Source: Lama guanicoe
Taxonomy: Eukaryota
Length of the DNA: 64,000 nucleotides
Direction of reading: 5' to 3'
NCBI GenBank assembly: GCA_013239625.1
Contig: MU056703.1
Span: 2,593,185 to 2,657,184 of the forward strand
Both the position numbers and the translations under genes were made by a program. Positions within the stretch are counted from its first letter, which is position 1; each line of letters starts with the position of its first letter. Below, one piece after another: positions 1 to 64,000 of this stretch. The notes under the pieces are model-generated. The model worked only from the letters and a program-made list of their open reading frames with translations, was not told where the DNA came from and ran no database searches.

Positions 1-166
1 AGCTCTGATGTCTGCTCCTCTTCTTGGAAGGAGCCTGGTCCTCTTGGATCAGCCCCCACCCTGTGACTTCAATTCTTTCCTTAGAGCCCCATCTCCAGAC
101 ACAGACATACTTGGGGTTGGGGCTTCAATGTGGGAATTTGGGAGAAAACAGTTGAGGCTCTAATAG
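1..166 (-). mobile_element. MaLR LTR fragment (MLT1-like)
   Basis: gccccatctccagacacagacatacttggggttggggcttcaatgtgggaatttgggagaaaacagtt resembles the reverse complement of an MLT1 LTR end (consensus from recall). Boundaries approximate. Confidence 0.65.
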
Positions 167-1386
167 ACAGTTGACACCATTGGTATGTGTTAATGCCTGG
201 GTGCAGGTTAGAATGTCTTCGGGAGTTTTAAAAAAAGTGCCCACGCTTCAGCCACCGCCCTCTACCAGCTGAGTTGGGGATTCTGGGGCTGGGTTCCACG
301 GTCAGAGAATTGGTTTCTTGATGTGCTTTTTTTGCCCTGTTTGGGATGGTCCTGCGGGCCCAGAGCTAGGGTGACCAGAGGTAATCAGGTTGACAACGCT
401 GACGGGCTCATGGAAGGAAGGGCCAGGCCATGTACCCTCCGCTCCTTCTGCTGGAGCGTCTGGGATCAGGGCGCCGCCTGAGCCACGTCGCAGGCGCCCA
501 CCGTGCTGGAAGCTTTGCGGTGCAGAGGAAGCTGGTGTGGCATCTGTCACACGCTGTGGAAGGAGAGGCTTCCCTCTTTTTGCTGTTCTCGTTCTCTCGC
601 TCCCTCCATCCCTCTGTCATCTCCCCTTTTAGGGACAGTTCACTTGTCTCGCAGAGATGTTCTCCTGATGTTTGTTCTCTGGACTAGTTTCCCAGATGCT
701 TTCAACACGTCGAGACATGGCTCCTCTAATCATCACACCCTTGTGTCAGTGTATTCAGTTTTAGCCCCAGCTTTTCTTATAAGCTCACGACCTGTATTCC
801 TTGCCCTAATTTCTTGAAGATCCAGGGCTGTCACTCTTGAAGGGCCGGGGAGGAAAGATACATGTATTTACTCTGTTTCTCCACTTTAAAAAACCTCACG
901 TAAAATAGGACACAGGCTGTGTGTTTTGAACGTCTCTCTCCAAGGGGGGTGAGGCACTCGGGACTGAAGCTTTGGTGAGCGTTCTGGCGAGCGTTTGCTG
1001 GAAATCACCAGTTCCTGCGAGTACTCAGCGTTTCCTTCTCCTTCCTGCACGTGTGATGGAAATGAAAAGAATCTTTTAAAAAAGAACGGGCAGAGAGGAG
1101 GAAAGCAAATATGCAAAAAGAGAAGGAGCAGGGTGTTTAAGTGATGGTGTGACGAGCCCTTGCTGTTAGATTACTTGTCAGAATTTCACCTGGAAGCACT
1201 TTCCAGCCAGGCCAGCATTTTTAAACGGCTCTGACGGGAGGCTGTGGCATTTATGCAAAGACAGAGTGAAATGGTATTTTCCCAAAACCCATTATTTCCC
1301 GCTGATGTGGTGCTGGGTTTTCTTTGTTCTTTGGTCTGCGCTCATCTTCTGTGAGTAAAAATCTTTGACTCTTTTTATTTGTATAG

Positions 1387-1451
1387 CTGAAACGATTGTG
1401 AATGTGTTGGATTTCAAGAAAGACGTTGGGCTCTGGCATGGAATCCTAACA
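1387..1451 (+). CDS. DIP2C: DIP2C coding exon (~human exon 14), (A)ETIVNVLDFKKDVGLWHGILT
   Basis: tttgtatag acceptor, gtaagt donor, 65 nt, phase 1 to 0. Translation matches DIP2C FAAL-like domain 1 as recalled. Not in the ORF track. Confidence 0.95.
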
Positions 1452-2504
1452 GTAAGTGTGGCGCCTGCCCCGCTGTGTCCTGTTTACCTTTGAATGTGCT
1501 CAGTGTCGGGGTTAGAGTTCTGACCTGTGTGCACTGCGTCCTGAGGAAGCCCCTTCCTCCCCCGTTATAAAGAAAAGCCGCCATTGTTAGAAGTGTTAAG
1601 TTGTCAGCTGACACAACTCCCAGAAGCACAGCAAACCGGTGAGTCAGTAGCTCCTCGCCTGAGTCTTGGGCACGCACTCTGAGGTTGTGGCCGCAAGGGC
1701 CTTTCTCAGGCTCTGGAAGTTCAGCGTCTTTCTCCCCAAGGTTGCACTGAAGACTGCACAGCAGTGCTGCTGACGTCTTGCACGTGGGTCACTCTTCCCG
1801 TACATCTGCTTTGGCTGCCACGTTCTTGTTTGTATTGCCTGTGAGTCATCGATAAATGAACATGTCAGTAGTCTGCTGTTCCTTACGCTGCAGGGGAAAA
1901 GCACCTCACACGATTTCCCCTTGGCCGCAACGTCAGCACGAGCTGTGTGGAATGTGTCTCGCTGTCGCCAGTGTCACTTGTGCAGTGATGACCACTCAGA
2001 GCCGCAGGCATCTTTGATGGAGGGGCGACCTTATTACTTACCACACGCTCGGAGCTCAGCAAGCGTGTGGCGTAGCTGCCGAGACGCTCACTGTGTCTGA
2101 TCTATACGTGATAATTTCCACTCACCCACTTTTCTTTTTAAGTTTCTTATGCTGAAAGTATCTCTTCTGAAGGAAAAAATTCTAGTTGTTTTATGTGAGT
2201 GATAGGAACATAAATACAGAAAGTGGGATTTGTTATTTCCTGATAAACCAGAATTTGTTAGAATAAGAGCACGCAGGCATCGCACAGGCAGAAGCTGGGG
2301 CTCCGGCCCAGCCGGCTTCTTTCCCTGTGACCATCTGGACGCTGGTCAGTGAGACACAAGCACAGCCCGCACGCGCACTCTGGAGCCGGCTGGCGTCGGG
2401 GAGAGAGCGTGGCACCGCGCACCCTGGCTGGAACTCGGTCCCTCCTTCTGTAGCTTGTCGCTCCAGGCAGGTCGCCTGTGCCCAATAATCGTCTGCTGCC
2501 CAAG

Positions 2505-2600
2505 TTGCTCTGCACCTCAGTTTCCCTATCTGTCCAGGGGAAAGGATGACCCATTGTGAGAACTAGGTGACCTGATGTTTAATGAGCACGTAGCCCGTCC
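2505..2600 (+). mobile_element. MIR SINE fragment
   Basis: ctctgcacctcagtttccctatctgt core-like motif. Confidence 0.5.
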
Positions 2601-3559
2601 ACCTGCTCCGTAACTGACAGAGCTGGTGTCACCACTGCCATCAGAGTTACCCTGTGACCGTCTTGGTTTTGAGGGCTCTGGGGTAGACCTTACTGACACT
2701 GTCACCCGCCTGATCACCGTTGCCCTGGATTCTACCCCAAAACTGGCAGTTTCTGAGTCTCTCTTGCTGCACCTTCTAGAGCAAGGCAGGTCTCTGGCTA
2801 GACAGCGCCCACCCTTCCAGGGCGTCTTCTTTACGGTGAAAGATGCTCCCACCCCCAGCCTGAATGGGGAGCAAGCCTGAGCTGAGGGCACAGGCTGGCG
2901 GTCGGCAGGCTCACGCCTGGGGATCGGGTGCCTGTGGTCGTCTCCTGTGGAGCTTCTGAGCTGGATGGGCGCCCCCCAGCGCATCTGCACCCTCTCACTC
3001 CCCCTCCACCCACAGCAGGGGCAGGGCTGACAGGGGAACTTTGTCCGCAGCTTCCCCAGTTGTGGCCCCTCACCTGCCAGCTCTGTGAGTGCAGCCAAGC
3101 AGGTGTATGAGTCCCAGCTGCAGCGTGCGAGGATGACCATTACGTAAACAGCTTTGCTCCTCCATTTTAAAGAAATAAACCGTTGAAGGGTACTGGTCTA
3201 CATTCGCAAGACAACTTTCCACTGCTCCTGGTGTCTCAGTGTAACGTTTAATGAAGGAAATTAATTTTGTGACATAAAAATTAGTAGAATACACACGGGA
3301 GAATTAAGCCTCGAGACTATGAAAGGCCATTAAAAAATGATCATTCAACTAAAGTTTTTATAAGAAAAGGATTTAGGCTTAGGTTCTTTAGTTGTTTCAG
3401 CAGAGGCAGGAGTCGGGAGGACTAGACATCCTTTGAGAAGTCACCTCCACTCCCACAGCCTCTTAAAGGGCAATTCTGAGCGAGAGGCCTGCTTGGGTCC
3501 CCCACCCCTGCGTCCGGGCGGAGCCCCTCCCCACTCACCGCTGCCTGTCGTGCTTGCAG

Positions 3560-3653
3560 AGCGTCATGAACATGATGCACGTGATCAGCATCCCCTACTC
3601 GCTGATGAAGGTGAACCCGCTGTCCTGGATTCAGAAGGTCTGCCAGTACAAAG
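3560..3653 (+). CDS. DIP2C: DIP2C coding exon (~15), SVMNMMHVISIPYSLMKVNPLSWIQKVCQYK
   Basis: ttgcag acceptor, gtgtgt donor, 94 nt; within ORF 3554..3829. Confidence 0.96.
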
Positions 3654-3733
3654 GTGTGTTGCAGGGGTGCCCCTTAACCTCGCACCGTCTGCCAGGGCAC
3701 CTGGCAACTCACTTCCGCCTACTTCTCCTTCAG

Positions 3734-3853
3734 CAAAAGTGGCCTGTGTCAAATCCAGGGACATGCACTGGGCATTGGTGGCGCACAGAGACCAGAGAGA
3801 CATCAACCTCTCCTCCCTCCGGATGCTGATCGTGGCCGACGGCGCAAACCCCT
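3734..3853 (+). CDS. DIP2C: DIP2C coding exon (~16), AKVACVKSRDMHWALVAHRDQRDINLSSLRMLIVADGANP
   Basis: ctccttcag acceptor, gtaagt donor, 120 nt; within ORF 3433..3861. Confidence 0.96.
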
Positions 3854-3989
3854 GTAAGTGACGGTGCCAGCAGGCAGGAGAGGGCCTCACTCCCCAGGTT
3901 TCGTTCTCTGTGCTTTGATTTCCCCTTTTCTAGTCTTTACCTTAGTTAGGAAGTTGTCGTGAGATATCAACCAAGTAGTATCGCTCACC

Positions 3990-4215
3990 GTAGCCTCTGG
4001 GCACCAGGGCCTGAAGGTCCAGACAGCCCTGGGGTTGAGTCCTGCCTCTTGCACCTCCTGATGCTGAAGAGAACGTAACTCACTTGTTACAGCTCTTCTC
4101 TGTCAGCTGCAAGGTGGTACTCAGATCTTCACATTCTGTGAGGTTTAAGTGAAGCAGGGCCCATGTACAGCCCCTTGCGGTATAACAGGTGCTCAAGAAA
4201 CACTATTATTATTTT
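3990..4215 (+). mobile_element. MIR SINE, degraded
   Basis: ggggttgagtcctgcctct ... gtgaggtttaagtga ... aggtgctcaagaaacactattattatt follows MIR order and tail. Confidence 0.6.
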
Positions 4216-5100
4216 ATGGTCTATAGCAGTGTTGACCAGGAAGTTAGCTTGTCCTTTTTAATGTAATTTGATTATCAAATCTTGTAGCAGAAATTACGTA
4301 GGTAAAATAAATGAGCAGTTCCACAGAAAGCTATTAATATACCTTGAGAACTGTTTCACTCAGTCGGAACAAAAACGCAGCTAGCTTATTAATGAGAAGA
4401 ACACAAGCCACACGCAGCGTGAATGAGGACAGTGAACTGAATGAGAAATTGTTTGGTTTTGACCACATGTGTAAACCCTGCAGCGTGTGTATTTGTAAGT
4501 TAAAGCAGCATCCACTTCACACCTCACAGGGAGAAGCTGACTTACAAACAGGTAATTACGTGTTAGTTTTGTAAGTGATTCTCCCATTTACAGAATAAGT
4601 CCATAAATTGTGGGCTATTTATTGCACAGTTGGTTTTACCTGTAATTCTGCAGAGTAGTGTGTCTTGCAGGAATCAGGAAGACAGTATCAGGAAGTAGTC
4701 CAGCTGATCGGTTCCTACTGATCACTCCTTCATCTCATCCCTCACATTAACGTGGAAGAGTATGTTTCCATTTAGCTGAGTTAAGACTTACCCATCTCTT
4801 GGAACAAACATGCATATTGAAAATGGTAGAGTAGGTCTCAGAAAAGTTACTGAAGTTCATCCGTCAGCAAAACGGTTTCGATTAAGTGTAGAATTTTGCG
4901 TTTTTAAATTCTTGAGCTGTGTTTGAGAGTGTATCTTTCATTGTAACACAAATGATAGATTATGTTAAATGAAGTATTTTCCATGCTGCCTAACTCCTCA
5001 TGTGCCTAAACCCTAACTTTAAAAGCACTTTGTATTGCAGGATATTTTTAACCAGTCACACACTTCCACCGTCTGATGACCGTCCCCTCTTTCACTCTAG

Positions 5101-5215
5101 GGTCTATCTCATCCTGCGACGCATTTCTCAATGTCTTCCAGAGTAAAGGCCTACGCCAGGAAGTCATCTGTCCCTGTGCCAGCTCACCAGAGGCTCTCAC
5201 TGTGGCCATCCGGAG
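5101..5215 (+). CDS. DIP2C: DIP2C coding exon (~17), WSISSCDAFLNVFQSKGLRQEVICPCASSPEALTVAIRR
   Basis: ttcactctag acceptor, gtactg donor, 115 nt; within ORF 5076..5309. Confidence 0.96.
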
Positions 5216-7590
5216 GTACTGGCTACCTTGCTCCAAGGGGGTGGCCTGGGGGCGGTGTCTTTCAGCAGCTGGCAGAGGCCCGGCAGTCATCACAGCTGTC
5301 TCAGCGTGAGTGCGAGCAGGGCCCAGCTTTTCGAGATGAGGTTGCTCTCGTATGTGCTAGAGTGGGCTCTCTGAAGTAGTCGAGACACGTTAGTTACAAG
5401 GACACGTCTCGCTCTCGAGGTTTGCAGTAATTCCCGAGTGCGTGGGAGTCTGTCCGAGGCCCAAGGAGCAGTACATCTGTCCTGGCTGGTCACCTGTGTC
5501 CTCATTTGCTTTTTATCAGGCCCAGGTTTAACTCAAGTGTGGAGCAGAGTAAATGTTAGATGAAGCAAAATTTCTGTGGCCACCCCATGCCCTTTGCCAC
5601 ATGGTTTTCACGTTGTCTTCTTCATCGTCTGCCTTCTACAGTACTGCACATGTTGCACTTCTAAAACTGGTTTTCTGAGCTTCTGAGCCGCTTGGCAGCA
5701 CCTCAGGGCTCTTGGGCCTGGGATCTCAGGCCCCGTGGGGTTGGGCTTTGGGGTGCTCTTGCCAAGGCCAGCAAGCTCAGTGCCCTTGGCCCCTAGGTTG
5801 CTGTGGTATCACCACCTGCTTCAGAGCCCTTGGGGACAGTCAGGGCCGATCCGTGGTTATGACCTGTGGGAGCGCACCTCGCCTGGGGTGAGAGGGCTGG
5901 ACAGACGCTTTGACTGTCGGCAGCTCCCACTAACGTGGGAAGGGATGCCTGCAGCCTGTGCACAACTTACTCTTCAGCACCTTGGGTTCTATCTCTCAGT
6001 AGGGTTTGGTTCATGTCATACCAGGGTGCTCCGTTGTAAGAACGGACAACAGACCTTTCTGTGCACAAAGTCCATGAGTTCTGCTCTCTTTACTAAAAGA
6101 TTTGGCTTCCCAAAAATTCACTGGAAAATTGTCCTTAAAAGAGACGCCTTCTGATGCTTTCAGATGTTTATTGATGTGACATTAATCAGACCTCCTGACT
6201 AACAGACTGAGAAATTGAAAATCTTTAAAGTATCAGAAGCAACTTTTTACTTTGATTGAATGAGAAATTTAAAGTCTATAACAATTTAAATTGATGAGCA
6301 AATATGGCACCAGGAACCAGAATCTACTACTTGGACTTTTTATTTCCTAGGAAGTTGTTAACAGAGATAGAGATCATCTGATTTGGTTAATAATGACAGA
6401 AGGACAGATTAAATGCATCTTACTCATCACATTAGGAGCAGTTGTAAGGCTGGTGGTCAGCGTCAGCATGAGCCTGCAGAAATGGGTACTGCTGTGGGGC
6501 AGCCTAGCCCTGAGGTGGGGGTGTGGGGTCTGAAGGCATGCGGAGCCGCACTTGGAGCCTGGGCGGGGCACTTCCTGTCTGCAGGGGAAAGTGTGGTGCC
6601 TGTCCCCGGGGGTTCCCGTGAGCAGTGGGTTAGCTAACAAAATGCTGGAGCAGCATTCTGAGTACATGGTGCGGTACGTGCGTCTAGTGAGTGGAAAAGT
6701 AATACTATGCGTACATTCGCAGTGGGACTGCAACGTGACAGTCTTTTGGGAAGGTACTTGGGTTTTATTAAAATTTTAAATGCATGTGCTTTTTGAGTCT
6801 TCCATTCGCTTTCTAGGTATGTATCTTAACCGAAATGTTTCCAAATGCTTAGAAACTAAATGAAATAAACATTCATATCGCTGAATACCATGTAACAGTT
6901 AAAATGGGTCAATTCACAGGTGTGTCCAGGACACACGCCTTACATGCTCACATGCACACACTTACGTGGGAGGATCTGCAAGCTGTTTGGTGAGAAAAGC
7001 AAGTTGCAGAAGCATGTGCATGTGATTCTGCTTTTCTTGGGATGTAAATACGTGTGTGTGCACATTTCTTATAGAAATGCATATTAAAGAGGCTGGAGCT
7101 TTAGGTTTAACGTGTGGGTCGGGCTGCCTAGAGGAGGAAGGAGGGCGGGGGAGTGAGCAGGGGCTTTGGCCTTTGCGGTGTCCTCCTGCAGCGTGTGGCT
7201 TGTCCATAGCTTTGCTGTGCTCACGTGTTACTCATGTCACTTACTTTAAAATATCTTGAAAAGAAAACTCCCAGGAAACTAAGAAGTGCTTGGTCGTCTA
7301 GGCTAGAGGCAGGGGCAGTGCTGAGAAAGGGGGCGGATGGCTGGGCAGAGGCTCTGCTGTGGGTTAAACATTGCTTCTTACTATCACCAACGCAGGAAAG
7401 TGGACCTCGTGACTAAGCCAGCAGACTGTGCGGTGCTGGGTCTTAAAAAAACTTCCCCTCCTGGCGTCTCAGGTGCAACCTAAGTTCTTAAATCTTCCCA
7501 TACCTGGCGTGTGTCATGGCTAGTCCAGCATTTTGCTTTCATGTGGCTTTTTACAAATAAAAACAGGTGTACTTTTAAATTATTACTTGG

Positions 7591-7956
7591 AGTATTCGTT
7601 TGCTGGGAGCCTTTAAACAGTAGAAGTTCACTGCCCTGGTTCTGGAGTCTGGAAGTCTGAGGTGAAGGTGTCGCAGAGTGGCTCCCTCCGGGGCTCTGAG
7701 AGAGAGAGACTCTGTTCCAGGAGCCTCTCCCACTGCCGCGAGTGCACCGCCTGGGCTCTGCCTCCACCAGCCTGCCTTCTCCCCAAGTCTGTCTCCCTTG
7801 TCTCTTCTTAGAGGGACGCCAGTCATTGGATTTAGGGCCCCTCATCTTAACTCATCGCACCTGCAAGGGCCCCGTTTCCCAGGAGGGTCACACTTAAGGT
7901 TCGCAAGGTCAGGACTGGGACACGCCTTTGCGAGGGACACAAGCCAACCCACGGCA
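7591..7956 (-). mobile_element. MaLR solo LTR (MLT1-like)
   Basis: gttctggagtctggaagtctgaggtgaaggtgtcg ... agggacgccagtcattggatttagggccc ... gggacacaagccaaccc are diagnostic MLT1 blocks. Confidence 0.75.
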
Positions 7957-8600
7957 GACACTGAGGGTTAAGGTTTCTGACTCTGACGTGGAGTCCTGAC
8001 TGAGAACGGGGGTGAGGGAGTCCTGGCAGCAGAGGGTTCCTGCCTGGCTCCTCTGTCTTCCATCTCAAAGTGTCGATTTGTTGGGGTCTTTAGAAAAGAA
8101 AAAGCCAAAGAGGGGATCAGTATCGATTCCAGTGTTTGGGGCACATTTCCAGGTATTTTCACGTGGGTCTTAACTATTTCAGAAGACTTCTTTTATATCC
8201 CGTCAGCGCTGTTCTTTTTGATTGTGACAGACAGAAAAGCTCTATTTTCAGACTTTCTTATGCTTCTTTGCTTTTTAATTGAGGTGTAATTGACATTGGA
8301 CACACACTTCTTTCTAAAATGCACCAGTTACTTGATTCAAATGAGGTCTTTTTGGAAATTTTAACTTTTATGTTTCCCATTTATGTTTTTCATTTCATTA
8401 TAAACCTTGTTGATATTTTAAGGCCAAATAGGAAACTTCTATTTTAAGTCCATATTTTACATCCTGAAACTACATTACGGACTTGTATGTGGAAAATTAC
8501 AGAAAGAAATGTGATGTTTACCTGAATTGCACTCTAACCTTGCTCACATTGAAGAAACCTTAGTTTGCAGGGATAAAGTCCATGCTCTTGGAAATGTGTT

Positions 8601-8960
8601 ATTTATTCACTGACTGTCAACAGACGTTTATTGCGATATACTATGCCAGGGGTGGGGTCCAGCAGTGACCAAAAGGAAACCCTGCTGCCCGCAGGGAGTT
8701 CAGACCCTGATGGAGGCGGCCTGCACGGATGGTTAGATGATGCTTGCTGTGGAGACAGCAGTGGGCAGAGCTATTTTGGTGGGGTGATGAGCAGTGAAAT
8801 ATTGGGGTCACCTTGGAGGACAGTGAGGTAGAAAGCCAGTTGGCCACCTGCCAGAAGAAGATTCCACAGAGGCAAGAGCCAAGGGGCTTGAAGGGAGAGC
8901 AAGGCCGGATGCCACGCGGCCATAGGAGGAACAGGGTGGAGGCGAGGCCGGGACAGCAGA
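8601..8960 (-). mobile_element. LINE-2 3' fragment
   Basis: tcaacagacgtttattgcgatatactatgccagg...cagcagtgaccaaaagg...ccctgctgccc matches the antisense L2 3' end. Confidence 0.6.
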
Positions 8961-9479
8961 GAAGGCAGAGCCTGGGAGTGGCGGGACTGTGCTTTCCCCA
9001 ACACTCACAGCTCGTCTCATCAGACAATTCCCAATTCTCACAGGTACAACAGAGCACGTGCCTACACAGTGTGCATCGGGCCTGGAGGCTGGATACACTG
9101 AGCCGCCATTTCTCCTCACTGCTACCCTCTTTCGTGGGGACGGGACTCCCCCTTCCTAGCACTTCTCAAACTTGGAAAATCCGACCTTGCAGAGAGAGGG
9201 AGTGGGGAATGGAGAATGGGCTGTGTGCGGTGGAGGCAGGGTGGTGAGAGAGCACTGCAGGGTCTTCATGCTTGAGGCACTTGGATGTAGATGAGTCGAC
9301 GTTAGTGTCCCCCAGAGAGTAGGTGCTAAGAACAGTACGGGGACACGTGGCAGCCATGCTGGCTTTCAGAGGCCTTCAAGGCCAAGGGTGCAGCCCCGGT
9401 CTGCGTGAAGCATGTTTACACACGTGTCTGTGCTCTGACAGCTGGCGCGCTTCTAATCAGATGCAAACTGCTGTTACAG

Positions 9480-9619
9480 GCCCACAGACGACAGCAACCA
9501 GCCCCCGGGCCGAGGCGTCCTCTCCATGCATGGCCTGACCTACGGGGTCATCCGAGTGGACTCGGAAGAGAAGCTGTCTGTACTCACTGTGCAGGACGTC
9601 GGCCTCGTGATGCCTGGAG
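9480..9619 (+). CDS. DIP2C: DIP2C coding exon (~18), PTDDSNQPPGRGVLSMHGLTYGVIRVDSEEKLSVLTVQDVGLVMPG
   Basis: gttacag acceptor, gtgagt donor, 140 nt; translated by hand, phases fit both neighbours. Confidence 0.95.
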
Positions 9620-10420
9620 GTGAGTGTGGCCCCAGGCGCAGGCGGTGTGTGCATGCAGGTCAGCCCCCAGCCTGACCTGGAGTCTTCTCAAGTGTTTGCT
9701 AAGCTGCTCCATAACACTACCTCACCTGACAGAAGAAAACCCAGAATGTTCGCGAAACTGAGGAAGGGCCTCTATGCCGCGTGCGCCATGGGACCCCTGG
9801 AGGCACCGGTGCTGCCCTGCACTCGCAGTGGCACCTGGGCGGCTGGCCCCTGAGCAAAGGTCAGGCTCCCACTGGTCATCCTGGCACATTGGGCACCTGG
9901 ATCCTTCGCCGGGTTTGCCTTCAGCACGAGAGCCCTTTTTAAAAAGTCACAGACCATTTGCTTGTTGAGCAGAGGTGAGGCCCCAGGAGAAGGGCCTTCC
10001 TTGCTGAACCCCTTCTGCCTTCCCCTACCCTGTGCTGGGGCACCTCCTGCAACTTGCTGGCGGGAGACAGAGCCCAGTTTGGTTTGAAGGGGCCCTGACC
10101 TGTCCCATGCTCCCCACTTGGTGTTCCTGGGGCAGTTCCTCCAGGATCTGGGCCTTCCCCTCTTGAGGGTCCTCGTGCTCTCAGGTGTGGTCTCACCTTT
10201 GGGGGGAAGAGGGGCTTGCATCCACATGCAACCCCCTGCAGCCGGCCACGTGCCCGCACTGCTGCTGCCTTGGCCAGGCCTCCGGCCTCCATTCCTTTCT
10301 TGCTTTAAAAAACACTTGTTTTTCAAATAAATAATAGTTCCCCAGGTTTCCAGCCTCAAAAGATGAGATGATTATAAAATATAAAAAGCCTCCTTTCCAA
10401 CAGGAGGCAACCGCAGCGGA

Positions 10421-10562
10421 GACACGTGTGGACGTGTACAGACTTATGGATACGCAGACACTGTAGACGTGTACATGCACATACAGGCATGCACATACAC
10501 GTACAGACATGCACACATGTGCAGGTGTGCACATACATGTGCAGACATGCACACACTCGCAT
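10421..10562. repeat. Degenerate alternating purine-pyrimidine (CA/TG/CATG) simple repeat
   Basis: gtgtacatgcacatacaggcatgcacatacacgtacagacatgcacacatgtgc... Confidence 0.75.
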
Positions 10563-10569
10563 ATTCTTT

Positions 10570-11080
10570 TTCCTGTTTCTTTTTTTAATTTAATATGATG
10601 ATCGAGCCCTGTGTGTCCTTAGGTCCTGCATCTTAAAGCTCATTTGTCAGCAGCATGTGAAGAGCTCGCAGGCTCCTTTCCAGGCCGAGTAGTGTTACAC
10701 TGTCTGAACATGTAATAGTTTATCCAAACCCTCCCTGTTGGGCAGTTTCCCACTTTTTGCAGCTGCAGGGTGTTTGACGCAGGGTATAGCTCGTCTGTGC
10801 TCCTGTCTCTAGACGGGTGAGCAAGAGTGGATGGGCACACGCCCACGGAGCTGTCAACCCCTGGTGTCCCCAGGCCGGCTGCGGGATTCACATTCCTGCC
10901 ACTGGTAGGGGTACCCTCCTTCTGCATCCGCTCCCTCGTCCCTGGCACACTTTCAGACTTTCTGACTTTCACCAACCTGAGGGATGAAGGATATTTCAGT
11001 GTCATGTTTCCTGGAACTTCTCTTAGCAGGAGTGAGCTGAGTATCTGTCTCCCTGCGTTTCAGCTGGCTGGTTTTGACGC
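10570..11080 (-). mobile_element. Ancient L1M fragment (ORF2 end / 3' UTR)
   Basis: ttcacattcctgccactgg ... ttcaccaacctgagggatgaaggatatttcagtgtc ... gagtgagctgagtatct resemble antisense L1M. Highly diverged. Confidence 0.5.
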
Positions 11081-11641
11081 AGAACGTCCTTTCCCCTCGG
11101 TGCCAACCACGGGGTCACAGGAAGCCTTGTTAGCTCTTCCTGCAGCTCAGCCTTCGCAGCATTCATGCCGCCTCCCTGAGCTGCGTCCCAACACGCCCGT
11201 GCTCTGCGGGTCACCATGGGCGCAGTGTGTGCTGCGGGAATTTGAGAGAAGACTAGGCTGCCCATGGCCATTGGGAGGTGCTTCTGCTTAGAAGAGCTGG
11301 AGAGGTGCTCTGTGCTCTCCGGTCTCAGAGTTCAGGCTGCGTCCCGGGGGCTGTGCACTTGATAATGAAATGCAGTGTGTGGCAGTGACCGTCAGGCTTA
11401 CTCTAAGTGTCACCCTCGTATCTGGATGGCAGAAAGGGTTACTCCCTTAAATACGATTTACACACTAAAATTAAAGCGGTTGGAATTATTTCCTGATGTT
11501 ACAACTGTGAGATCTGATGTTTTGCTGTAAACGCTGCTCTGTGCACTTGCATTCTCTTTTGAATCCATTTGTTTCTTCTCTCTGCCTCCCTTCCTCCCCA
11601 CTGCCTCCCTGACATTCCCCGTACTGCCTGTCTGTGCTCAG

Positions 11642-11778
11642 CCATCATGTGTTCGGTGAAGCCGGATGGGATTCCTCAGCTGTGCCGGACGGACGAGGTC
11701 GGGGAGCTCTGCGTGTGTGCAGTTGCTACGGGCACATCCTATTATGGCCTCTCGGGGATGACCAAGAACACCTTCGAG
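11642..11778 (+). CDS. DIP2C: DIP2C coding exon (~19), AIMCSVKPDGIPQLCRTDEVGELCVCAVATGTSYYGLSGMTKNTFE
   Basis: tgctcag acceptor, gtaggt donor, 137 nt; within ORF 11569..11793. Confidence 0.96.
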
Positions 11779-12830
11779 GTAGGTGGAAGGTGACAAATGG
11801 CCACTACCAGGTGCATGAAACATGTGAGAGAGAAACATAAAACACATTCACAGTCATTTAAATAGCTGCACTTTCTCCTGCCATTTTTTATGGTTTTCAG
11901 TAAACGTGGCTGAGTTGGAAAAAGCAAGTACAGTTTCTTTGAAAGGGGCCTTTTTAAAACTGCTCTCCTTGCCCGTTTAGTACGAGCACAGCTGACAGAC
12001 AGGTGGATGGCTGGGCGCCTGCAGTGCAGGCTTGGTCTTGCAGGGCCGGGAGCAGCGGCCCCTCAGGGCTGTCATCCGGAGCCAGACTTGGCCGGGTGTG
12101 AACAGACACACACACTGCACAGGTGACTGCCTGCACCACCCGAGCGTGCGTGCATGTGTGCGCACAGGTGTGGTGCATGGTTAGCGTGGTGGTGGAAGGC
12201 TAGGGGGTAAGGCCAGTGGGCTCAGCCTCAGCGCTGCACCCAGTTTCCTCAGAAGGTATGTGATTCGCGACCCTGGGAGGAGCACATTCTGACTAAGTCG
12301 TGTGTGAGAAAATGAGAATTGTTTGGGGATAAATTTCTAAACATGCAGATTTTGGATGTGAACACGTGCAATATGGTGTCTGGTCCATGCAGCGTTGCTG
12401 AACGTGGATTTAAGTTTCTAAAACGCCCCTGAAACTGAGCGAGACACGGTCTAACCAAAACTGGTCTTTTCTGTGTGACTTACTTGTCGGGTTGGAGGAA
12501 ACTGGGTTCGAGTCTGAACTTGTGGTGGGGCTTGCTTCCTCTGTGTGTTTCTTTCCAGTGCATTTCAATAAGGGAAAATAGGATTTTAATGAATAGGGAG
12601 CATTTCACAACTGACAGATGTTGTTTAAAAGGCACTTTTTTTCTCCACTCACTACTTTAATGCTGTGGTTTTATTAGCAAAAGAATTAGTTGGTTTTAGA
12701 CCACCACAGTCCTCTTAAGAGGGGCTGGGGCTCCTCCTTGGGTCCAGGTGAGGAGCCCCCCTGGAGGAGGGTGGAGGGTAGGGTGGGCAGGGTGGGTGGG
12801 CCCCCCCGGCACTCAGCCGCCTGTCCCCAG

Positions 12831-13039
12831 GTGTTCCCGGTGACGAGCTCGGGGGCCCCGGTCAGCGAGTACCCCTTCGTGAGGACAGGCCTGCTGGGCT
12901 TCGTTGGCCCTGGGGGGCTTGTCTTCGCGGTGGGCAAGATGGACGGGCTGATGGTGGTCAGCGGGCGCAGACACAACGCCGACGACATCGTGGCCACCGC
13001 GCTGGCCGTGGAGCCCATGAAGTTCGTCTACCGAGGAAG
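12831..13039 (+). CDS. DIP2C: DIP2C coding exon (~20), VFPVTSSGAPVSEYPFVRTGLLGF...PMKFVYRGR
   Basis: tccccag acceptor, gtgagc donor, 209 nt; within ORF 12690..13043. Confidence 0.96.
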
Positions 13040-14009
13040 GTGAGCGCACTTCTCCGCAGACCACACTTTCTAGATAACGCTCATAAATTGCTCTAACGGG
13101 ACGACCTGTCCTCTTTGACGTGAAGCCACTGGAGTCTATGACTTCTGAGATTCCACGAGGTTCTGAATGTCCAGTTTTACGGAACTTTCCTGAGCCCATA
13201 AATATATTTTCAGCAACTTCCCTTCCGAGTAAAATAAGAATATCCGTTTGAGAAACGTACTTTTCGTAAGTAGCTACACAGGAAAGAGCCTAGCATTTCT
13301 TGCTACAGCTCATTTCAAATGACCCAGAGGTGATGGTTGAGCCCCAGCTGCCTAGAAAGTGGCTCTTGGGCTTCCCCCCGACCCAGCGGTGCCCCCGCCC
13401 ACCTTGGCACATGGTCAGCACTGACCCACTGTCCACGGCTCCTGAGGGGTTGCTCACTTGGAGGGCATGATCGCTGCTGTAGATCTTACTCAGGTTGCCA
13501 AGGAAATGGGTGTGGGAGGAGGTGAAGCTGAGTGTTGGATGTGCAGAGGGCACCCCAGAGGTCCGGTTGCCACGGCCCACACTTCCTCTGAGAGGCAGAC
13601 ACGTCTAGTGGAAAACTGGCACATTAGCTCCCAGACGACAGCTTCCTGCTGATGGGAGAGAGTTGCTTCACAGGTGCAAACTCAAGATGTGAATTGCACG
13701 GCTTGCCAAGTTTCAGCTGTTCTGACAACGGCTGACAACGGCTCCTTCTGTCTACTGAGAGGCAGAGGCCGGCGCCCAGAGCCACAGGCGGGCTCCACGG
13801 GAAATGTGAGCGGTTCTGCCCCTTGGCGCCCCCAGGCCTCCCCCAGAACTGTGCTTACCTTGCTGAGCGCATGGGAGTTGAAGCTGCGGTTTCCTTCCAG
13901 AGGCCGCTGTCGCCCTGGGAGCCAGCTGCGAAGCTCCTTCCAGCAGGGCTGGTGCTTCCTTGAGCATCTGCAGCACGTGCTCACTGCGCTATCCTGTCTG
14001 TCCCCACAG

Positions 14010-14124
14010 GATCGCTGTGTTTTCGGTGACTGTCCTGCACGACGAGAGGATAGTGATTGTGGCCGAGCAGAGGCCAGACTCCACGGAGGAGGACAGCTTC
14101 CAGTGGATGAGCAGGGTGCTGCAG
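14010..14124 (+). CDS. DIP2C: DIP2C coding exon (~21), IAVFSVTVLHDERIVIVAEQRPDSTEEDSFQWMSRVLQ
   Basis: ccccacag acceptor, gtagtc donor, 115 nt; within ORF 13960..14349. Confidence 0.96.
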
Positions 14125-14533
14125 GTAGTCCTCCTGGCACCCCCCCCCTCCGTGCCCCTAACCTCTGGGGGTGTGGCTGCTGTGCTCTCTGGTCATCCCC
14201 GCACTCACCCAGCAGCTGTATTGACCGTGAACTCACAGTTGCGTCCTAGGGAGGTGGCTGTACAGACTGAGATTCGGGTCAGGGTTCGGGGATTTGCAGA
14301 ACTGGCTCCCACTTGCTTGCGGAGTCTCGAGGGGACGTTTCTGTTATGACCTGGAGCACGTGTGTGCTGTTCCACATGTCCTGCGGTGCATTCTGCTCAG
14401 TGAGGTGTGGTGAGCCAGGGGTCCCCCTTGTGCTGTGTCAGCTTCTGTGTGCTGGGTTTGCACATCTGAGGATCTGCTCCAGGGCTGTCCGTCACACCTG
14501 GTTTCACACAGTTTCCTCTCTGTGACTTTGCAG

Positions 14534-14735
14534 GCGATCGACAGCATACATCAAGTTGGGGTTTACTGTCTGGCCTTGGTTCCGGCCAACACCCTCCCCA
14601 AAACCCCGCTCGGGGGGATCCATTTGTCCGAAACGAAGCAGCTTTTCCTGGAGGGCTCGCTTCACCCCTGCAACGTCCTGATGTGCCCCCACACGTGCGT
14701 CACCAACCTGCCTAAGCCTCGGCAGAAGCAGCCAG
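14534..14735 (+). CDS. DIP2C: DIP2C coding exon (~22), AIDSIHQVGVYCLALVPANTLPKTPLGGIHLSETK...PRQKQP
   Basis: tttgcag acceptor, gtatgt donor, 202 nt; within ORF 14435..14968. Confidence 0.96.
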
Positions 14736-17016
14736 GTATGTCCAGAGGTCGTGCAGGCCCGGGTCCCTGCCAGCAAGGCCTCAGCCTCCCCTCCGGCCTC
14801 CCATCACACGCTCCCGGGGAACTCAGCTCCCTCCCACGCAGCCCTTCTCCCCAGGGTGCGGTGGGATGTGGCATCTCTTCTGGGTGCAGCTGGGGCTCAG
14901 ACCTCGATCTCCTGGGTGGCCCTTGGCACAGAACCTCTCAGGGTCACAGCTCCCTCGTGCCCAGATGAGCATGAGGCTTCCTTCCATGTTCTGTGAGTCG
15001 AGCAGTCGACACGCGGGAAGCACGTGGAAGCCTGTGAGGAGTTGCGCTGCTCTGCCACTTGGGGTGCATGGGCACCACCTCCGAGTCATCCTCCACACAG
15101 CTCATCATCCTGCGCTTCGGGCTGCACGTGGCTGTCAGTGGAGAGGAATTTATTGCAAGAACATGGGTGGTGGGGGAGCAGCCCCTCCGCCAGTGCAGGA
15201 ACGGGGTCCCGGCCTCCAGCTTGACGTGCCAACCTCAGGCAGGCAGGGCGCCCTCAGGCCAGGGTGCTAGGACAACAGACAATGCGTACATGGCACAGAT
15301 TTTACAAGGAAACGAGGAAGCTATGCCACAGCAAGGTCAGGAGCTGACCCAAGGCTGTGGGGCCAGAGTTCAGGAGAGACAGAACCAGACCTGACGGCTA
15401 TCTGCTCCCCCGATAGGGTGGCAGTGGGGCCAGGTTTAGGGGCAAGTCAGCTAGAGGTGGTCAGGGGGCACGGGTCCCAGTGCAGTTGGTGGTGGCTGTA
15501 GGAACCAGCCCACCCCCGGGAAGGGAGCTTGGCTGAGATGGGGTGGGCGGCCCCTCCAGGGTTCGGGTGAGGAGGAGCGTGGGCACCGGGGCTCTGACTC
15601 CAGGCCGCTCGCTGCTGTGCCCTCTGAGCACAGCGTCCATGGGGTGGTTGTGATCCTCTCCCGGCGCAAGACCTAGACAGTCACAGCATGCCTGCTTTCC
15701 TGGCACCTTGGGTTTGTGTTTACAGTGATAAACACTGCTCTTCCTCTTAAATTATTCTCTTGTGTTCTGACTCCTTAACTAATGTTCCTCCTCCACTTCT
15801 TTGCTCTCACCTCTGTTGCACCCTCTCAGTCCCTGGCTTGTGTGAGTGTCGTGTAGACCAGAGTCACGTCTGACCGAACCGTCCATTTCTTTATTCTACG
15901 GGCAATTGCTTCAAGTGGCAAAGCCACTGAAAGACACAGCTTGTCCTTCGTGAGCCTAGGAAGTGGATGAAAAATAGCCTCTTTTGTCTCCTCTGGCCTC
16001 TGGGTGTGAACAGCACTGGGACTGACACAAGGTGGCTCTCGGCATGGATTTAATCAAGCCAGGGATGAAACCCAAGTTGACCGTGTGATCTTTGTGATCT
16101 TATGCTGCGGCTCTTTCAGTGAAGCTCTCCCAGCCTCCTCTCCTGCTCCCCCCCACCCCTCACTGACCCACACTCACACACTGGCCCTGTACTCTGCAGC
16201 GTCTGACCTCCTCCTGAGGTCTTGGTTTCTATGCATGTGTGTAATGAAAATGTATGAATGGTAATATGAGAAAGGTATCTACGGTTTCTTGCAATCAGAA
16301 ATTTTGAAAGAGTTTCTATAGTTCTTTAAGAAACTTCTTTCATTAAAAAAGAAAAGCTGCCAGGATGGATTGTATCTGCTTTTCCCTCTTGAAATGCTTC
16401 TTAGACTGGAGTGAGCGTTGGTGGTCAAGTCAGTAACAGCGACTAGGAGGGGTGTGGGCCGTGTGGGCGCGGGTTGGTTTGCTATTGCCCGGAGACCCCG
16501 AAGCCTTCACAGTGATGAGTGAGTGACTGTGTCCTCCCCCTTCTGCCGTGTTACTCCTTGAATTCATCCAAAGAAGCACTTACTAAACACACACGGTATT
16601 TTGTTGCTGTTGATGGTCAGCTCTCACTGACGTGATAACAACAGGAGCAAGACGCACATCTTTACCTACTTTGAGACGCATCACATGCTAAGTTCTGAAC
16701 TTGTCTTCTGCGGTATTTTCATCGTCACTGGAATGAGTAGGTCTTAGCAGCCCCCCAGCTGGAAACCAAAGGCAGCGACTCTGTAGAGCCCGGGAAGTTT
16801 TGCAGGAGCGTGGCTCTGTGGACCCTTGTCAGGGCTGGTTCACATTTGCTGTCATTGTCGTCGCAGTGGCTGACTTGAAGCCCTGTTCTCGTGAGACTTT
16901 TCAAAGCTGGGGCTTCGGGAGGGTTCTCCAGAGTGAGCTCTGTACCGAAGCGGGAGGTCGTGTTTTCAGGAACTTCATCACATTTTCCTCACGTGTGTGC
17001 CGCTGCTTCTTTCCAG

Positions 17017-17126
17017 AAATCGGCCCTGCCTCCGTGATGGTGGGGAACCTGGTGTCTGGGAAGCGGATTGCACAGGCCAGCGGCAGAGACCTGGGCCAGA
17101 TAGAAGACAACGACCAGGCCCGGAAG
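17017..17126 (+). CDS. DIP2C: DIP2C coding exon (~23), EIGPASVMVGNLVSGKRIAQASGRDLGQIEDNDQARK
   Basis: ctttccag acceptor, gtgagc donor, 110 nt; within ORF 16800..17288. Confidence 0.96.
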
Positions 17127-18384
17127 GTGAGCATGGAGAGCCAGACCTCGCCAGTTCCTCTCCACCTGGCGCCCAAGGGCCGGACCACAGACGTCATCAA
17201 CTCCCACTCCCTCTCTGCCAGCCCAGTCTGTGTTCCTACCTTCCACCTGCCCTCCTGGTCCCGCAAGCGACACCATGTGGCTCTATGAGGAAAGTGCATT
17301 TGTTGGGAGATGCAGTGTTGGGGGACGCTTGACAGTAGCACAGTCCCAGGACTGGCAGGCTTGCGGCCAGTGTGGGTCCCTTCCTGTCCTTTTATCCCCT
17401 GAGCACTTGTTCTTGGTTCTCCCACAGCCCTGATGTGACACCCAGGCTGCCTCACAGCCACATTATTGCGAAGCTACAGTCCTTTGATTGTCGGAATTCA
17501 AGAAAATATCAGTTCAGAACCCAGGTCTGGGAGGCAGACATTCTTAAAGCAGCCTTGGGATCTGTGGGAGAAACTCCATGTAAACATGAAAACTGGTCCC
17601 GTGTGGCTGCGAGTCCCCATGGTGACCATTCAGCCCCAGAACTCCTCCCGCTCTCCCAAAGGTAGTCCTGCTGTGGGGGGGCTCCCAGGAAATGTGACAA
17701 AGCAGTCACTTAAGATACTGCCAATTGGGTAACACATGATAACATGTTCAGTGAAAGCACTGGATCACCATGTTCCCCAGCTCGTAGTGCATTTCTTTCA
17801 GTCGTGGATTAAGGTGAATATGTGGGTATTTGCTGTATCCTGACCCTAGTGCTGTGTCCTGGCGTGAAATAGGGCCATCCTTGTCACCAGACTGTCAGCC
17901 TGGTGCCTACAAGCTGTGTGCTTTGCAGTGCTGTTGAACGACTTCAGGGATGACCATTGAAAAACAAATTTAAGAGATTCCATTCTTGAAGCAGGGTCGA
18001 TCTGATTCTGTCATTGCAGCCCCCAGACATCACTGTTGCATCTTCGGGAAGCCCAGGGGAAGGGGTTTTCTGTGTCAGTTATCCTGTCTGTGAGGGGAGT
18101 GAACGGAGTCTTCCCGTCCATGGGGAGATTTCAGAACTCTTCCGTAATGGAGGCAGGGCACCAGCCCTCTGGCCTGTGAGTCTGAATCAGGCATGGTGAG
18201 TTCAGGTCGCTGCCAGGAAAGCATCGTAAGCACCTGCTGGTTCTGCCGATTATATTCGTCAGGGATGATCCCCTCGCTGTGTGAAGGCACCCTGAAAGCA
18301 CTCAGGCAGACCACGCCTGTTTAAATGTTGAGGTCAGCCCGGCTCTCGGGACAGTCTGGACCTAACGGCTGTGCTCTGTTCCAG

Positions 18385-18465
18385 TTCCTGTTCCTCTCGG
18401 AGGTCCTGCAGTGGAGGGCGCAGACCACCCCTGACCACGTGCTGTACACGCTGCTGAACTGCAGG
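18385..18465 (+). CDS. DIP2C: DIP2C coding exon (~24), FLFLSEVLQWRAQTTPDHVLYTLLNCR
   Basis: gttccag acceptor, gtgagg donor, 81 nt; within ORF 18325..18594. Confidence 0.96.
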
Positions 18466-21400
18466 GTGAGGCCCTGGGCGTCCCCGTGGGAGCACGTGCC
18501 TGAGCTTCTGTGTCTCTTTCTCGGGCCACACCTTCCACCGCAGCCTTCCCTGACTCCTGTTATTTATGTGTTTGTTTGTTGCTGTTTTGACTGAGATCTC
18601 TTCACCTAGGGAAGGTTGCTTCTAAATATAAGGCTTGAGCATCTGGACGTATGTGTATAGTGTATTTTAGCAATTTTTTTTGCAATGTTTTCCCCCCAAA
18701 GTGAGTTGCTGAATGCCTACAACAGAGAACAGTTGCAGACTTATGAGGTATTAATGTCTTTATTTTTTATTTATTTATCTTTTTACTAAACTACATTTTT
18801 ATAAGTAAGATGTCATGTTTTAATTACAGGCTTTCATTCTTAGGAATGAAAATCATTTCTATTTTATCCGTGAGGTTTATGTGTTCACGTTTCAGATTAG
18901 AGAAGCAAACTCACCAGGTGTTTGTTGCATAATAGTGTTCAAGAAGGAGGCCTTAAACATACAAGCAGATAGTATCAACAAGAAATTTAAATGCAAAAAT
19001 CTTAATATGCTTGTTAACTTTTCACTTACTTTGGAAATAAAGCCTGGAAAATGGGTTTAAAATGTAGGTCATCTTGACCAGTAAGGCTACTTGCAACTTT
19101 AGGAAGTGATGGCTAATCAGTCTCTTAATATCAAAGTCTCAGTGCACCAAGGCATCTGTTGCCTTTTAAAGCAATAGATTAAAGTCAAGTAAAAAGAAAT
19201 GCTAATAATATAAGTTACTCCCCAAATCCCTAGTTCGGATATCCAGCTTTCTGACCAGTTTGTGTGATTTAGTTCACAGAAGTAACCCCATCCTCCTCTG
19301 TCACAGCTTGTCTTGAGTTGCCCTGCAAGCTGAGTTGATCCCAGCAGGTCCTTGTTTGCTGTGTCTGTTCAAGGCGACCCCCCTGGAGGGTCTTAGAAAG
19401 CACTCCGGCACCCTGGCCCCCGTGAGGAGAGTTTGGTACCCCACCTTTTGGTGCCTACCCTGGGGCTTCATGGACCCTCTTCCCAGGATTAAGGCTCCCG
19501 CTGTCCCTCGGGCTCGCAGGTGCACGGCAGGAACCCCGAGGACCACGTGGTTGCTAGGAGCCCTGTGTCTGAAACACGCCCGCTTTCCTTGTCTTTCCTC
19601 CGCCCCTTCCTCAGCCTGTGAACATGGACAAGACCACTTCCCTGGCTCTGCTGCCCAGCTGGCCCTCAGCTCTGACACTTCCTGTGTTTCTCTCGCGTCG
19701 CCCTTTCTGACTCCTCCGTCCTCTGCACGAAGCACTACCCCTGGAGGCCGCTCGTGGCTTTGCCTTCTTCTTCCAGAGCTTCTCGTGGCCTCGGGAGGTT
19801 TCCAGCAGCACTTGCAGGGTGGCAGCTGGAGCCGCACTCCAGCCTGACCCCAGTCCCTGGGAAGGACGCCTGCTCAGATGGCCTCCTCTCAGCTCCCTGA
19901 GCGGTGCAGTGGCGCTGCCCGGCAACACGGGCCCGGACACACGGCATGCCGCCTCTGGAACCTGCAAGCAGCGAGAGTCAGGCTGGGGTCACTGTCATAT
20001 TTCAGGCTGGGCGAGGGGAAGGCCGCCGTGCCTGCCCCAGATACTCTGGAGTGTAAGCGATCGCTTAGGAAATAGTAGCCACTGCCCCACCCAAGACACA
20101 GAGACCCGAAAGTGACTCAGGCAGGTTCACACACTACATCCCGTCAGTGGGAGGGAACGAGGGCAACAGAGCTACTCTGACTGTGTCTCTCCTGGGGATC
20201 TGCCGTCAGCGGGGCAGACCTCAGATTGCCGGTAGGGTGATGCAGGCACACCCGGCTTGTTGTCAGCAGGTGTGACCTGTGGGGCCTGCGTCCCCATTCC
20301 CAGACCCTGTGTTCATGGTCCTTTGCTCCGGCTGGGCACTGCTTGTTAGGGGAAACGTGGTCACTGGGAACAACTCGTATTCTGAAAAGCGCTTCATCCG
20401 CGGATCAGCGGGGTGAGCTGTGGAGCTCAAGGCTGTGAGAACATCTGCTTCAGGTCAGCACCGAGATCGTGTGGCCCACAGTGGCCTCTATCTCCGGAGG
20501 CTTTCCTGACGTGGAGGCGGCCACAGCCTGACCACCTGGAAGGGTCAGATCAGAGCCAGACATCTGTGTTCACTCCCACCCTCTCTGACCCGCTGTGTGC
20601 GCTTACAGCAAATGTCCAGCCGGAACCGAAGGTCAGGAGCATCACGTCCATGGTCGTTACAATGTGGTTTCCACTTAACCCTCTAGTTCAGGACTGTCCA
20701 ACAGAAATAAAACACAAGCCGCACCCCAGTGTAATGTTTTCTAAAAGCAATATTTTAAAAAGGCGAAAAGAAATAAGTGATATTCATTCTGAAATGTTAT
20801 ACTTAAGTCAGTAAACTCAGACACTGTCCCCCCAGCATGTGGCCCCAGAGCTCTTCCAGGCTTCCGCTGCCCCGGACAGCTCCTTCCGTCGATTGTGAAT
20901 TCCCCAGCTTGGTCATGGCTCACCTAAAACGGGGACCCATTTGGTTCTTGCCTGTTGCAAACGGTAGCACGCATTGGTTTCCTCCCTGGCAATGCAGTCG
21001 GGGGGATAAGAGTTGTGTGAGATTTGCAGTAGGGGTGGGGACGTGATTCATGGCAAATCATGGAAGGCTTGCATCCTGGGAACTTAGTTCATACAAAGGA
21101 GCATCTGTTATTTTTTTGAAGAGAAACACCAGCCAACTCTAAACCTTTTTTTCTTCTTTGGGATTTTAAAATGTAAACCTTAACTTGGCTTTTTCTTCAT
21201 TCTTGGTTATATTTTCAGTTGTCATTATTTAATTTAATATAAAACTTGTAAATGGTGCTAAATTGGCAGTCGTTGACGCTGAAAGCTGTTGTCGTCAGAA
21301 CAGGGGTCACGTGGTAGATGACCCTGCACTGCCACCCTGTCATGGCACCAACCAAGACCTCTTTTGGGAAGATGCAGCCCTAATTTCCTGTGAGGTACTT

Positions 21401-22929
21401 TTCCGTAGAGCCACCTCCTTAGGCAGTGGGCTTCCCCGTGGGACATCCGACTTCTCCCAGGAATGTTGAGGGTGCAAGGCAACCAGTAACCTAAGGATAA
21501 ATCCCACTACTTCATGGACCCCTGTGACATTCATGTTTGTCGTGACAGCGAGTGGAAAATACAAAGTGTGTAGCTGAAAAGCAGTGGCATTTCTCCCGAG
21601 GTGAAAGGTGCCGTGTTCCAGCGTTTGGGCTAGATTTCTAGACACCAGTCTTGGAGGTCTCTCTGTATTGACCCAGCTTTGTCGCATTCTCCTCTCTGGC
21701 TCTTCCACTTCATGTATCTCTTGCTATTATTTTTAGACCTTACTCAGAAGGAACACAGTTAAGGGACGAGATGTGTAAGCTCAGCCTGTCCACCACATGA
21801 GGGCCCGGTCCTGGCACAGCAGGACAGGGCTGGAGCCAGCCGGACAGCCGCCTGGCAGCCTCCCTCAGCGAGGCCCCCGCATGTTGATTCCCAGGGTGGT
21901 TGCAGCCACCCGGGACCCTGGGAGTAACACCAGGCACTGGTAATTCTGTCCCAATGCCTTGTGACCGGCTCTCCCTCCCTCTGGGTCCCTCCCGCCAGGC
22001 ATGTGTTCCGTTTGGGTGGGAGTTCTGTATCTTCCCACACGTCGCCACCGGGTCCCCGGTGTTCCTTAATGGCCCTGAAGGTTCTGGGCTCTTCTGTCCA
22101 CATGTTCTCCTCCCGCATGACCAGCTGCTCCTTGAGGCTCCTTTCTGCACATGGGACAGTGTTCTCCACAGCTCCCCACTGGCTCACTCACGCTCCTTGG
22201 AAGCTCCCCACCTAATAAAAGTGTCTGGCCTGGGCTTGCTGACCTGACGCTCCCGGCCATTTCGCCCGCTGCTTAAGGAAAGGTCGTTCACCCTGTCCAT
22301 CCCTGTGAAGTGGGATGTGATTATGAAGAGCAGTTTTAAACAGCTTGGACAGTCCTCTTCTTCCCGGGAATGTGCGCAAATGAAAGCCTCGTCCTTAGGA
22401 GGAACTTTCTCCGGCTACTTACGTGTTTATAACTTGCAGCTTATTCATGCTTTTCTTTTTGGTATAAAGAATAAGTGTATGTATTTTGGTATCTCTTAGT
22501 ACCGATTTTGCTGCTGATTTTCCCTATTAGTGCCTTTCAGTCTAAGTGTGCTTTACAATTGCTTCTGCATGTTTGAAAAGTCTACGTTAGATAAACTTGA
22601 CGATTCATTTTTTTCTTTCGTAGTTTTTTTCGTTTCGTTTTGTTTTGCCTGTTGCTTGTTTGGAGGTTTGTCTGTTTTCTGACCTCCCTGACTTTTGATG
22701 TGGTCCTTCTTAAAAATATTTTTATTATTATTATTTTTCATAGTATGAGTCCTACAGATTTACTGCTAATTTGTATTGCCCATGACATGTACACTTAAGT
22801 CCCAGAATGACTAGGTTGATTTTTTCTTTGGAAGTTTTAGCTATTTTTGAGGTCAAATAATTATTTCTTTAAATGTCCTGTTAATACAAGTATTTCTAGA
22901 TGCCTCTTCAGTGTTGTGCTTCTTAGCTG

Positions 22930-23108
22930 GTGGGAGGGAAAGGAGAGTGAATGCTAATGGGATGGTGTCTCTTGAGGGGGTGACAAAAAACCTTCTAAAG
23001 CTGACTGTGGCGGTGGTCACGACTCGGTACAGACACTAGCACCCATTTAACTGTACATTTTAAACAAGCGGGTTGTATGGTATATGAACTATATCTTAAC
23101 AAAGCTGG
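22930..23108 (+). mobile_element. L1MB-like 3' end
   Basis: gagtgaatgctaatggg...ggtgacaaaaaaccttctaaa...ttgtatggtatatgaactatatcttaacaaagctg. Ends about 43 nt before the exon at 23151. Confidence 0.7.
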
Positions 23109-23150
23109 TCTGTTTCTAAAGTCCTCCCTCCTTGTTCTTGTGCTACTCAG

Positions 23151-23274
23151 GGAACGATAGCAAACTCGCTGACTTGTGTCCAGCTGCATAAACGGGCTGA
23201 GAAGATAGCCGTGATGCTGATGGAGAGGGGACACCTGCAGGACGGGGACCACGTTGCTCTGGTCTACCCGCCCG
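23151..23274 (+). CDS. DIP2C: DIP2C coding exon (~25), GTIANSLTCVQLHKRAEKIAVMLMERGHLQDGDHVALVYPP
   Basis: ctactcag acceptor, gtaaga donor, 124 nt. Confidence 0.96.
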
Positions 23275-23762
23275 GTAAGAAGCAGGCCCCTGCTAGTGCT
23301 GGGTGCCGCTGCCGTGTTAGCACCAGAAGTGGGCGCCGGCTCCTGCCTGGCTCCCTGTGTCTGCTCACTGTCAGTTGGGCCTGTGCTGCGCGCTGTACGA
23401 CTGGTAACGGGGGCACAGGTAAAGCAGTAATTTTACACAGATTTTTCTATCTAGATTTGTTTTATTAGATATTTGAGGGAGTTCGTTTAATCCGTAGTTC
23501 AGAGTTGAGTAGTCCTGAGAGAAACGACAGCAAGTAGCTTCTTGGCTGCTTTGGCATCTTGTGCCTAAAAAGAAAAGGACCGAGCGGAAGTCGTCCCCGC
23601 AGTTTAACAAACCTGCGAGGTGAGGAAAGGGTCTGTTAAAGGCCTCCGTTACCCGTGAGCCGTCTGGCTTTTTCCAGGACGGTGGTTCTGCTGACGGGCA
23701 CAACAGCCATTAAACAGCTGGATTTGTTTCAAGTGAGAACTTTTGCTTTTCCCCCCATGTAG

Positions 23763-23884
23763 GAATAGACCTCATCGCTGCATTTTATGGCTGCCTGTAC
23801 GCAGGGTGTGTGCCGATAACCGTCCGTCCTCCACACCCGCAGAACATCGCAACCACGCTGCCTACAGTGAAGATGATCGTGGAG
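23763..23884 (+). CDS. DIP2C: DIP2C coding exon (~26), GIDLIAAFYGCLYAGCVPITVRPPHPQNIATTLPTVKMIVE
   Basis: catgtag acceptor, gtaacg donor, 122 nt; translated by hand. Confidence 0.95.
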
Positions 23885-24701
23885 GTAACGTGGCCTGAGT
23901 GTGGGCCTGCAGGTCACAGCCTGGGCTCTCACGGCAGGGCCAGGCGCGGGTGTGGGGTCGCATGAGAGCCTGCAGTCACAGCTCCTTCCCTCAAGGAGCT
24001 CACCATCTAGTTCTGTGAGCAAGACTGAGACTTGTGCCTGGAAGTGAGAACTAGCGGGCAGCTTTGCCATGGTGCTGCGGAATCGAGGCAGCTCCCCAGA
24101 CAGGGCATCCCTGTGGGTGCTGGGAGTTTCCCCACCAGACCCAAGGAACAGACCAAACCAAACCAGGTGGAGAAGCCATATGTTTTAGAAAGCTCTTCGC
24201 TCAAGATTTAGAAGTGTCCTGTGCCTTTTTGAAAGTACAGGTTTGTTTTAATGTTTTTGGCCTGGGGAAGCTTAAGAGGGTTAGATGTTTTTCCCCTTGA
24301 AGGAGGAACCACGAGGGACGTCACGGCAGATTCTTCTTTGTAGTTGTGTGGGAGGAGCATTGTGGCCGTTACTCCCCATAGAAAGTGTTGAGGGTGTACA
24401 TGGAAATGTGTCACTTCTGGTGGGACAGAGCTGGCGGTGAGAGCAGCGAGTGTGGGTGCTGCTTTCTGAGTGTGGACACCGCTCAGGTCTGGGAACCGCA
24501 GGGGCTCGGCCCCCACCAGCCCTGCTCGTGTGCTTGGTGGTCCAGCTCCTGGCCGCGTGTACCTCTGGTGGCCGACACCGGCCCTTGTGCGGCAGCTGGG
24601 TGCCGGGCCGAGCCCCCTCCAAGCTGCCCGGCCTCCATCTGGAGCTGTACCCACCCCGCCCTTTACCCCCACCTCTCCGCTCTTTGCTCTCTGACCCTCA
24701 G

Positions 24702-24813
24702 GTGAGCCGCTCTGCCTGTTTGATGACAACACAACTGATCTGTAAATTGTTGCGGTCCAGGGAGGCAGCTGCAGCCGTAGATGTCAGGGCGTGGCCCCCC
24801 ATACTGGACACAG
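24702..24813 (+). CDS. DIP2C: DIP2C coding exon (~27), VSRSACLMTTQLICKLLRSREAAAAVDVRAWPPILDT
   Basis: ccctcag acceptor, gttggt donor, 112 nt; within ORF 24450..24830. Confidence 0.95.
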
Positions 24814-24901
24814 GTTGGTCCTCGAACTAGCCCAGTTGTTTGTTTGCTTAAATGTTTCTCTGTTAAGTCAGAGATGCTAACAGCTTTGTTTTGCTCTCCA
24901 G

Positions 24902-25011
24902 ATGATTTGCCAAAGAAGCGGCCCGCCCAGATCTACAAACCTTCCAACCCAGACACGCTAGCCTATCTTGATTTTAGTGTGTCCACAACTGGGATGCTAG
25001 CTGGAGTGAAG
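24902..25011 (+). CDS. DIP2C: DIP2C coding exon (~28), DDLPKKRPAQIYKPSNPDTLAYLDFSVSTTGMLAGVK
   Basis: ctctccag acceptor, gtgaga donor, 110 nt; contains the degenerate P-loop-like motif of domain 2. Confidence 0.96.
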
Positions 25012-25600
25012 GTGAGAAATGCAGTCTGCATCACGTGTAGTTAGCAGACCACACGGTGATGGTCAGTTTTCATTCTTACACACATGGGGCTCTGGTGGGG
25101 CCTGGCAGCAAAATATGGAGAGAGGCACACTTGTGCGTTTTGTTTGAGCCATGAAATGCATGACTGTTTCAGTAGTTAGCGAGGCTGACTGGTTCCTTCT
25201 AAATGCTCCAACTGCTTTGTGAACACAGCCTCACTAGTCTCTGATAAAAAAAAACTGCTTATGTTTTTCTTTCTTGCTGGTTCTCAAATCCCACTATCCT
25301 GTCTATTACAAAACTCTGTACGCTTGGAGTCCTTGCCTTTTTAACGTGGATCTCATGGTAACTCGCCAGGATGCTGCTCGTTGCGGCCGCAGTGATCCTT
25401 CTTCCTGGTGAAGCTGGAACCCGCTGCGTGTGCCACCAGAACTAGGGCCCTGACAGCTCAGGCGATGTCCTTGTCAAGGGACTGTCAACAAGTTCTCTGC
25501 CCTCAGGAATCCCTTCCCTATTACCTGGCTCCGAGTTCTGACTGCTGAGTTCGCATAGTTTTCCTCATTTAGTTCTCTTACTTCATTGACATTTCCCCAA

Positions 25601-26510
25601 TTTTTAAATTGCAGCAGAATACGCGTAACATAAATTTACCACTTAACCCACTTAAGCGAACTGTTCAGTGGGTGCTAAATACGTTCAGAATGCTGTCACC
25701 ACCACTCATTCCCACAAGCCATTTCATCTTATGGAGCTGAATCTCTTTCCCACTAAACACTGACTCTTCCCTCAGCAACATCCGCTCTGTTTTTTGTCTG
25801 TTTTTGGTTGTTCTGGGCACCATACGTATGTGGACTCATACATGTCTTCTCACATCTGCTTATTTTACCGAGTGTGGTATCTTCAAGTTTCATCCACATT
25901 GAAGTATATATCAACTCCTTTTTAAGGCTGCGTTCCTATTTCACGGTACATACAGACCACATTTTGCTATCCGTTCACCCGTCAACAGACACTTGAGTTG
26001 CTCCCACATTTTAGCTGTTGTGAGTGATGCTGCTGTGAACGTGGGTGCACAGACGTCTCTTCAAGACCTTGCGCAGTTCGTTTACATGCATTCCCAGAAG
26101 TGGAGTTGTTGGGTCAGAGGGTAGTTATGTTTTTAATTTGGGGGGGTTGCCATACTGTTTCTCACTGTAGCCGTCCCATTTTACTGCCTCACCAGCAGTG
26201 CACAGTTGCAGTTTCTCCACATCCTTGTCAGCACTTAACTTATTTTCTGTTGTTTTTTTCAGTAGTGGTCATCCTAATGGATGTGAAATAGCATCACATT
26301 GTGATTTTGATTTGCATTTCACTGAAGATTGGTGATGCTGAGCATCCTTTCATGTGATTATTTGCCATTTGTATCTTTTCTTTGAGAAATTTCTGTTCAA
26401 GTCCTTTGCCATTTTGAATGCATTGTTTCCTTGTTGAGTTTTATAAATTCCCTATGTATTATGGGCATCACTCCCTTGTCAGATAAACGATTTACAAGTA
26501 TCCCTGCAGG
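25601..26510 (-). mobile_element. L1MA/MB-like 3' region
   Basis: taacataaatttaccac ... gtagtggtcatcctaatggatgtgaaatagcatcacattgtgattttgatttgcattt ... ctgttcaagtcctttgccattt, typical antisense L1. Confidence 0.8.
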
Positions 26511-27059
26511 ATGTCCTAGTGCTTCCCAGGTCTGCTTCTGGAGCACGCTCCTGCTCACGGCAGCTAGTGTGAGCCGAAGTGTGCCCCAGGCGTGGGCACT
26601 CCACGCCAGCCAAAGCAGGACCGTGGTGGCAGGGAAACCTGCTAAAAGCGTCACAGACACATCCTTAAAATAAATATCCTGGCCTCATCCCTGACTCCTC
26701 CACCTGCTCTCAGGGATGTGTCTGCTCTCAGTGTCTCCTTCAGAGCAGTGTTAGAGTTTGTTGTTTTGGGCTTTTGGAAAACTAATTCTTTATCCAAGTA
26801 CAAGGTTGCGGGAGTCTCTCTTACTAAAAGATTCTGGAAAGGCATTCCAGCTTGGGCTCTGTGATGTTGACAGGTCCAAGATTGGAATGAACTCAGGGAT
26901 CAACATTCACCTTTCCTAGTTGCTTTTTTCTTAACCTGTTAGCTTTCTGGTCACTACACTGAAATCCTTGCCCCTGAGAGCCCAGACACCTCTGAGCCCC
27001 ACCCCCGGGGGGTGAGGATGGCCCTCTGTTGTCTCTGACCTGGTACTCGCCGGCCCTGC

Positions 27060-27200
27060 AGTTGTCAGGTCTCCCAACTTCCCAGTAGATGGCAAGCTCC
27101 TGAGGGCAGAGGCCACGTCCTCCTTTCCACATCCCAGTCGCTGACCCGGTGCCCGACGCACACAAGTGCTCTGGCAGCATGTTAGTGCCTGCTGAGCTGA
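27060..27200 (+). mobile_element. LINE-2 3' end
   Basis: tagatggcaagctcctgagggcagaggccacgtc...cggtgcccgacgcacacaagtgctc. Confidence 0.65.
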
Positions 27201-28431
27201 GCTGGAGTTCATTTCTCAAGCTGTGAGTGGCACCTGCACCGAGCAGGGTTCACTGAAGGTCTGTTTCAGATGCTGATCTGAGAATGTGGATCGTTCTGGC
27301 AGTTGGGATCTTACTGACTCCTCCTGATGCTGCAGGCAGTAGGTTGGAGGAATGTTTGATAAACCTAGCCTTGTTTCTTCTTTAAACAAGTGTTGTGGCT
27401 TTGAAAACAAACTGAAAAGAACTGCTCATGTGTTAGATTGTAGAGTAATCTTACATTGCCTTGTATGAACTCAGTAAAATATCCACGACGAAGCTGTCTT
27501 CTGGGCAGGGCTTCGCACAGCGACCCGACAAGCGAGGATGCACGTCTCTCCGCAGCTCTGGGTCTCTCTTCTCTTTCCCTGCAGTGGCTGGTGAGCGCTC
27601 TCCCATGCCTGTGGCTGGATTCCCGGGACTCTGTGCTGCCCCACCTTGGTCCCTTCCGCAGCCCAGCCCTGGGGGGGGCGCGCACGCCGCACTGGCGGGA
27701 GCGTGTTCAGGACCGTGAACTTGTGCTACCTTGACTCTCCCCACCTCCCCGGATCCTACTGACTAGAAAGCCTCTGTGAGAAAGCTGGTTTTCATTGGCT
27801 TCATTTTGCAGTGCTCTAACAGAATTCCCATCACATACTGACTGTAGTGGGACTGGTTCTTGGGATCGGAGAGGCTCTTTCCTGTGGCCTCACGGAGAGG
27901 GAGTGAGGTTGGGTCTTGCTGCCGTCGGATGGTCGGCACGCCTCAGTGCACAGGCGTGTGTGGTCTGCAGCAGACCTTTACCTTTTGAGCCTCGTTTCCT
28001 GATCCTTGAGACGGGAGTCGGACGTGCAGTGCGCTCTGCTGGCGCCCCTGTGGCACAGCGGGTGCGGTGCTGGTGGGCCGCGGAGAGGGATGCAAACGCT
28101 CGTGCACCCCCGACTTCATGGGGTGCAGGGGCCGTTGCAGCAGGACCGCCACTCAAGTGCAAGACGTCCTCACTTCGCTTCCTAGGGTTTCTAGGTGCCG
28201 AGGGACCCGGAAGGTTTGCTTGTGGTTTGCTGGTTGAAAGTGAGAAGACTAATGAGAATGCCAGCAGCCCACTCTCTGCTAACAGAGCCAAAGCTTGGCC
28301 ACAGTGGCCCTCTGTTCTGGAGTCACCTGTGGGCGTCGGACGCCAGGTCCTGTGCACCTGGTGTGGCCTGTTCTGTTCCAGGTGTCCCTGAGTGGGTGTC
28401 TGTGCACTGATGCGGCCTTGCTGTCTTGCAG

Positions 28432-28562
28432 ATGTCGCACGCAGCCACCAGTGCCTTCTGCCGTTCCATTAAGCTGCAGTGTGAGCTCTACCCCTCTAGG
28501 GAAGTGGCCATCTGCTTGGACCCTTACTGTGGACTCGGGTTTGTGCTCTGGTGCCTCTGCAG
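28432..28562 (+). CDS. DIP2C: DIP2C coding exon (~29), MSHAATSAFCRSIKLQCELYPSREVAICLDPYCGLGFVLWCLC
   Basis: cttgcag acceptor, gtgagt donor, 131 nt; translated by hand. Confidence 0.95.
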
Positions 28563-28839
28563 GTGAGTTTCCTCTTGTGGGTCTTTACAGTGATAAACAC
28601 ACCACACAACCTTTTCCACACCACTTGTGGAGGAATGCTAGTGTCTGGGGAGGGCCGCCGCCTGCAGGAGGGGCTGCTTGCAATGGGGCCTCCCCTCAGC
28701 CCTGCTCCCAGGGTGCCGGGGAGCGCTGGCTGTGGTCTCCACGTCCTCCGTGGAGCTGCTGAGGCCAGCAGAGATGCAGTCTGCACCCATTCCCAGAAGC
28801 TGTCTGTGGGGAATCCATCAGGAGATAGTTTATCAAAAA

Positions 28840-29600
28840 TAGCAAAAACCAATAATTACTTGAAAAGATTCTTAACGCTTACTAGGAAAGGCAGACTAAA
28901 GCCAGTGAGATACCACTTCACACCCACTGAAGGCTGTAACCAGAAAGACAAAAAGTAATGAAGTTAGAAGACTCAGCTTCCACGCTTTCAAAACTGTGCT
29001 GTAAAGCATGGTAACCAGGGGTGTGCAGAAACTGCAGTTCTCACACATTGTCATGGGAATATAAAATAGTGAAACCACAGTTTAGCATGTCCTTAAAAAT
29101 TAAACAGATCTACCACATGACCAAAAAGTTCCTCTCCTGGGTATCTACCAAAGAGAAGGGAAAACGTATGTCCATACAGGCTAGAGGCTTGAAATGTTAT
29201 AACAGCCTTCATTAAAAGAAAACAAAAGGAAACAATCCAAATATCCACCAGCTGGTGGATGGGTTTGTCGTACCCACACAGTGGGATTCAGCTACAGCAT
29301 GGATGGACTTCAGAAGCATTGTGCCACGTGAAGCGCGTATGATGTGATTGTATCACATGGTGCCGTTGATGGAAATGTTCAGAAAAGGCAGATCCGTAGA
29401 GATGGAGAGCCGGCCGGCTGACTGGCCAGAGCTGAACGCGGGGCTGACTGCAGGGAATCGAGGCACACCTTAGGGGGACGGAGTGTTTCACAGCTGCGTT
29501 GCGGTGGCTGTGGGGACCAAGTTCTTTCAGTTCTCTGCTGAAAACGGGCAGGTTTATGTTACGCAGATTACATCTAAGTAAAAGAATTTTTAAAAAGAAA
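28840..29600 (+). mobile_element. L1M ORF2 end and 3' UTR fragment
   Basis: gtgagataccacttcacacccact ... ggaaacaatccaaatatccac ... gctacagcatggatggacttcaga. Confidence 0.75.
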
Positions 29601-29859
29601 ACACCTTTCCTTGCGGTAGCTGGAGTGCAGGGTGCCCACACGAGCCTGCCAATTCAGGAGGCTGACCCACGTGACACCCGCAGGGTGACGTGTGATCGTG
29701 AGTCACACGACTGCCTTGCTCACGGTGCCCAAGCTGCAGTAGTACCTATCTTTGTATGTTTCGTTAGGCTAACACTCTGAAATCATTGAATCGTTCCAAA
29801 TGTGCAAATTTATGTTAGTTACCAAAATGTCTTTTTTCCTCTCCTGGTCAACCGTGTTT

Positions 29860-30088
29860 TATTTTTCTTTTTTCATCTAGACTGTATTCTTCAGAACAGT
29901 ATTAGGTTCCCAACAAAACTAAGTGGAAGGTACAGAGATTTCCCATACATGCCCTGCCCCCAACAGCTTTCCCCATTATCGACATCTCCCGCCAGAGCGG
30001 TACATTTTCTACAATCTAGGAACCTACATTGACGCATTACCATCCCAGAGTCCATAATTTACATTGGGGTTCACGCTTGGGGTTGCAC
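29860..30088 (-). mobile_element. L1MC-like 3' terminus
   Basis: T-rich tail then agtggaaggtacagagatttcccata ... gaacctacattgac ... agtccataatttacattggggttcac. Confidence 0.75.
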
Positions 30089-30500
30089 AGAGCCCAGAAA
30101 TAGACCCATGTGTGAACAGTCAACTGGTCTTCACAGAAGCTCAAAGGCAGTACAGTGGAACAAAGACGATCTTGTCAACACGTGTTGCTGGAACAACTGG
30201 ACATCCACATGGAAAAAAATGAATCTAGATGCAGATGTTACAGCCTTCACAAAAGTCAGCTCAGAATGGACCATAGACCTGAATGTGAAGCATGAAGCTA
30301 TGCAGCTCCTGGAAGGTCACCTAGGAGAGGTCTCGGCGAGCTTGGGCTCAGCAGTGCCCTCTTATACATGACACCAAAGGCATGGCCCACGAAAGAAGGA
30401 GCTGACAGGCAGGACATCGCTAAAATGACACGTTTCTGTTCAAGACCCTGTTGAGAGAACAGAAAGGCAGGCCACAGCCTGGAGAAAGCGTTTCCAAAGA
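30089..30500 (+). mobile_element. L1 ORF2 fragment, inverted relative to the adjacent 3' terminus
   Basis: ORF 30108..30371 QWNKDDLVNTCCWNNWTSTWKKMNLDADVTAFTKVSSEWTIDLNVK is recognisable L1 ORF2 C-terminal sequence. Confidence 0.8.
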
Positions 30501-33500
30501 GCTCTTTAAATTATTTTACTGCTTTTGAAGTTAAGAGCTAAACTAGGATAGCTCAGGTTCCAGAAAGTCACAGGAGATACTCTTCACTGTGCGCAGCCGG
30601 TCGTTAAGTGTGTGTGGGGGGGTGTTCGTTGCCAAGAGATCAGTGTTGGTTAATAAAGGAAACAACGAGTCAATTTCTGTTGGATTAAGCCAAAAACAGG
30701 CAAGTAGAAAACTGATGAGTCAGATTTTCTGTTTGTCCTCAATTATTAGGATTTAATGATTTTTTTTTAACGTTGACTTCCATCCTCCTTAGGAGCGTGA
30801 GGAAGGAGGTGAAGCTGTGTCTGATTTTCACAGGTGTGCTTCTGTTCTCCAGCCGTGAGCTCCAGCCCTCTCATGTGCTGACGGTCTGATCAAGGACGTC
30901 ACTTACCCTGATGTATGTTCTTGAGAAAGCTGGCAGTGGGTGATCTGTATTTTGCTTTCTTCATCTTGGACCTCCTCATGATGGTATTTACAAAGTAAAA
31001 CGCTGGGAATCACATGAAAGTGATAGGCAGTCATAATGAAGAAGACTGTTAGCACTGTTGACTCCCTGAGATACGGGGCTCCAATGTCATTAACTGGATT
31101 TGGTCCCAGCCTGAAACTGTAAAATCCTGGATGACAGAGTAGCTATGTAAATTGGCACTGCAATAAAAGTCATGCAGGGAAATGCAATTCAGGTGTTACT
31201 GTTAACCCTGATTCATGAACGGGTTGAGTAACACTTGATGCTGACAGAAAACCGTGCCCCAACACTTCCCAGTGGTAAAAGGCATGTTTCCCGGTGGATA
31301 ATTACGATTTATATGTCATGTGATGCTCAGGTTTGTTAGATTTTGGGCTGTTAACCTGGTGTTACGATCCCATTTTTGACTCAGGATGTTCTTTTAATAA
31401 CCATTCCGCAGAGGTAAATTTTCCATTATTTTTATTTCTTCCTGCTTAATGCTGCCTCGAGGCTTCTGATTGCAGTTTGCTCTAACTCGGGGTCATGCAG
31501 ATGTGGTGTGCAGACTGATTCCTGAGGACCGTGCTGCCAAGGGCAGAGGGTCAGACTGCCCCTGTGGAGCAGAGCAGAGCACAGCCTCCGGGGAGCCGTC
31601 CTCACGGGGACACCGGTGCTTGCACCAGGGTTCTCGAGGCAGGGGTCTTTGCGACCGAAGGGAGAGTGCTGGGTCCCTCTTAGCTCTCATGGCCCCTGGA
31701 AAAAGACGACGTGTCCAGACATGGCCCGCAGGACCTCTATGTGAGGGGCAGCCCCGGAAGCACTGTCGGGGCTGAAGGGTGTCAGTTTGTCTTCAGGGCC
31801 CGAGGTGTGTTCTTGGAAGGTTGAGAGCAGTGTGCTGGTGTTCATCTGGCTTTCTCAATTAGATGGCAGCTCTGATTTTAAAGCCCCTCAGTGTGGAACA
31901 CAAGGACTTGCGGATGAAAGTTTGTTTTCACAAGCTGCGAGGGCTAAGCTGAACGTGTATGCAAGTGTGTTCGATAGGGTGTTACTTGCAGTAAGCAGTT
32001 GTTTGACCAGAGTGTCAGTATTTTGAAACGTAGCTGTATTTGTTGTACTATTATTTGCTCTCTTGAGTAAGTGATCTTTAAAGGCCTAAATTAATTTCCC
32101 AAGGACGAATCTTAGAGAAAAGTTGACAGAATTTTGAGTTACAGTTATTGGAGTAGGATCTTACTGACTTTTATACATTGACTGTACAAATAATTTTTAT
32201 GCCTTTCCATGGGGCTCCATTGGAGTGTGCAGTTTTGTATATTATGTGCCTAACAAAACTTTCACATCAGCAGGATTTCTCAGGAAATGTGGAAGTCTGG
32301 GGCGTGATAATCCCTTCTCCTGATTACTGAGAGCAGTCAGTACGTCCTCAGAGCTCTTTGAAGTGCGTCTGAGCTCGATTGAGACCCAGTTCTTACTCTC
32401 TTCTAGAGTTTCACTTAGTTCTTTAAATATAGGCGTCCCTGTTTTCAGATTATCAAATTTTATTACTCAGAAGGATTAAGTAAAATCCAAAAAATCCCCA
32501 AATCCCCACTGACAGAATTTCCACCTGATTATCCAGCATGCTTCCTAGAATAACACTTACGTTTCATCCCCACACATTGGTGGTTGGTCGTCTGATGTTT
32601 TGATATATTAAACTCCAGTAGGAGAATCTAAAGCAAATGTATGACTTAGGTTTTCCAGGACAGGAGTGTGTGTGTGTGACATTCTGTGGGAGCGAGTGTC
32701 GTGAGAACTGGCAGGCGGGGGGAGGGATGCCTGTGTCCTGTGCCTGCCCCGCCCCTGTTAGCCTCCTGGTGTGTTTGCTCCTGTGCACTTCCTGCTTCAC
32801 AGCTGTGGTCGTAGTTTGTGTGTGGTTCCACATCCTGCCTTCTCCTTTTAATACTAGAAATGGGAAGCTTTTAGACATGCTTCTTGGATTTAAGTTTTGT
32901 GGAACCTGTCTTTAGAACCCAAGTTAGAACATGTCTGCCAGTAAATCCCTTTCATTCCCTGAAAGGACTGCATTGTTCACAGTGCTCCAGACGGGGAGCG
33001 TAGCACCCCTGGAAAGCCAGTGTTTCCATTTGCGAACCAGAAAGGTCCTCGTGAGGTGGGGTTGGCGGGAGAGGTTTGTCGGGGTCACACCTGTGGAGGT
33101 GAAAAGGAGCAGAGGATTGGACAGGGTGCGCCCGGGAGCCAGCCCCATGCAGAGCTTCTGAGCGAGGGAGTGAGGACCACGGGTTGGGTAGGGGGTCTGC
33201 CGGCCAGGCCTCAAGCCCCCACCTCGCATCACAGGCTGTTCCTTCCTGAAGGGACACCTGAGGGGCTCTCCCGCCCCTCCTCAGCTAAGGCGTTTGTATG
33301 AAGGGAAAACATGGTACTTATTCTGATGTATCCAAAGAGCATGTCAGTTACTTGTATGTACAGACGTAGTCTGAGAACCTGCTTTTCGCAGTTCTTGCTT
33401 GTGATCTTCACTTGCTCGGCTGGGATCCCCAGGGTGGTGGCGGGAAGGTGGGCAGAACCTCAGAAAACCTTCAGCTGCAGGCGTGTGATTGCTCTGCGCC

Positions 33501-33899
33501 CCTTACTCGCCCCTCCCTTGAAGAAGCCTCTCCTTTCAGGGGAGACAGCGGTGTAAACGGGCTTCTGTTGCTCTGCCGTACCCGTGGCATGTGAGTGTGC
33601 CGAGACGCCTGAACAGACTCGGTGAGCCCGTGCGGTGGATGCTCTCCAGCACAGAGTTGTTGAAGTGACGTGGCAACATCTTCTTTGACTTACTCTGACG
33701 TCCCTTCAGATGAGAGCAGAATAATGAGCATTCCCGGCGTGTGCAGCCTACACAACTTCAAGTAATGACTCAAGGGAGGACCAGAGCAGCACGACAGCAC
33801 CAGCTCTCAGGGCCAACCACCCGCTGCGGGTGGATTTTTACACTTCTGAATCTTCGTTTTCAACAGATGCCTTAAGATTCCTCAGTGATACAATGAAAG

Positions 33900-34707
33900 C
33901 CAATTGTATTTTTAAATGGGCGGAGGAGTTGATTAGAGATCCCTCCGGAGACAACGTACAGGTGGCCAATAAGCACACGACAGGGTGCTCAGCATCATGG
34001 GTCATTCAGGGGAGTGCAAGTCAGACCCACAGGGAGGAGCCACGTCACCCCAGCTGGGACGGCGAAACTCAGGAAACAGAAACTGGCAGGTCGGGTAGGA
34101 TGTGGAGAGACTGGGATCTTTGTAATTGCCAGCAGGAATGTAAAATGGTGCAGTTCCTCAAAAACTTAAATGTGGAATTACTGTATGATCTTTTGGGCAT
34201 ATACCCCGAAGAATTAAAAACAGGGACTTAAACAGATACTTGTGCACTCATGTTCATGGCGTTATTCACAACGGCCAAAAGGTGGAAGCCACCCAGGTGT
34301 CCACTGAGGAATGAACGGATAAACAAAACGTGGCGTCTGCACTCCTTGGGGCGTCACTCAGCCTTGGAGAGGACGGACACTCTGACACAGGCTGCAACGT
34401 GGAAGAACCTTGAAGACCACGCTGAGTGAAACGGTCCAGTCAGAAGAGGACAGAGATTGTGCTTCCCCTAAATATCCGGAATAGGCAAATTCGGAAGCAG
34501 AGTAGATGGGAGGTCGCCAGAGATGGGTGTGGTGATGGGAGTTTGTTTTAATGGGCACAGAACTTCTGCTTGTGATGATGCAAAGTTCTGGACGTAAATA
34601 CCGTGGTGGTTGCACAACATCGTGAATATAATTAACGCCACTGAAGCACACGTTTAAGATGGTCAGATGGTAAATCTTGTGTGTATTTTACCACAATAGG
34701 ATTTTTT
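33900..34707 (+). mobile_element. L1MB-like ORF2 end and 3' UTR
   Basis: ORF 33830..34231 ends ...LKNLNVELLYDLLGIYPEELKTGT; 3' UTR ends at tattttaccacaat. Confidence 0.8.
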
Positions 34708-34856
34708 AAATCTTTCTTTTATTGAAGTAGAGTCAGTTTACAATGTGTGTCAGTTTCTGGTGTACAGCACAGTGCTTCAGTCATACATGAATATACATTT
34801 TTTTCATATTCTTTTTCACTGTGAGCTACTGCAAGATACTGAGTATAGTTCCCTGT
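34708..34856 (-). mobile_element. Short 5'-truncated younger L1 with target-site duplication
   Basis: ttttattgaagtagagtcagtttacaatg...tatagttccctgt, flanked by cacaataggattttt and cacagcaggattttt. Confidence 0.8.
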
Positions 34857-36184
34857 CACAGCAGGATTTTTAAAACGAAGACCAAAAACAAGCCGCTCGT
34901 GCAGTAGAGTAATACTTGAGGATGGACACCTCCCTTAGTGACTCATCTCCTGGTCTTCAAATAATGTTGCTCTATGAAAAGATCACAGAAAAAGCCAACA
35001 TTTGCTGTCTTTCTTCCTGACAAAAATAAACAGAACTTTGGAACAGAGGAATAAAGAAAGAAATGGAAATTTGCCCCAAAATGCTTTTTGTCACATTCCC
35101 TGAAGGATAGTTTTCCTTCTAAGGGCTCTGTTTAAAGCAGATTTTGTAAGCCAACTTAATTTCATTCCTTCTTTTAACCAGTTGGATTCACTTGTTAATA
35201 AACAATTTTGAAAATTAAAAAATGAGATTGGCCTTATTAGAGAAGAATTGGCTTTAGGGTCAGAGCATAGCAGTCAAGGGGCTTAATGTGCTGTTTCATC
35301 CATGAGAGTTTTTATAGCTAGAAAGTTCCCTTTACTTAAATCTTAGAAGGTGGCTTATGTAGGATATTCTGTTATTAGCACATGACCTTTATTCACGTCG
35401 ATTTGTAGTCGTAAACCATACAAAATTAAAACCATTAAGAATATAGTTTGGCAAATACTTCATTATTTTGGAACCACACTTGCCTCATCAATTAGTGGTG
35501 GATCAAAATACATAGCCGCTGGGTTCTCTCAGTGTGCTCTCTAAAGGCAAGATTAAAGAATGATTTTGTTTTCCTTAGTTCCATTTGGTGATCTGTTTGA
35601 ATCATTCTGAAGTAGAATTACAAACCTAATTCTTCTGATTGTTTTAGTTTCCTTTTATTTACTCTGGAAGTCAGGTTTCTGAACCAGGGTTGGGCACGCT
35701 TTCCCTCATGTGGCAGTTTGATAAATGCTCGGGCTCCGTGCTCTCTGTTGGGACCGGTCAGCTCTGTCCGTTGGTGGGGAAGCCGCCGCAGGTGGTGTTT
35801 GAAGGAATAGAGGGCCACATCCCAGTAAAACGTTATTTACAAAACCAGGCAGCACCTAGTGTGACTCCTATTCTGAACTTCCAGACCTTTTTATCAAGAG
35901 TCAGTCCTAGTTCCCACTGGGAGAGAGCCCAGTCTGTAAACGCAGCAGCTCTAAGAGACGCCTCACAGCATCGCAGCTCTGGGGTGTTTCAGTGAGTGCT
36001 CGGAGTGGTGGCGGCTGTGGGTCATAGCCCCATAGTCTTTTGAGCTTTTCAGAATGTTTTTGTAAACATACTGTATTTACAAATACCTGAGAGTAGAGTT
36101 GGCGTGACTGTCCCCCTCCTGCAGATGGACAGTGCAGGCTGGTCCCATCTCCATCCTCACAAGCCCTCGCGTCTCTCTCTGCAG

Positions 36185-36353
36185 CGTGTACTCTGGGCAC
36201 CAGTCCATCCTCATCCCGCCTGCAGAGCTGGAGACCAACCCTGCCTTGTGGCTTCTTGCCGTGAGTCAGTACAAGGTCCGGGATACGTTTTGCTCCTATT
36301 CAGTGATGGAACTTTGTACCAAGGGGCTGGGCTCGCAGACAGAATCCCTCAAG
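36185..36353 (+). CDS. DIP2C: DIP2C coding exon (~30), SVYSGHQSILIPPAELETNPALWLLAVSQYKVRDTFCSYSVMELCTKGLGSQTESLK
   Basis: ctctgcag acceptor, gtaagc donor, 169 nt; within ORF 36132..36521. Confidence 0.96.
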
Positions 36354-37359
36354 GTAAGCAGCCCTCAGAGTGCCCGGGGCACTTGCCAGCATCCTGGGAA
36401 AGTGCAGTGTCGGGGGGTCAGCGGGGTGTTGAGGTTACTTGGTCCTTCAGGGAAGCAGACTGGGATCCTCTGTCACCTGAAGTTTACAACATTGTTTTCA
36501 CGTGAAAACCTCGTTCTGTAACATGAGTACTTTCTCGCTGCCACAGAGTTACAGGTCTGAGTGTCTGGTTTTGGTATGTTCAGTTCTGCTGGAGCCCCTC
36601 AGAGGGCCCTGATTGCTTTTTCGTTTGTTGGTGGAGTCAGTTCCTGAGCACTGTTGGTCCTGTTCCAAGGCTGGGCTCGAGCTGTAGGTCTGCATTCACC
36701 GCTGATTGCATCCTCCTTGGAGACCCCGACTGGGAGGCCGGGCTCAGCGAGCAGCGCCCGCTTTGTTTCTTAGTCTGTAGTCCCTGTGTGCGACAGCGAT
36801 CTCACTTCCCTCGTTTAAACCAAACACACTTCGATAGACTTATTTTCATGGTAAATTAGGGGGTTCTTGTCCAAGTAACCAGGAGAAAGTAACCATACAG
36901 CCCACTCGGGTTTGCATTCCAGCTGTTCACTGTTCATGTGATTAGGTACGTGCGCCTGTGTGTGTCAGACAGGTGACACACACGCACACATTATCTGTGA
37001 ACATGCCGTCAGCAAAGCAGTGTATTTATCTCTTCTGAGGTTTGTTCTCCTATCCAGACCTAATGCATTGAGCTTGAACAAGAAAGCAAAATGCAAGATA
37101 ACTTTGATATTAAGCTACATGAGTAAGTGTATAATTAGTTGAAGTTACATACTTATACAGAGAAAGGAATACATAAAACATTATCATTACTCACGTCCAC
37201 CTGTATTATGTTATGAAATGGTTGAGTATGTTTCATGAACTCTCCCTGCCTGTGCATCTGTAAGGAACCCAGTGAACTAAGATGTCTGAGCACTTCGTGT
37301 GTTGACTGACTTAGATGTGACAGCAGCTCTCTGAAACAGAAACCACTGCTGTATGCACT

Positions 37360-37460
37360 TCAGAGATGAGGAAGCTTGGGTCACAGAGAAATGAAGCACC
37401 CTTTCCGGGTCCTTACATTTGCTAAGCTTTGGACCCAAATTTTGATCCCTGGCCCCAGGT
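37360..37460 (-). mobile_element. MIR fragment
   Basis: ttcagagatgaggaagcttgggtcacagagaaatgaagcacc, antisense MIR core. Confidence 0.5.
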
Positions 37461-38244
37461 CCACCATCCCGGAGCCCAGGCTCATCGGCCCCAAGACGCA
37501 CTCGTGTGTAAGGGACCGTTTGTACTCTGGGACTTCAGTTTTCCCGTGTAGCTGTGCACGTAGGAGCTCATACCTGTTTCAAGTTTCAGTGTCGCCGTTA
37601 CCTCAACTTGGGTCCTTGCTCAGCCCAGGAGCCCTCGTCCGCTCCGGGCTGCCTGACGCCCCGCCGGGCGACGGTCCCGCGTGAAGCTGGAGGCCGCGAC
37701 CTCTTCACTCTCCCTCGGTGCCGCCCAGGCGGTGCTGTGCTTCACGCACTCAGCTCCCCTCCTCTGAGTCTGGCCATTTTGCCCACTTGATGGCATTTGG
37801 TGCAGAACTGAGGTGTCCTTCATCTCAGGACAAGAAAAGAGAGCTGTCTTCAGGAGCGCCAAACACCTTAGTTCCTCGTTCCTGTGTTGAAAGCAGGGTT
37901 CTCACCGCCTCCGGCGCGTGCTCCTGTTCGTCCGTGCTCGCGGGGTGTCTGCCGCTGCTTCCGCTCTTCCCCAAACCCTGTCCTTGAGTGACGCTATCCA
38001 GGACCTTGCCTTCCTGCATCCTTCTCCTCCTCGTGCTCTTGTATTGTTTAAAACAAGTTTTTAACGGCATCCCTGACAATCCAGTGTGGGTGGGCTTGTT
38101 TACACAGATGTCCTAGAGCCTTCAGTTGATGGCATGGACACGAGAGCCCTGGGAGTGAGTATCTGAGTGGCGTTTCTGTTGCTGTGCGGGTCTGCTGGTC
38201 ACACCCCAGCGCTGGCAAGGCTGACCTGCTGTCACTGTTCCTAG

Positions 38245-38415
38245 GCCCGAGGACTGGACTTGTCCCGCGTGCGGACCTGCGTGGTGGTGGCGGAAGAGCG
38301 GCCCCGGATAGCACTCACCCAGTCCTTCTCAAAGCTGTTCAAGGACCTGGGCCTCCACCCACGGGCCGTTAGCACCTCGTTTGGCTGTCGGGTGAACCTG
38401 GCCATTTGCTTGCAG
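38245..38415 (+). CDS. DIP2C: DIP2C coding exon (~31), ARGLDLSRVRTCVVVAEERPRIALTQSFSKLFKDLGLHPRAVSTSFGCRVNLAICLQ
   Basis: ttcctag acceptor, gtgagt donor, 171 nt, ends in phase 0. Confidence 0.96.
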
Positions 38416-41400
38416 GTGAGTCTCCTTGGTGCCAGGAGTGCTCGAGTCAGAGTGGCCTTTGCAGACGGGCCCATGGCTCCAAATGGCTCCTCCACTGGTG
38501 CTCACCTCATTTAGAGGATAGCTTTCAATCAAATGCAGGTGATTGGTGCACACTTTCTTTTCTTTTCTTTTTTAATTACAGCCTGTATTTTTGTCAATAA
38601 CCATCATTCATAATTAGCAATCACGAGCTTATTCTGTCCTGAGACATTCTAAGTTTTAGAACACAAGTAGCAGTTTGTCCAGACCTCTGAAGTCAGGCCC
38701 TTTAAAGACTAGACACTAGACAAATTCCTCATTGTGGCGAGAAACCTGTGGTCTTTTGTGTACAGACAGTGGGCTCTGCAGGAGGAATCCAGGACGTTAA
38801 GCAGGTTCAGGAGTCTGCTGCTGTGGCTGCAGTGTAGACTTGGCACTTACTGCTGCGTTTCCAGGGTGTGCGTGTGAGCGAGGCTGCCCTTGCAAGAGAG
38901 CTTGTGTTACATGTGCTTCCTTTCTCCTCTTCATTAGCCCCCTTCTGACCATCTTCCCTGTTTCTTTCCTGCTCTGAGCTCCTGACATGGGACCCAGGCC
39001 ATGCGGAAGGGAAAGCCCGGTAGGAGTCTCTCCTCGGTGCCCTTTGCGCAGCTTCACCCAGAACAGCCCGCTCAGGGCTCAGCTGCAGGCTTTGTCTTCA
39101 CGCGTGTTCAGAGGACAAAACCGTGACTCACAGCAGGTGCTGGAGGAGGGTGATCGACACGAGCCAGCGCCCAGCTCCCAGCTCCCATCTCTGCGCGTTT
39201 AGGGCCCAAGGATGCTGCTTGCAGGTCTCCTCGGGGGACCTCGGGAGTGCCCCAGGCTCGTGGACTCGGTGGCCTTGGCAGAGGGAGGGCCTCCATGGGA
39301 CCAGTCTGACGAGATCCTTTCAGAAAGATTAGCTATAGGAAGCGTTTCTATGATTTTCTTTGGCTGTGCCTTGCTGCTATCTTTCTTTTCTTTGAATTGG
39401 CTCCATTTTTAAAACTTTGTGAACTATCGGGGTCCTCTCAAGAGTCAGTTGAACCTTGCTCTCTGGTTGAAGTGAATTCCTTTTTCCGAGAGGTAATCTG
39501 AAGGACTGGATTTACCACGCCAAACTGGTCCTTTAGATACTGACTTTTCCCCCCATTCATCTTTTATCTGTTCTGCCTAAACGTTTCTAGCTGTCTGTTC
39601 CATGGGGAGAAATGGAAATGCAGAAATCCACTTCTGAAGCGAATTCAGCCGTGGGTGATGCAGCACTCGCTTCTCCTCCCAGCAGTGGGGGAACCCTGGT
39701 CCATTAGAGACGGGCTCTTGGCCACAGTGGTGCTGCTGCGTTTTCTCTCTCTCTCAGAAGGTTGACAGGTGAAGGGAGAGGGCATGGAGCAGACCCCACG
39801 TTAACGCAACAGTCGGCGCTTGGCCGCTGGTACAGGCAGCAGGACAGGTCCTACAACACTGTTGCACAAAGCGGAGAATCTGTAGATACTAGAGTGGGGC
39901 ACTTTGGTTATTTACCTCTTTATTTACGGTTTTTATTTATTTCCATCAACCTGGTCCAAAATGTTTTCAGGTTTATAAAGAGGGAATAGATTAAGAAGGC
40001 AAAGTAAAATACACTAAGATAATTGAAAAGATAGAAGTGGCACAAAAAGAAGGCCTAAGAAGCCAAGAATGAGCTCAGCACATGGTTGTTTGCCACGTGT
40101 GTGGCCTCAAATACAAACTCCACTGTTACTGCGTCCTTAACACCTGCAGCAGGGCCCGTCTTTGGAAGTACTTCATAAGTGTGTGTTGTAAGAATGTTGA
40201 GTAAATGAAGTTCTGTATTCTGAACGAGAAGTAATACATTTTTTTATAGAAAACGGTTTTATCATATGAGACCCAGACCGAAGCTGACATTTGCAGTCAC
40301 GGGTCACGCTGCTGTTTTGGGATCTTGGCAGTACCTTTAAGTATGTTTGTATATTTCAAGTTTTTGTACTTGTGTGCTTTATTCTCAACTGATTTTCAGC
40401 CAGTTTCTCTTTTTCCAAATGGTCAATATAAGAAAACAGCTGGAACTATCAATGTGTCTGATAGTAGAGACAAATCAAGTAAGTTAAAGTGCGTCGTCCA
40501 GAGGAGTGCAGGCTCACATCCTCCCACGCAGGGCTGGAGCAGCGCGCGCCACGGATGCAGCGTCCCGGCAGCTGTGGGGGCGCCCCACAGTCCCACGCGT
40601 CGCGTCTCGGGGGACGTTCAGTCCCTTGAGTGGCCTCATGTCAGCCTAAGTCAGATTTTACTCAAAATAAATTCAAGACACGGTTGCGGCCCTCATGAAA
40701 CGTGACCTTGTAAATCAACAAGATGGACAGTAAACGTGTAGGTGGCTTTTTCAGTGAGCAAGTGAATATTCTTTGTAACACAAAGTAGAGGGTAAAGAGT
40801 GAGCTGGACACGCAGGAGGCGGTACTAGGTAGGGCGTCCAAGAAAGGCCTCTCTGGGGTGGCATTTCGGCACAGTGCCCTGTGAAGTGAAAGAATTACAA
40901 AACTATTAATTCTGCCAAAATTTAAAAATTTGTGATTATGGCCCCAAACAAACAGCAGGCACAGCTTGAGGTCTGAGGACAGAAATCGATGTCTCATATT
41001 CCCGCTGTATTTCTACAGGGCCTGACGTGTGTTTGTTAAATGTACTAAAACTGAATTTTTAAGAATGTTTAGACAAAGAAATAAGATAACCTGAAAAGTT
41101 ATGAATTTTTTGTAGATTGAATTTTTCACACAGGAAAGTTTAGGATACAAAAATCAGAAAATACAGACTAGCCAGTAAGTAAATAGCCCCCATAATTCCA
41201 TCTGTCCAGGGATCATCACCATTAATCCCTTGATGTAAAAAAAATCAAAAATAAAAATGCTGAGATACTCCCTAAATTCCAAACCCTGTACCTAAGTGTT
41301 TAAAGGCACTGAGAAGTTGACACCGTGTCCTCGTGGAACACCAGAACTACCAGTGTGTGTGGAGTCAGTGAGCGGCCTGTTTGCTTTAGCTGATTTGCTG

Positions 41401-41869
41401 TTGCCTGAGGATGCTTTCCCAGCAGGGCTGTCTGACATCCTCACTCGGGGCCCTTGACTGGACTCTGAGCCCACTGCTCAGAGAAGGCAGGCAGGTGCGC
41501 AAGGGATGACGCTGTCCAACGAGGAGTGGACTTCGGCCCAGCGGCGTGCAGCTTCCAGGCTGCACTCTAAGGGCCGTGTTTCGTGGCGTCCGTGGGTACT
41601 GCTTCTGGGAGTGGTCCCTGGTCTTTGGGGAAGCGCAGGTCACACAGGCGGCAGGTGGTTGTGACTGCACTGAAACGTGTCCGATGCACGGAGATAAATA
41701 CAGGGTTTGTTTTCACTTCCCAAGAATACTCTTCATCGATGGGTCTTCTCCAGCCTGGAGCATCTCTCACTCCCCTCTGGGCAGTTTCACACTGAAGGAC
41801 ATTCTCTACCTTAGACTCCTTCCTGCTGCGGCTTCCATAGCGTGGGGCCTGTCTTCTCAGTGACCCATA

Positions 41870-42400
41870 TGTCAGTCAGAGTCCTAATGTGCAGGCAGCA
41901 GAAGCCTTCCTTGGCGATTATGGAAAGGCATTCATTAAGACGTCATCGGTTTGTTCCCAGAAGCACGGAGGGGCTTGGGGACCAAGTGGAGGAGACCGCA
42001 GCAGGGAGCAGCCTGGGCCCAGCTTGCCCTCCTGAGGACAGACGCCAGCACGTGGGAGTCTGCACCACTGTGCCGACCCAGCTGGCCCCGGGCCCCTCCA
42101 CTGACTCCACGTCCCAGCCTAGACCCTGCTGCAGATACGTCCACCGCCAAGGGCGAGAGCACTTTGCTTCCTTGTGCCATGAATGGACACAGGTCCCTGG
42201 CAGGCTGGTAACCCACACACTGGCCGCCAGGAAAGCTGGACAGGAGAGAGGCGGGCGTTGTCAGTTACTCCGGGGCACAGGGATTTTGTATCCACCAGGC
42301 CCCAGAAGTGGAGGACGTCCCCAAATACAGGAAAAGGGTTCTGACGCCTGGTGGCCAAAAAGGAGTGGCCAGTGGCCACTTCAGCCCATCCGTTTGGCTG
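41870..42400. mobile_element. Probable ancient MaLR (MLT1-type) LTR
   Basis: tgtcagtcagagtcctaatgtgcaggcagcagaagcc ... ccccaaatacaggaaaagggttctgacgcctggtggccaaaa. Family assignment tentative. Confidence 0.4.
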
Positions 42401-43219
42401 CCGACACCAGCACATGCTCCTCACCCAATTCTCACACGCTGCCCTGCCTCCCCCACGGGGACCCCACCACAGTGCTGCTTTCAGACTCTTACTGCCAACA
42501 CTGTGCCCTCCCTGTGTCCAGAAGAGGCTAGCTGAGGCCTCTGCAGCCACCATGACCAGAGCCAGGGCCAGGGTTTCCATCACTGACGTGTAAGCCGGAG
42601 ACCAGGCGTGTGTCACGTGCCAGGCCTGCCCGGGGTGACGCACATCTCTGCATCTGAATATTCAGGAACTTGAGAAACAACCACGGAGAGTTTGGGCCGC
42701 TAGTGGACTGGGATGCTGAACTCACAAGTCTCTTAGTCAGATGTTCCTTTGCTTTGGGTTGTGCCACTCTTCAGGCTTTCATGTTGTCCTGCGGGTCAGT
42801 GGACCCAGAAACAAGCCTTCGGGGCCTCTTTCTTGATGGGTCAGAGAGTGAAGAGCTGGGCCTGCAGCGTATGGTCTCTTCACAGGGACTCGGCTCTGTT
42901 GAAGCAGAAACAGACAGCGTGTAAATGAACGCGCGAGGTTGTGTTCCCGGAAGACTTCATAGAAACCTCTGTGAAAGTGATTAATTAACCGTTTTGCTAG
43001 GGCATGGCCTGGACCTCTGCAGAGTCTAGTTCAGCGAACGGGCTGGGTTTCCTATGCCTGTGGCTCCAAGCAAACCGACTCGTCAGTTTCAGATCCCTGT
43101 TTCCCTGACAACATGTGCTGCAGCCACTCCTGCTACCAATTTCTAAATCAGTCAAGGTGCCAACCACAGAAACCAGCTTAGTTTGATTTTAGCAAGAAAT
43201 GCTTTTATTAAAAAAGATT

Positions 43220-46200
43220 CTGGACTTCTAGTTTTGATTAGGATGTATAAGTCATAAGAGACTATTTTTCCAATCCAAACTATTGAAGCAATCTGGTTAA
43301 TACACAAAATCATAGTTTTTAAAATCCATCAGAAAGCTAAGATTCAAAGAAATCTCAGAGAACTAAATTCTCCTCCAGGGAAAAGCAATTGTTTTCACTC
43401 TCCAGGGGTGCAGGAACCAACCACACTTCCTGGAGAACCTGAACGGTGGTGCCCAGCTTGGTGGGGAGGGTGAGGATCCCAGGGGTCCCCGGCGCAGCCG
43501 TTCTGCGACCCACCCCTGACTCTCCACGGGCCTCCCCTGCTCTGGAGGGCAGCACCGGGAGCCAGAAGCAGGCCAGGGGAGCTGAGGGATTCTGTCGGCA
43601 GGCTGAGGAAGTGGAAGCACTTCCTCAGTGACTGGAAGGAAGCTGAGACCCCTCTCCAGGCAGCCCTGGATCGCTGGGCGCACCGTCCTCGCACTCCAGA
43701 GATGGAGGGGGACAGGAAGGCTGAGTACATCTCTCTGAGGCCCCAGGGCCTTCACCAAGGGCGGTGTCTGCCTTCCAAGGAGGTCAGGCAGCAGAACGGA
43801 GAGAAGGAGAAGCAGCCAGCCATGCAGAGAGCTGGCGGCCAGTCTGACGAGCAGAAAGGGGCTTCACACGGTTTGGAAAGCAGGTCTCCAGGCTGTGAAG
43901 CACAGAGAGGGATCCAGAGTCCTGACCGCGTCCGCAGGGACGGGAGGCCCGCGTGAGTGAAGTCCAAGTAATGTCACCACCAAGCCCAGACCAAGCTCAC
44001 CCAGAGCACAGGCTCCCTCAGACCCACACAGGGGCCTGACAGAAGGAAGGGTGCCCTTTTCCAGACGACTCTGAAGTCGTCTTTACTTCCGTCTCTACTG
44101 TGCTTTTAAATCAAACCCTAAAAGACATGCAAAGAAGAAAGAAAGGGTGATCCATGGCCATGAGAGGAGGGGTCAACAGAGTTGGTAGAAGAGACACGGG
44201 AATTGTCAGGGGCTTTAAAGTAGCGGGGATAAACACGTTAAGTGCTCTAGTTGGAAAGATGTACACCTCGCGTAGAGAGATGAGGAATACCCGAGAAAGA
44301 CAGAAACCGTAAAAAGAACCAAGTGGAAAGGCTAGAAATGAAAACCACAGTGTTAGGGATAAAAATTCTTCATGGTTTAATAGCAGATTGAATGCAAAAA
44401 GAAAAAAGATCAGTGAGTGAACTTGAAGTCCAATCAACAGAAATTACCTAAACTGAAGCACAAGAGCAAGAATGAAAATAAAATAGGCTGTCTCTGGGAT
44501 CTGTGAGACAGCATCAGTTTGCTCACGTGCATGAACAGGAGTCCCAGAAGGAGGGTGAGAGAAGATGGGGCGGAAGACACAGCAGCCAAGACTGATGAGA
44601 GAGACCAACCCACGGATTCAAGAATCTCAGTGAACTCCAGGCAGAGGAGCTAAAAACACACCAATAGACATGTCACCAAAGGCTGAGAGCCACCAAGAGG
44701 CAGTCTTAAAGCAGCTACAAATAAAGATGCATTACATACGGGGGGCAGTAATAAAAACGACGCTGAGCTGACAGCAGATGTCATGGGAGCCAGAACACAG
44801 TGGGATGGTGTGTTCAGGACACTGAAAGAACTGCTTATCAAGCAGAAATATCTTCAAAAAGGAAGACAAAACCAGGTATTTGTAGACAGAGCAAAGCTGA
44901 GAGAATTCACCGTCAGCAGACGTGCACTGTGAGGAATGATGGTGGGATGGGGCTACAGTTCGTAGGAAGAGGTGAGGAGTATAGATAAGTGAATACTTAA
45001 AAGTTTCTTTAAGGACTGTTACCTACTGAAAGCAAAAACAGTAATAGTTGAGGCGTTTATAGCGTATATAGAAGTAACATGAAATGACAACTTTAAAGAG
45101 CAGGAGGGGGAAGCAGATGGAAATACTCTGCTGTAAGATTTTCCCATTGTTCATAAAGCACAATGTTACTTAAAGGTGGAATGTGTTAAATGATGCAAAT
45201 TCTGTGTCAGCCACTAAAAAATGCACGCAAAGAAGGTTAATAGAGGAGATAAAATGTTATACTGAAAATATTCTGTTCCTGAAAAAATATGCAGAAGTGA
45301 AGAACAAAAACAAAAGGGATAAATAAAAAACAGTCAAGCATGTCATTAATTACATTAAAAGTAAATGTGCTAATAAGCACACCAGTTAAAAGGCATAGAT
45401 TGTCAGCCTGACTACAGATCAGTAGTTACCGTGCAGTCCCAGTCAGAATTACAGCAGGCTTTCCTGTAAAAGTGGGTGAGAGAATTCTGAAGTTCTTAAT
45501 GGAATTTCAAAGGAAATAGAATAACCAATTTTGAAAAAGAACGTTGAAGAACTTAGACACCTGATTTCCACACTCAGTATAAGCTCTGGTCATCGAGACA
45601 ATATGAAGAGAGACCAATACAGAAAAACAGCAAAACTGAAGGAAAAAAAGAATCCAGAAATAGACACATCATGACACCAAGTTCATTCAGTAGCTGAAGA
45701 AAAGGTTTTTTGACAAATAGTTTTGAAACAAATGAAGATTAAAGGGGAAATAAGTAACCTCAATCCCTTCCTCATTCAGTACACAAAAATTAATTCTAGA
45801 TGGACTGTAGACCTAAGTGTCTATGACAAAAATTCCAGAATAAAGCTCATAGAAAAAACTATAAGAGGAATATATGTGACCTTGGTTAGGCAAAAATCTC
45901 TTAGGATACAGAAAAGCACCATAGAAGAAAAACAAAAGTTAGACTTCGTCAAAGTTAAAATTAATTTTAATGTACCTAAGATTAATAGGAAAATTACAGA
46001 CTGGGAAAATATATTTGTCATACTATATCTGACAGAGGACTTCTATCCAGAATATATAAAGAACTACAATAGAAGGAAAACCTAATGAAAAAATATGGAC
46101 GAAAGACTTGGATGGACGTTGCACAGAAGAGACACAGACGACCAGTAAGTGCGTGAAGTGCTGCCCGGCATCGTGACTCATCAGGAAAATGGTAAGTACA

Positions 46201-47085
46201 GCCACATGGGGTGCTCGCTTCAGCAGCACGCACACCCACACTGAGCGAGGCGGAGGGGGCACACGTGGCCCCAGAGCAAGGATGCACGCAGGTTCCTGAG
46301 AGTTCACAATCTGAGCAGTTCCCTAAGGTCCTTCCACTCTGCCGGTTAGTTCAACGGGAATGACGTGCGTCAGAGCACAGCGTGTGGTACCCAGTGTTGA
46401 GGCAGTGATCTTCACTCCAAAAAATACATGGTGATTCCGTTTCTCACTTTCTAGAGCAACTAAAATCAAAAAGGCTGACAAAACTAAATACAAATGAGGG
46501 TATGAGCAGCACGAACCCTTACGCGTTGTGATGGGAGAGCAGTTCAGTTTCTCATAGTTCAGTGTGCTGTGACCCAGCCCTGTGAACCTACATGTCTAGG
46601 CATGTACTCAAATTAAAACATGTCTACAGGCATATTTGTTGCAGTTACAAAAGAAGAAGCTGTTGATAGAAGCTTTTTCATAATGGCCTCAACCCGGAAG
46701 TAATGCAGATTGATGTCCAACACCAGCAGTAGGGATGAACAGACTGTGATGTGCAAGTGTAACAGGTACTTGTCAGAACCTAAAGGGACCTGCTGCTGCT
46801 GCAAACAGGAACGTGGATGAATAGTGAAAGCGCTGTGTTCGGTGAGCGAAGACAGACACGCCTTGTACTGCTGCATCTACGTGAAGCCTGAGAGTAGGTT
46901 GAACTCTTGTGCTAGAAATCAGGGGATGTGGGGATGGACTGACCCACTCACTACCAGGGTGAAGGAATTTTTATATGCTGTTTGGAGTGGTAGTTACATG
47001 TAAGTATACAGGTGTCAAAATGCATCTAAGTGAACACTTAAAGCCTGTGTATTGTGCGTAAGTTAAGCCTCAGTTAAAATATTGA
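43220..47085 (+). mobile_element. Ancient sense-oriented L1 (5' region, ORF1, internally deleted ORF2, 3' UTR)
   Basis: ORF1-like sequence at 44100-44950; ORF2 start attacattaaaagtaaatg at ~45348; ORF 45723..46085 contains PFLIQYTKINSRWTVDL...RKITDWENIF; 3' UTR runs to ~47080. Confidence 0.8.
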
Positions 47086-49352
47086 AAAGAGTATTATTAA
47101 CACACACATCTGCTAGGAAGACTGACGGATGTGGCTTGGGGCCCTGTAGGCAGAAACACTGGTTGAAGTTCAGCTGCCGAAGAGGCCCATTGCTGAACCC
47201 TGTTGCCGTGCCCACTCTGAGCGTAGCTCCCCAGAGTCCAGTGCTGCAGAGCTGCCTCCTGTGGCCCGAGTTGTGGGGAACCACCTCGACTCCTCAGACA
47301 CCCAGCACGACATCAGTGCTTCGGACTTGTCTCGACATCGCACGTTTCCACTTGGCACGTGCTACTTAGGTTCAGAGAGTCAGGTGCTGACGCCCGATCG
47401 TGCTGATGCTGTGGTGGGCGAACTGCTGGGTGGAAGAGCACCACTCAGCTGAAGGGTTCAAACAAGAACTGCGCTGGGTTGTCCATGCTGTGTTCGGGAC
47501 ATGAGTCCACGTATCTACAGCTGGAGGTTAAACATAACTCGTTTGTTTACTAAGTCCTCGGTACCTAACTCTTTTATAACAGTAAGAAAAAAATGACTTT
47601 TACTGTGTGTCCATGTGCAACGTTTTTATTATACAGTTGAACTTCAAAAGTTAATCCTCTTTTCTAGTTAATATGACGTGCAGTATCAAACATGTTTGTT
47701 TTCATTTCTGATAAGCTTTGGTTGGAACAGGTGTCTTTGCTTTCCTGCTCATCGTTTCTGCAAGTACCCCGTTATCTTTAAGTTCTGGGGAGCATTATGG
47801 ATCTCCTTATTTAAAGAAATTCCAGCTTACATTCTTTGGCAAAGTGAAGATTTTATTAAATGTGTGCTCCCTGCTATGTGCCTTGAAATCTCAGATTTTT
47901 GTACCTTGGATTTTTGAAACTTGGAAACACCTTGTGCATCAGCTGTTCGCATGCCCTTACAGATGCAGCTCCTCCGTGCGTCTGCAAGATGGGAGATGCG
48001 TTCCCAATCACGTGTATTTTTTCTTGATACTGCCTTGAGTCATTATAGTAAATTTGTGAATTAAGATAATTTAGAGAGAACATGGATTAATTTTGCTCCA
48101 GTTAATATTTGGGATTCAAGGACTAGTGAGGGAAATTATTTCAATCACTGCATTCAGCTTGAAGAGGCCCAGTGAAAGTCCTGTGTGCCTCTGAGGTGCA
48201 CACACCTTTCCTGGCCCCGTTGTTCTCTTTCCTGGAGACCTGCCTCAGTTTCCCAAACCCACAGATGCCGAGAGCAGTGGCCGTGGTTAACCATGGGGAA
48301 GGGGTGTCACAGAGAGGGGGGCGAGTCGTAGCTTTCATAGTGCCTCCAAGTTGAGTGATGGTAGTTTTTCAGTCTGGCCGTGTTTATTCCCAAACTGCAG
48401 CCTTGGGAAACCAAGTTAAGACTCCTTTTTCGTTGCTGCCACTGTCATCTCTGGAGCCCACCTGGTGACTGCGATTGCAGGGTGGGGCAGCACAGGGCTG
48501 TACTCACAGGACTGTGCCCGTGCAGCGCCTCCAGCTGGTTCTAGGTTCCTAGGAGCACCTGGGAAAGATACCTAGTCACCTGGGGACAGTACACAGCATC
48601 AGAGGAGCTCACCCAGGTTGCTTTCTGGAGTCTTCCCACTGTGCCCCTGTAGACGGTTCGGCAGGTAGAGGTGGGCACCAGGACGGTGGGAGAGGAGAGG
48701 AGAGGAGAGAGGGTCTTGGGGACAGAGTGGTGGGGTGACACTCCCTCTGCACACTGCTGAGCTGGGCCGTCTCTGAGCGGGGTTTGGATCGTGCTTCACA
48801 CAGCCTTTGGCCTCTTTTCTTGTCCTAGTCTTGTGGACGAGTAGGGCTAGACACCCCGATTTCAGGTCCACAAGTTTCCAGGCTCCCCTTCGTTACTGTG
48901 CTGAGAAACTTGAAACCTTCTCAATGAGGACCACTCAGCAGATTTAGCCAATGAAAGTCATGCTCACCACTTTCTCAGAAAAGAAACTAAAGGAAAGTAC
49001 CACAGGACCAGCCCCACTGACCGTGTGTGTCAGAGACATTCGCTCAGGTCCACGTGTCCCTGCCTGGCCATCCGTTTCTCTCTCCTGTCGCTCTGTGGAC
49101 ATGTGGACATCTTTTCAGATTTTTTTTAGCCTTTAGTGGTACAGTGATTGATTTTAACAATTCCCATATTTGGCATTGTTTTTGATCTTCTTTTTACTTT
49201 GTTCCCTGCTTTTTGCATTCTCCCCCCCACCCCCCTTCTTCACCCCACTTTGATTGTCGGGTGTTTGTTTGTGTGTCTGTGTGTCCCTGATTTTCCGTGT
49301 TCGTCGGTCTGGTGTTCTCTCCCTTCCCGGCTCCCTCCTCCTGCCGCTGTAG

Positions 49353-49382
49353 CCCCACCGGCTGTGGACGCTGGCTGAGCAG
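49353..49382 (+). CDS. DIP2C: Putative alternatively spliced DIP2C 30-nt microexon, PHRLWTLAEQ
   Basis: Long pyrimidine-rich tract then ctgtag acceptor, CAG|gtaggg donor, 30 nt with no stop. Phase 0-0 matches flanking exons 38245-38415 and 50699-50760. No AG from 49145 to 49350. Confidence 0.8.
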
Positions 49383-50698
49383 GTAGGGATTTCCGCTCAC
49401 CCACACCGGTGCCTGCCCACCACCGGCTCCGACCCTGGCCCCGGGAGTGAGTGCAGAGACTGGCTGGGCTTCCCCACCTGCAGCCAGGAGGGCTGACGGC
49501 CAGCGTGATGTCCACTCTCAGACTTCGTCTGACGCCTCGCATCTGTGGCAAACGCTGTGCTTCTGTTGTACACGATCAGTGGTGTCTTGGCCAGTTTGCA
49601 GTCATCTCTGTTTCACTCCATTTTCCACTTCTAGTGACCCGCTTCCTGGTTTGTGTTTTTGATTGACCTCTTTGGGTATGCACTTTGCATCACTCCGCAC
49701 TCAGAGCTGGTCTGCAGCACAGCTCCACTGACAGGCACAGGTCAGCGAGGACGCTGTGGCCTCACTGCAGGGCAGCCCCGTCCTCCAGGCTGACTGCATG
49801 TGCTTTCTCGGGGGGGGACTCCTGGGTGGCCTAGTATGTTGTGATGAAGGCGTCTTTATTTTTATGTTTTTCTTATATTTAAACATGCCTTTGGTACAAG
49901 ATTAAGATTCTCTCCTGAGGAACTTTAGTCCTTCAAATAAACTCTCAGTCTCTGTTATTTTTTGGCACAGTTTTGTTAGCTTCCATCTTTTTCTACTCAA
50001 GGTTTGGCGTTACCTGCCCAAGAAATTCACATAGAATTTTGGTTGGTAATGTAGCTTTAAAGCCATGGTTCTTCGTGAATAGAGATCACTGTCCAGAAGT
50101 CAGCCTGTCCTGTGTTTTGAAGGGGTTTGCAGCGCCAAGGTGAGGTTCTGGACTCCTTGTTAAATAAGTAGGGGCTCGGACCACAGGGCGCGGCCGAGGC
50201 AGCCAGTGGTGAACACAGTCTCCCTGACCTGCCCCCTCGCTGGAGGCAAGCTGAGGCACACGGAGAACCGGGAGGACCGGCAGTCCTTTCTCTCCCTCCT
50301 TATCCTGTCGGCTCACGTCACGAGTTCTGCTCTAACGTGTCGAGGTCTAAGCGTTCACCTTTCAGGACGCGTGTGGTGAAGCACCTCTCAGCCGTGAGGC
50401 CTCGTGTCCTCAGCGGCCTGCTTTTGCCAGACGCTGCCTCAGCAGTGCCAGCCTTTTAATAGGCAAGATGCCCCTTTCCGATTTTCGTAGACGTGACTGA
50501 GAGGCAAGCTGTGGGAAAGGCCAGCATTAATAACACGCTCCTGTCAGAGTTAGGTTATCCGTTGAGAGGTGCAGTTTTAGTGCTTTGGGTTTGGTTCAGT
50601 TTCAGACGTTACCAGAGAAATGCTCCCCAGCCAGGGGAACGTGCAGACACAGCTCTCAGGGCAAAAGTGGGTTAACCGCACCGTGTCCTTGCTTGCAG

Positions 50699-50760
50699 GG
50701 GACCTCGGGGCCCGACCCGACCACCGTCTACGTGGACATGCGCGCTCTGAGACACGACAG
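50699..50760 (+). CDS. DIP2C: DIP2C coding exon (~32), GTSGPDPTTVYVDMRALRHDR
   Basis: cttgcag acceptor, gtactg donor, 62 nt; within ORF 50585..51040. Confidence 0.96.
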
Positions 50761-52839
50761 GTACTGTGGTTTTGTGTTTGTGGCCCCAGCATCAGAGAGG
50801 AGTGCGGGACGGTCTGCTCCAGGCTGGGTGGTCCGGGGAGTGGGCTTCCCCGGTGCTCACGCCCCGGGGGGCACCCGCTCTGCTCTGAGGGTGGGTGGAA
50901 GGGTCGGCCCAGAGCCGCCACACCCAGGCCGCGTGTCCTCACGGTCTGCCCGGGAGACTGTCCTTCTCTTCAGCATTTCAGTCAGGCATCGCTTTGCACC
51001 TCATGAAATACCAACACTCAGCCCACGTTTCTTTATGTGAATTGAAATGTTCTGTCAAGGTATTTCCACGAAAAACCACAATGCAAGTCAGGGTGCCTTT
51101 CTGTGCAGCTTCCTCAGCAGCCTGAGGGGATGTTGCTGGTGGGTGTGTGTCAGTTTCACCTCAAGGAAGGGAAGTTGGGAGGGTGAGGGCTCTTCCGAGG
51201 AGCTTCTGCCCCAGCAAGGGGCTCCCCCTGGTTCCTGAAGGGCAGAGAAAATCCTGCATTTTCCTACAGACGCCCCACTGATGAGGCCACTTCTCTGGTG
51301 TGGATGTGGAGATGTCCCTCCACTGACGTTTCTGTGGCACGACTGGCGAGGGTGGAGGTGCTGGTGGACATTTGGACGGCCAGACTCCGTGCTTCCGTCC
51401 ACACTTCCTCACGTGGTGCCTCCCAGCACAAGAGGGTGGGGGAGAGTGGTCGTGAGCTGCGGTGGGGAAACCGGTAGACCCCGGCCGGCCCAGCTGGCGT
51501 GCTCTGCGATGGGCCTGAGTCCCCTGTGATGACCACGTCCTGGGACGTGACCTGGGCCTCCCAGAACCCCACGAGGCCCGTGTGGGCGTGCAAAGCAGCC
51601 TCCTTCCTGAGAGGACAGTGTGGGAGGGACATCGGGGCACACGGACCTAGGAAGAGCATCACGTGATCTGACCCGGGGCACCTACAGGACATGTCGCTAT
51701 GTTGCCTCAAAACCGTCAAGGTTGTCAAAAAGGGGCGTCAACTGAGGAGGTCTCTTGGGGGGAGAGGAGGACACATGGTCCTGAGGCAAAAGCTGAGAAA
51801 CAGGACTGACCCTGACCTGTGGGCAGTGAGGACCGCCCCACGTTGACCCTGTGGGGTAGTACTGTGAGATGCAGTTAACGCCACATGCAGGGAGTCCTCA
51901 CTGTCTGAACAGGTCTTCTGTGAGCCTCACACGCTTCCAAAAATGGTCTGTTGATGGGAAGGAAAAGCCAAGGAGGTCTGAAAACGGAAGCTTTTTCTGA
52001 GTTTACTGTGAGTGAATTTCCCATCACAAGCTTACTAATGGATGGGAAGCGTGAAGAGTTGACCCCACTATTGCTGCGGGAGTAGGACCTCGGGTCACAT
52101 CTTCGTCGGGACTCGCCCTCAGGGACCCGAGGGCCGCCGGGCTGCGTGGTCCTGGCTGGGAGCCTGTGGGCACGTCCAGAAGAGGCGTGAGGAGAGGGCA
52201 GCCTGGGCAGTCCTGGACGTGGCTGCGCCCCAGGGCATCCACCAACAGGGTCCCCTTCAGCCGGAGGAAGGAAAGGAGAAAAGGCTCACAGAGTCTGGAC
52301 TTGAGGGGGTGGTGGGGAAGAAGCTGCTGGTTTGTGGCTCGGGAGGAAAAGGCCGCGTGAGCACGCGGGCGTCCGGCCGGCCAGCGCCGCTGCGGGCTCT
52401 CCTCGCTGCTTTGGGCGGCACGTGACGGCAGCTTTTGCTCAGCGCCTCCCTTGGAAACTGCAGTGCCCTGCGGTGTGTTTTGTTGTCTTGCTCCAGTTTG
52501 GGATGGTATTTAAGTAGGATTTTTTTCCTTATGTTTCTAGCGATTTTTTCTTTTATATGTTTGACTAGCAGCAAAGGAAATAGCCAGATGTTAAAGTCCA
52601 GACTTTGACAGTAAAATGTATCTCATTCCTCTTCTCTCTTTGCCTTAGCTGTCATGAAGCTGAGAATTAAATTCAGTCTCAGCAGCTGGATTAACTGACC
52701 TCAGTCTTTGAAATACTCCAATACATCCCATCTCTTGGGATTTTTTAAATGTGTTCAGATGTACTTGTTATGTTATGTTGGATCTCTTGGATGCTTCAGG
52801 TTATTTTGGGAAGAAGATGTAGTTTAAACGTGTAATTGA

Positions 52840-53115
52840 GACTCTCGGGGGGGGATGTGAATGAAATGGGTGACAGGGTCGAAAGGAGGAAGCCCCTGGT
52901 TATGAGATAACCAAGCCTTAACAGCACCGTGCGACATGTCTGCCGGCTGCTAAGAAGGGGGCAGCGTCCTCGTCACAGGAGGAAAAGAAGAACGTTTATG
53001 AACGTGTGACGGCAGGAGGTGACCAGGCTCACCGTGGGGACCACTCGGGGGGGCTGCACACACCGGGTCCTTGTCACGTGCACCTGACACTGCTGTTACA
53101 CCTCAGTTCTTAAAA
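52840..53115 (+). mobile_element. L1MA-like 3' end, GC-shifted
   Basis: gaaatgggtgacagggtcgaaagg...gttatgagataacc...cgtcctcgtcacaggaggaaaa...gtgcacctgacact...ttacacctcag. Confidence 0.6.
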
Positions 53116-55424
53116 ATGGAAGAGAAAGAAGACAAAAGACAGAAGCGCTGGGAGCAAAACCCCGGGTGGGTGGAGGGCAGCGCGGGCTCAGGGAGGCCGT
53201 GTGGCGGGGATGGAGCGCTGGCCCCAGCCCGGAGCCGCAGCACTGCAGCCTGTCCCGCTGTGAGCGCGTGCGCGGGAGGATCTTTCGGGCAGTGGCTGGC
53301 TCAGAGTTAGCACTGAATACACGTTTGCCATTTGAGGAAAAAGGAAAGTAACGTGCTCAGAAGAAGCAGAAATCGAATGCTGTGAACAGCGTCCCTGTTT
53401 AGCTCTAGAATTACTGAATAATAAGCCGTTCCTCAGAATTTCTGTGGACGTTCTTTGTAGTCACTGAGCTGGTGTCATCTACGCCTGGGAACTGAGAGAG
53501 AAAAACCTGAAGTCAGTGTCATACTTGAAGGAATAACTGCCCCCCACCTCCCGGGACATGCTGCGTTCCTGCCGCTGCACAGGTCATGTCCCTGCTGAGC
53601 CGTGCCGCGTCAGACCCGTCCCCCCGCCACCCGGCAGCGAACACTCGTCCTGAGCAGAAGAAACGAAGCCCGCTGGCCCCTCAGCAGCGCGTCTGCGCTG
53701 CCTGGGCCCCTCTGTGACGGTGGACGGCCCCCTGCCTGTGCCGTGCAGATAGGGCTCATCCCCCAGGTCTTACTGACCCCCAGAGGTGTCGCTGCCAGGA
53801 CATGCCCGCACTGGGTTTGTCCATGATTCTGAAGCCACTGTGGCGAGGGCCAGCACTGCTGCGGAGCAGGTGATGTGCCCTCGATGGTGACAATCCGCTG
53901 AGGGGCAGGCGGCCCCGGGAGGCGGGAGCGCTCACCCCCTTTGCCAAGAACCGGCTGCCCGGAGGGGCGAGCTGTGCTCCTAGCCCAGAGGCCCCAGCCA
54001 CCCTGTCTCCCTCAGTGCGGCCCGTGCTTCTGAGCGCCCCGCCTGCCTGCTGCTTGTGCATGTCGCCGGCTCTTTCGGGAGACGCGTCTCTGCCTCTTTC
54101 TGTTGGAGTGGTTTTCTCGCTGTGGACGTCTGTCTTCTCGAGTGGATGCAGGGCCGCCTCTGAGTGAGTCCGGCACCCCCGCCCCTGCTCTCCCAGGACT
54201 GCTGACGCACTGCACCGTTTGCGTACTGACCAGAGAAGAAATTTCTTTTTCTTTTTTCACATCTGCCCTCCACCCTTGCCCCGGCCCCTCAGCAGCCCAG
54301 CCGGGAGATTCCTGCCATAGATGCTCCTGGTTTCCCACACTTCAGATGAGCTCTGCAGCTGAGACTCCGTGCGCCTGCCTGCGTCGGAGGCCAGGGTCAG
54401 CAGGGAAGGGCAGGAAGAGGGCAGGGAGGCCTGCTGGTCAGAGCAGCAGAGGCTGGCCAGCACACGGGGCCAGCAGCTCCCCTGCTGAAGGAGCCCGGGC
54501 CGTGGGCTCACCCCAGTGCTGACAAGAACCTTGAAGGGAGGGGCGTGGGTGTGGGTGCGGGTCGCAGCCCTGGGGGTTCGCTCCCACCGTTGTGGCCTGA
54601 GTGGTCTGGTTCCATTCCTGACACCAGGTGCCCACTCAGAAGCCATCCCCATCATAACGCGGCCACCAGAGCTACCTGGCAGGGGTTTGGAATGTCCTCA
54701 GGGAGTAGTGGCAGTGAGTGGACAGCCAGCAGAGTGGAGCTTGTCCAGAATGGCCCTCATTTTTGACAGTTTTTGCTCCCTGGCCTGACCGCCTGGCCTC
54801 TGCAGGATGCCTGGCCCACACGCTGGCTGACTGCCCACCCCCCAGAGGACAGCAGCCCCGCTTGGGGGCCTAGCCAGCCGTTACTGCCCCTTCCTCTTTC
54901 CTTCTCCCCTCTTCCCTCGCTCCTGCCCCTGCCTGCCCACCACCTGCCCAGCCAGCTTGGCCTTGTTTCTCTGTTGCTTCTCCGTCTGCAGCCAATTGCC
55001 AATGTCCAGAATCCCCAGTTGGCCAGCCAGCCCTTGGACACAGGCTTCTTCACTTAATCTGACTGCTCAGATCAGCCTAGTTTTATTTCAGTGTGACAGA
55101 CAGGGCCTCCTGACCCCACAGGCTATGGAAGTCATCGTTCCCAGCATTGCCTTTTCCTGCGAGCATCACGTCTGTCTGAAAGCCGCTACGGGTGAAGCTC
55201 CGTAGATCCTAAGTACTGTTCAGGTGGTCATTGTGAGTGGTAACCTGCCCTAAACTGCATTACGCTACCTGGGGCATAGAGGAGTTTAAGTTCCTTTTAA
55301 TTCTGTCTTAGTGCAGCCAGTGATCTACTTTTGCAGGTAACACCTTTAAGCCTATCAGCACACAGGCAGACCTCAGAGATACTGTGGGCTTGGTTCCAGG
55401 CCACCACAGTAAAGCGGGTCACAT

Positions 55425-55533
55425 GGTGGGGAGGGTAGAGCACATGGTTAGCAGGCACGAGGCCCTGGGTTCAGTCCTTGGTGCCTCCATTAAATAAGCA
55501 AATAAACCTAGTTACCTCCCCCCAAAAACACAC
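55425..55533 (+). mobile_element. tRNA-derived SINE resembling camelid Vic-1, nested in Tigger1
   Basis: ggtggggagggtagagcacatggttagcaggcacgaggccctgggttcagtcc...cctccattaaataagcaaataaacctagttacctccccccaaaaa. B-box-like ggttcagtcc. Flanked by aaagcgggtcac and aacgtgagtcac. Confidence 0.75.
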
Positions 55534-55584
55534 AAACGTGAGTCACTCGAATGTTTTGGTTCCCCAGTGCATGTAAGTTACGTT

Positions 55585-55766
55585 NNNNNNNNNNNNNNNN
55601 NNNNNNNNNNNNNNNNNNNNNNNNNNNNNNNNNNNNNNNNNNNNNNNNNNNNNNNNNNNNNNNNNNNNNNNNNNNNNNNNNNNNNNNNNNNNNNNNNNNN
55701 NNNNNNNNNNNNNNNNNNNNNNNNNNNNNNNNNNNNNNNNNNNNNNNNNNNNNNNNNNNNNNNNNN
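55585..55766. other. Assembly gap (182 N)
   Basis: Run of N. Confidence 0.99.
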
Positions 55767-56458
55767 ATCAGGATGGCGGTAGCTGAAGGCTGCGGTGGCT
55801 GTTTGCCACCGTAAGTGACTCTCCCTTTCAAGAACAGTTTCTCTGTAGCGTGCAGCATGTCTGATAGCGTTTCACCACAGAGCTTCTTCCAAATTTGAGT
55901 CCATTCTCTCAACCTTTGCTGCTGTTTCATCGACTTAGTTTTTGTAATATTCTCAATCTTTTGTTGTCATTCCAACAATCTCCACAAGGAGTAGCTTTCC
56001 TCTCAGGAAAACACTGTCTTTGCTCATCCATAAGAAGCAGCTCCTCGCCCACTCAAGTTGTGTCCTGAGATCAGAGCAGTTCGGTCACATCTTCAGGCTC
56101 TGCGCCCAGTTCTCATGCTGCTTCCGCCACATCTGCGGTAACTTTCTCCGCTGAAGTCCTCAGCCCCTGCAGGTCGTCCACAGCGGCTCTGATGAACTTC
56201 TTGCAAACCCCTGTGAATGCTGATGCTGTGACCTCTTCCCAGGAATCATGAATGTCCGTAGTGGCACCTAGGATTGTAAGCTCTCCCCAAAAGGTTCTCC
56301 ACTGACTTTGCCCGGATCCATCAGCGGAATCACTGTCTGTAGCAGCTGGAGCCTCACAAAATGTATTTTGTAAATAATGAGACTTGAAGTTGAAATGACC
56401 GCTTGCTCGTGGACTACAGAAAGAATATTGTGTTACAGGCACAAAAACAACATTTATG

Positions 56459-56640
56459 NNNNNNNNNNNNNNNNNNNNNNNNNNNNNNNNNNNNNNNNNN
56501 NNNNNNNNNNNNNNNNNNNNNNNNNNNNNNNNNNNNNNNNNNNNNNNNNNNNNNNNNNNNNNNNNNNNNNNNNNNNNNNNNNNNNNNNNNNNNNNNNNNN
56601 NNNNNNNNNNNNNNNNNNNNNNNNNNNNNNNNNNNNNNNN
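56459..56640. other. Assembly gap (182 N)
   Basis: Run of N. Confidence 0.99.
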
Positions 56641-58553
56641 GGCAGAGCAGACGTAGCTTCATTCTCAAGGGCCCTAGGGCTTTTGGAATGGCCAGGAGCG
56701 TTGGCTCCTAGCAGGAGGGTCAGTCTGACCTGTGAAGCTTCGAGGCCAGACACAGACTTCTCTGCAGCTGTGGAAGTCCTAGATGGCATCTCCTTCCCAC
56801 TTAAGGCTGTTTCATCTGCCTTGAAAATGTGTGGTTTAGTGCAGCACCATCGTGAGACCTGGGCGGGACCTAGGGCAGCGCTGCGGCGTCTGCCTCGGCT
56901 CTGGCTGCCTCACCTGCACTCGTGTGTTGTGGAGACGGCCTCTCTCCTTGACCTCAGGGACAGCCTCTGCTGGCGTCAGCCTCCTTCCGCAGCGCCCTCC
57001 CCTCCCTCGGCCTCCATGGGGTTGGAGAGCCGGGGCCTGGCTCTGGGCGAGGCTTTGGCTGAGGGGCTGTGGCGGCTGGTTTGGTCTTCTGCCCATCTCA
57101 GCAGTAAGCATGCTTGGCTTTGTTACCATTCGTGTGTTCACTTTTAATTTCCTTTGAGTACTTTTCCTTTGCATTCACAACTAGGCTAACTGGTGCAAGA
57201 GACCGAGCTTTCAGCTCATCTCAGCTTTCAGCGTGCCTTCCTCACTGAGCTTAATCATTTCTGGCTTTTCATTTAAAATGAGAAGCATGTGGCTTTTCCT
57301 TGAGAAGAGCGTCACTTGAACACTCAGAGGACATTACGGGTTATTAAGCGGCCTGATTTCGAGATCATCGCGTTTCAGGGAATAGGGAGGCCGTGGAGGG
57401 AGAGACAGCAGAACAGCCGACCAGTGGAACAGTCAGAGCAGATGACTTTTGTTAAGTTCACCATCTTACGTGGGCAAGTTCGTGGAGCCCCAATTACAGT
57501 AGTGACATCAAAGATCACTGATTGCAGATCCCCATAACATAATACATATGATAATGAAAAGTTTGAAATATTGCCAAGAATTACTACCAAAATGCTACAG
57601 AGAAAAGAAGTGAGCAAATGCTTTTGGAAAAATGGCGCCTATAGACTTGCTCAGCGTGGGGTTGTTGCAAACCTGCGACTCGTGAAAGAACGGTACCTGC
57701 AAAGCACGCTGACCCAAACGTGGGGGACGAGGCGCGCCTGTGTCTGAGCTTAAGTGGAGCAGACGCAGGTCGTTTTCCCTCGAGAGCCCTCCCCTCCCGC
57801 TGTCTGCAGCCGGGTCTTCCTTGGGACAAACACCGGGGGCTCAGTGGTTATCAGACCGCCAGATTTGCTGCAGGAAGCTCTTCTGCCCCGTTGCATCACT
57901 GCTGCAGCCGCCTGCCAGGCTTCCTCCGCTGCTCTTGTCTCAGCAACACGAGGCACCGCACGAAAGCCTAGGTGGGAGGCAGGGCGTCCTCTGCCTGGAA
58001 GTAAGATCTTTCTAGCTGCTGAGAGCTGGGAGCCCCACAGCGGCCCTCTGTCAGCACCTTGTCTGCCTGCCTGCCTCATGCCGACGTGGTCACCCACACC
58101 CTGGGGCCTCATGCTGCGTGGCCACCAAGCCCTGACTCTCGGGGGCCCCCCCTTCAGCAGCACTTGTCAGTTACGGGGGCAGATCTGTGCTGATACGAAG
58201 ACCAGGTCACGGTGGTGCATTGACAGCCCTGCCCTCCGCCCTCTGCAGCCAGACGTTGCGGCCTGTCGGTGAAGGATCACATCACAGTCTCAACACAGCA
58301 TGGCAGAGATGTAAAACCAGCCCTGGAGGCCACAGAACACCTGGCATAATGCAGCTGGGAAGGACTTGGCCACCTCAGGTTGTGACTGGCACCAGCGTCC
58401 TCTAGAGTTCTTAAAATTAACATTGAGTAGTTTTTTAATTGAGAAGAGCTTATTTTTTGAAGGTAGATTTTGCTGTCTGAATTGGCCTGTCCTCTCCCCG
58501 CTGGGCCCCACTGAGCCCGGTTTAGGAGGTGGATTCTATGCTGCTGCCTCTGA

Positions 58554-58666
58554 GGCCCCTCCTGTGGCTTGTGGTGGCAGGGCTATGACGTGTGGCCCCT
58601 CCCGTGGCCTGCAGAGGCAGGGCTGTGGCCTGGGGCCCCTCCCGTGGCCTGTGGTGGCAGGGCTGT
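58554..58666. repeat. 40-bp GC-rich minisatellite, about 2.8 copies
   Basis: ggcccctcc(t/c)gtggc(t/c)tg....ggcagggct recurs at 58554, 58594 and 58634. Confidence 0.85.
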
Positions 58667-59024
58667 AGGCTGTGAGTGCTTCAGGACCAGGAGTCACTAT
58701 CACCAGGGGTGGCGGCTCTTTCAGGACCACAGTTCGTTCTGTGTCCTTATTTTTTCTCCCGCAGATACAGCCTTTCTGAGGGTTGGTGAATGAGGTTCTG
58801 TTCTCCGTGGCCTGTACAGTGGCCGTTTCCTGCCAGAGCACAGTTGCTCTCTGCTGTCCCTGCTTGTTCTCTGACTCCTGGCCTGTCTTTGGGTTGAGTT
58901 GTGCTCGCCCACAGATTTATGTTCCCCGTGCAGCTGCCAGGCTTCGGCCTGGAGCTGAGCGTGGAGGACGGGGCTGCACCGGCGCAGAGACACACTCAGT
59001 AACGCCCTCTGTTTCCCTTTGTAG

Positions 59025-59082
59025 AGTCCGCTTAGTAGAAAGAGGATCCCCTCATAGTTTGCCGCTAATGGAATCGGGAAAA
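59025..59082 (+). CDS. DIP2C: DIP2C coding exon (~33), VRLVERGSPHSLPLMESGK
   Basis: ctttgtag acceptor, gtaagt donor, 58 nt; within ORF 58783..59124. Confidence 0.96.
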
Positions 59083-60369
59083 GTAAGTATTGAAGGAAGC
59101 ATATATATTTTCACAGAAACATGAGTCTTAATTTCTGAGCTTTAAAAATTTAAGAAAAATATTACGGAATTTTTTTCCCAAAAAGTTTTCTTTAATGTAA
59201 TATCTCAGGACTGATTTTGGCCATGAGCACAGAAATTCAGAATTACAATGTTTTAAATGAGTCAGTTTTCCTTCGTGTGAAGGACATCACCGGGCTGGCA
59301 CCTCTATCTTGTTCTGCTCCACGTGGCCACTCCACCCAAGGGAGCCTCGGGGTCTGAAGTGGCCTGGCTTCCTTCCCACGGTCCTGCAGCAAGAGGAGCA
59401 GGAAAAGGAGGAGCAGGAGGGGCAGGCTGTCAGGAAGTTCCCTCACACTTAAGTACCACTGGGCATGGTCACGCCCAGCTGGCAGGAAGGCTGGGGGTCC
59501 TGTGCCGGTTCTGAACACCCAGGGGCCTGGCTGAAACTCAGGGTGTGGCTCCCTGTGGAAGCACAGTGAAGACCGGGGGTGGGGGTTACCAGGGACAGCC
59601 AGTAGTCCTGCCGCAGTGGTGGCATCGTGTGCAGAACTAAAGGGCAAGGAGCAGACCTAAGCCTCAGTGAAGACTCTTTTGGAGCCAGTTGTCCGACTTC
59701 TCCACTTGACATGGTTCTGAAAGCGTCTTCTGCTGTTCTGGACCTTTTATAGTCTGTCTGCCTGACCACCCATCAGAATTCTTGGTTCTGAGTTGGCTCT
59801 AGGGTAGAGCTCAGCCTGGTGGGCCGCTAGTCAGACAGGTTCCCAGGGCTTTCTCCGCAGATGTCTCCGTGGACCTCGACCACGCGGCGTTACTTTGCCA
59901 AACCGAGATGGCTTGTGTTCTGAATTTCCAGAAGCAGCTCTCACTTCCTGCGAAATATGGTTTCAATAGAATTCAGAGCACTTCCAAGCTAACTTTCCTT
60001 TAAGAAGGCGGTGCTTAATGTCAACATCACGCTGGAAGACATTCACGGCGGGAGAAGTGGGTGGTGTGGTGAAGAGACGGAGCTGGACGTGGTGCCCCAG
60101 GCCACGTGGCAGTGACGCCTCTGAGTCCTGGTCTGCAAGCATCGAGCTGTGTTAAATTATATCATTTGTCATGTTTTTGTTCAAATTCTTAATTTTAGGA
60201 TCACTTTAACACAGGCTCTCTCATTGTAAGTGTTTTGTGTGATTCCGTCATGCTGTGTATGTGATTTAGAGCCATCTACCTTCCAAACCGTTTTAGAAAG
60301 GCAAACAGGCACGTGGCATGAAGACATCCCCATCTGTCCTTCCACTGACGAGAACGTTCTCCCACGCAG

Positions 60370-60444
60370 ATCCTGCCGGGTGTTCGGATCATAATTGCCA
60401 ACCCGGAAACGAAAGGGCCGTTGGGAGACTCGCACCTGGGTGAG
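60370..60444 (+). CDS. DIP2C: DIP2C coding exon (~34), ILPGVRIIIANPETKGPLGDSHLGE
   Basis: cacgcag acceptor, gtgagt donor, 75 nt; translated by hand. Confidence 0.95.
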
Positions 60445-61520
60445 GTGAGTGAGGGGCCCGTGAGCTTTCCGGGTTACGGGGCAGAAGCTCCTTGAGGGGT
60501 ATAATTCCCTTCAAAGACTTGAGAGAAGAGAAGACAGCGTGTGGACTGAGGTTTGCCTCCTCTGCTGTGACAGCCTCCTCGGGAACACGGCGGAGTAGTG
60601 TGTGGAGGGGGTCGGGCCACCACCTAGGGTCACAGCCGTGTCCACAGCAGTGGCAGGCGGGCGACAGCAGGGGTTTATTTGGGTCAGAAGTTCACTTCCG
60701 CTCGCCTTCCCGTCTCCAGCCAGCCATGTCATGCTTCTGCCTTCTCCAAGGTTCTCCACTCTCCCTGGTTAACTTGCTTCTTCCAACACATCTGCCTTCC
60801 CCTCCGTTTTCCCCTCCAAGGCCAAGCACACAGCGACCCTCCTGCCAGACCTCCTCCCAGGGCCACCCGCTGTGTGGCCAGCTTCCCCCTCCTTGACCCC
60901 TTGCCGCCACACACAAAACGCAGCCGCAGCTGGCATCCCACTGTCTTCCCGAACAGCAGCCCCGCCGCCGTGGGCGCCGGGCCAGTGGGTGGAGGAGTGA
61001 GGACGTGACGGGGCCGGGTTCTGCCCGCCGCACCCTCTCCACACCCTGTCTTCTTGGGCTGATTCTGGGCTCTCACTCGACTCGACTCTGCCCATGTGAC
61101 AAGCAGAACTGAGATGATAATTCCTAAATGAGGTCTGTACAGAGTTTTTCCTCTAAACCCCTTCCTAAGAGTGAAAATGGGCTGTAGCCCCTGCTGTCCT
61201 CACGGTGGGCAGCCTCGCCGGGGCCTGAGAGCCATGTGCTGGGGAATCCCCTTCACTCAATGGGAGACCTTGTGTCTGAGAGCAGAGACAGTGTTCACCC
61301 TCCTTGTTGGATGCAGGGCTTCCTTCCTGTTGACTCTCTGCTCCGCGGGGCATGGGGTGCACAGTCCAGACTGGCCCCTCTGACCACACTGCACACACGG
61401 CGGCTGTAGGGCGTTTCAGGGGCGAGGCGGCGTAGCTGGTGCCTCCGTCGGCACTCAGTGTCAGCATGCTTCCTTCTTGTTTCCTCAAATACCACACTTG
61501 GGCATTGTGGTTCCCTGTTT

Positions 61521-62286
61521 GGTTTTTTTTTAAATTTTTTTTTTGTTTTGTTTCATTTTTGCTTGTTTTTTAGTTTTTTTTTTTTATTGAGGTGTAGTCA
61601 GCTTACAATGTTGTGTAAATTCTTGGTGTACAACACAGTATCGTACATGGATATACATATATTCATTTTCATATTCTTTTTCACTGTAAGCGGTTACAAG
61701 ATATTGAATATATTTGCCTGTGCTCTGCAGTATAACCTTGTTTATCTATTTTATATACCAGTCAGTATCTGCAAATCTCGAACTCCCAGTTTATCCCTTT
61801 CCAACCCCCTCCCCTCTGGCAACCATAAGTCTGTATTCTATGTCTGTGAGTCTGTTTCTGTTTTATGTATAAGTTCATTTGTCTTTTTTTTTTTTTAGAC
61901 TGCACATATGAGTGAGACGGTATTTTTCTTTCTCTTTCTGGCTTATTACTTCATTTAGAATGACATTCTCCAGGGCCATCCATGTTGCTGCAANNNNNNN
62001 NNNNNNNNNNNNNNNNNNNNNNNNNNNNNNNNNNNNNNNNNNNNNNNNNNNNNNNNNNNNNNNNNNNNNNNNNNNNNNNNNNNNNNNNNNNNNNNNNNNN
62101 NNNNNNNNNNNNNNNNNNNNNNNNNTGTGAACATTGGGGTGCAGGTGTCTTTTTGAATTAGGAGTTCCTCTCCCAGGAGTGGGATTGCTGGGTCATATGG
62201 TAAGTCCAATTTAGTCTTTTGAGAAATCTCCATACTGTTTTCCATAATGGCTGCACCAAACTGCATTCCTACCAGCAGTGTGGGCG
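61521..62286 (-). mobile_element. Younger 5'-truncated L1 with poly(A) tail and 12-bp target-site duplication
   Basis: Long T-rich tail at 61521-61585. ORF 61955..62266 [31 protein letters not shown] is the ORF2 C-terminus. ggttccctgttt occurs at 61509-61520 and 62287-62298. Confidence 0.9.
61994..62125. other. Assembly gap (132 N)
   Basis: Run of N. Confidence 0.99.
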
Positions 62287-62765
62287 GGTTCCCTGTTTTT
62301 TGATGTTACATGCTTTCCCTCCTGGTTTGTTTCTCTCGTGTTGTTTTATTACAACGTATTTACAAAAGTATGCAGACCAGGTGAAAGGGAAAAATAAATC
62401 ATAAAACTCTTCAACATTTTTCGAGGCTGCTTTTTAGAAACAGTCACTTCATTTGAATAAATACAAGGAAGCTCACACAGCTCTGTCCGTTGGCTGTGTT
62501 CGGTTTGAAAGCCCCCAGGCAGTCTGCTCTAATGGAGCTCTCCATAGGCCGTGCTTAGTTGTTTGCTCAGCCATGAGCTTGCTCTCCCGCCTTCTTTTCA
62601 GTAAACTCTGTGGCTCCAGTGTCCCCTAGAAACCCGAATGCCTCGTTATCGCAGGCCAGGGCACTTTCAGTAGCTCGGGACGTGGTCTGCTGAGCTATAA
62701 TAGTCGTTCCTGCCCTGGCCACCACTCGAGTTACCTTATCCAGTTGTGTTTTGCTTCCTCACCAG

Positions 62766-62940
62766 ATCTGGGTTCACAGTGCCCACAACGCCAGTGGTTA
62801 TTTCACTATTTATGGAGATGAATCCCTCCAGTCAGATCACTTCAACTCAAGATTAAGTTTTGGAGACACACAGACAGTCTGGGCACGAACAGGCTATTTG
62901 GGGTTCCTGCGGAGAACTGAACTCACTGATGCAAATGGAG
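62766..62940 (+). CDS. DIP2C: DIP2C coding exon (~35), IWVHSAHNASGYFTIYGDESLQSDHFNSRLSFGDTQTVWARTGYLGFLRRTELTDANG
   Basis: caccag acceptor, gtgaga donor, 175 nt; within ORF 62751..63170. The gene continues beyond the window. Confidence 0.96.
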
Positions 62941-64000
62941 GTGAGAGTCCAGACAGGCTGCGGAAAGGTCCCCAGACCCTGGTAATCCATCTGGGGTTTG
63001 GGGTTCCCTTCCCAAGCTCTGGGCCTGGCCCGTGTCCACGGAGGAGCGGCAGCTCGGAGGAGCTGGCACCAGGCACAGGTGGTACTTGGAGCAGAAAGTC
63101 TTTGCTGATTCTGGAATCCCTTCTCCACTCCTTATTCTACCAAAAGCAGAGGCAAGACTTGGGTATTTGACAGGAATGGGGGCTGAGGTTTCTTGGTGAG
63201 ACCCGCCATACCCGAACCCCAGGAGACGAGCTTCTAGACGTCAGAGAGGCCCCCTGACCCACCTGCGAGGGGGCGGCTGCACTAACCTGGCCGAACCGGC
63301 ATGAATTTAGGGGAAAGGTACAGAAACATTCAGGCATTTCCAATCTGGAAAAGTCGTGGACTGTTTTATTTGAGGTTTCTGTCACGGCTCCTTGAAGAAC
63401 CAAGCTTGGAGACACCCAGACCCCCCAGGAGACAGGGCAGGTCTCGTCCTGCAGAGCCCAGTGGCTGGACCGGTGGGCTCCCCGCCGCCACCCTGGTCAG
63501 AAGCCAGCAAGTAAACGCCTCCATCTCATCTGACTTCAACTGGAAAATATTTATTTTCTGGTGTTTTCTATGCCGGTCACTTCTCCCAGCCCCGCCCTGC
63601 CACACTCACCACCGTGAAGAGTAAGGAAAGACGTTCAGACTGCATGTTGTCATTACCCCAAGTCTGAACGACTGATGAGAATCAGCGTGACAGCCGCACG
63701 AGCTCAGGGAAGCTTTGTGCTCGCACATTCTTGGGGACTGCGCGCTCTTTTCCCGCTCAGACTTAAGGCCTCGTGTGACGGAAGCAGAGGGGTGGGCGGA
63801 GTCTTGGCTGCACCGTGTCTTCAGCCTGTGACCCTGGGGTGCGGGGCCACTGAGGGGTGGCTGGTGGCAGCCGACAGCAGCACGGGGGACGGGGACGTGC
63901 AGGTGGAGCCAGGGCCCAGGGCCTGCTCCTGCAAGCCTCAGGCTGTAGGGGCCCTGGTGGGGGGACGCCGTGTCCGAGCTCAGCCGTCTTCTCTTTGCGT

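What the first reader, a model, noticed from the sequence alone, without database searches (positions are those of the whole stretch)
49145..49352. 206-nt AG-exclusion zone with a candidate distal branch point upstream of the microexon
Seen: no AG dinucleotide from 49145 to 49350. The zone opens with TTTTAAC (49152-49158, candidate branch A ~49157, about 195 nt upstream of the acceptor), followed by long U/C-rich and UG-rich tracts with UCUU motifs. Established: long AG-exclusion zones mark distal branch points and are associated with regulated exons, and UCUU tracts bind PTBP1. Inference: microexon inclusion is gated by a distal branch point under PTBP repression. This independently supports the exon being real.
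Basis: partly seen in the sequence, partly recalled or inferred. Interest (0 to 1): 0.7.

Follow-up and report, generated by a model that had tools for sequence, protein, structure and literature searches.

The report
AG-free zone before DIP2C mini-exon
A 206-base stretch with no AG sits in front of a 30-base optional exon of the DIP2C gene and likely reflects splicing from an unusually distant branch point, an uncommon but well-described arrangement.

Summary
There is no AG in 49145-49350 (206 nt), the longest such run in the window; 0 of 300 simulated windows reach it. The window is DIP2C. The 30-nt exon 49353-49382 (PHRLWTLAEQ) is real and optional: annotated vertebrate isoforms from fish to primates carry it or skip it, and a 30-nt human DIP2C exon is listed in two published tables. 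No adenosine lies between -62 and -3, so any A branch point is at least 63 nt from the acceptor. Published mapping of comparable zones favours a site near the 5' edge, so -196/-168 is likely, but nothing was mapped here. The PTBP part is unsupported: UCUU is not enriched (3 seen, 3.1 expected) and no knockdown or CLIP evidence was found. The human exon is absent from one SRRM4-target list and one brain-specific list. Conservation of the AG-free zone could not be tested. Verdict: a new member of the known long-AG-exclusion-zone, distant-branch-point exon class; low interest.

The parts
38245..38415 (+). Upstream DIP2C exon (57 codons, ends ...AICLQ, phase 0)
   Evidence: 98-100% identical to annotated DIP2C proteins; AG/GT ends read
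49117..49144 (+). Four AGs in 28 nt that bound the zone on the 5' side
   Evidence: AG at 49117, 49128, 49135, 49143
49145..49350 (+). 206-nt AG exclusion zone (90 T, 63 C, 36 G, 17 A)
49152..49158 (+). Candidate far-distal branch point TTTTAAC, A at 49157 (-196)
   Evidence: 6.13 bits on the Gooding 2006 matrix, rank 4; most Watson-Crick pairs to the recalled U2 hexamer, 4 of 6; unmapped
49180..49186 (+). Candidate distal branch point TTTTGAT, A at 49185 (-168), directly abutting the distal pyrimidine tract
   Evidence: 6.16 bits; next 20 nt are 90% pyrimidine; unmapped
49186..49241 (+). Distal polypyrimidine tract (U-rich, then C-rich) holding the three UCUU motifs
   Evidence: pyrimidine runs 49186-95, 49218-28, 49230-41; UCUU at 49186, 49189, 49237
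49248..49254 (+). Candidate branch point CTTTGAT, A at 49253 (-100)
   Evidence: 6.29 bits; unmapped
49262..49285 (+). UG-rich linker
   Evidence: Tandem Repeats Finder period 8, score 34; UGUGU 4 seen vs 1.7 expected, P=0.08
49285..49291 (+). Best-scoring and nearest possible A branch point CCCTGAT, A at 49290 (-63)
   Evidence: 7.35 bits, the only CURAY in the zone; unmapped
49291..49350 (+). 60-nt A-free stretch with the proximal pyrimidine tract (49315-49342) and a UGC at -11
   Evidence: second-longest A-free run in the window; UGC position
49353..49382 (+). 30-nt in-frame cassette exon, PHRLWTLAEQ; acceptor TAG, donor CAG|GTAGGG
49394..49423 (+). Four YCAY and three YGCY motifs just downstream of the donor (NOVA- or MBNL-type words; assignment recalled)
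   Evidence: 0.9% of 50-nt windows hold 4 or more YCAY; 11 such clusters in the window; noticed after the fact
50699..50760 (+). Downstream DIP2C exon (GTSGPDPTTVYVDMRALRHDR, phase 0 start)
   Evidence: covered by RNA contigs

Best explanation
The zone is the extended 3' splice-site region of an optional 30-nt DIP2C exon, whose upstream intron likely branches far from the acceptor, near the 5' edge of the zone (-196 and/or -168), with -63 as a possible second site. Shown: no AG for 206 nt; no A nearer than -63; two pyrimidine tracts; the exon is in frame, conserved across vertebrates and optional. Inferred from published cases: U2 binds a distal site beside the U-rich tract, and after branching the spliceosome takes the first AG downstream, so any AG in the zone would be captured or would spoil the exon and is selected against. 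Inferred: the long spacer lowers default inclusion and carries binding sites for regulators. Which regulator acts (PTBP, NOVA, MBNL, SRRM3/4) is undetermined. Inclusion adds ten residues to the second, likely non-catalytic, FAAL-like domain of DIP2C.
For: Zone length and nulls. Exon real and optional: 35 of 120 hits (nearly all fish) carry a PHRLG-type insert at this junction, 78 skip it, 7 are otherwise modelled. Of 35 listed cluster members, mostly tetrapods, 13 carry it (5 identical PHRLWTLAEQ, in rodents and primates), 17 skip it and 5 do not span the site. A human 30-nt DIP2C exon is listed as HsaEX0019765 with mean PSI 18.6 in normal breast and 10.6 in tumours, and among 310 novel micro-exons; orthology is inferred from gene, length and peptide, not from aligned DNA. 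Branch position: in the 8 published exons with zones of 185 nt or more (5 by primer extension, PMC2991248 Table 1; 3 by mutagenesis, PMC1431707) a branch point lies -5 to 30 nt from the 5' edge; ours would be 10 nt (-196) or 38 nt (-168). In two of those cases a high-scoring nearer site (CCUUGAC at -51, CCCUGAU at -217) could be mutated without effect. Three of the four sites scoring 6 bits or more lie at -100 or beyond; 0.7 such sites are expected per 206 nt window-wide.
Against: No branch point was mapped. The top motif is -63 (7.35 bits), not -196 (6.13). -196 is 28 nt from the first run of 9 or more pyrimidines. The published cases were hand-picked. I left four shorter zones (101-173 nt) out of the count, and one of them, MBNL1 exon 8, branches at -51/-64 despite a strong -138 site. 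Gooding et al. estimate that only one-half to one-fifth of zones of 100 nt or more mark distant branch points. Another exon of this gene has a 128-nt zone with a perfect CCCTGAC at -30, so a long zone can coexist with a near site. AG absence is partly a by-product of A scarcity. In three minigenes, deleting distal branch points had only modest effects (PMC5378181).
Confidence: 0.6

Rival explanations
1. The main branch point is CCCTGAT at -63. The upstream 140 nt are an A-poor, pyrimidine-rich regulatory tract that lacks AG mostly because it lacks A.
For: Highest matrix score and the only CURAY, followed by 60 A-free bases with a pyrimidine tract and UGC at -11. Neural microexons have predicted branch points at a median of 45 nt (PMC12871342). 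MBNL1 exon 8 precedent. Letter shuffles give zero AG in 3% of trials.
Against: All five primer-extension-mapped zones over 200 nt have a site near the 5' edge. Other pyrimidine-rich windows keep 4-11 AG. A TTAAC 12 nt after the last AG fits the published pattern.
Confidence: 0.28
2. One reading: a single branch point at -196 and repression by PTBP1 through UCUU tracts.
For: Position precedent. The few distant-branch-point exons analysed by 2006 were all PTB-regulated. 129 of 141 micro-exons that changed on Ptbp1 knockdown went up (PMC4317164). The zone is 75% pyrimidine.
Against: UCUU 3 vs 3.07 expected and YUCY 14 vs 11.6 (P=0.17). No PTBP data for this exon turned up. Multiple branch points are the rule in mapped long zones. 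A YCAY/YGCY cluster downstream suggests activators.
Confidence: 0.2
3. An SRRM3/4-dependent neural microexon with the usual shifted branch point and tract.
For: UGC at -11, small frame-preserving exon, conserved to fish. Such microexons have tract and branch point set further from the AG.
Against: 30 nt exceeds the 27-nt definition. DIP2C is absent from 314 exons induced by SRRM4 in HEK293 (the six-cell-line table was too large to read) and from 145 brain-specific micro-exons. Mean PSI is 18.6 in normal breast. UGC within 25 nt occurs at 16 of the other 22 acceptors too.
Confidence: 0.12
4. A chance low-complexity stretch with no role in splicing.
For: A-poor composition explains much of the AG absence.
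Against: 0 of 300 simulated windows reach 206 nt. The most pyrimidine-rich and longest AG-free stretch in 64 kb ends exactly at the acceptor of a conserved optional exon.
Confidence: 0.04

Closest known systems
Long-AGEZ, distant-branch-point exons (Gooding et al. 2006, PMC1431707; Corvelo et al. 2010, PMC2991248): PTB exon 11, GABBR1 exon 23, MBNL1 exon 9, CLK1/CLK3 exon 4, HTR4 exons 3-5
   Same: Zone over 150 nt (165 of 67,334 human introns); candidate branch point just inside the 5' edge; several further candidates; pyrimidine tracts through the zone; cassette exon. CLK3 exon 4 has a 207-nt zone and branches at -196.
   Different: The branch point is unmapped here. The exon (30 nt) is shorter than the nine in Corvelo's table (36-569 nt). 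The last 62 nt before the AG have no A at all, so there is no conventional fallback site.
Human DIP2C exon HsaEX0019765 (hg38 chr10:311537-311566; hg19 chr10:357476-357506)
   Same: Same gene and length; primates carry the identical ten-residue peptide. Orthology is inferred.
   Different: I could not obtain the human intron, so whether it shares the zone is untested. No main-text mention of this exon or its branch point was found.
SRRM3/4-dependent neural microexons (bioRxiv 10.1101/2024.09.17.613571; PMC12871342)
   Same: Small, frame-preserving, conserved exon; extended branch-point-to-acceptor spacer; UGC near the AG.
   Different: 30 nt; the spacer is much longer than their median of 45 nt; absent from the SRRM4-target and brain-specific lists checked.

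Membership tests
Long-AGEZ distant-branch-point exons | AG exclusion zone of 150 nt or more before a used acceptor | tested here: met
   206 nt; acceptor use inferred from annotated orthologous isoforms
Long-AGEZ distant-branch-point exons | Branch-point motif near the 5' edge of the zone | tested here: met
   TTTTAAC at -196, 6.13 bits, 10 nt inside by the papers' measure
Long-AGEZ distant-branch-point exons | Polypyrimidine tract adjacent to that motif | tested here: inconclusive
   -196: 60% pyrimidine in the next 20 nt, first long run 28 nt away; -168: 90%, abutting
Long-AGEZ distant-branch-point exons | No conventional A branch point within 40 nt | tested here: met
   nearest A is at -63; at the 22 other acceptors it is at -15 to -31
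Long-AGEZ distant-branch-point exons | Branching shown by experiment at 100 nt or more | not testable with these tools
   the lariat supplements held were cut or only partly searched; no rows found
Long-AGEZ distant-branch-point exons | Zone conserved in orthologous introns | tested here: inconclusive
   two near-identical DNA runs show no difference in the zone; five RNA runs with a small share of its words laid nothing there
Long-AGEZ distant-branch-point exons | Exon alternatively spliced | tested here: met
   isoforms with and without; human PSI 11-19 in breast
PTBP-repressed exons | PTBP binding upstream and more inclusion on knockdown | not testable with these tools
   motifs present but not enriched; no data for this exon found
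SRRM3/4 neural microexons | Length 3-27 nt | tested here: not met
   30 nt; it does meet the 51-nt micro-exon definition of PMC4317164
SRRM3/4 neural microexons | UGC between tract and AG | tested here: met
   UGC at -11, but also within 25 nt at 16 of 22 other acceptors
SRRM3/4 neural microexons | Induced by SRRM4 and brain-specific | tested here: not met
   absent from 314 SRRM4-induced exons in HEK293 and from 145 brain-specific micro-exons; absence from thresholded lists only

The most novel reading that the evidence does not exclude
The intron holds two stacked branch-point/pyrimidine-tract modules (-196/-168 and -63) before one acceptor with no proximal fallback. Tissue-specific choice between them, rather than simple repression, would set inclusion of a vertebrate-conserved ten-residue insert in the non-catalytic FAAL-like domain of DIP2C. 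That would give a clean case of branch-point switching as the regulated step, and a handle on what that domain does.
Probability: 0.12. Interest if true: 0.5.

Novelty: new member of a known kind. Interest (0 to 1): 0.2.

Why it matters
It adds one more example to a class described in 2006. Two modest uses follow. If the human intron has the same layout, AG-creating or branch-point variants up to about 200 nt from this exon could change DIP2C splicing and would be missed by splice-site-proximal screens. The 62-nt A-free end also makes it a tidy minigene for asking how one of several distant branch points is chosen. No new mechanism is shown.

Tried and rejected
RNA evidence for inclusion in this species: one raw-read run laid nothing. 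Two RNA contig sets from a related organism (about 93-95% alike in the intron) gave a 72-nt piece covering 50689-50760. It starts where the upstream exon's end and the intron's end stop sharing ten letters, which fits the skipped form; contigs drop minor forms, so this says nothing against inclusion. Conservation of the zone: five RNA runs laid nothing on 48900-49700, and two DNA runs were near-identical and may be close to the source; uninformative. Human lariat tables: no rows in the held parts of PMC5959240 (files cut at 4 million characters; my control terms also found nothing, so that search is void) or PMC5378181 (16 of 27 files not searched). Regulator tables: no row for this exon in PMC4387716 or PMC12982621; the Dip2c row in PMC5989265 is a different, longer exon, and 3 of 15 files were not searched. 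One recalled paper id was not held. RNA structure: z = -1.13, not unusual. Rfam: nothing near a gathering score. A second copy elsewhere in the genome: none found. Tandem repeat as the cause: only a weak 24-nt UG array. Earlier findings of the scan: none for this place; four word matches in other genomes did not bear on it. Supplements that I could not see (bioRxiv files, oversized tables) may hold PSI or branch-point rows for this exon.

Full report
Observation. The sequence has no AG between 49145 and 49350, and the acceptor AG is at 49351-49352. At 206 nt this is the longest AG-free run on either strand, N runs aside; the next is 128 nt. Markov simulations of the window (orders 1 and 5, 150 each) never exceeded 162 nt. 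The zone is also the most pyrimidine-rich 206-nt stretch of the window and holds only 17 A, so composition explains part of it. Shuffles of its own letters lack AG 3.3% of the time, while the next 14 most pyrimidine-rich windows hold 4-11 AG.

Gene and exon. The window encodes part of DIP2C on the + strand. The 30-nt segment 49353-49382 reads PHRLWTLAEQ in frame between the exons 38245-38415 and 50699-50760. Of 120 hits, nearly all fish, 35 carry a PHRLG-type insert at this junction, 78 skip it and 7 are otherwise modelled. Of 35 listed cluster members, 13 carry it, five of them letter for letter (rodents, primates), 17 skip it and 5 do not span the site. These are database annotations, many of them predicted. 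A 30-nt human DIP2C exon appears as HsaEX0019765 in a supplement of PMC7935315, with mean PSI 18.6 in normal breast and 10.6 in tumours. It also appears among 310 novel micro-exons in a supplement of PMC4317164. I infer orthology from gene, length and peptide; I did not align human DNA. The exon is therefore real, optional and already catalogued.

Anatomy of the zone. No A lies between -62 and -3; at the other 22 acceptors of the gene the nearest A at or beyond -15 is at -15 to -31. I scored every A with the weight matrix of Gooding et al. 2006; my version reproduces their 7.52 bits for the ideal site. Four sites reach 6 bits: -63 CCCTGAT 7.35, -100 CTTTGAT 6.29, -168 TTTTGAT 6.16 and -196 TTTTAAC 6.13. 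There are two pyrimidine blocks, 49186-49241 and 49315-49342, with a UG-rich linker between them. Site -168 abuts the first block. Site -196 pairs best with the recalled U2 hexamer but is 28 nt from the first long pyrimidine run. No unusual fold or Rfam family was found.

Which branch point. Motif score alone favours -63. Published mapping favours the 5' edge. In Corvelo et al. 2010 all five zones over 200 nt have a mapped site -5 to 24 nt from the edge, including CLK3 exon 4 (zone 207, branch -196), and three of the five also use nearer sites. In Gooding et al. three more zones of 185-381 nt depend on sites 13-30 nt from the edge, and nearer high-scoring sites could be mutated without effect. 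Against this, those cases were hand-picked, and I left four shorter zones out of the count. One of them, MBNL1 exon 8, branches at -51/-64 despite a strong distal motif. Only one-half to one-fifth of zones of 100 nt or more are estimated to mark distant branch points, and deleting distal sites had modest effects in three minigenes. The exon at 11642 in this gene has a 128-nt zone with a perfect site at -30. I put far-distal branching, alone or shared, at about 0.6 and -63 as the main site at about 0.3. No lariat row for this intron was found, but the tables held were cut or only partly searched.

Regulator. Nothing here shows PTBP control. UCUU (3 vs 3.07) and YUCY (14 vs 11.6) are at the level expected from composition. 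General precedent makes PTBP plausible. SRRM4 looks less likely: the exon is 30 nt, absent from 314 exons induced in HEK293 and absent from 145 brain-specific micro-exons, although it has a UGC at -11. These are absences from thresholded lists. A cluster of four YCAY and three YGCY follows the donor; 0.9% of 50-nt windows have as many YCAY. I noticed this after the fact, so it is a lead only.

Conservation of the zone. This could not be tested. No eukaryotic relatives are held. Two near-identical DNA runs show no change in the zone, and five RNA runs laid nothing on it.

Comparison with what is known. It works like, and on sequence criteria belongs to, the long-AG-exclusion-zone class of Gooding et al., to which 165 of 67,334 human introns belong at 150 nt or more. 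The defining experiment, branch-point mapping, is missing. It fails the size and list-based tests for SRRM3/4 microexons. Main-text searches for DIP2C with microexon, for the event id, and for DIP2C with splicing and exon skipping found no paper whose listing concerns this exon. Broader searches listed at most one paper that names DIP2C, on an unrelated subject. The library lacks most subscription papers.

Papers seen. PMC1431707: passages, section 7, matrix table. PMC2991248: passages, section 11. PMC5378181: passages, partial supplement search. PMC12871342: abstract, section 20. bioRxiv 10.1101/2024.09.17.613571: passages only. PMC7935315 and PMC4317164: passages and supplement rows. PMC5959240, PMC4387716, PMC12982621, PMC5989265: supplement searches only. 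PMC9342972: passages.

Verdict. A real feature in front of a real, known optional exon. The distant-branch-point reading is likely but unproven, and the PTBP step is unsupported. New member of a known kind; interest 0.2.

Noticed in passing
window 11512-11639: A 128-nt AG-free zone precedes the DIP2C exon at 11642, with a perfect CCCTGAC at -30 (7.84 bits) and a weaker CURAY at -125.
   Followed up: partly
window 49394-49423 and 49602-49628: Two of the window's 11 clusters of four YCAY within 30 nt lie within 250 nt downstream of the mini-exon; the first overlaps three YGCY. Possible NOVA or MBNL enhancers; motif assignments recalled, untested.
   Followed up: partly
window 49353-49382: The peptide is PHRLGKLADQ or PHRLGKLAEQ in most fish, amphibian, reptile and bird entries, PHRLWKLAEQ in horse and seal, and PHRLWTLAEQ here and in rodents and primates; some fish have a 9-residue form.
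   Followed up: partly
junction 38415/50699: The insert falls just after the strand that aligns with the YGxAE motif region of bacterial fatty acyl-AMP ligases, in DIP2's second FAAL-like domain, which PMC9342972 suggests is non-catalytic. That the following loop is the FAAL-specific insertion is recalled, not checked.
   Followed up: partly
window 38406-38415 and 50689-50698: The upstream exon's last ten bases equal the last ten bases of the intron before the downstream exon, so skip-junction reads look unspliced for ten letters.
   Followed up: yes
window 49095-49144: A U-rich stretch with four AGs just 5' of the zone could act as cryptic acceptors.
   Followed up: no
window 44001-46000: A-rich segment (GC 0.395, AT skew +0.295) inside the upstream intron, possibly a retroelement fragment.
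   Followed up: no
window 37905-37972: Longest A-free run in the window (68 nt), about 270 nt upstream of the exon at 38245.
   Followed up: no
between window 5216 and 9480: A fish isoform (P0034) has a 17-residue insert at this junction, absent from 6 tetrapod proteins checked; not sought in the window.
   Followed up: no
window 11644-11778: This 45-residue exon is 100% identical only to three entries named from camelids among the 120 hits listed, which suggests the group that the genome belongs to.
   Followed up: no

What the first reader, a model, noticed from the sequence alone, without database searches (positions are those of the whole stretch)
49353..49382. Hidden 30-nt in-frame DIP2C microexon (PHRLWTLAEQ), invisible to the ORF track
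Seen: ...cctgccgctgtag|CCCCACCGGCTGTGGACGCTGGCTGAGCAG|gtaggg. It is 30 nt, stop-free and phase 0-0, like the 12.3-kb intron that contains it, so inclusion gives ...LAICLQ-PHRLWTLAEQ-GTSGPDP. These 10 residues are absent from the canonical human DIP2C as I recall it. A TGC at 49342-49344, about 10 nt before the exon, matches the established position of the SRRM4/nSR100 enhancer of neural microexons. Inference: a neuron-regulated cassette. I recall similar inserts in predicted DIP2C isoforms and in DIP2A (PNRLGKLAEQ), but this is unverified, so it may not be new.
Basis: partly seen in the sequence, partly recalled or inferred. Interest (0 to 1): 0.8.

Follow-up and report, generated by a model that had tools for sequence, protein, structure and literature searches.

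The report
Known conserved 30-nt DIP2C cassette exon
The 30-base segment is a genuine alternative mini-exon of the DIP2C gene, shared between teleost fish and this mammal, but fish gene models already annotate it and a human splicing atlas lists a same-size DIP2C exon that responds to SRRM4, so it is correct but not new.

Summary
In detail: tag|30 nt|gtaggg at 49353-49382 encodes PHRLWTLAEQ, stop-free and phase 0-0, between DIP2C exons ending at 38415 and starting at 50699.

It is not a chance AG..GT pair. Annotated teleost DIP2C isoforms carry PHRLGKLADQ at exactly this junction. That is 7/10 identical, the best of about 127,000 ten-codon windows. Fish DIP2A isoforms carry PNRLGKLAEQ there, so the cassette predates the DIP2A/DIP2C split.

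The acceptor follows the longest real AG-free tract of the window (208 nt). The first A upstream of the acceptor AG, at -63, lies in a CUGAU branch-like site, and a UCUCUC...UGC element lies before the AG.

It is already catalogued. A published supplement (PMC7935315) lists a 30-nt human DIP2C cassette, VastDB HsaEX0019765, whose inclusion rises from 2.4 to 39.8 when SRRM4 is induced.

I could not show expression or tissue specificity in this species. The one reads call hit relatives' contigs that do not cover the exon.

Verdict: real, ancient, probably SRRM4-enhanced, already known. Low interest.

The parts
38245..38415 (+). Upstream constitutive DIP2C exon (57 aa, ...STSFGCRVNLAICLQ), phase 0 at both ends, donor gtgagt
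   Evidence: It is 100% identical in protein to teleost DIP2C.
49145..49350 (+). AG-free tract upstream of the acceptor (208 nt from the previous AG to the acceptor AG); 73.6% pyrimidine
   Evidence: longest real AG-free run on the + strand of the window. The three runs of similar size lie over masked N stretches.
49262..49285 (+). UG/U-rich repeat (tgtttgtttgtgtgtctgtgtgtcc) just upstream of the candidate branch site
   Evidence: Role not tested.
49287..49291 (+). Candidate distant branch point CUGAU; A at 49290 is 63 nt before the exon
   Evidence: apart from the acceptor's own A, this is the nearest A to the exon; there is none from -62 to -3. It is the only CURAY match in the 260 nt upstream. 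Inferred, not mapped.
49291..49350 (+). 60-nt A-free, pyrimidine-rich tract between the candidate branch point and the AG
49316..49321 (+). UCUCUC element, the upstream half of the published bipartite UCUCUC...UGC enhancer (also a PTB-type motif)
   Evidence: Motif definition from 10.1101/2024.09.17.613571.
49342..49344 (+). UGC, 7 nt before the acceptor AG
   Evidence: Binding by SRRM4 is inferred from the literature, not tested.
49351..49352 (+). Acceptor AG
49353..49382 (+). 30-nt cassette exon, PHRLWTLAEQ, phase 0-0
   Evidence: Homologous to the teleost DIP2C insert PHRLGKLADQ and the DIP2A insert PNRLGKLAEQ at the same junction.
49383..49388 (+). Donor CAG|gtaggg (7 of 9 positions match MAG|GTRAGT)
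   Evidence: Two fish models that read through the donor continue with V-G (GTN GGN), compatible with the same donor type.
50699..50760 (+). Downstream constitutive exon (GTSGPDPTTVYVDMRALRHD + 2 nt), acceptor ttgcag, donor gtactg
   Evidence: A 72-nt contig of an RNA run of a relative covers 50689-50760.

Best explanation
49353-49382 is a genuine, evolutionarily old alternative cassette exon of DIP2C. When spliced in, it adds ten residues (PHRLWTLAEQ) between ...AICLQ and GTSGPDP..., inside the second fatty-acyl-AMP-ligase-like domain (FLD2). In the printed alignment to solved FAAL 3KXW, the ten residues fall directly after the stretch that lies over the chain's YGLAEATLLVTG; reading that stretch as the degenerate A5 adenylation motif and its following strand, and the next exon as the FAAL-specific-insertion region, is from memory of the FAAL literature.

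The exon is too short and its AG too far from the branch point to be recognised efficiently on its own. The nearest A is 63 nt upstream and there is no other AG for 208 nt. So it is skipped by default and included where an activator bound to the UCUCUC...UGC element before the AG helps early 3' splice-site recognition. The best candidate activator is SRRM4 or SRRM3, which would give inclusion mainly in neurons.

Shown here: the sequence features, the homology and position of the cassette, and its annotation in fish. Taken from a paper: SRRM4 responsiveness of a 30-nt human DIP2C cassette. Inferred: that the human event is the orthologue, that this species splices the exon, that inclusion is neural, and any effect on the protein.
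For: Sequence, frame and splice sites.

Homology: 49 of the 119 teleost DIP2C proteins other than the query have a 10-residue insert at exactly CLQ|..|GTSGPDP, mostly PHRLGKLADQ. A broader teleost set includes zebrafish isoforms X9/X10, carp and perch (same peptide), characins (PHRLGKLDQ) and tarpon (PHRLGKPPEQ). Nine of 14 fish DIP2A isoforms have PNRLGKLAEQ-type inserts at the same place. The window peptide is the unique best match in about 127,000 windows.

Splicing architecture: 208-nt AG-free tract, the longest in the window. The nearest A, at -63, lies in CUGAU, followed by a 60-nt A-free tract, then UCUCUC and UGC. This matches published features of SRRM3/4-dependent microexons: a distant branch point and pyrimidine tract, and a bipartite UCUCUC..UGC element.

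Literature: human DIP2C HsaEX0019765, 30 nt, simple cassette. PSI is 2.43 with inactive SRRM4 and 39.83 with wild-type SRRM4. Further rows show +24.4 and +12.7 (PMC7935315 supplements).

Protein placement: Pfam puts the insert (1377-1386 of P0254) in the second AMP-binding domain, 1044-1464. Alignment to solved FAALs. FLD2 has degenerate A5/A7 motifs per PMC9342972.
Against: There is no RNA evidence from this species. The four runs laid were contigs of relatives (90-99% alike). None covers 49227-49896 and no joint was reported.

In one reproductive-tract RNA run, the contig over the downstream exon starts exactly where the skipped junction and the unspliced form diverge. It shows no break where the included form would branch. 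That fits skipping there but says nothing about brain.

No tetrapod protein with the insert was retrieved, because the listing cap kept all three word searches on fish or on short fragments.

Orthology with the human event rests on gene, length and event class only. The event is absent from a mouse microexon catalogue. The 30-nt dip2c/dip2a cassette is also absent from a zebrafish neural-exon list. The human event shows PSI of about 10-19 in a TCGA tissue comparison, so inclusion is not strictly neuron-only.

At 30 nt it is above the 27-nt limit some groups use for microexons.
Confidence: 0.85

Rival explanations
1. It is a real, conserved cassette exon, but inclusion is not mainly a neuron-specific SRRM4 switch. 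It is included at a low level in many tissues, or is controlled chiefly by release from PTBP1 repression or by other factors binding the long CU- and UG-rich tract.
For: The tract has several UCUU/UCUCU motifs and a UG repeat. The same element is reported to bind PTBP1, U2AF2 and SRSF11 as well as SRRM3/4. The human event has PSI of about 10-19 in a TCGA tissue comparison. It passes the delta-PSI 25 cut in only one cell-line sheet of S6 Data. It is missing from the zebrafish neural-exon list and the mouse MicroExonator tables.
Against: Induced wild-type SRRM4 raises inclusion versus the inactive mutant in several tables of PMC7935315. UGC sits at the expected place before the AG.
Confidence: 0.12
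2. It is a relic: the ancestral cassette is still recognisable in this genome but is no longer spliced in this lineage.
For: No junction evidence from this species. Some fish paralogues have shrunk this intron to about 80 nt with no cassette, so loss does happen (P0136, P0142, P0149).
Against: Frame, AG, GT, a 60-nt A-free pyrimidine tract and a 208-nt AG-free zone are all intact; unused sequence would not be expected to keep these. A same-size DIP2C cassette is expressed in human cells.
Confidence: 0.03
3. It is a chance AG...GT pair in an intron, with no biological meaning.
For: 596 such in-frame candidates exist in this intron.
Against: It is the unique 7/10 match to the fish cassette at the homologous junction, bounded exactly by AG and GT. 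It also follows the longest AG-free tract in the window.
Confidence: 0.005

Closest known systems
Teleost DIP2C alternative cassette (insert PHRLGKLADQ) in NCBI XP_ and UniRef isoforms, e.g. Seriola aureovittata X1-X8 and Danio rerio X9/X10
   Same: Same gene, same exon-exon junction (…AICLQ | insert | GTSGPDP…), same length (10 residues), phase 0-0. 7/10 residues are identical plus D>E. It is present in only part of the isoforms of each species, so it is alternative.
   Different: Positions 5-6 are W-T here and G-K in fish. Characins have a 9-residue version. Fish DNA could not be fetched, so the flanking introns were not compared.
Human DIP2C cassette exon VastDB HsaEX0019765 (30 nt), listed in the supplements of PMC7935315
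   Same: Same gene, same length, simple cassette type.
   Different: Orthology was not checked at the sequence level: human letters were not to be looked up and no tool holds them. Its position within the gene is known to me only from the coordinates printed in the table.
Fish DIP2A cassette (PNRLGKLAEQ / SNRLGKLAEQ)
   Same: Paralogous gene, identical junction and length, shared x-x-R-L-x-x-L-A-E-Q pattern. This shows the cassette is older than the vertebrate DIP2 duplications.
   Different: Different paralogue. N instead of H at position 2, and G-K at positions 5-6.
SRRM3/SRRM4-dependent neural microexon programme (Irimia/Blencowe type)
   Same: Short in-frame exon, distant branch point, long pyrimidine tract, UCUCUC...UGC before the AG, fairly good donor, deep vertebrate conservation. 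The human counterpart responds to SRRM4.
   Different: 30 nt is above the 27-nt cut-off used by VastDB-based studies. Neural enrichment was not shown here. The AG-free zone (208 nt) is far longer than the median branch-point distance of about 45 nt reported for neural microexons.

Membership tests
DIP2-family conserved cassette exon at the FLD2 …CLQ|GT[SA]GPDP junction | Lies in the intron between the …RVNxAICLQ exon and the GT[SA]GPDP… exon | tested here: met
   for the window; for fish DIP2C and DIP2A isoforms.
DIP2-family conserved cassette exon at the FLD2 …CLQ|GT[SA]GPDP junction | 27-30 nt, phase 0-0, encodes [PS]-[HN]-R-L-x-x-L-A-[DE]-Q-like peptide | tested here: met
   (PHRLWTLAEQ) against PHRLGKLADQ and PNRLGKLAEQ. 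Unique best match in the window.
DIP2-family conserved cassette exon at the FLD2 …CLQ|GT[SA]GPDP junction | Alternative: both included and skipped products exist | tested here: inconclusive
   Both forms are annotated within single fish species. For this species no junction reads could be obtained.
SRRM3/4-dependent neural microexons | Length 3-27 nt (strict) or up to 30-51 nt (broad definitions) | tested here: not met
   30 nt is outside the strict 27-nt limit (PMC7935315). It is inside the <=30-nt definition of PMC7821500 (abstract listed).
SRRM3/4-dependent neural microexons | UGC between branch point and AG, with an upstream UCUCUC/pyrimidine tract and a distant branch point | tested here: met
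   UGC at 49342-44, UCUCUC at 49316-21, nearest A at -63, 208-nt AG-free zone. Feature definition.
SRRM3/4-dependent neural microexons | Inclusion rises with SRRM4/SRRM3 activity | not testable with these tools
   Only literature for the presumed human counterpart: 2.43 to 39.83. Nothing for this species.
SRRM3/4-dependent neural microexons | Inclusion enriched in neural tissue | tested here: inconclusive
   No brain run was available and no coverage of the exon was obtained. The event is not in the zebrafish neural list or the mouse MicroExonator tables.
SRRM3/4-dependent neural microexons | Conservation across vertebrates | tested here: met
   From teleosts, including tarpon and zebrafish, to this mammal.

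The most novel reading that the evidence does not exclude
The ten residues are a functional switch. By lengthening the loop at the edge of what I take to be the FAAL-specific-insertion-like segment of the catalytically degenerate FLD2 domain, the neuronal isoform would change what DIP2C (and DIP2A) binds or how its two FAAL-like domains pack. That would tune its lipid or neurite-morphology role specifically in neurons. None of the papers I searched or read addresses this cassette's function.
Probability: 0.25. Interest if true: 0.5.

Novelty: already known. Interest (0 to 1): 0.2.

Why it matters
The finding shows that reading raw sequence can recover a real regulated mini-exon that ORF-based views miss. 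The exon itself, however, is already in public gene models (fish DIP2C and DIP2A isoforms). A 30-nt DIP2C cassette is also in a splicing atlas used by a published SRRM4 study, so nothing new is established.

Two modest points remain. First, the cassette predates the DIP2A/DIP2C duplication and has kept an R-L-x-x-L-A-[D/E]-Q core. That argues for a conserved function in a domain whose role is still unknown. DIP2C is linked in the literature to neurodevelopment, so a neuron-enriched isoform is worth a functional test. Second, its acceptor is an extreme example of a distant-branch-point, AG-exclusion architecture.

Tried and rejected
1. **RNA test.** The only sequencing-run search returned coded runs. 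I laid four runs from four studies. All were contigs of relatives, none covers 49227-49896, and no joints were reported, so the test is inconclusive. The tool warns that its filter can make such holes.

2. **Word search with the upstream exon by reference.** It returned 118 short hits, all genomic ORFs reading through the donor. No isoform information.

3. **Representative search.** The first attempt failed because the machine did not answer; the second ran. Spliced representatives show only the skipped form.

4. **Two further word searches.** These were meant to reach mammalian DIP2C. Only the best 120 hits are listed and all were teleosts. No tetrapod isoform was seen, and this does not show absence.

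5. **The look-up of encoding contigs was closed.** No orthologous DNA could be fetched, so flanking-intron conservation was not tested.

6. **Structure model of the fish fragment P0127.** Mean pLDDT was 50.7 and the junction region scored below 50. I discarded it and ran no fold search.

7. **Supplements.** The MicroExonator mouse tables have no Dip2c. Three other papers have no supplement text held.

8. **Metagenome pattern scan, considered and not done.** A scan with the exon pattern could mainly return host contamination of unknown, possibly human, origin that I could not have used.

9. **Possibly human fragment cluster.** The cluster around P0121 has one member seen on 298 contigs and may be human. 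I did not use it further.

11. **Masked N runs** were left alone.

Full report
**Observation.** The letters are as reported. At 49353-49382 on the + strand the window reads tag|CCCCACCGGCTGTGGACGCTGGCTGAGCAG|gtaggg, which translates to PHRLWTLAEQ without a stop. TGC lies at 49342-49344.

The upstream coding exon is 38245-38415. It encodes 57 residues ending ...STSFGCRVNLAICLQ, is followed by gtgagt, and ends on a codon boundary. The downstream exon begins at 50699 after ttgcag with GGG ACC TCG... (GTSGPDPTTVYVDMRALRHD...), also on a codon boundary. The intron and the 30-nt segment are therefore phase 0-0, and inclusion would give ...AICLQ-PHRLWTLAEQ-GTSGPDP....

**Is it more than chance?** AG, GT and an open frame alone mean little. 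I counted 596 in-frame, stop-free AG..GT candidates of 9-51 nt in this 12.3-kb intron. Two things single this one out.

- **The acceptor context.** It is preceded by a 208-nt stretch without any AG. This is the longest genuine AG-free run on the + strand of the whole 64-kb window. The three runs of similar size lie over masked N stretches, and the next real one is 130 nt.
- **The branch-point geometry.** Within that stretch, apart from the acceptor's own A, the A nearest to the exon is at 49290, 63 nt upstream. It sits in CCCTGAT, the only CURAY match in the 260 nt upstream. From there to the AG there are 60 nt without a single A. That tract includes UCUCUC at 49316-49321 and UGC at 49342-49344.

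**Homology.** Searching the upstream exon by reference found only genomic ORFs that read through the donor. The representative search reached a few spliced proteins, all with the skipped junction. It also returned a truncated cichlid DIP2C model long enough to reach full-length proteins.

- **Teleost DIP2C, first set.** With that cichlid model as query, the top 120 hits were teleost DIP2C isoforms from NCBI and UniRef. Of the 119 other than the query, 60 join ...AICLQ directly to GTSGPDP. 49 have a 10-residue insert exactly there: PHRLGKLADQ in 43, with single-residue variants in the rest. Two more have the same insert followed by intron read-through.
- **Teleost DIP2C, broader set.** A second search added zebrafish isoforms X9/X10, carp and perch (same peptide), characins (PHRLGKLDQ, 9 residues) and tarpon (PHRLGKPPEQ).
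- **Fish DIP2A.** Nine of 14 full-length fish DIP2A isoforms carry PNRLGKLAEQ-type inserts at the same junction.
- **Statistics.** The window's PHRLWTLAEQ shares 7/10 residues with the DIP2C form, plus D>E at an eighth. Scoring every 10-codon window against the fish peptides, it is the unique best. In the intron the next best is 5/10 of 12,254 windows. In the whole window on both strands the next best is 6/10 of about 127,000. It is also bounded exactly by AG and GT.

The segment is therefore the orthologue of an annotated, alternatively used fish exon. The exon is older than the DIP2A/DIP2C duplication.

A few fish genes have this intron reduced to about 80 nt and read through in frame. So the cassette has been lost in some copies.

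**Is it known, and how is it regulated?** The main text of the held library says nothing, but supplements do.

PMC7935315 (PLoS Biol 2021) lists DIP2C HsaEX0019765 as a 30-nt simple cassette exon. In its S6 Data, cancer cell lines were induced for 24 h with wild-type SRRM4 or an inactive deletion mutant. There the event's PSI is 2.43 with the mutant and 39.83 with the wild type, a change of +37.4. The row is in the sheet before 'MDA-MB-231 7d'; I did not read that sheet's name. Other tables show 14.7 to 39.1 and 5.3 to 18.1, and a tumour/normal comparison shows 18.6 versus 10.6.

I equate this event with the window's exon on gene, length and class only. I did not and could not compare human sequence.

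The cis-layout here matches what two papers describe for SRRM3/4-dependent microexons: a distant branch point and pyrimidine tract, then UCUCUC, about 20 nt, UGC, 7 nt and the AG. The same element is also reported to bind PTBP1, U2AF2 and SRSF11.

Some catalogue evidence points the other way:
- A zebrafish catalogue lists other DIP2 neural exons: a 24-nt exon in dip2ba and a 126-nt exon in dip2ca. It does not list this 30-nt cassette.
- A mouse microexon catalogue has no Dip2c entry.
- At 30 nt the exon is above the 27-nt cut-off that VastDB-based studies use.

**RNA evidence in this species: none.** The single run search gave coded runs. The four I laid were contigs of relatives, 90-99% alike. 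None covers 49227-49896 and no joints were listed. The tool says its filter can cause such holes, so this is not evidence of absence.

One detail is worth recording. In an RNA run from a reproductive-tract sample, a 72-nt contig spans 50689-50760. It ends at the exon's 3' end and starts 10 nt before the exon. The last 10 nt of the 38415 exon and the last 10 nt of the intron are the same letters (ttgcttgcag). So this is where the skipped junction and the unspliced RNA diverge. The contig is unbroken at about 50695, where the included form would branch. This fits skipping in that tissue but is only an inference from contig ends.

**Protein context.** In the fish isoform P0254 the insert is residues 1377-1386, inside the second AMP-binding domain at 1044-1464. 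A fish fragment spanning the junction aligns best to solved fatty-acyl-AMP ligases: 3KXW, FadD32, FadD23 and FadD28. In the printed 3KXW alignment...FGCRVNLAICLQ lies over the chain's YGLAEATLLVTG, and the next exon lies over the stretch that follows.

From memory of the FAAL literature, YGLAEA is the A5 core motif, and the following stretch is the FAAL-specific insertion. I did not verify the residue ranges. PMC9342972 reports that FLD2 of DIP2 has degenerate A5/A7 motifs and probably no adenylation activity. PMC8460268 describes the insertion as an extra N-terminal-domain stretch.

An AlphaFold model of the fragment was too poor to use: pLDDT 50.7 overall and below 50 at the junction. Any effect of the ten residues on the protein is inference.

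**Limits and rules followed.**
- I built and searched no joined exon model, and worked exon by exon by reference.
- I left the N runs alone.
- I set aside one protein-fragment cluster that may be human.
- I did not run a metagenome pattern scan that would mostly have returned host contigs of unknown origin.

**Verdict.** The exon is real, very old, probably SRRM4-enhanced and probably neuron-enriched. It is already present in public gene models, and a 30-nt DIP2C cassette is in a splicing atlas, so novelty is nil and interest is low. What remains open is expression in this species and the function of the ten residues.

Noticed in passing
window 38406-38415 and 50689-50698: The last 10 nt of the upstream exon and the last 10 nt of the intron are identical (ttgcttgcag). 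Reads across the skipped junction therefore align 10 nt into the intron, which can blur junction calls at this acceptor.
   Followed up: partly
window 55585-55766, 56459-56640, 61994-62125: Three N runs of 182, 182 and 132 nt (masked or gaps). They create false long AG-free and CT-free runs in composition scans.
   Followed up: no
window 44001-46000: Low-GC (0.395) stretch with strong A-over-T skew (0.295) inside the intron, probably an inserted repeat. Not examined.
   Followed up: no
window 49262-49285: UG/U-rich repeat immediately upstream of the candidate branch site of the cassette exon. A possible binding site for UG-repeat-binding splicing factors. Untested.
   Followed up: no
proteins P0136, P0142, P0149: In some fish DIP2 genes the intron at this junction is only about 78-84 nt and is read through in frame by gene callers, leaving no room for the cassette. 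The cassette has been lost in some copies.
   Followed up: partly
PMC12626424 supplement: Zebrafish dip2ba has a 24-nt neural microexon (DreEX0027020) and dip2ca a 126-nt neural exon (DreEX0027037). Both are marked as lacking an event orthologue. Their position in the protein is unknown, and the dip2ba one might be the DIP2B version of this cassette.
   Followed up: no
window 59029-59085, 60370-60444, about 62790 onward: Further DIP2C coding exons (VRLVERGSPHSLPLMESGK; ILPGVRIIIANPETKGPLGDSHLGE; IWVHSAHNASGYFTIYGDE...) found by motif search. Exact boundaries not determined.
   Followed up: partly
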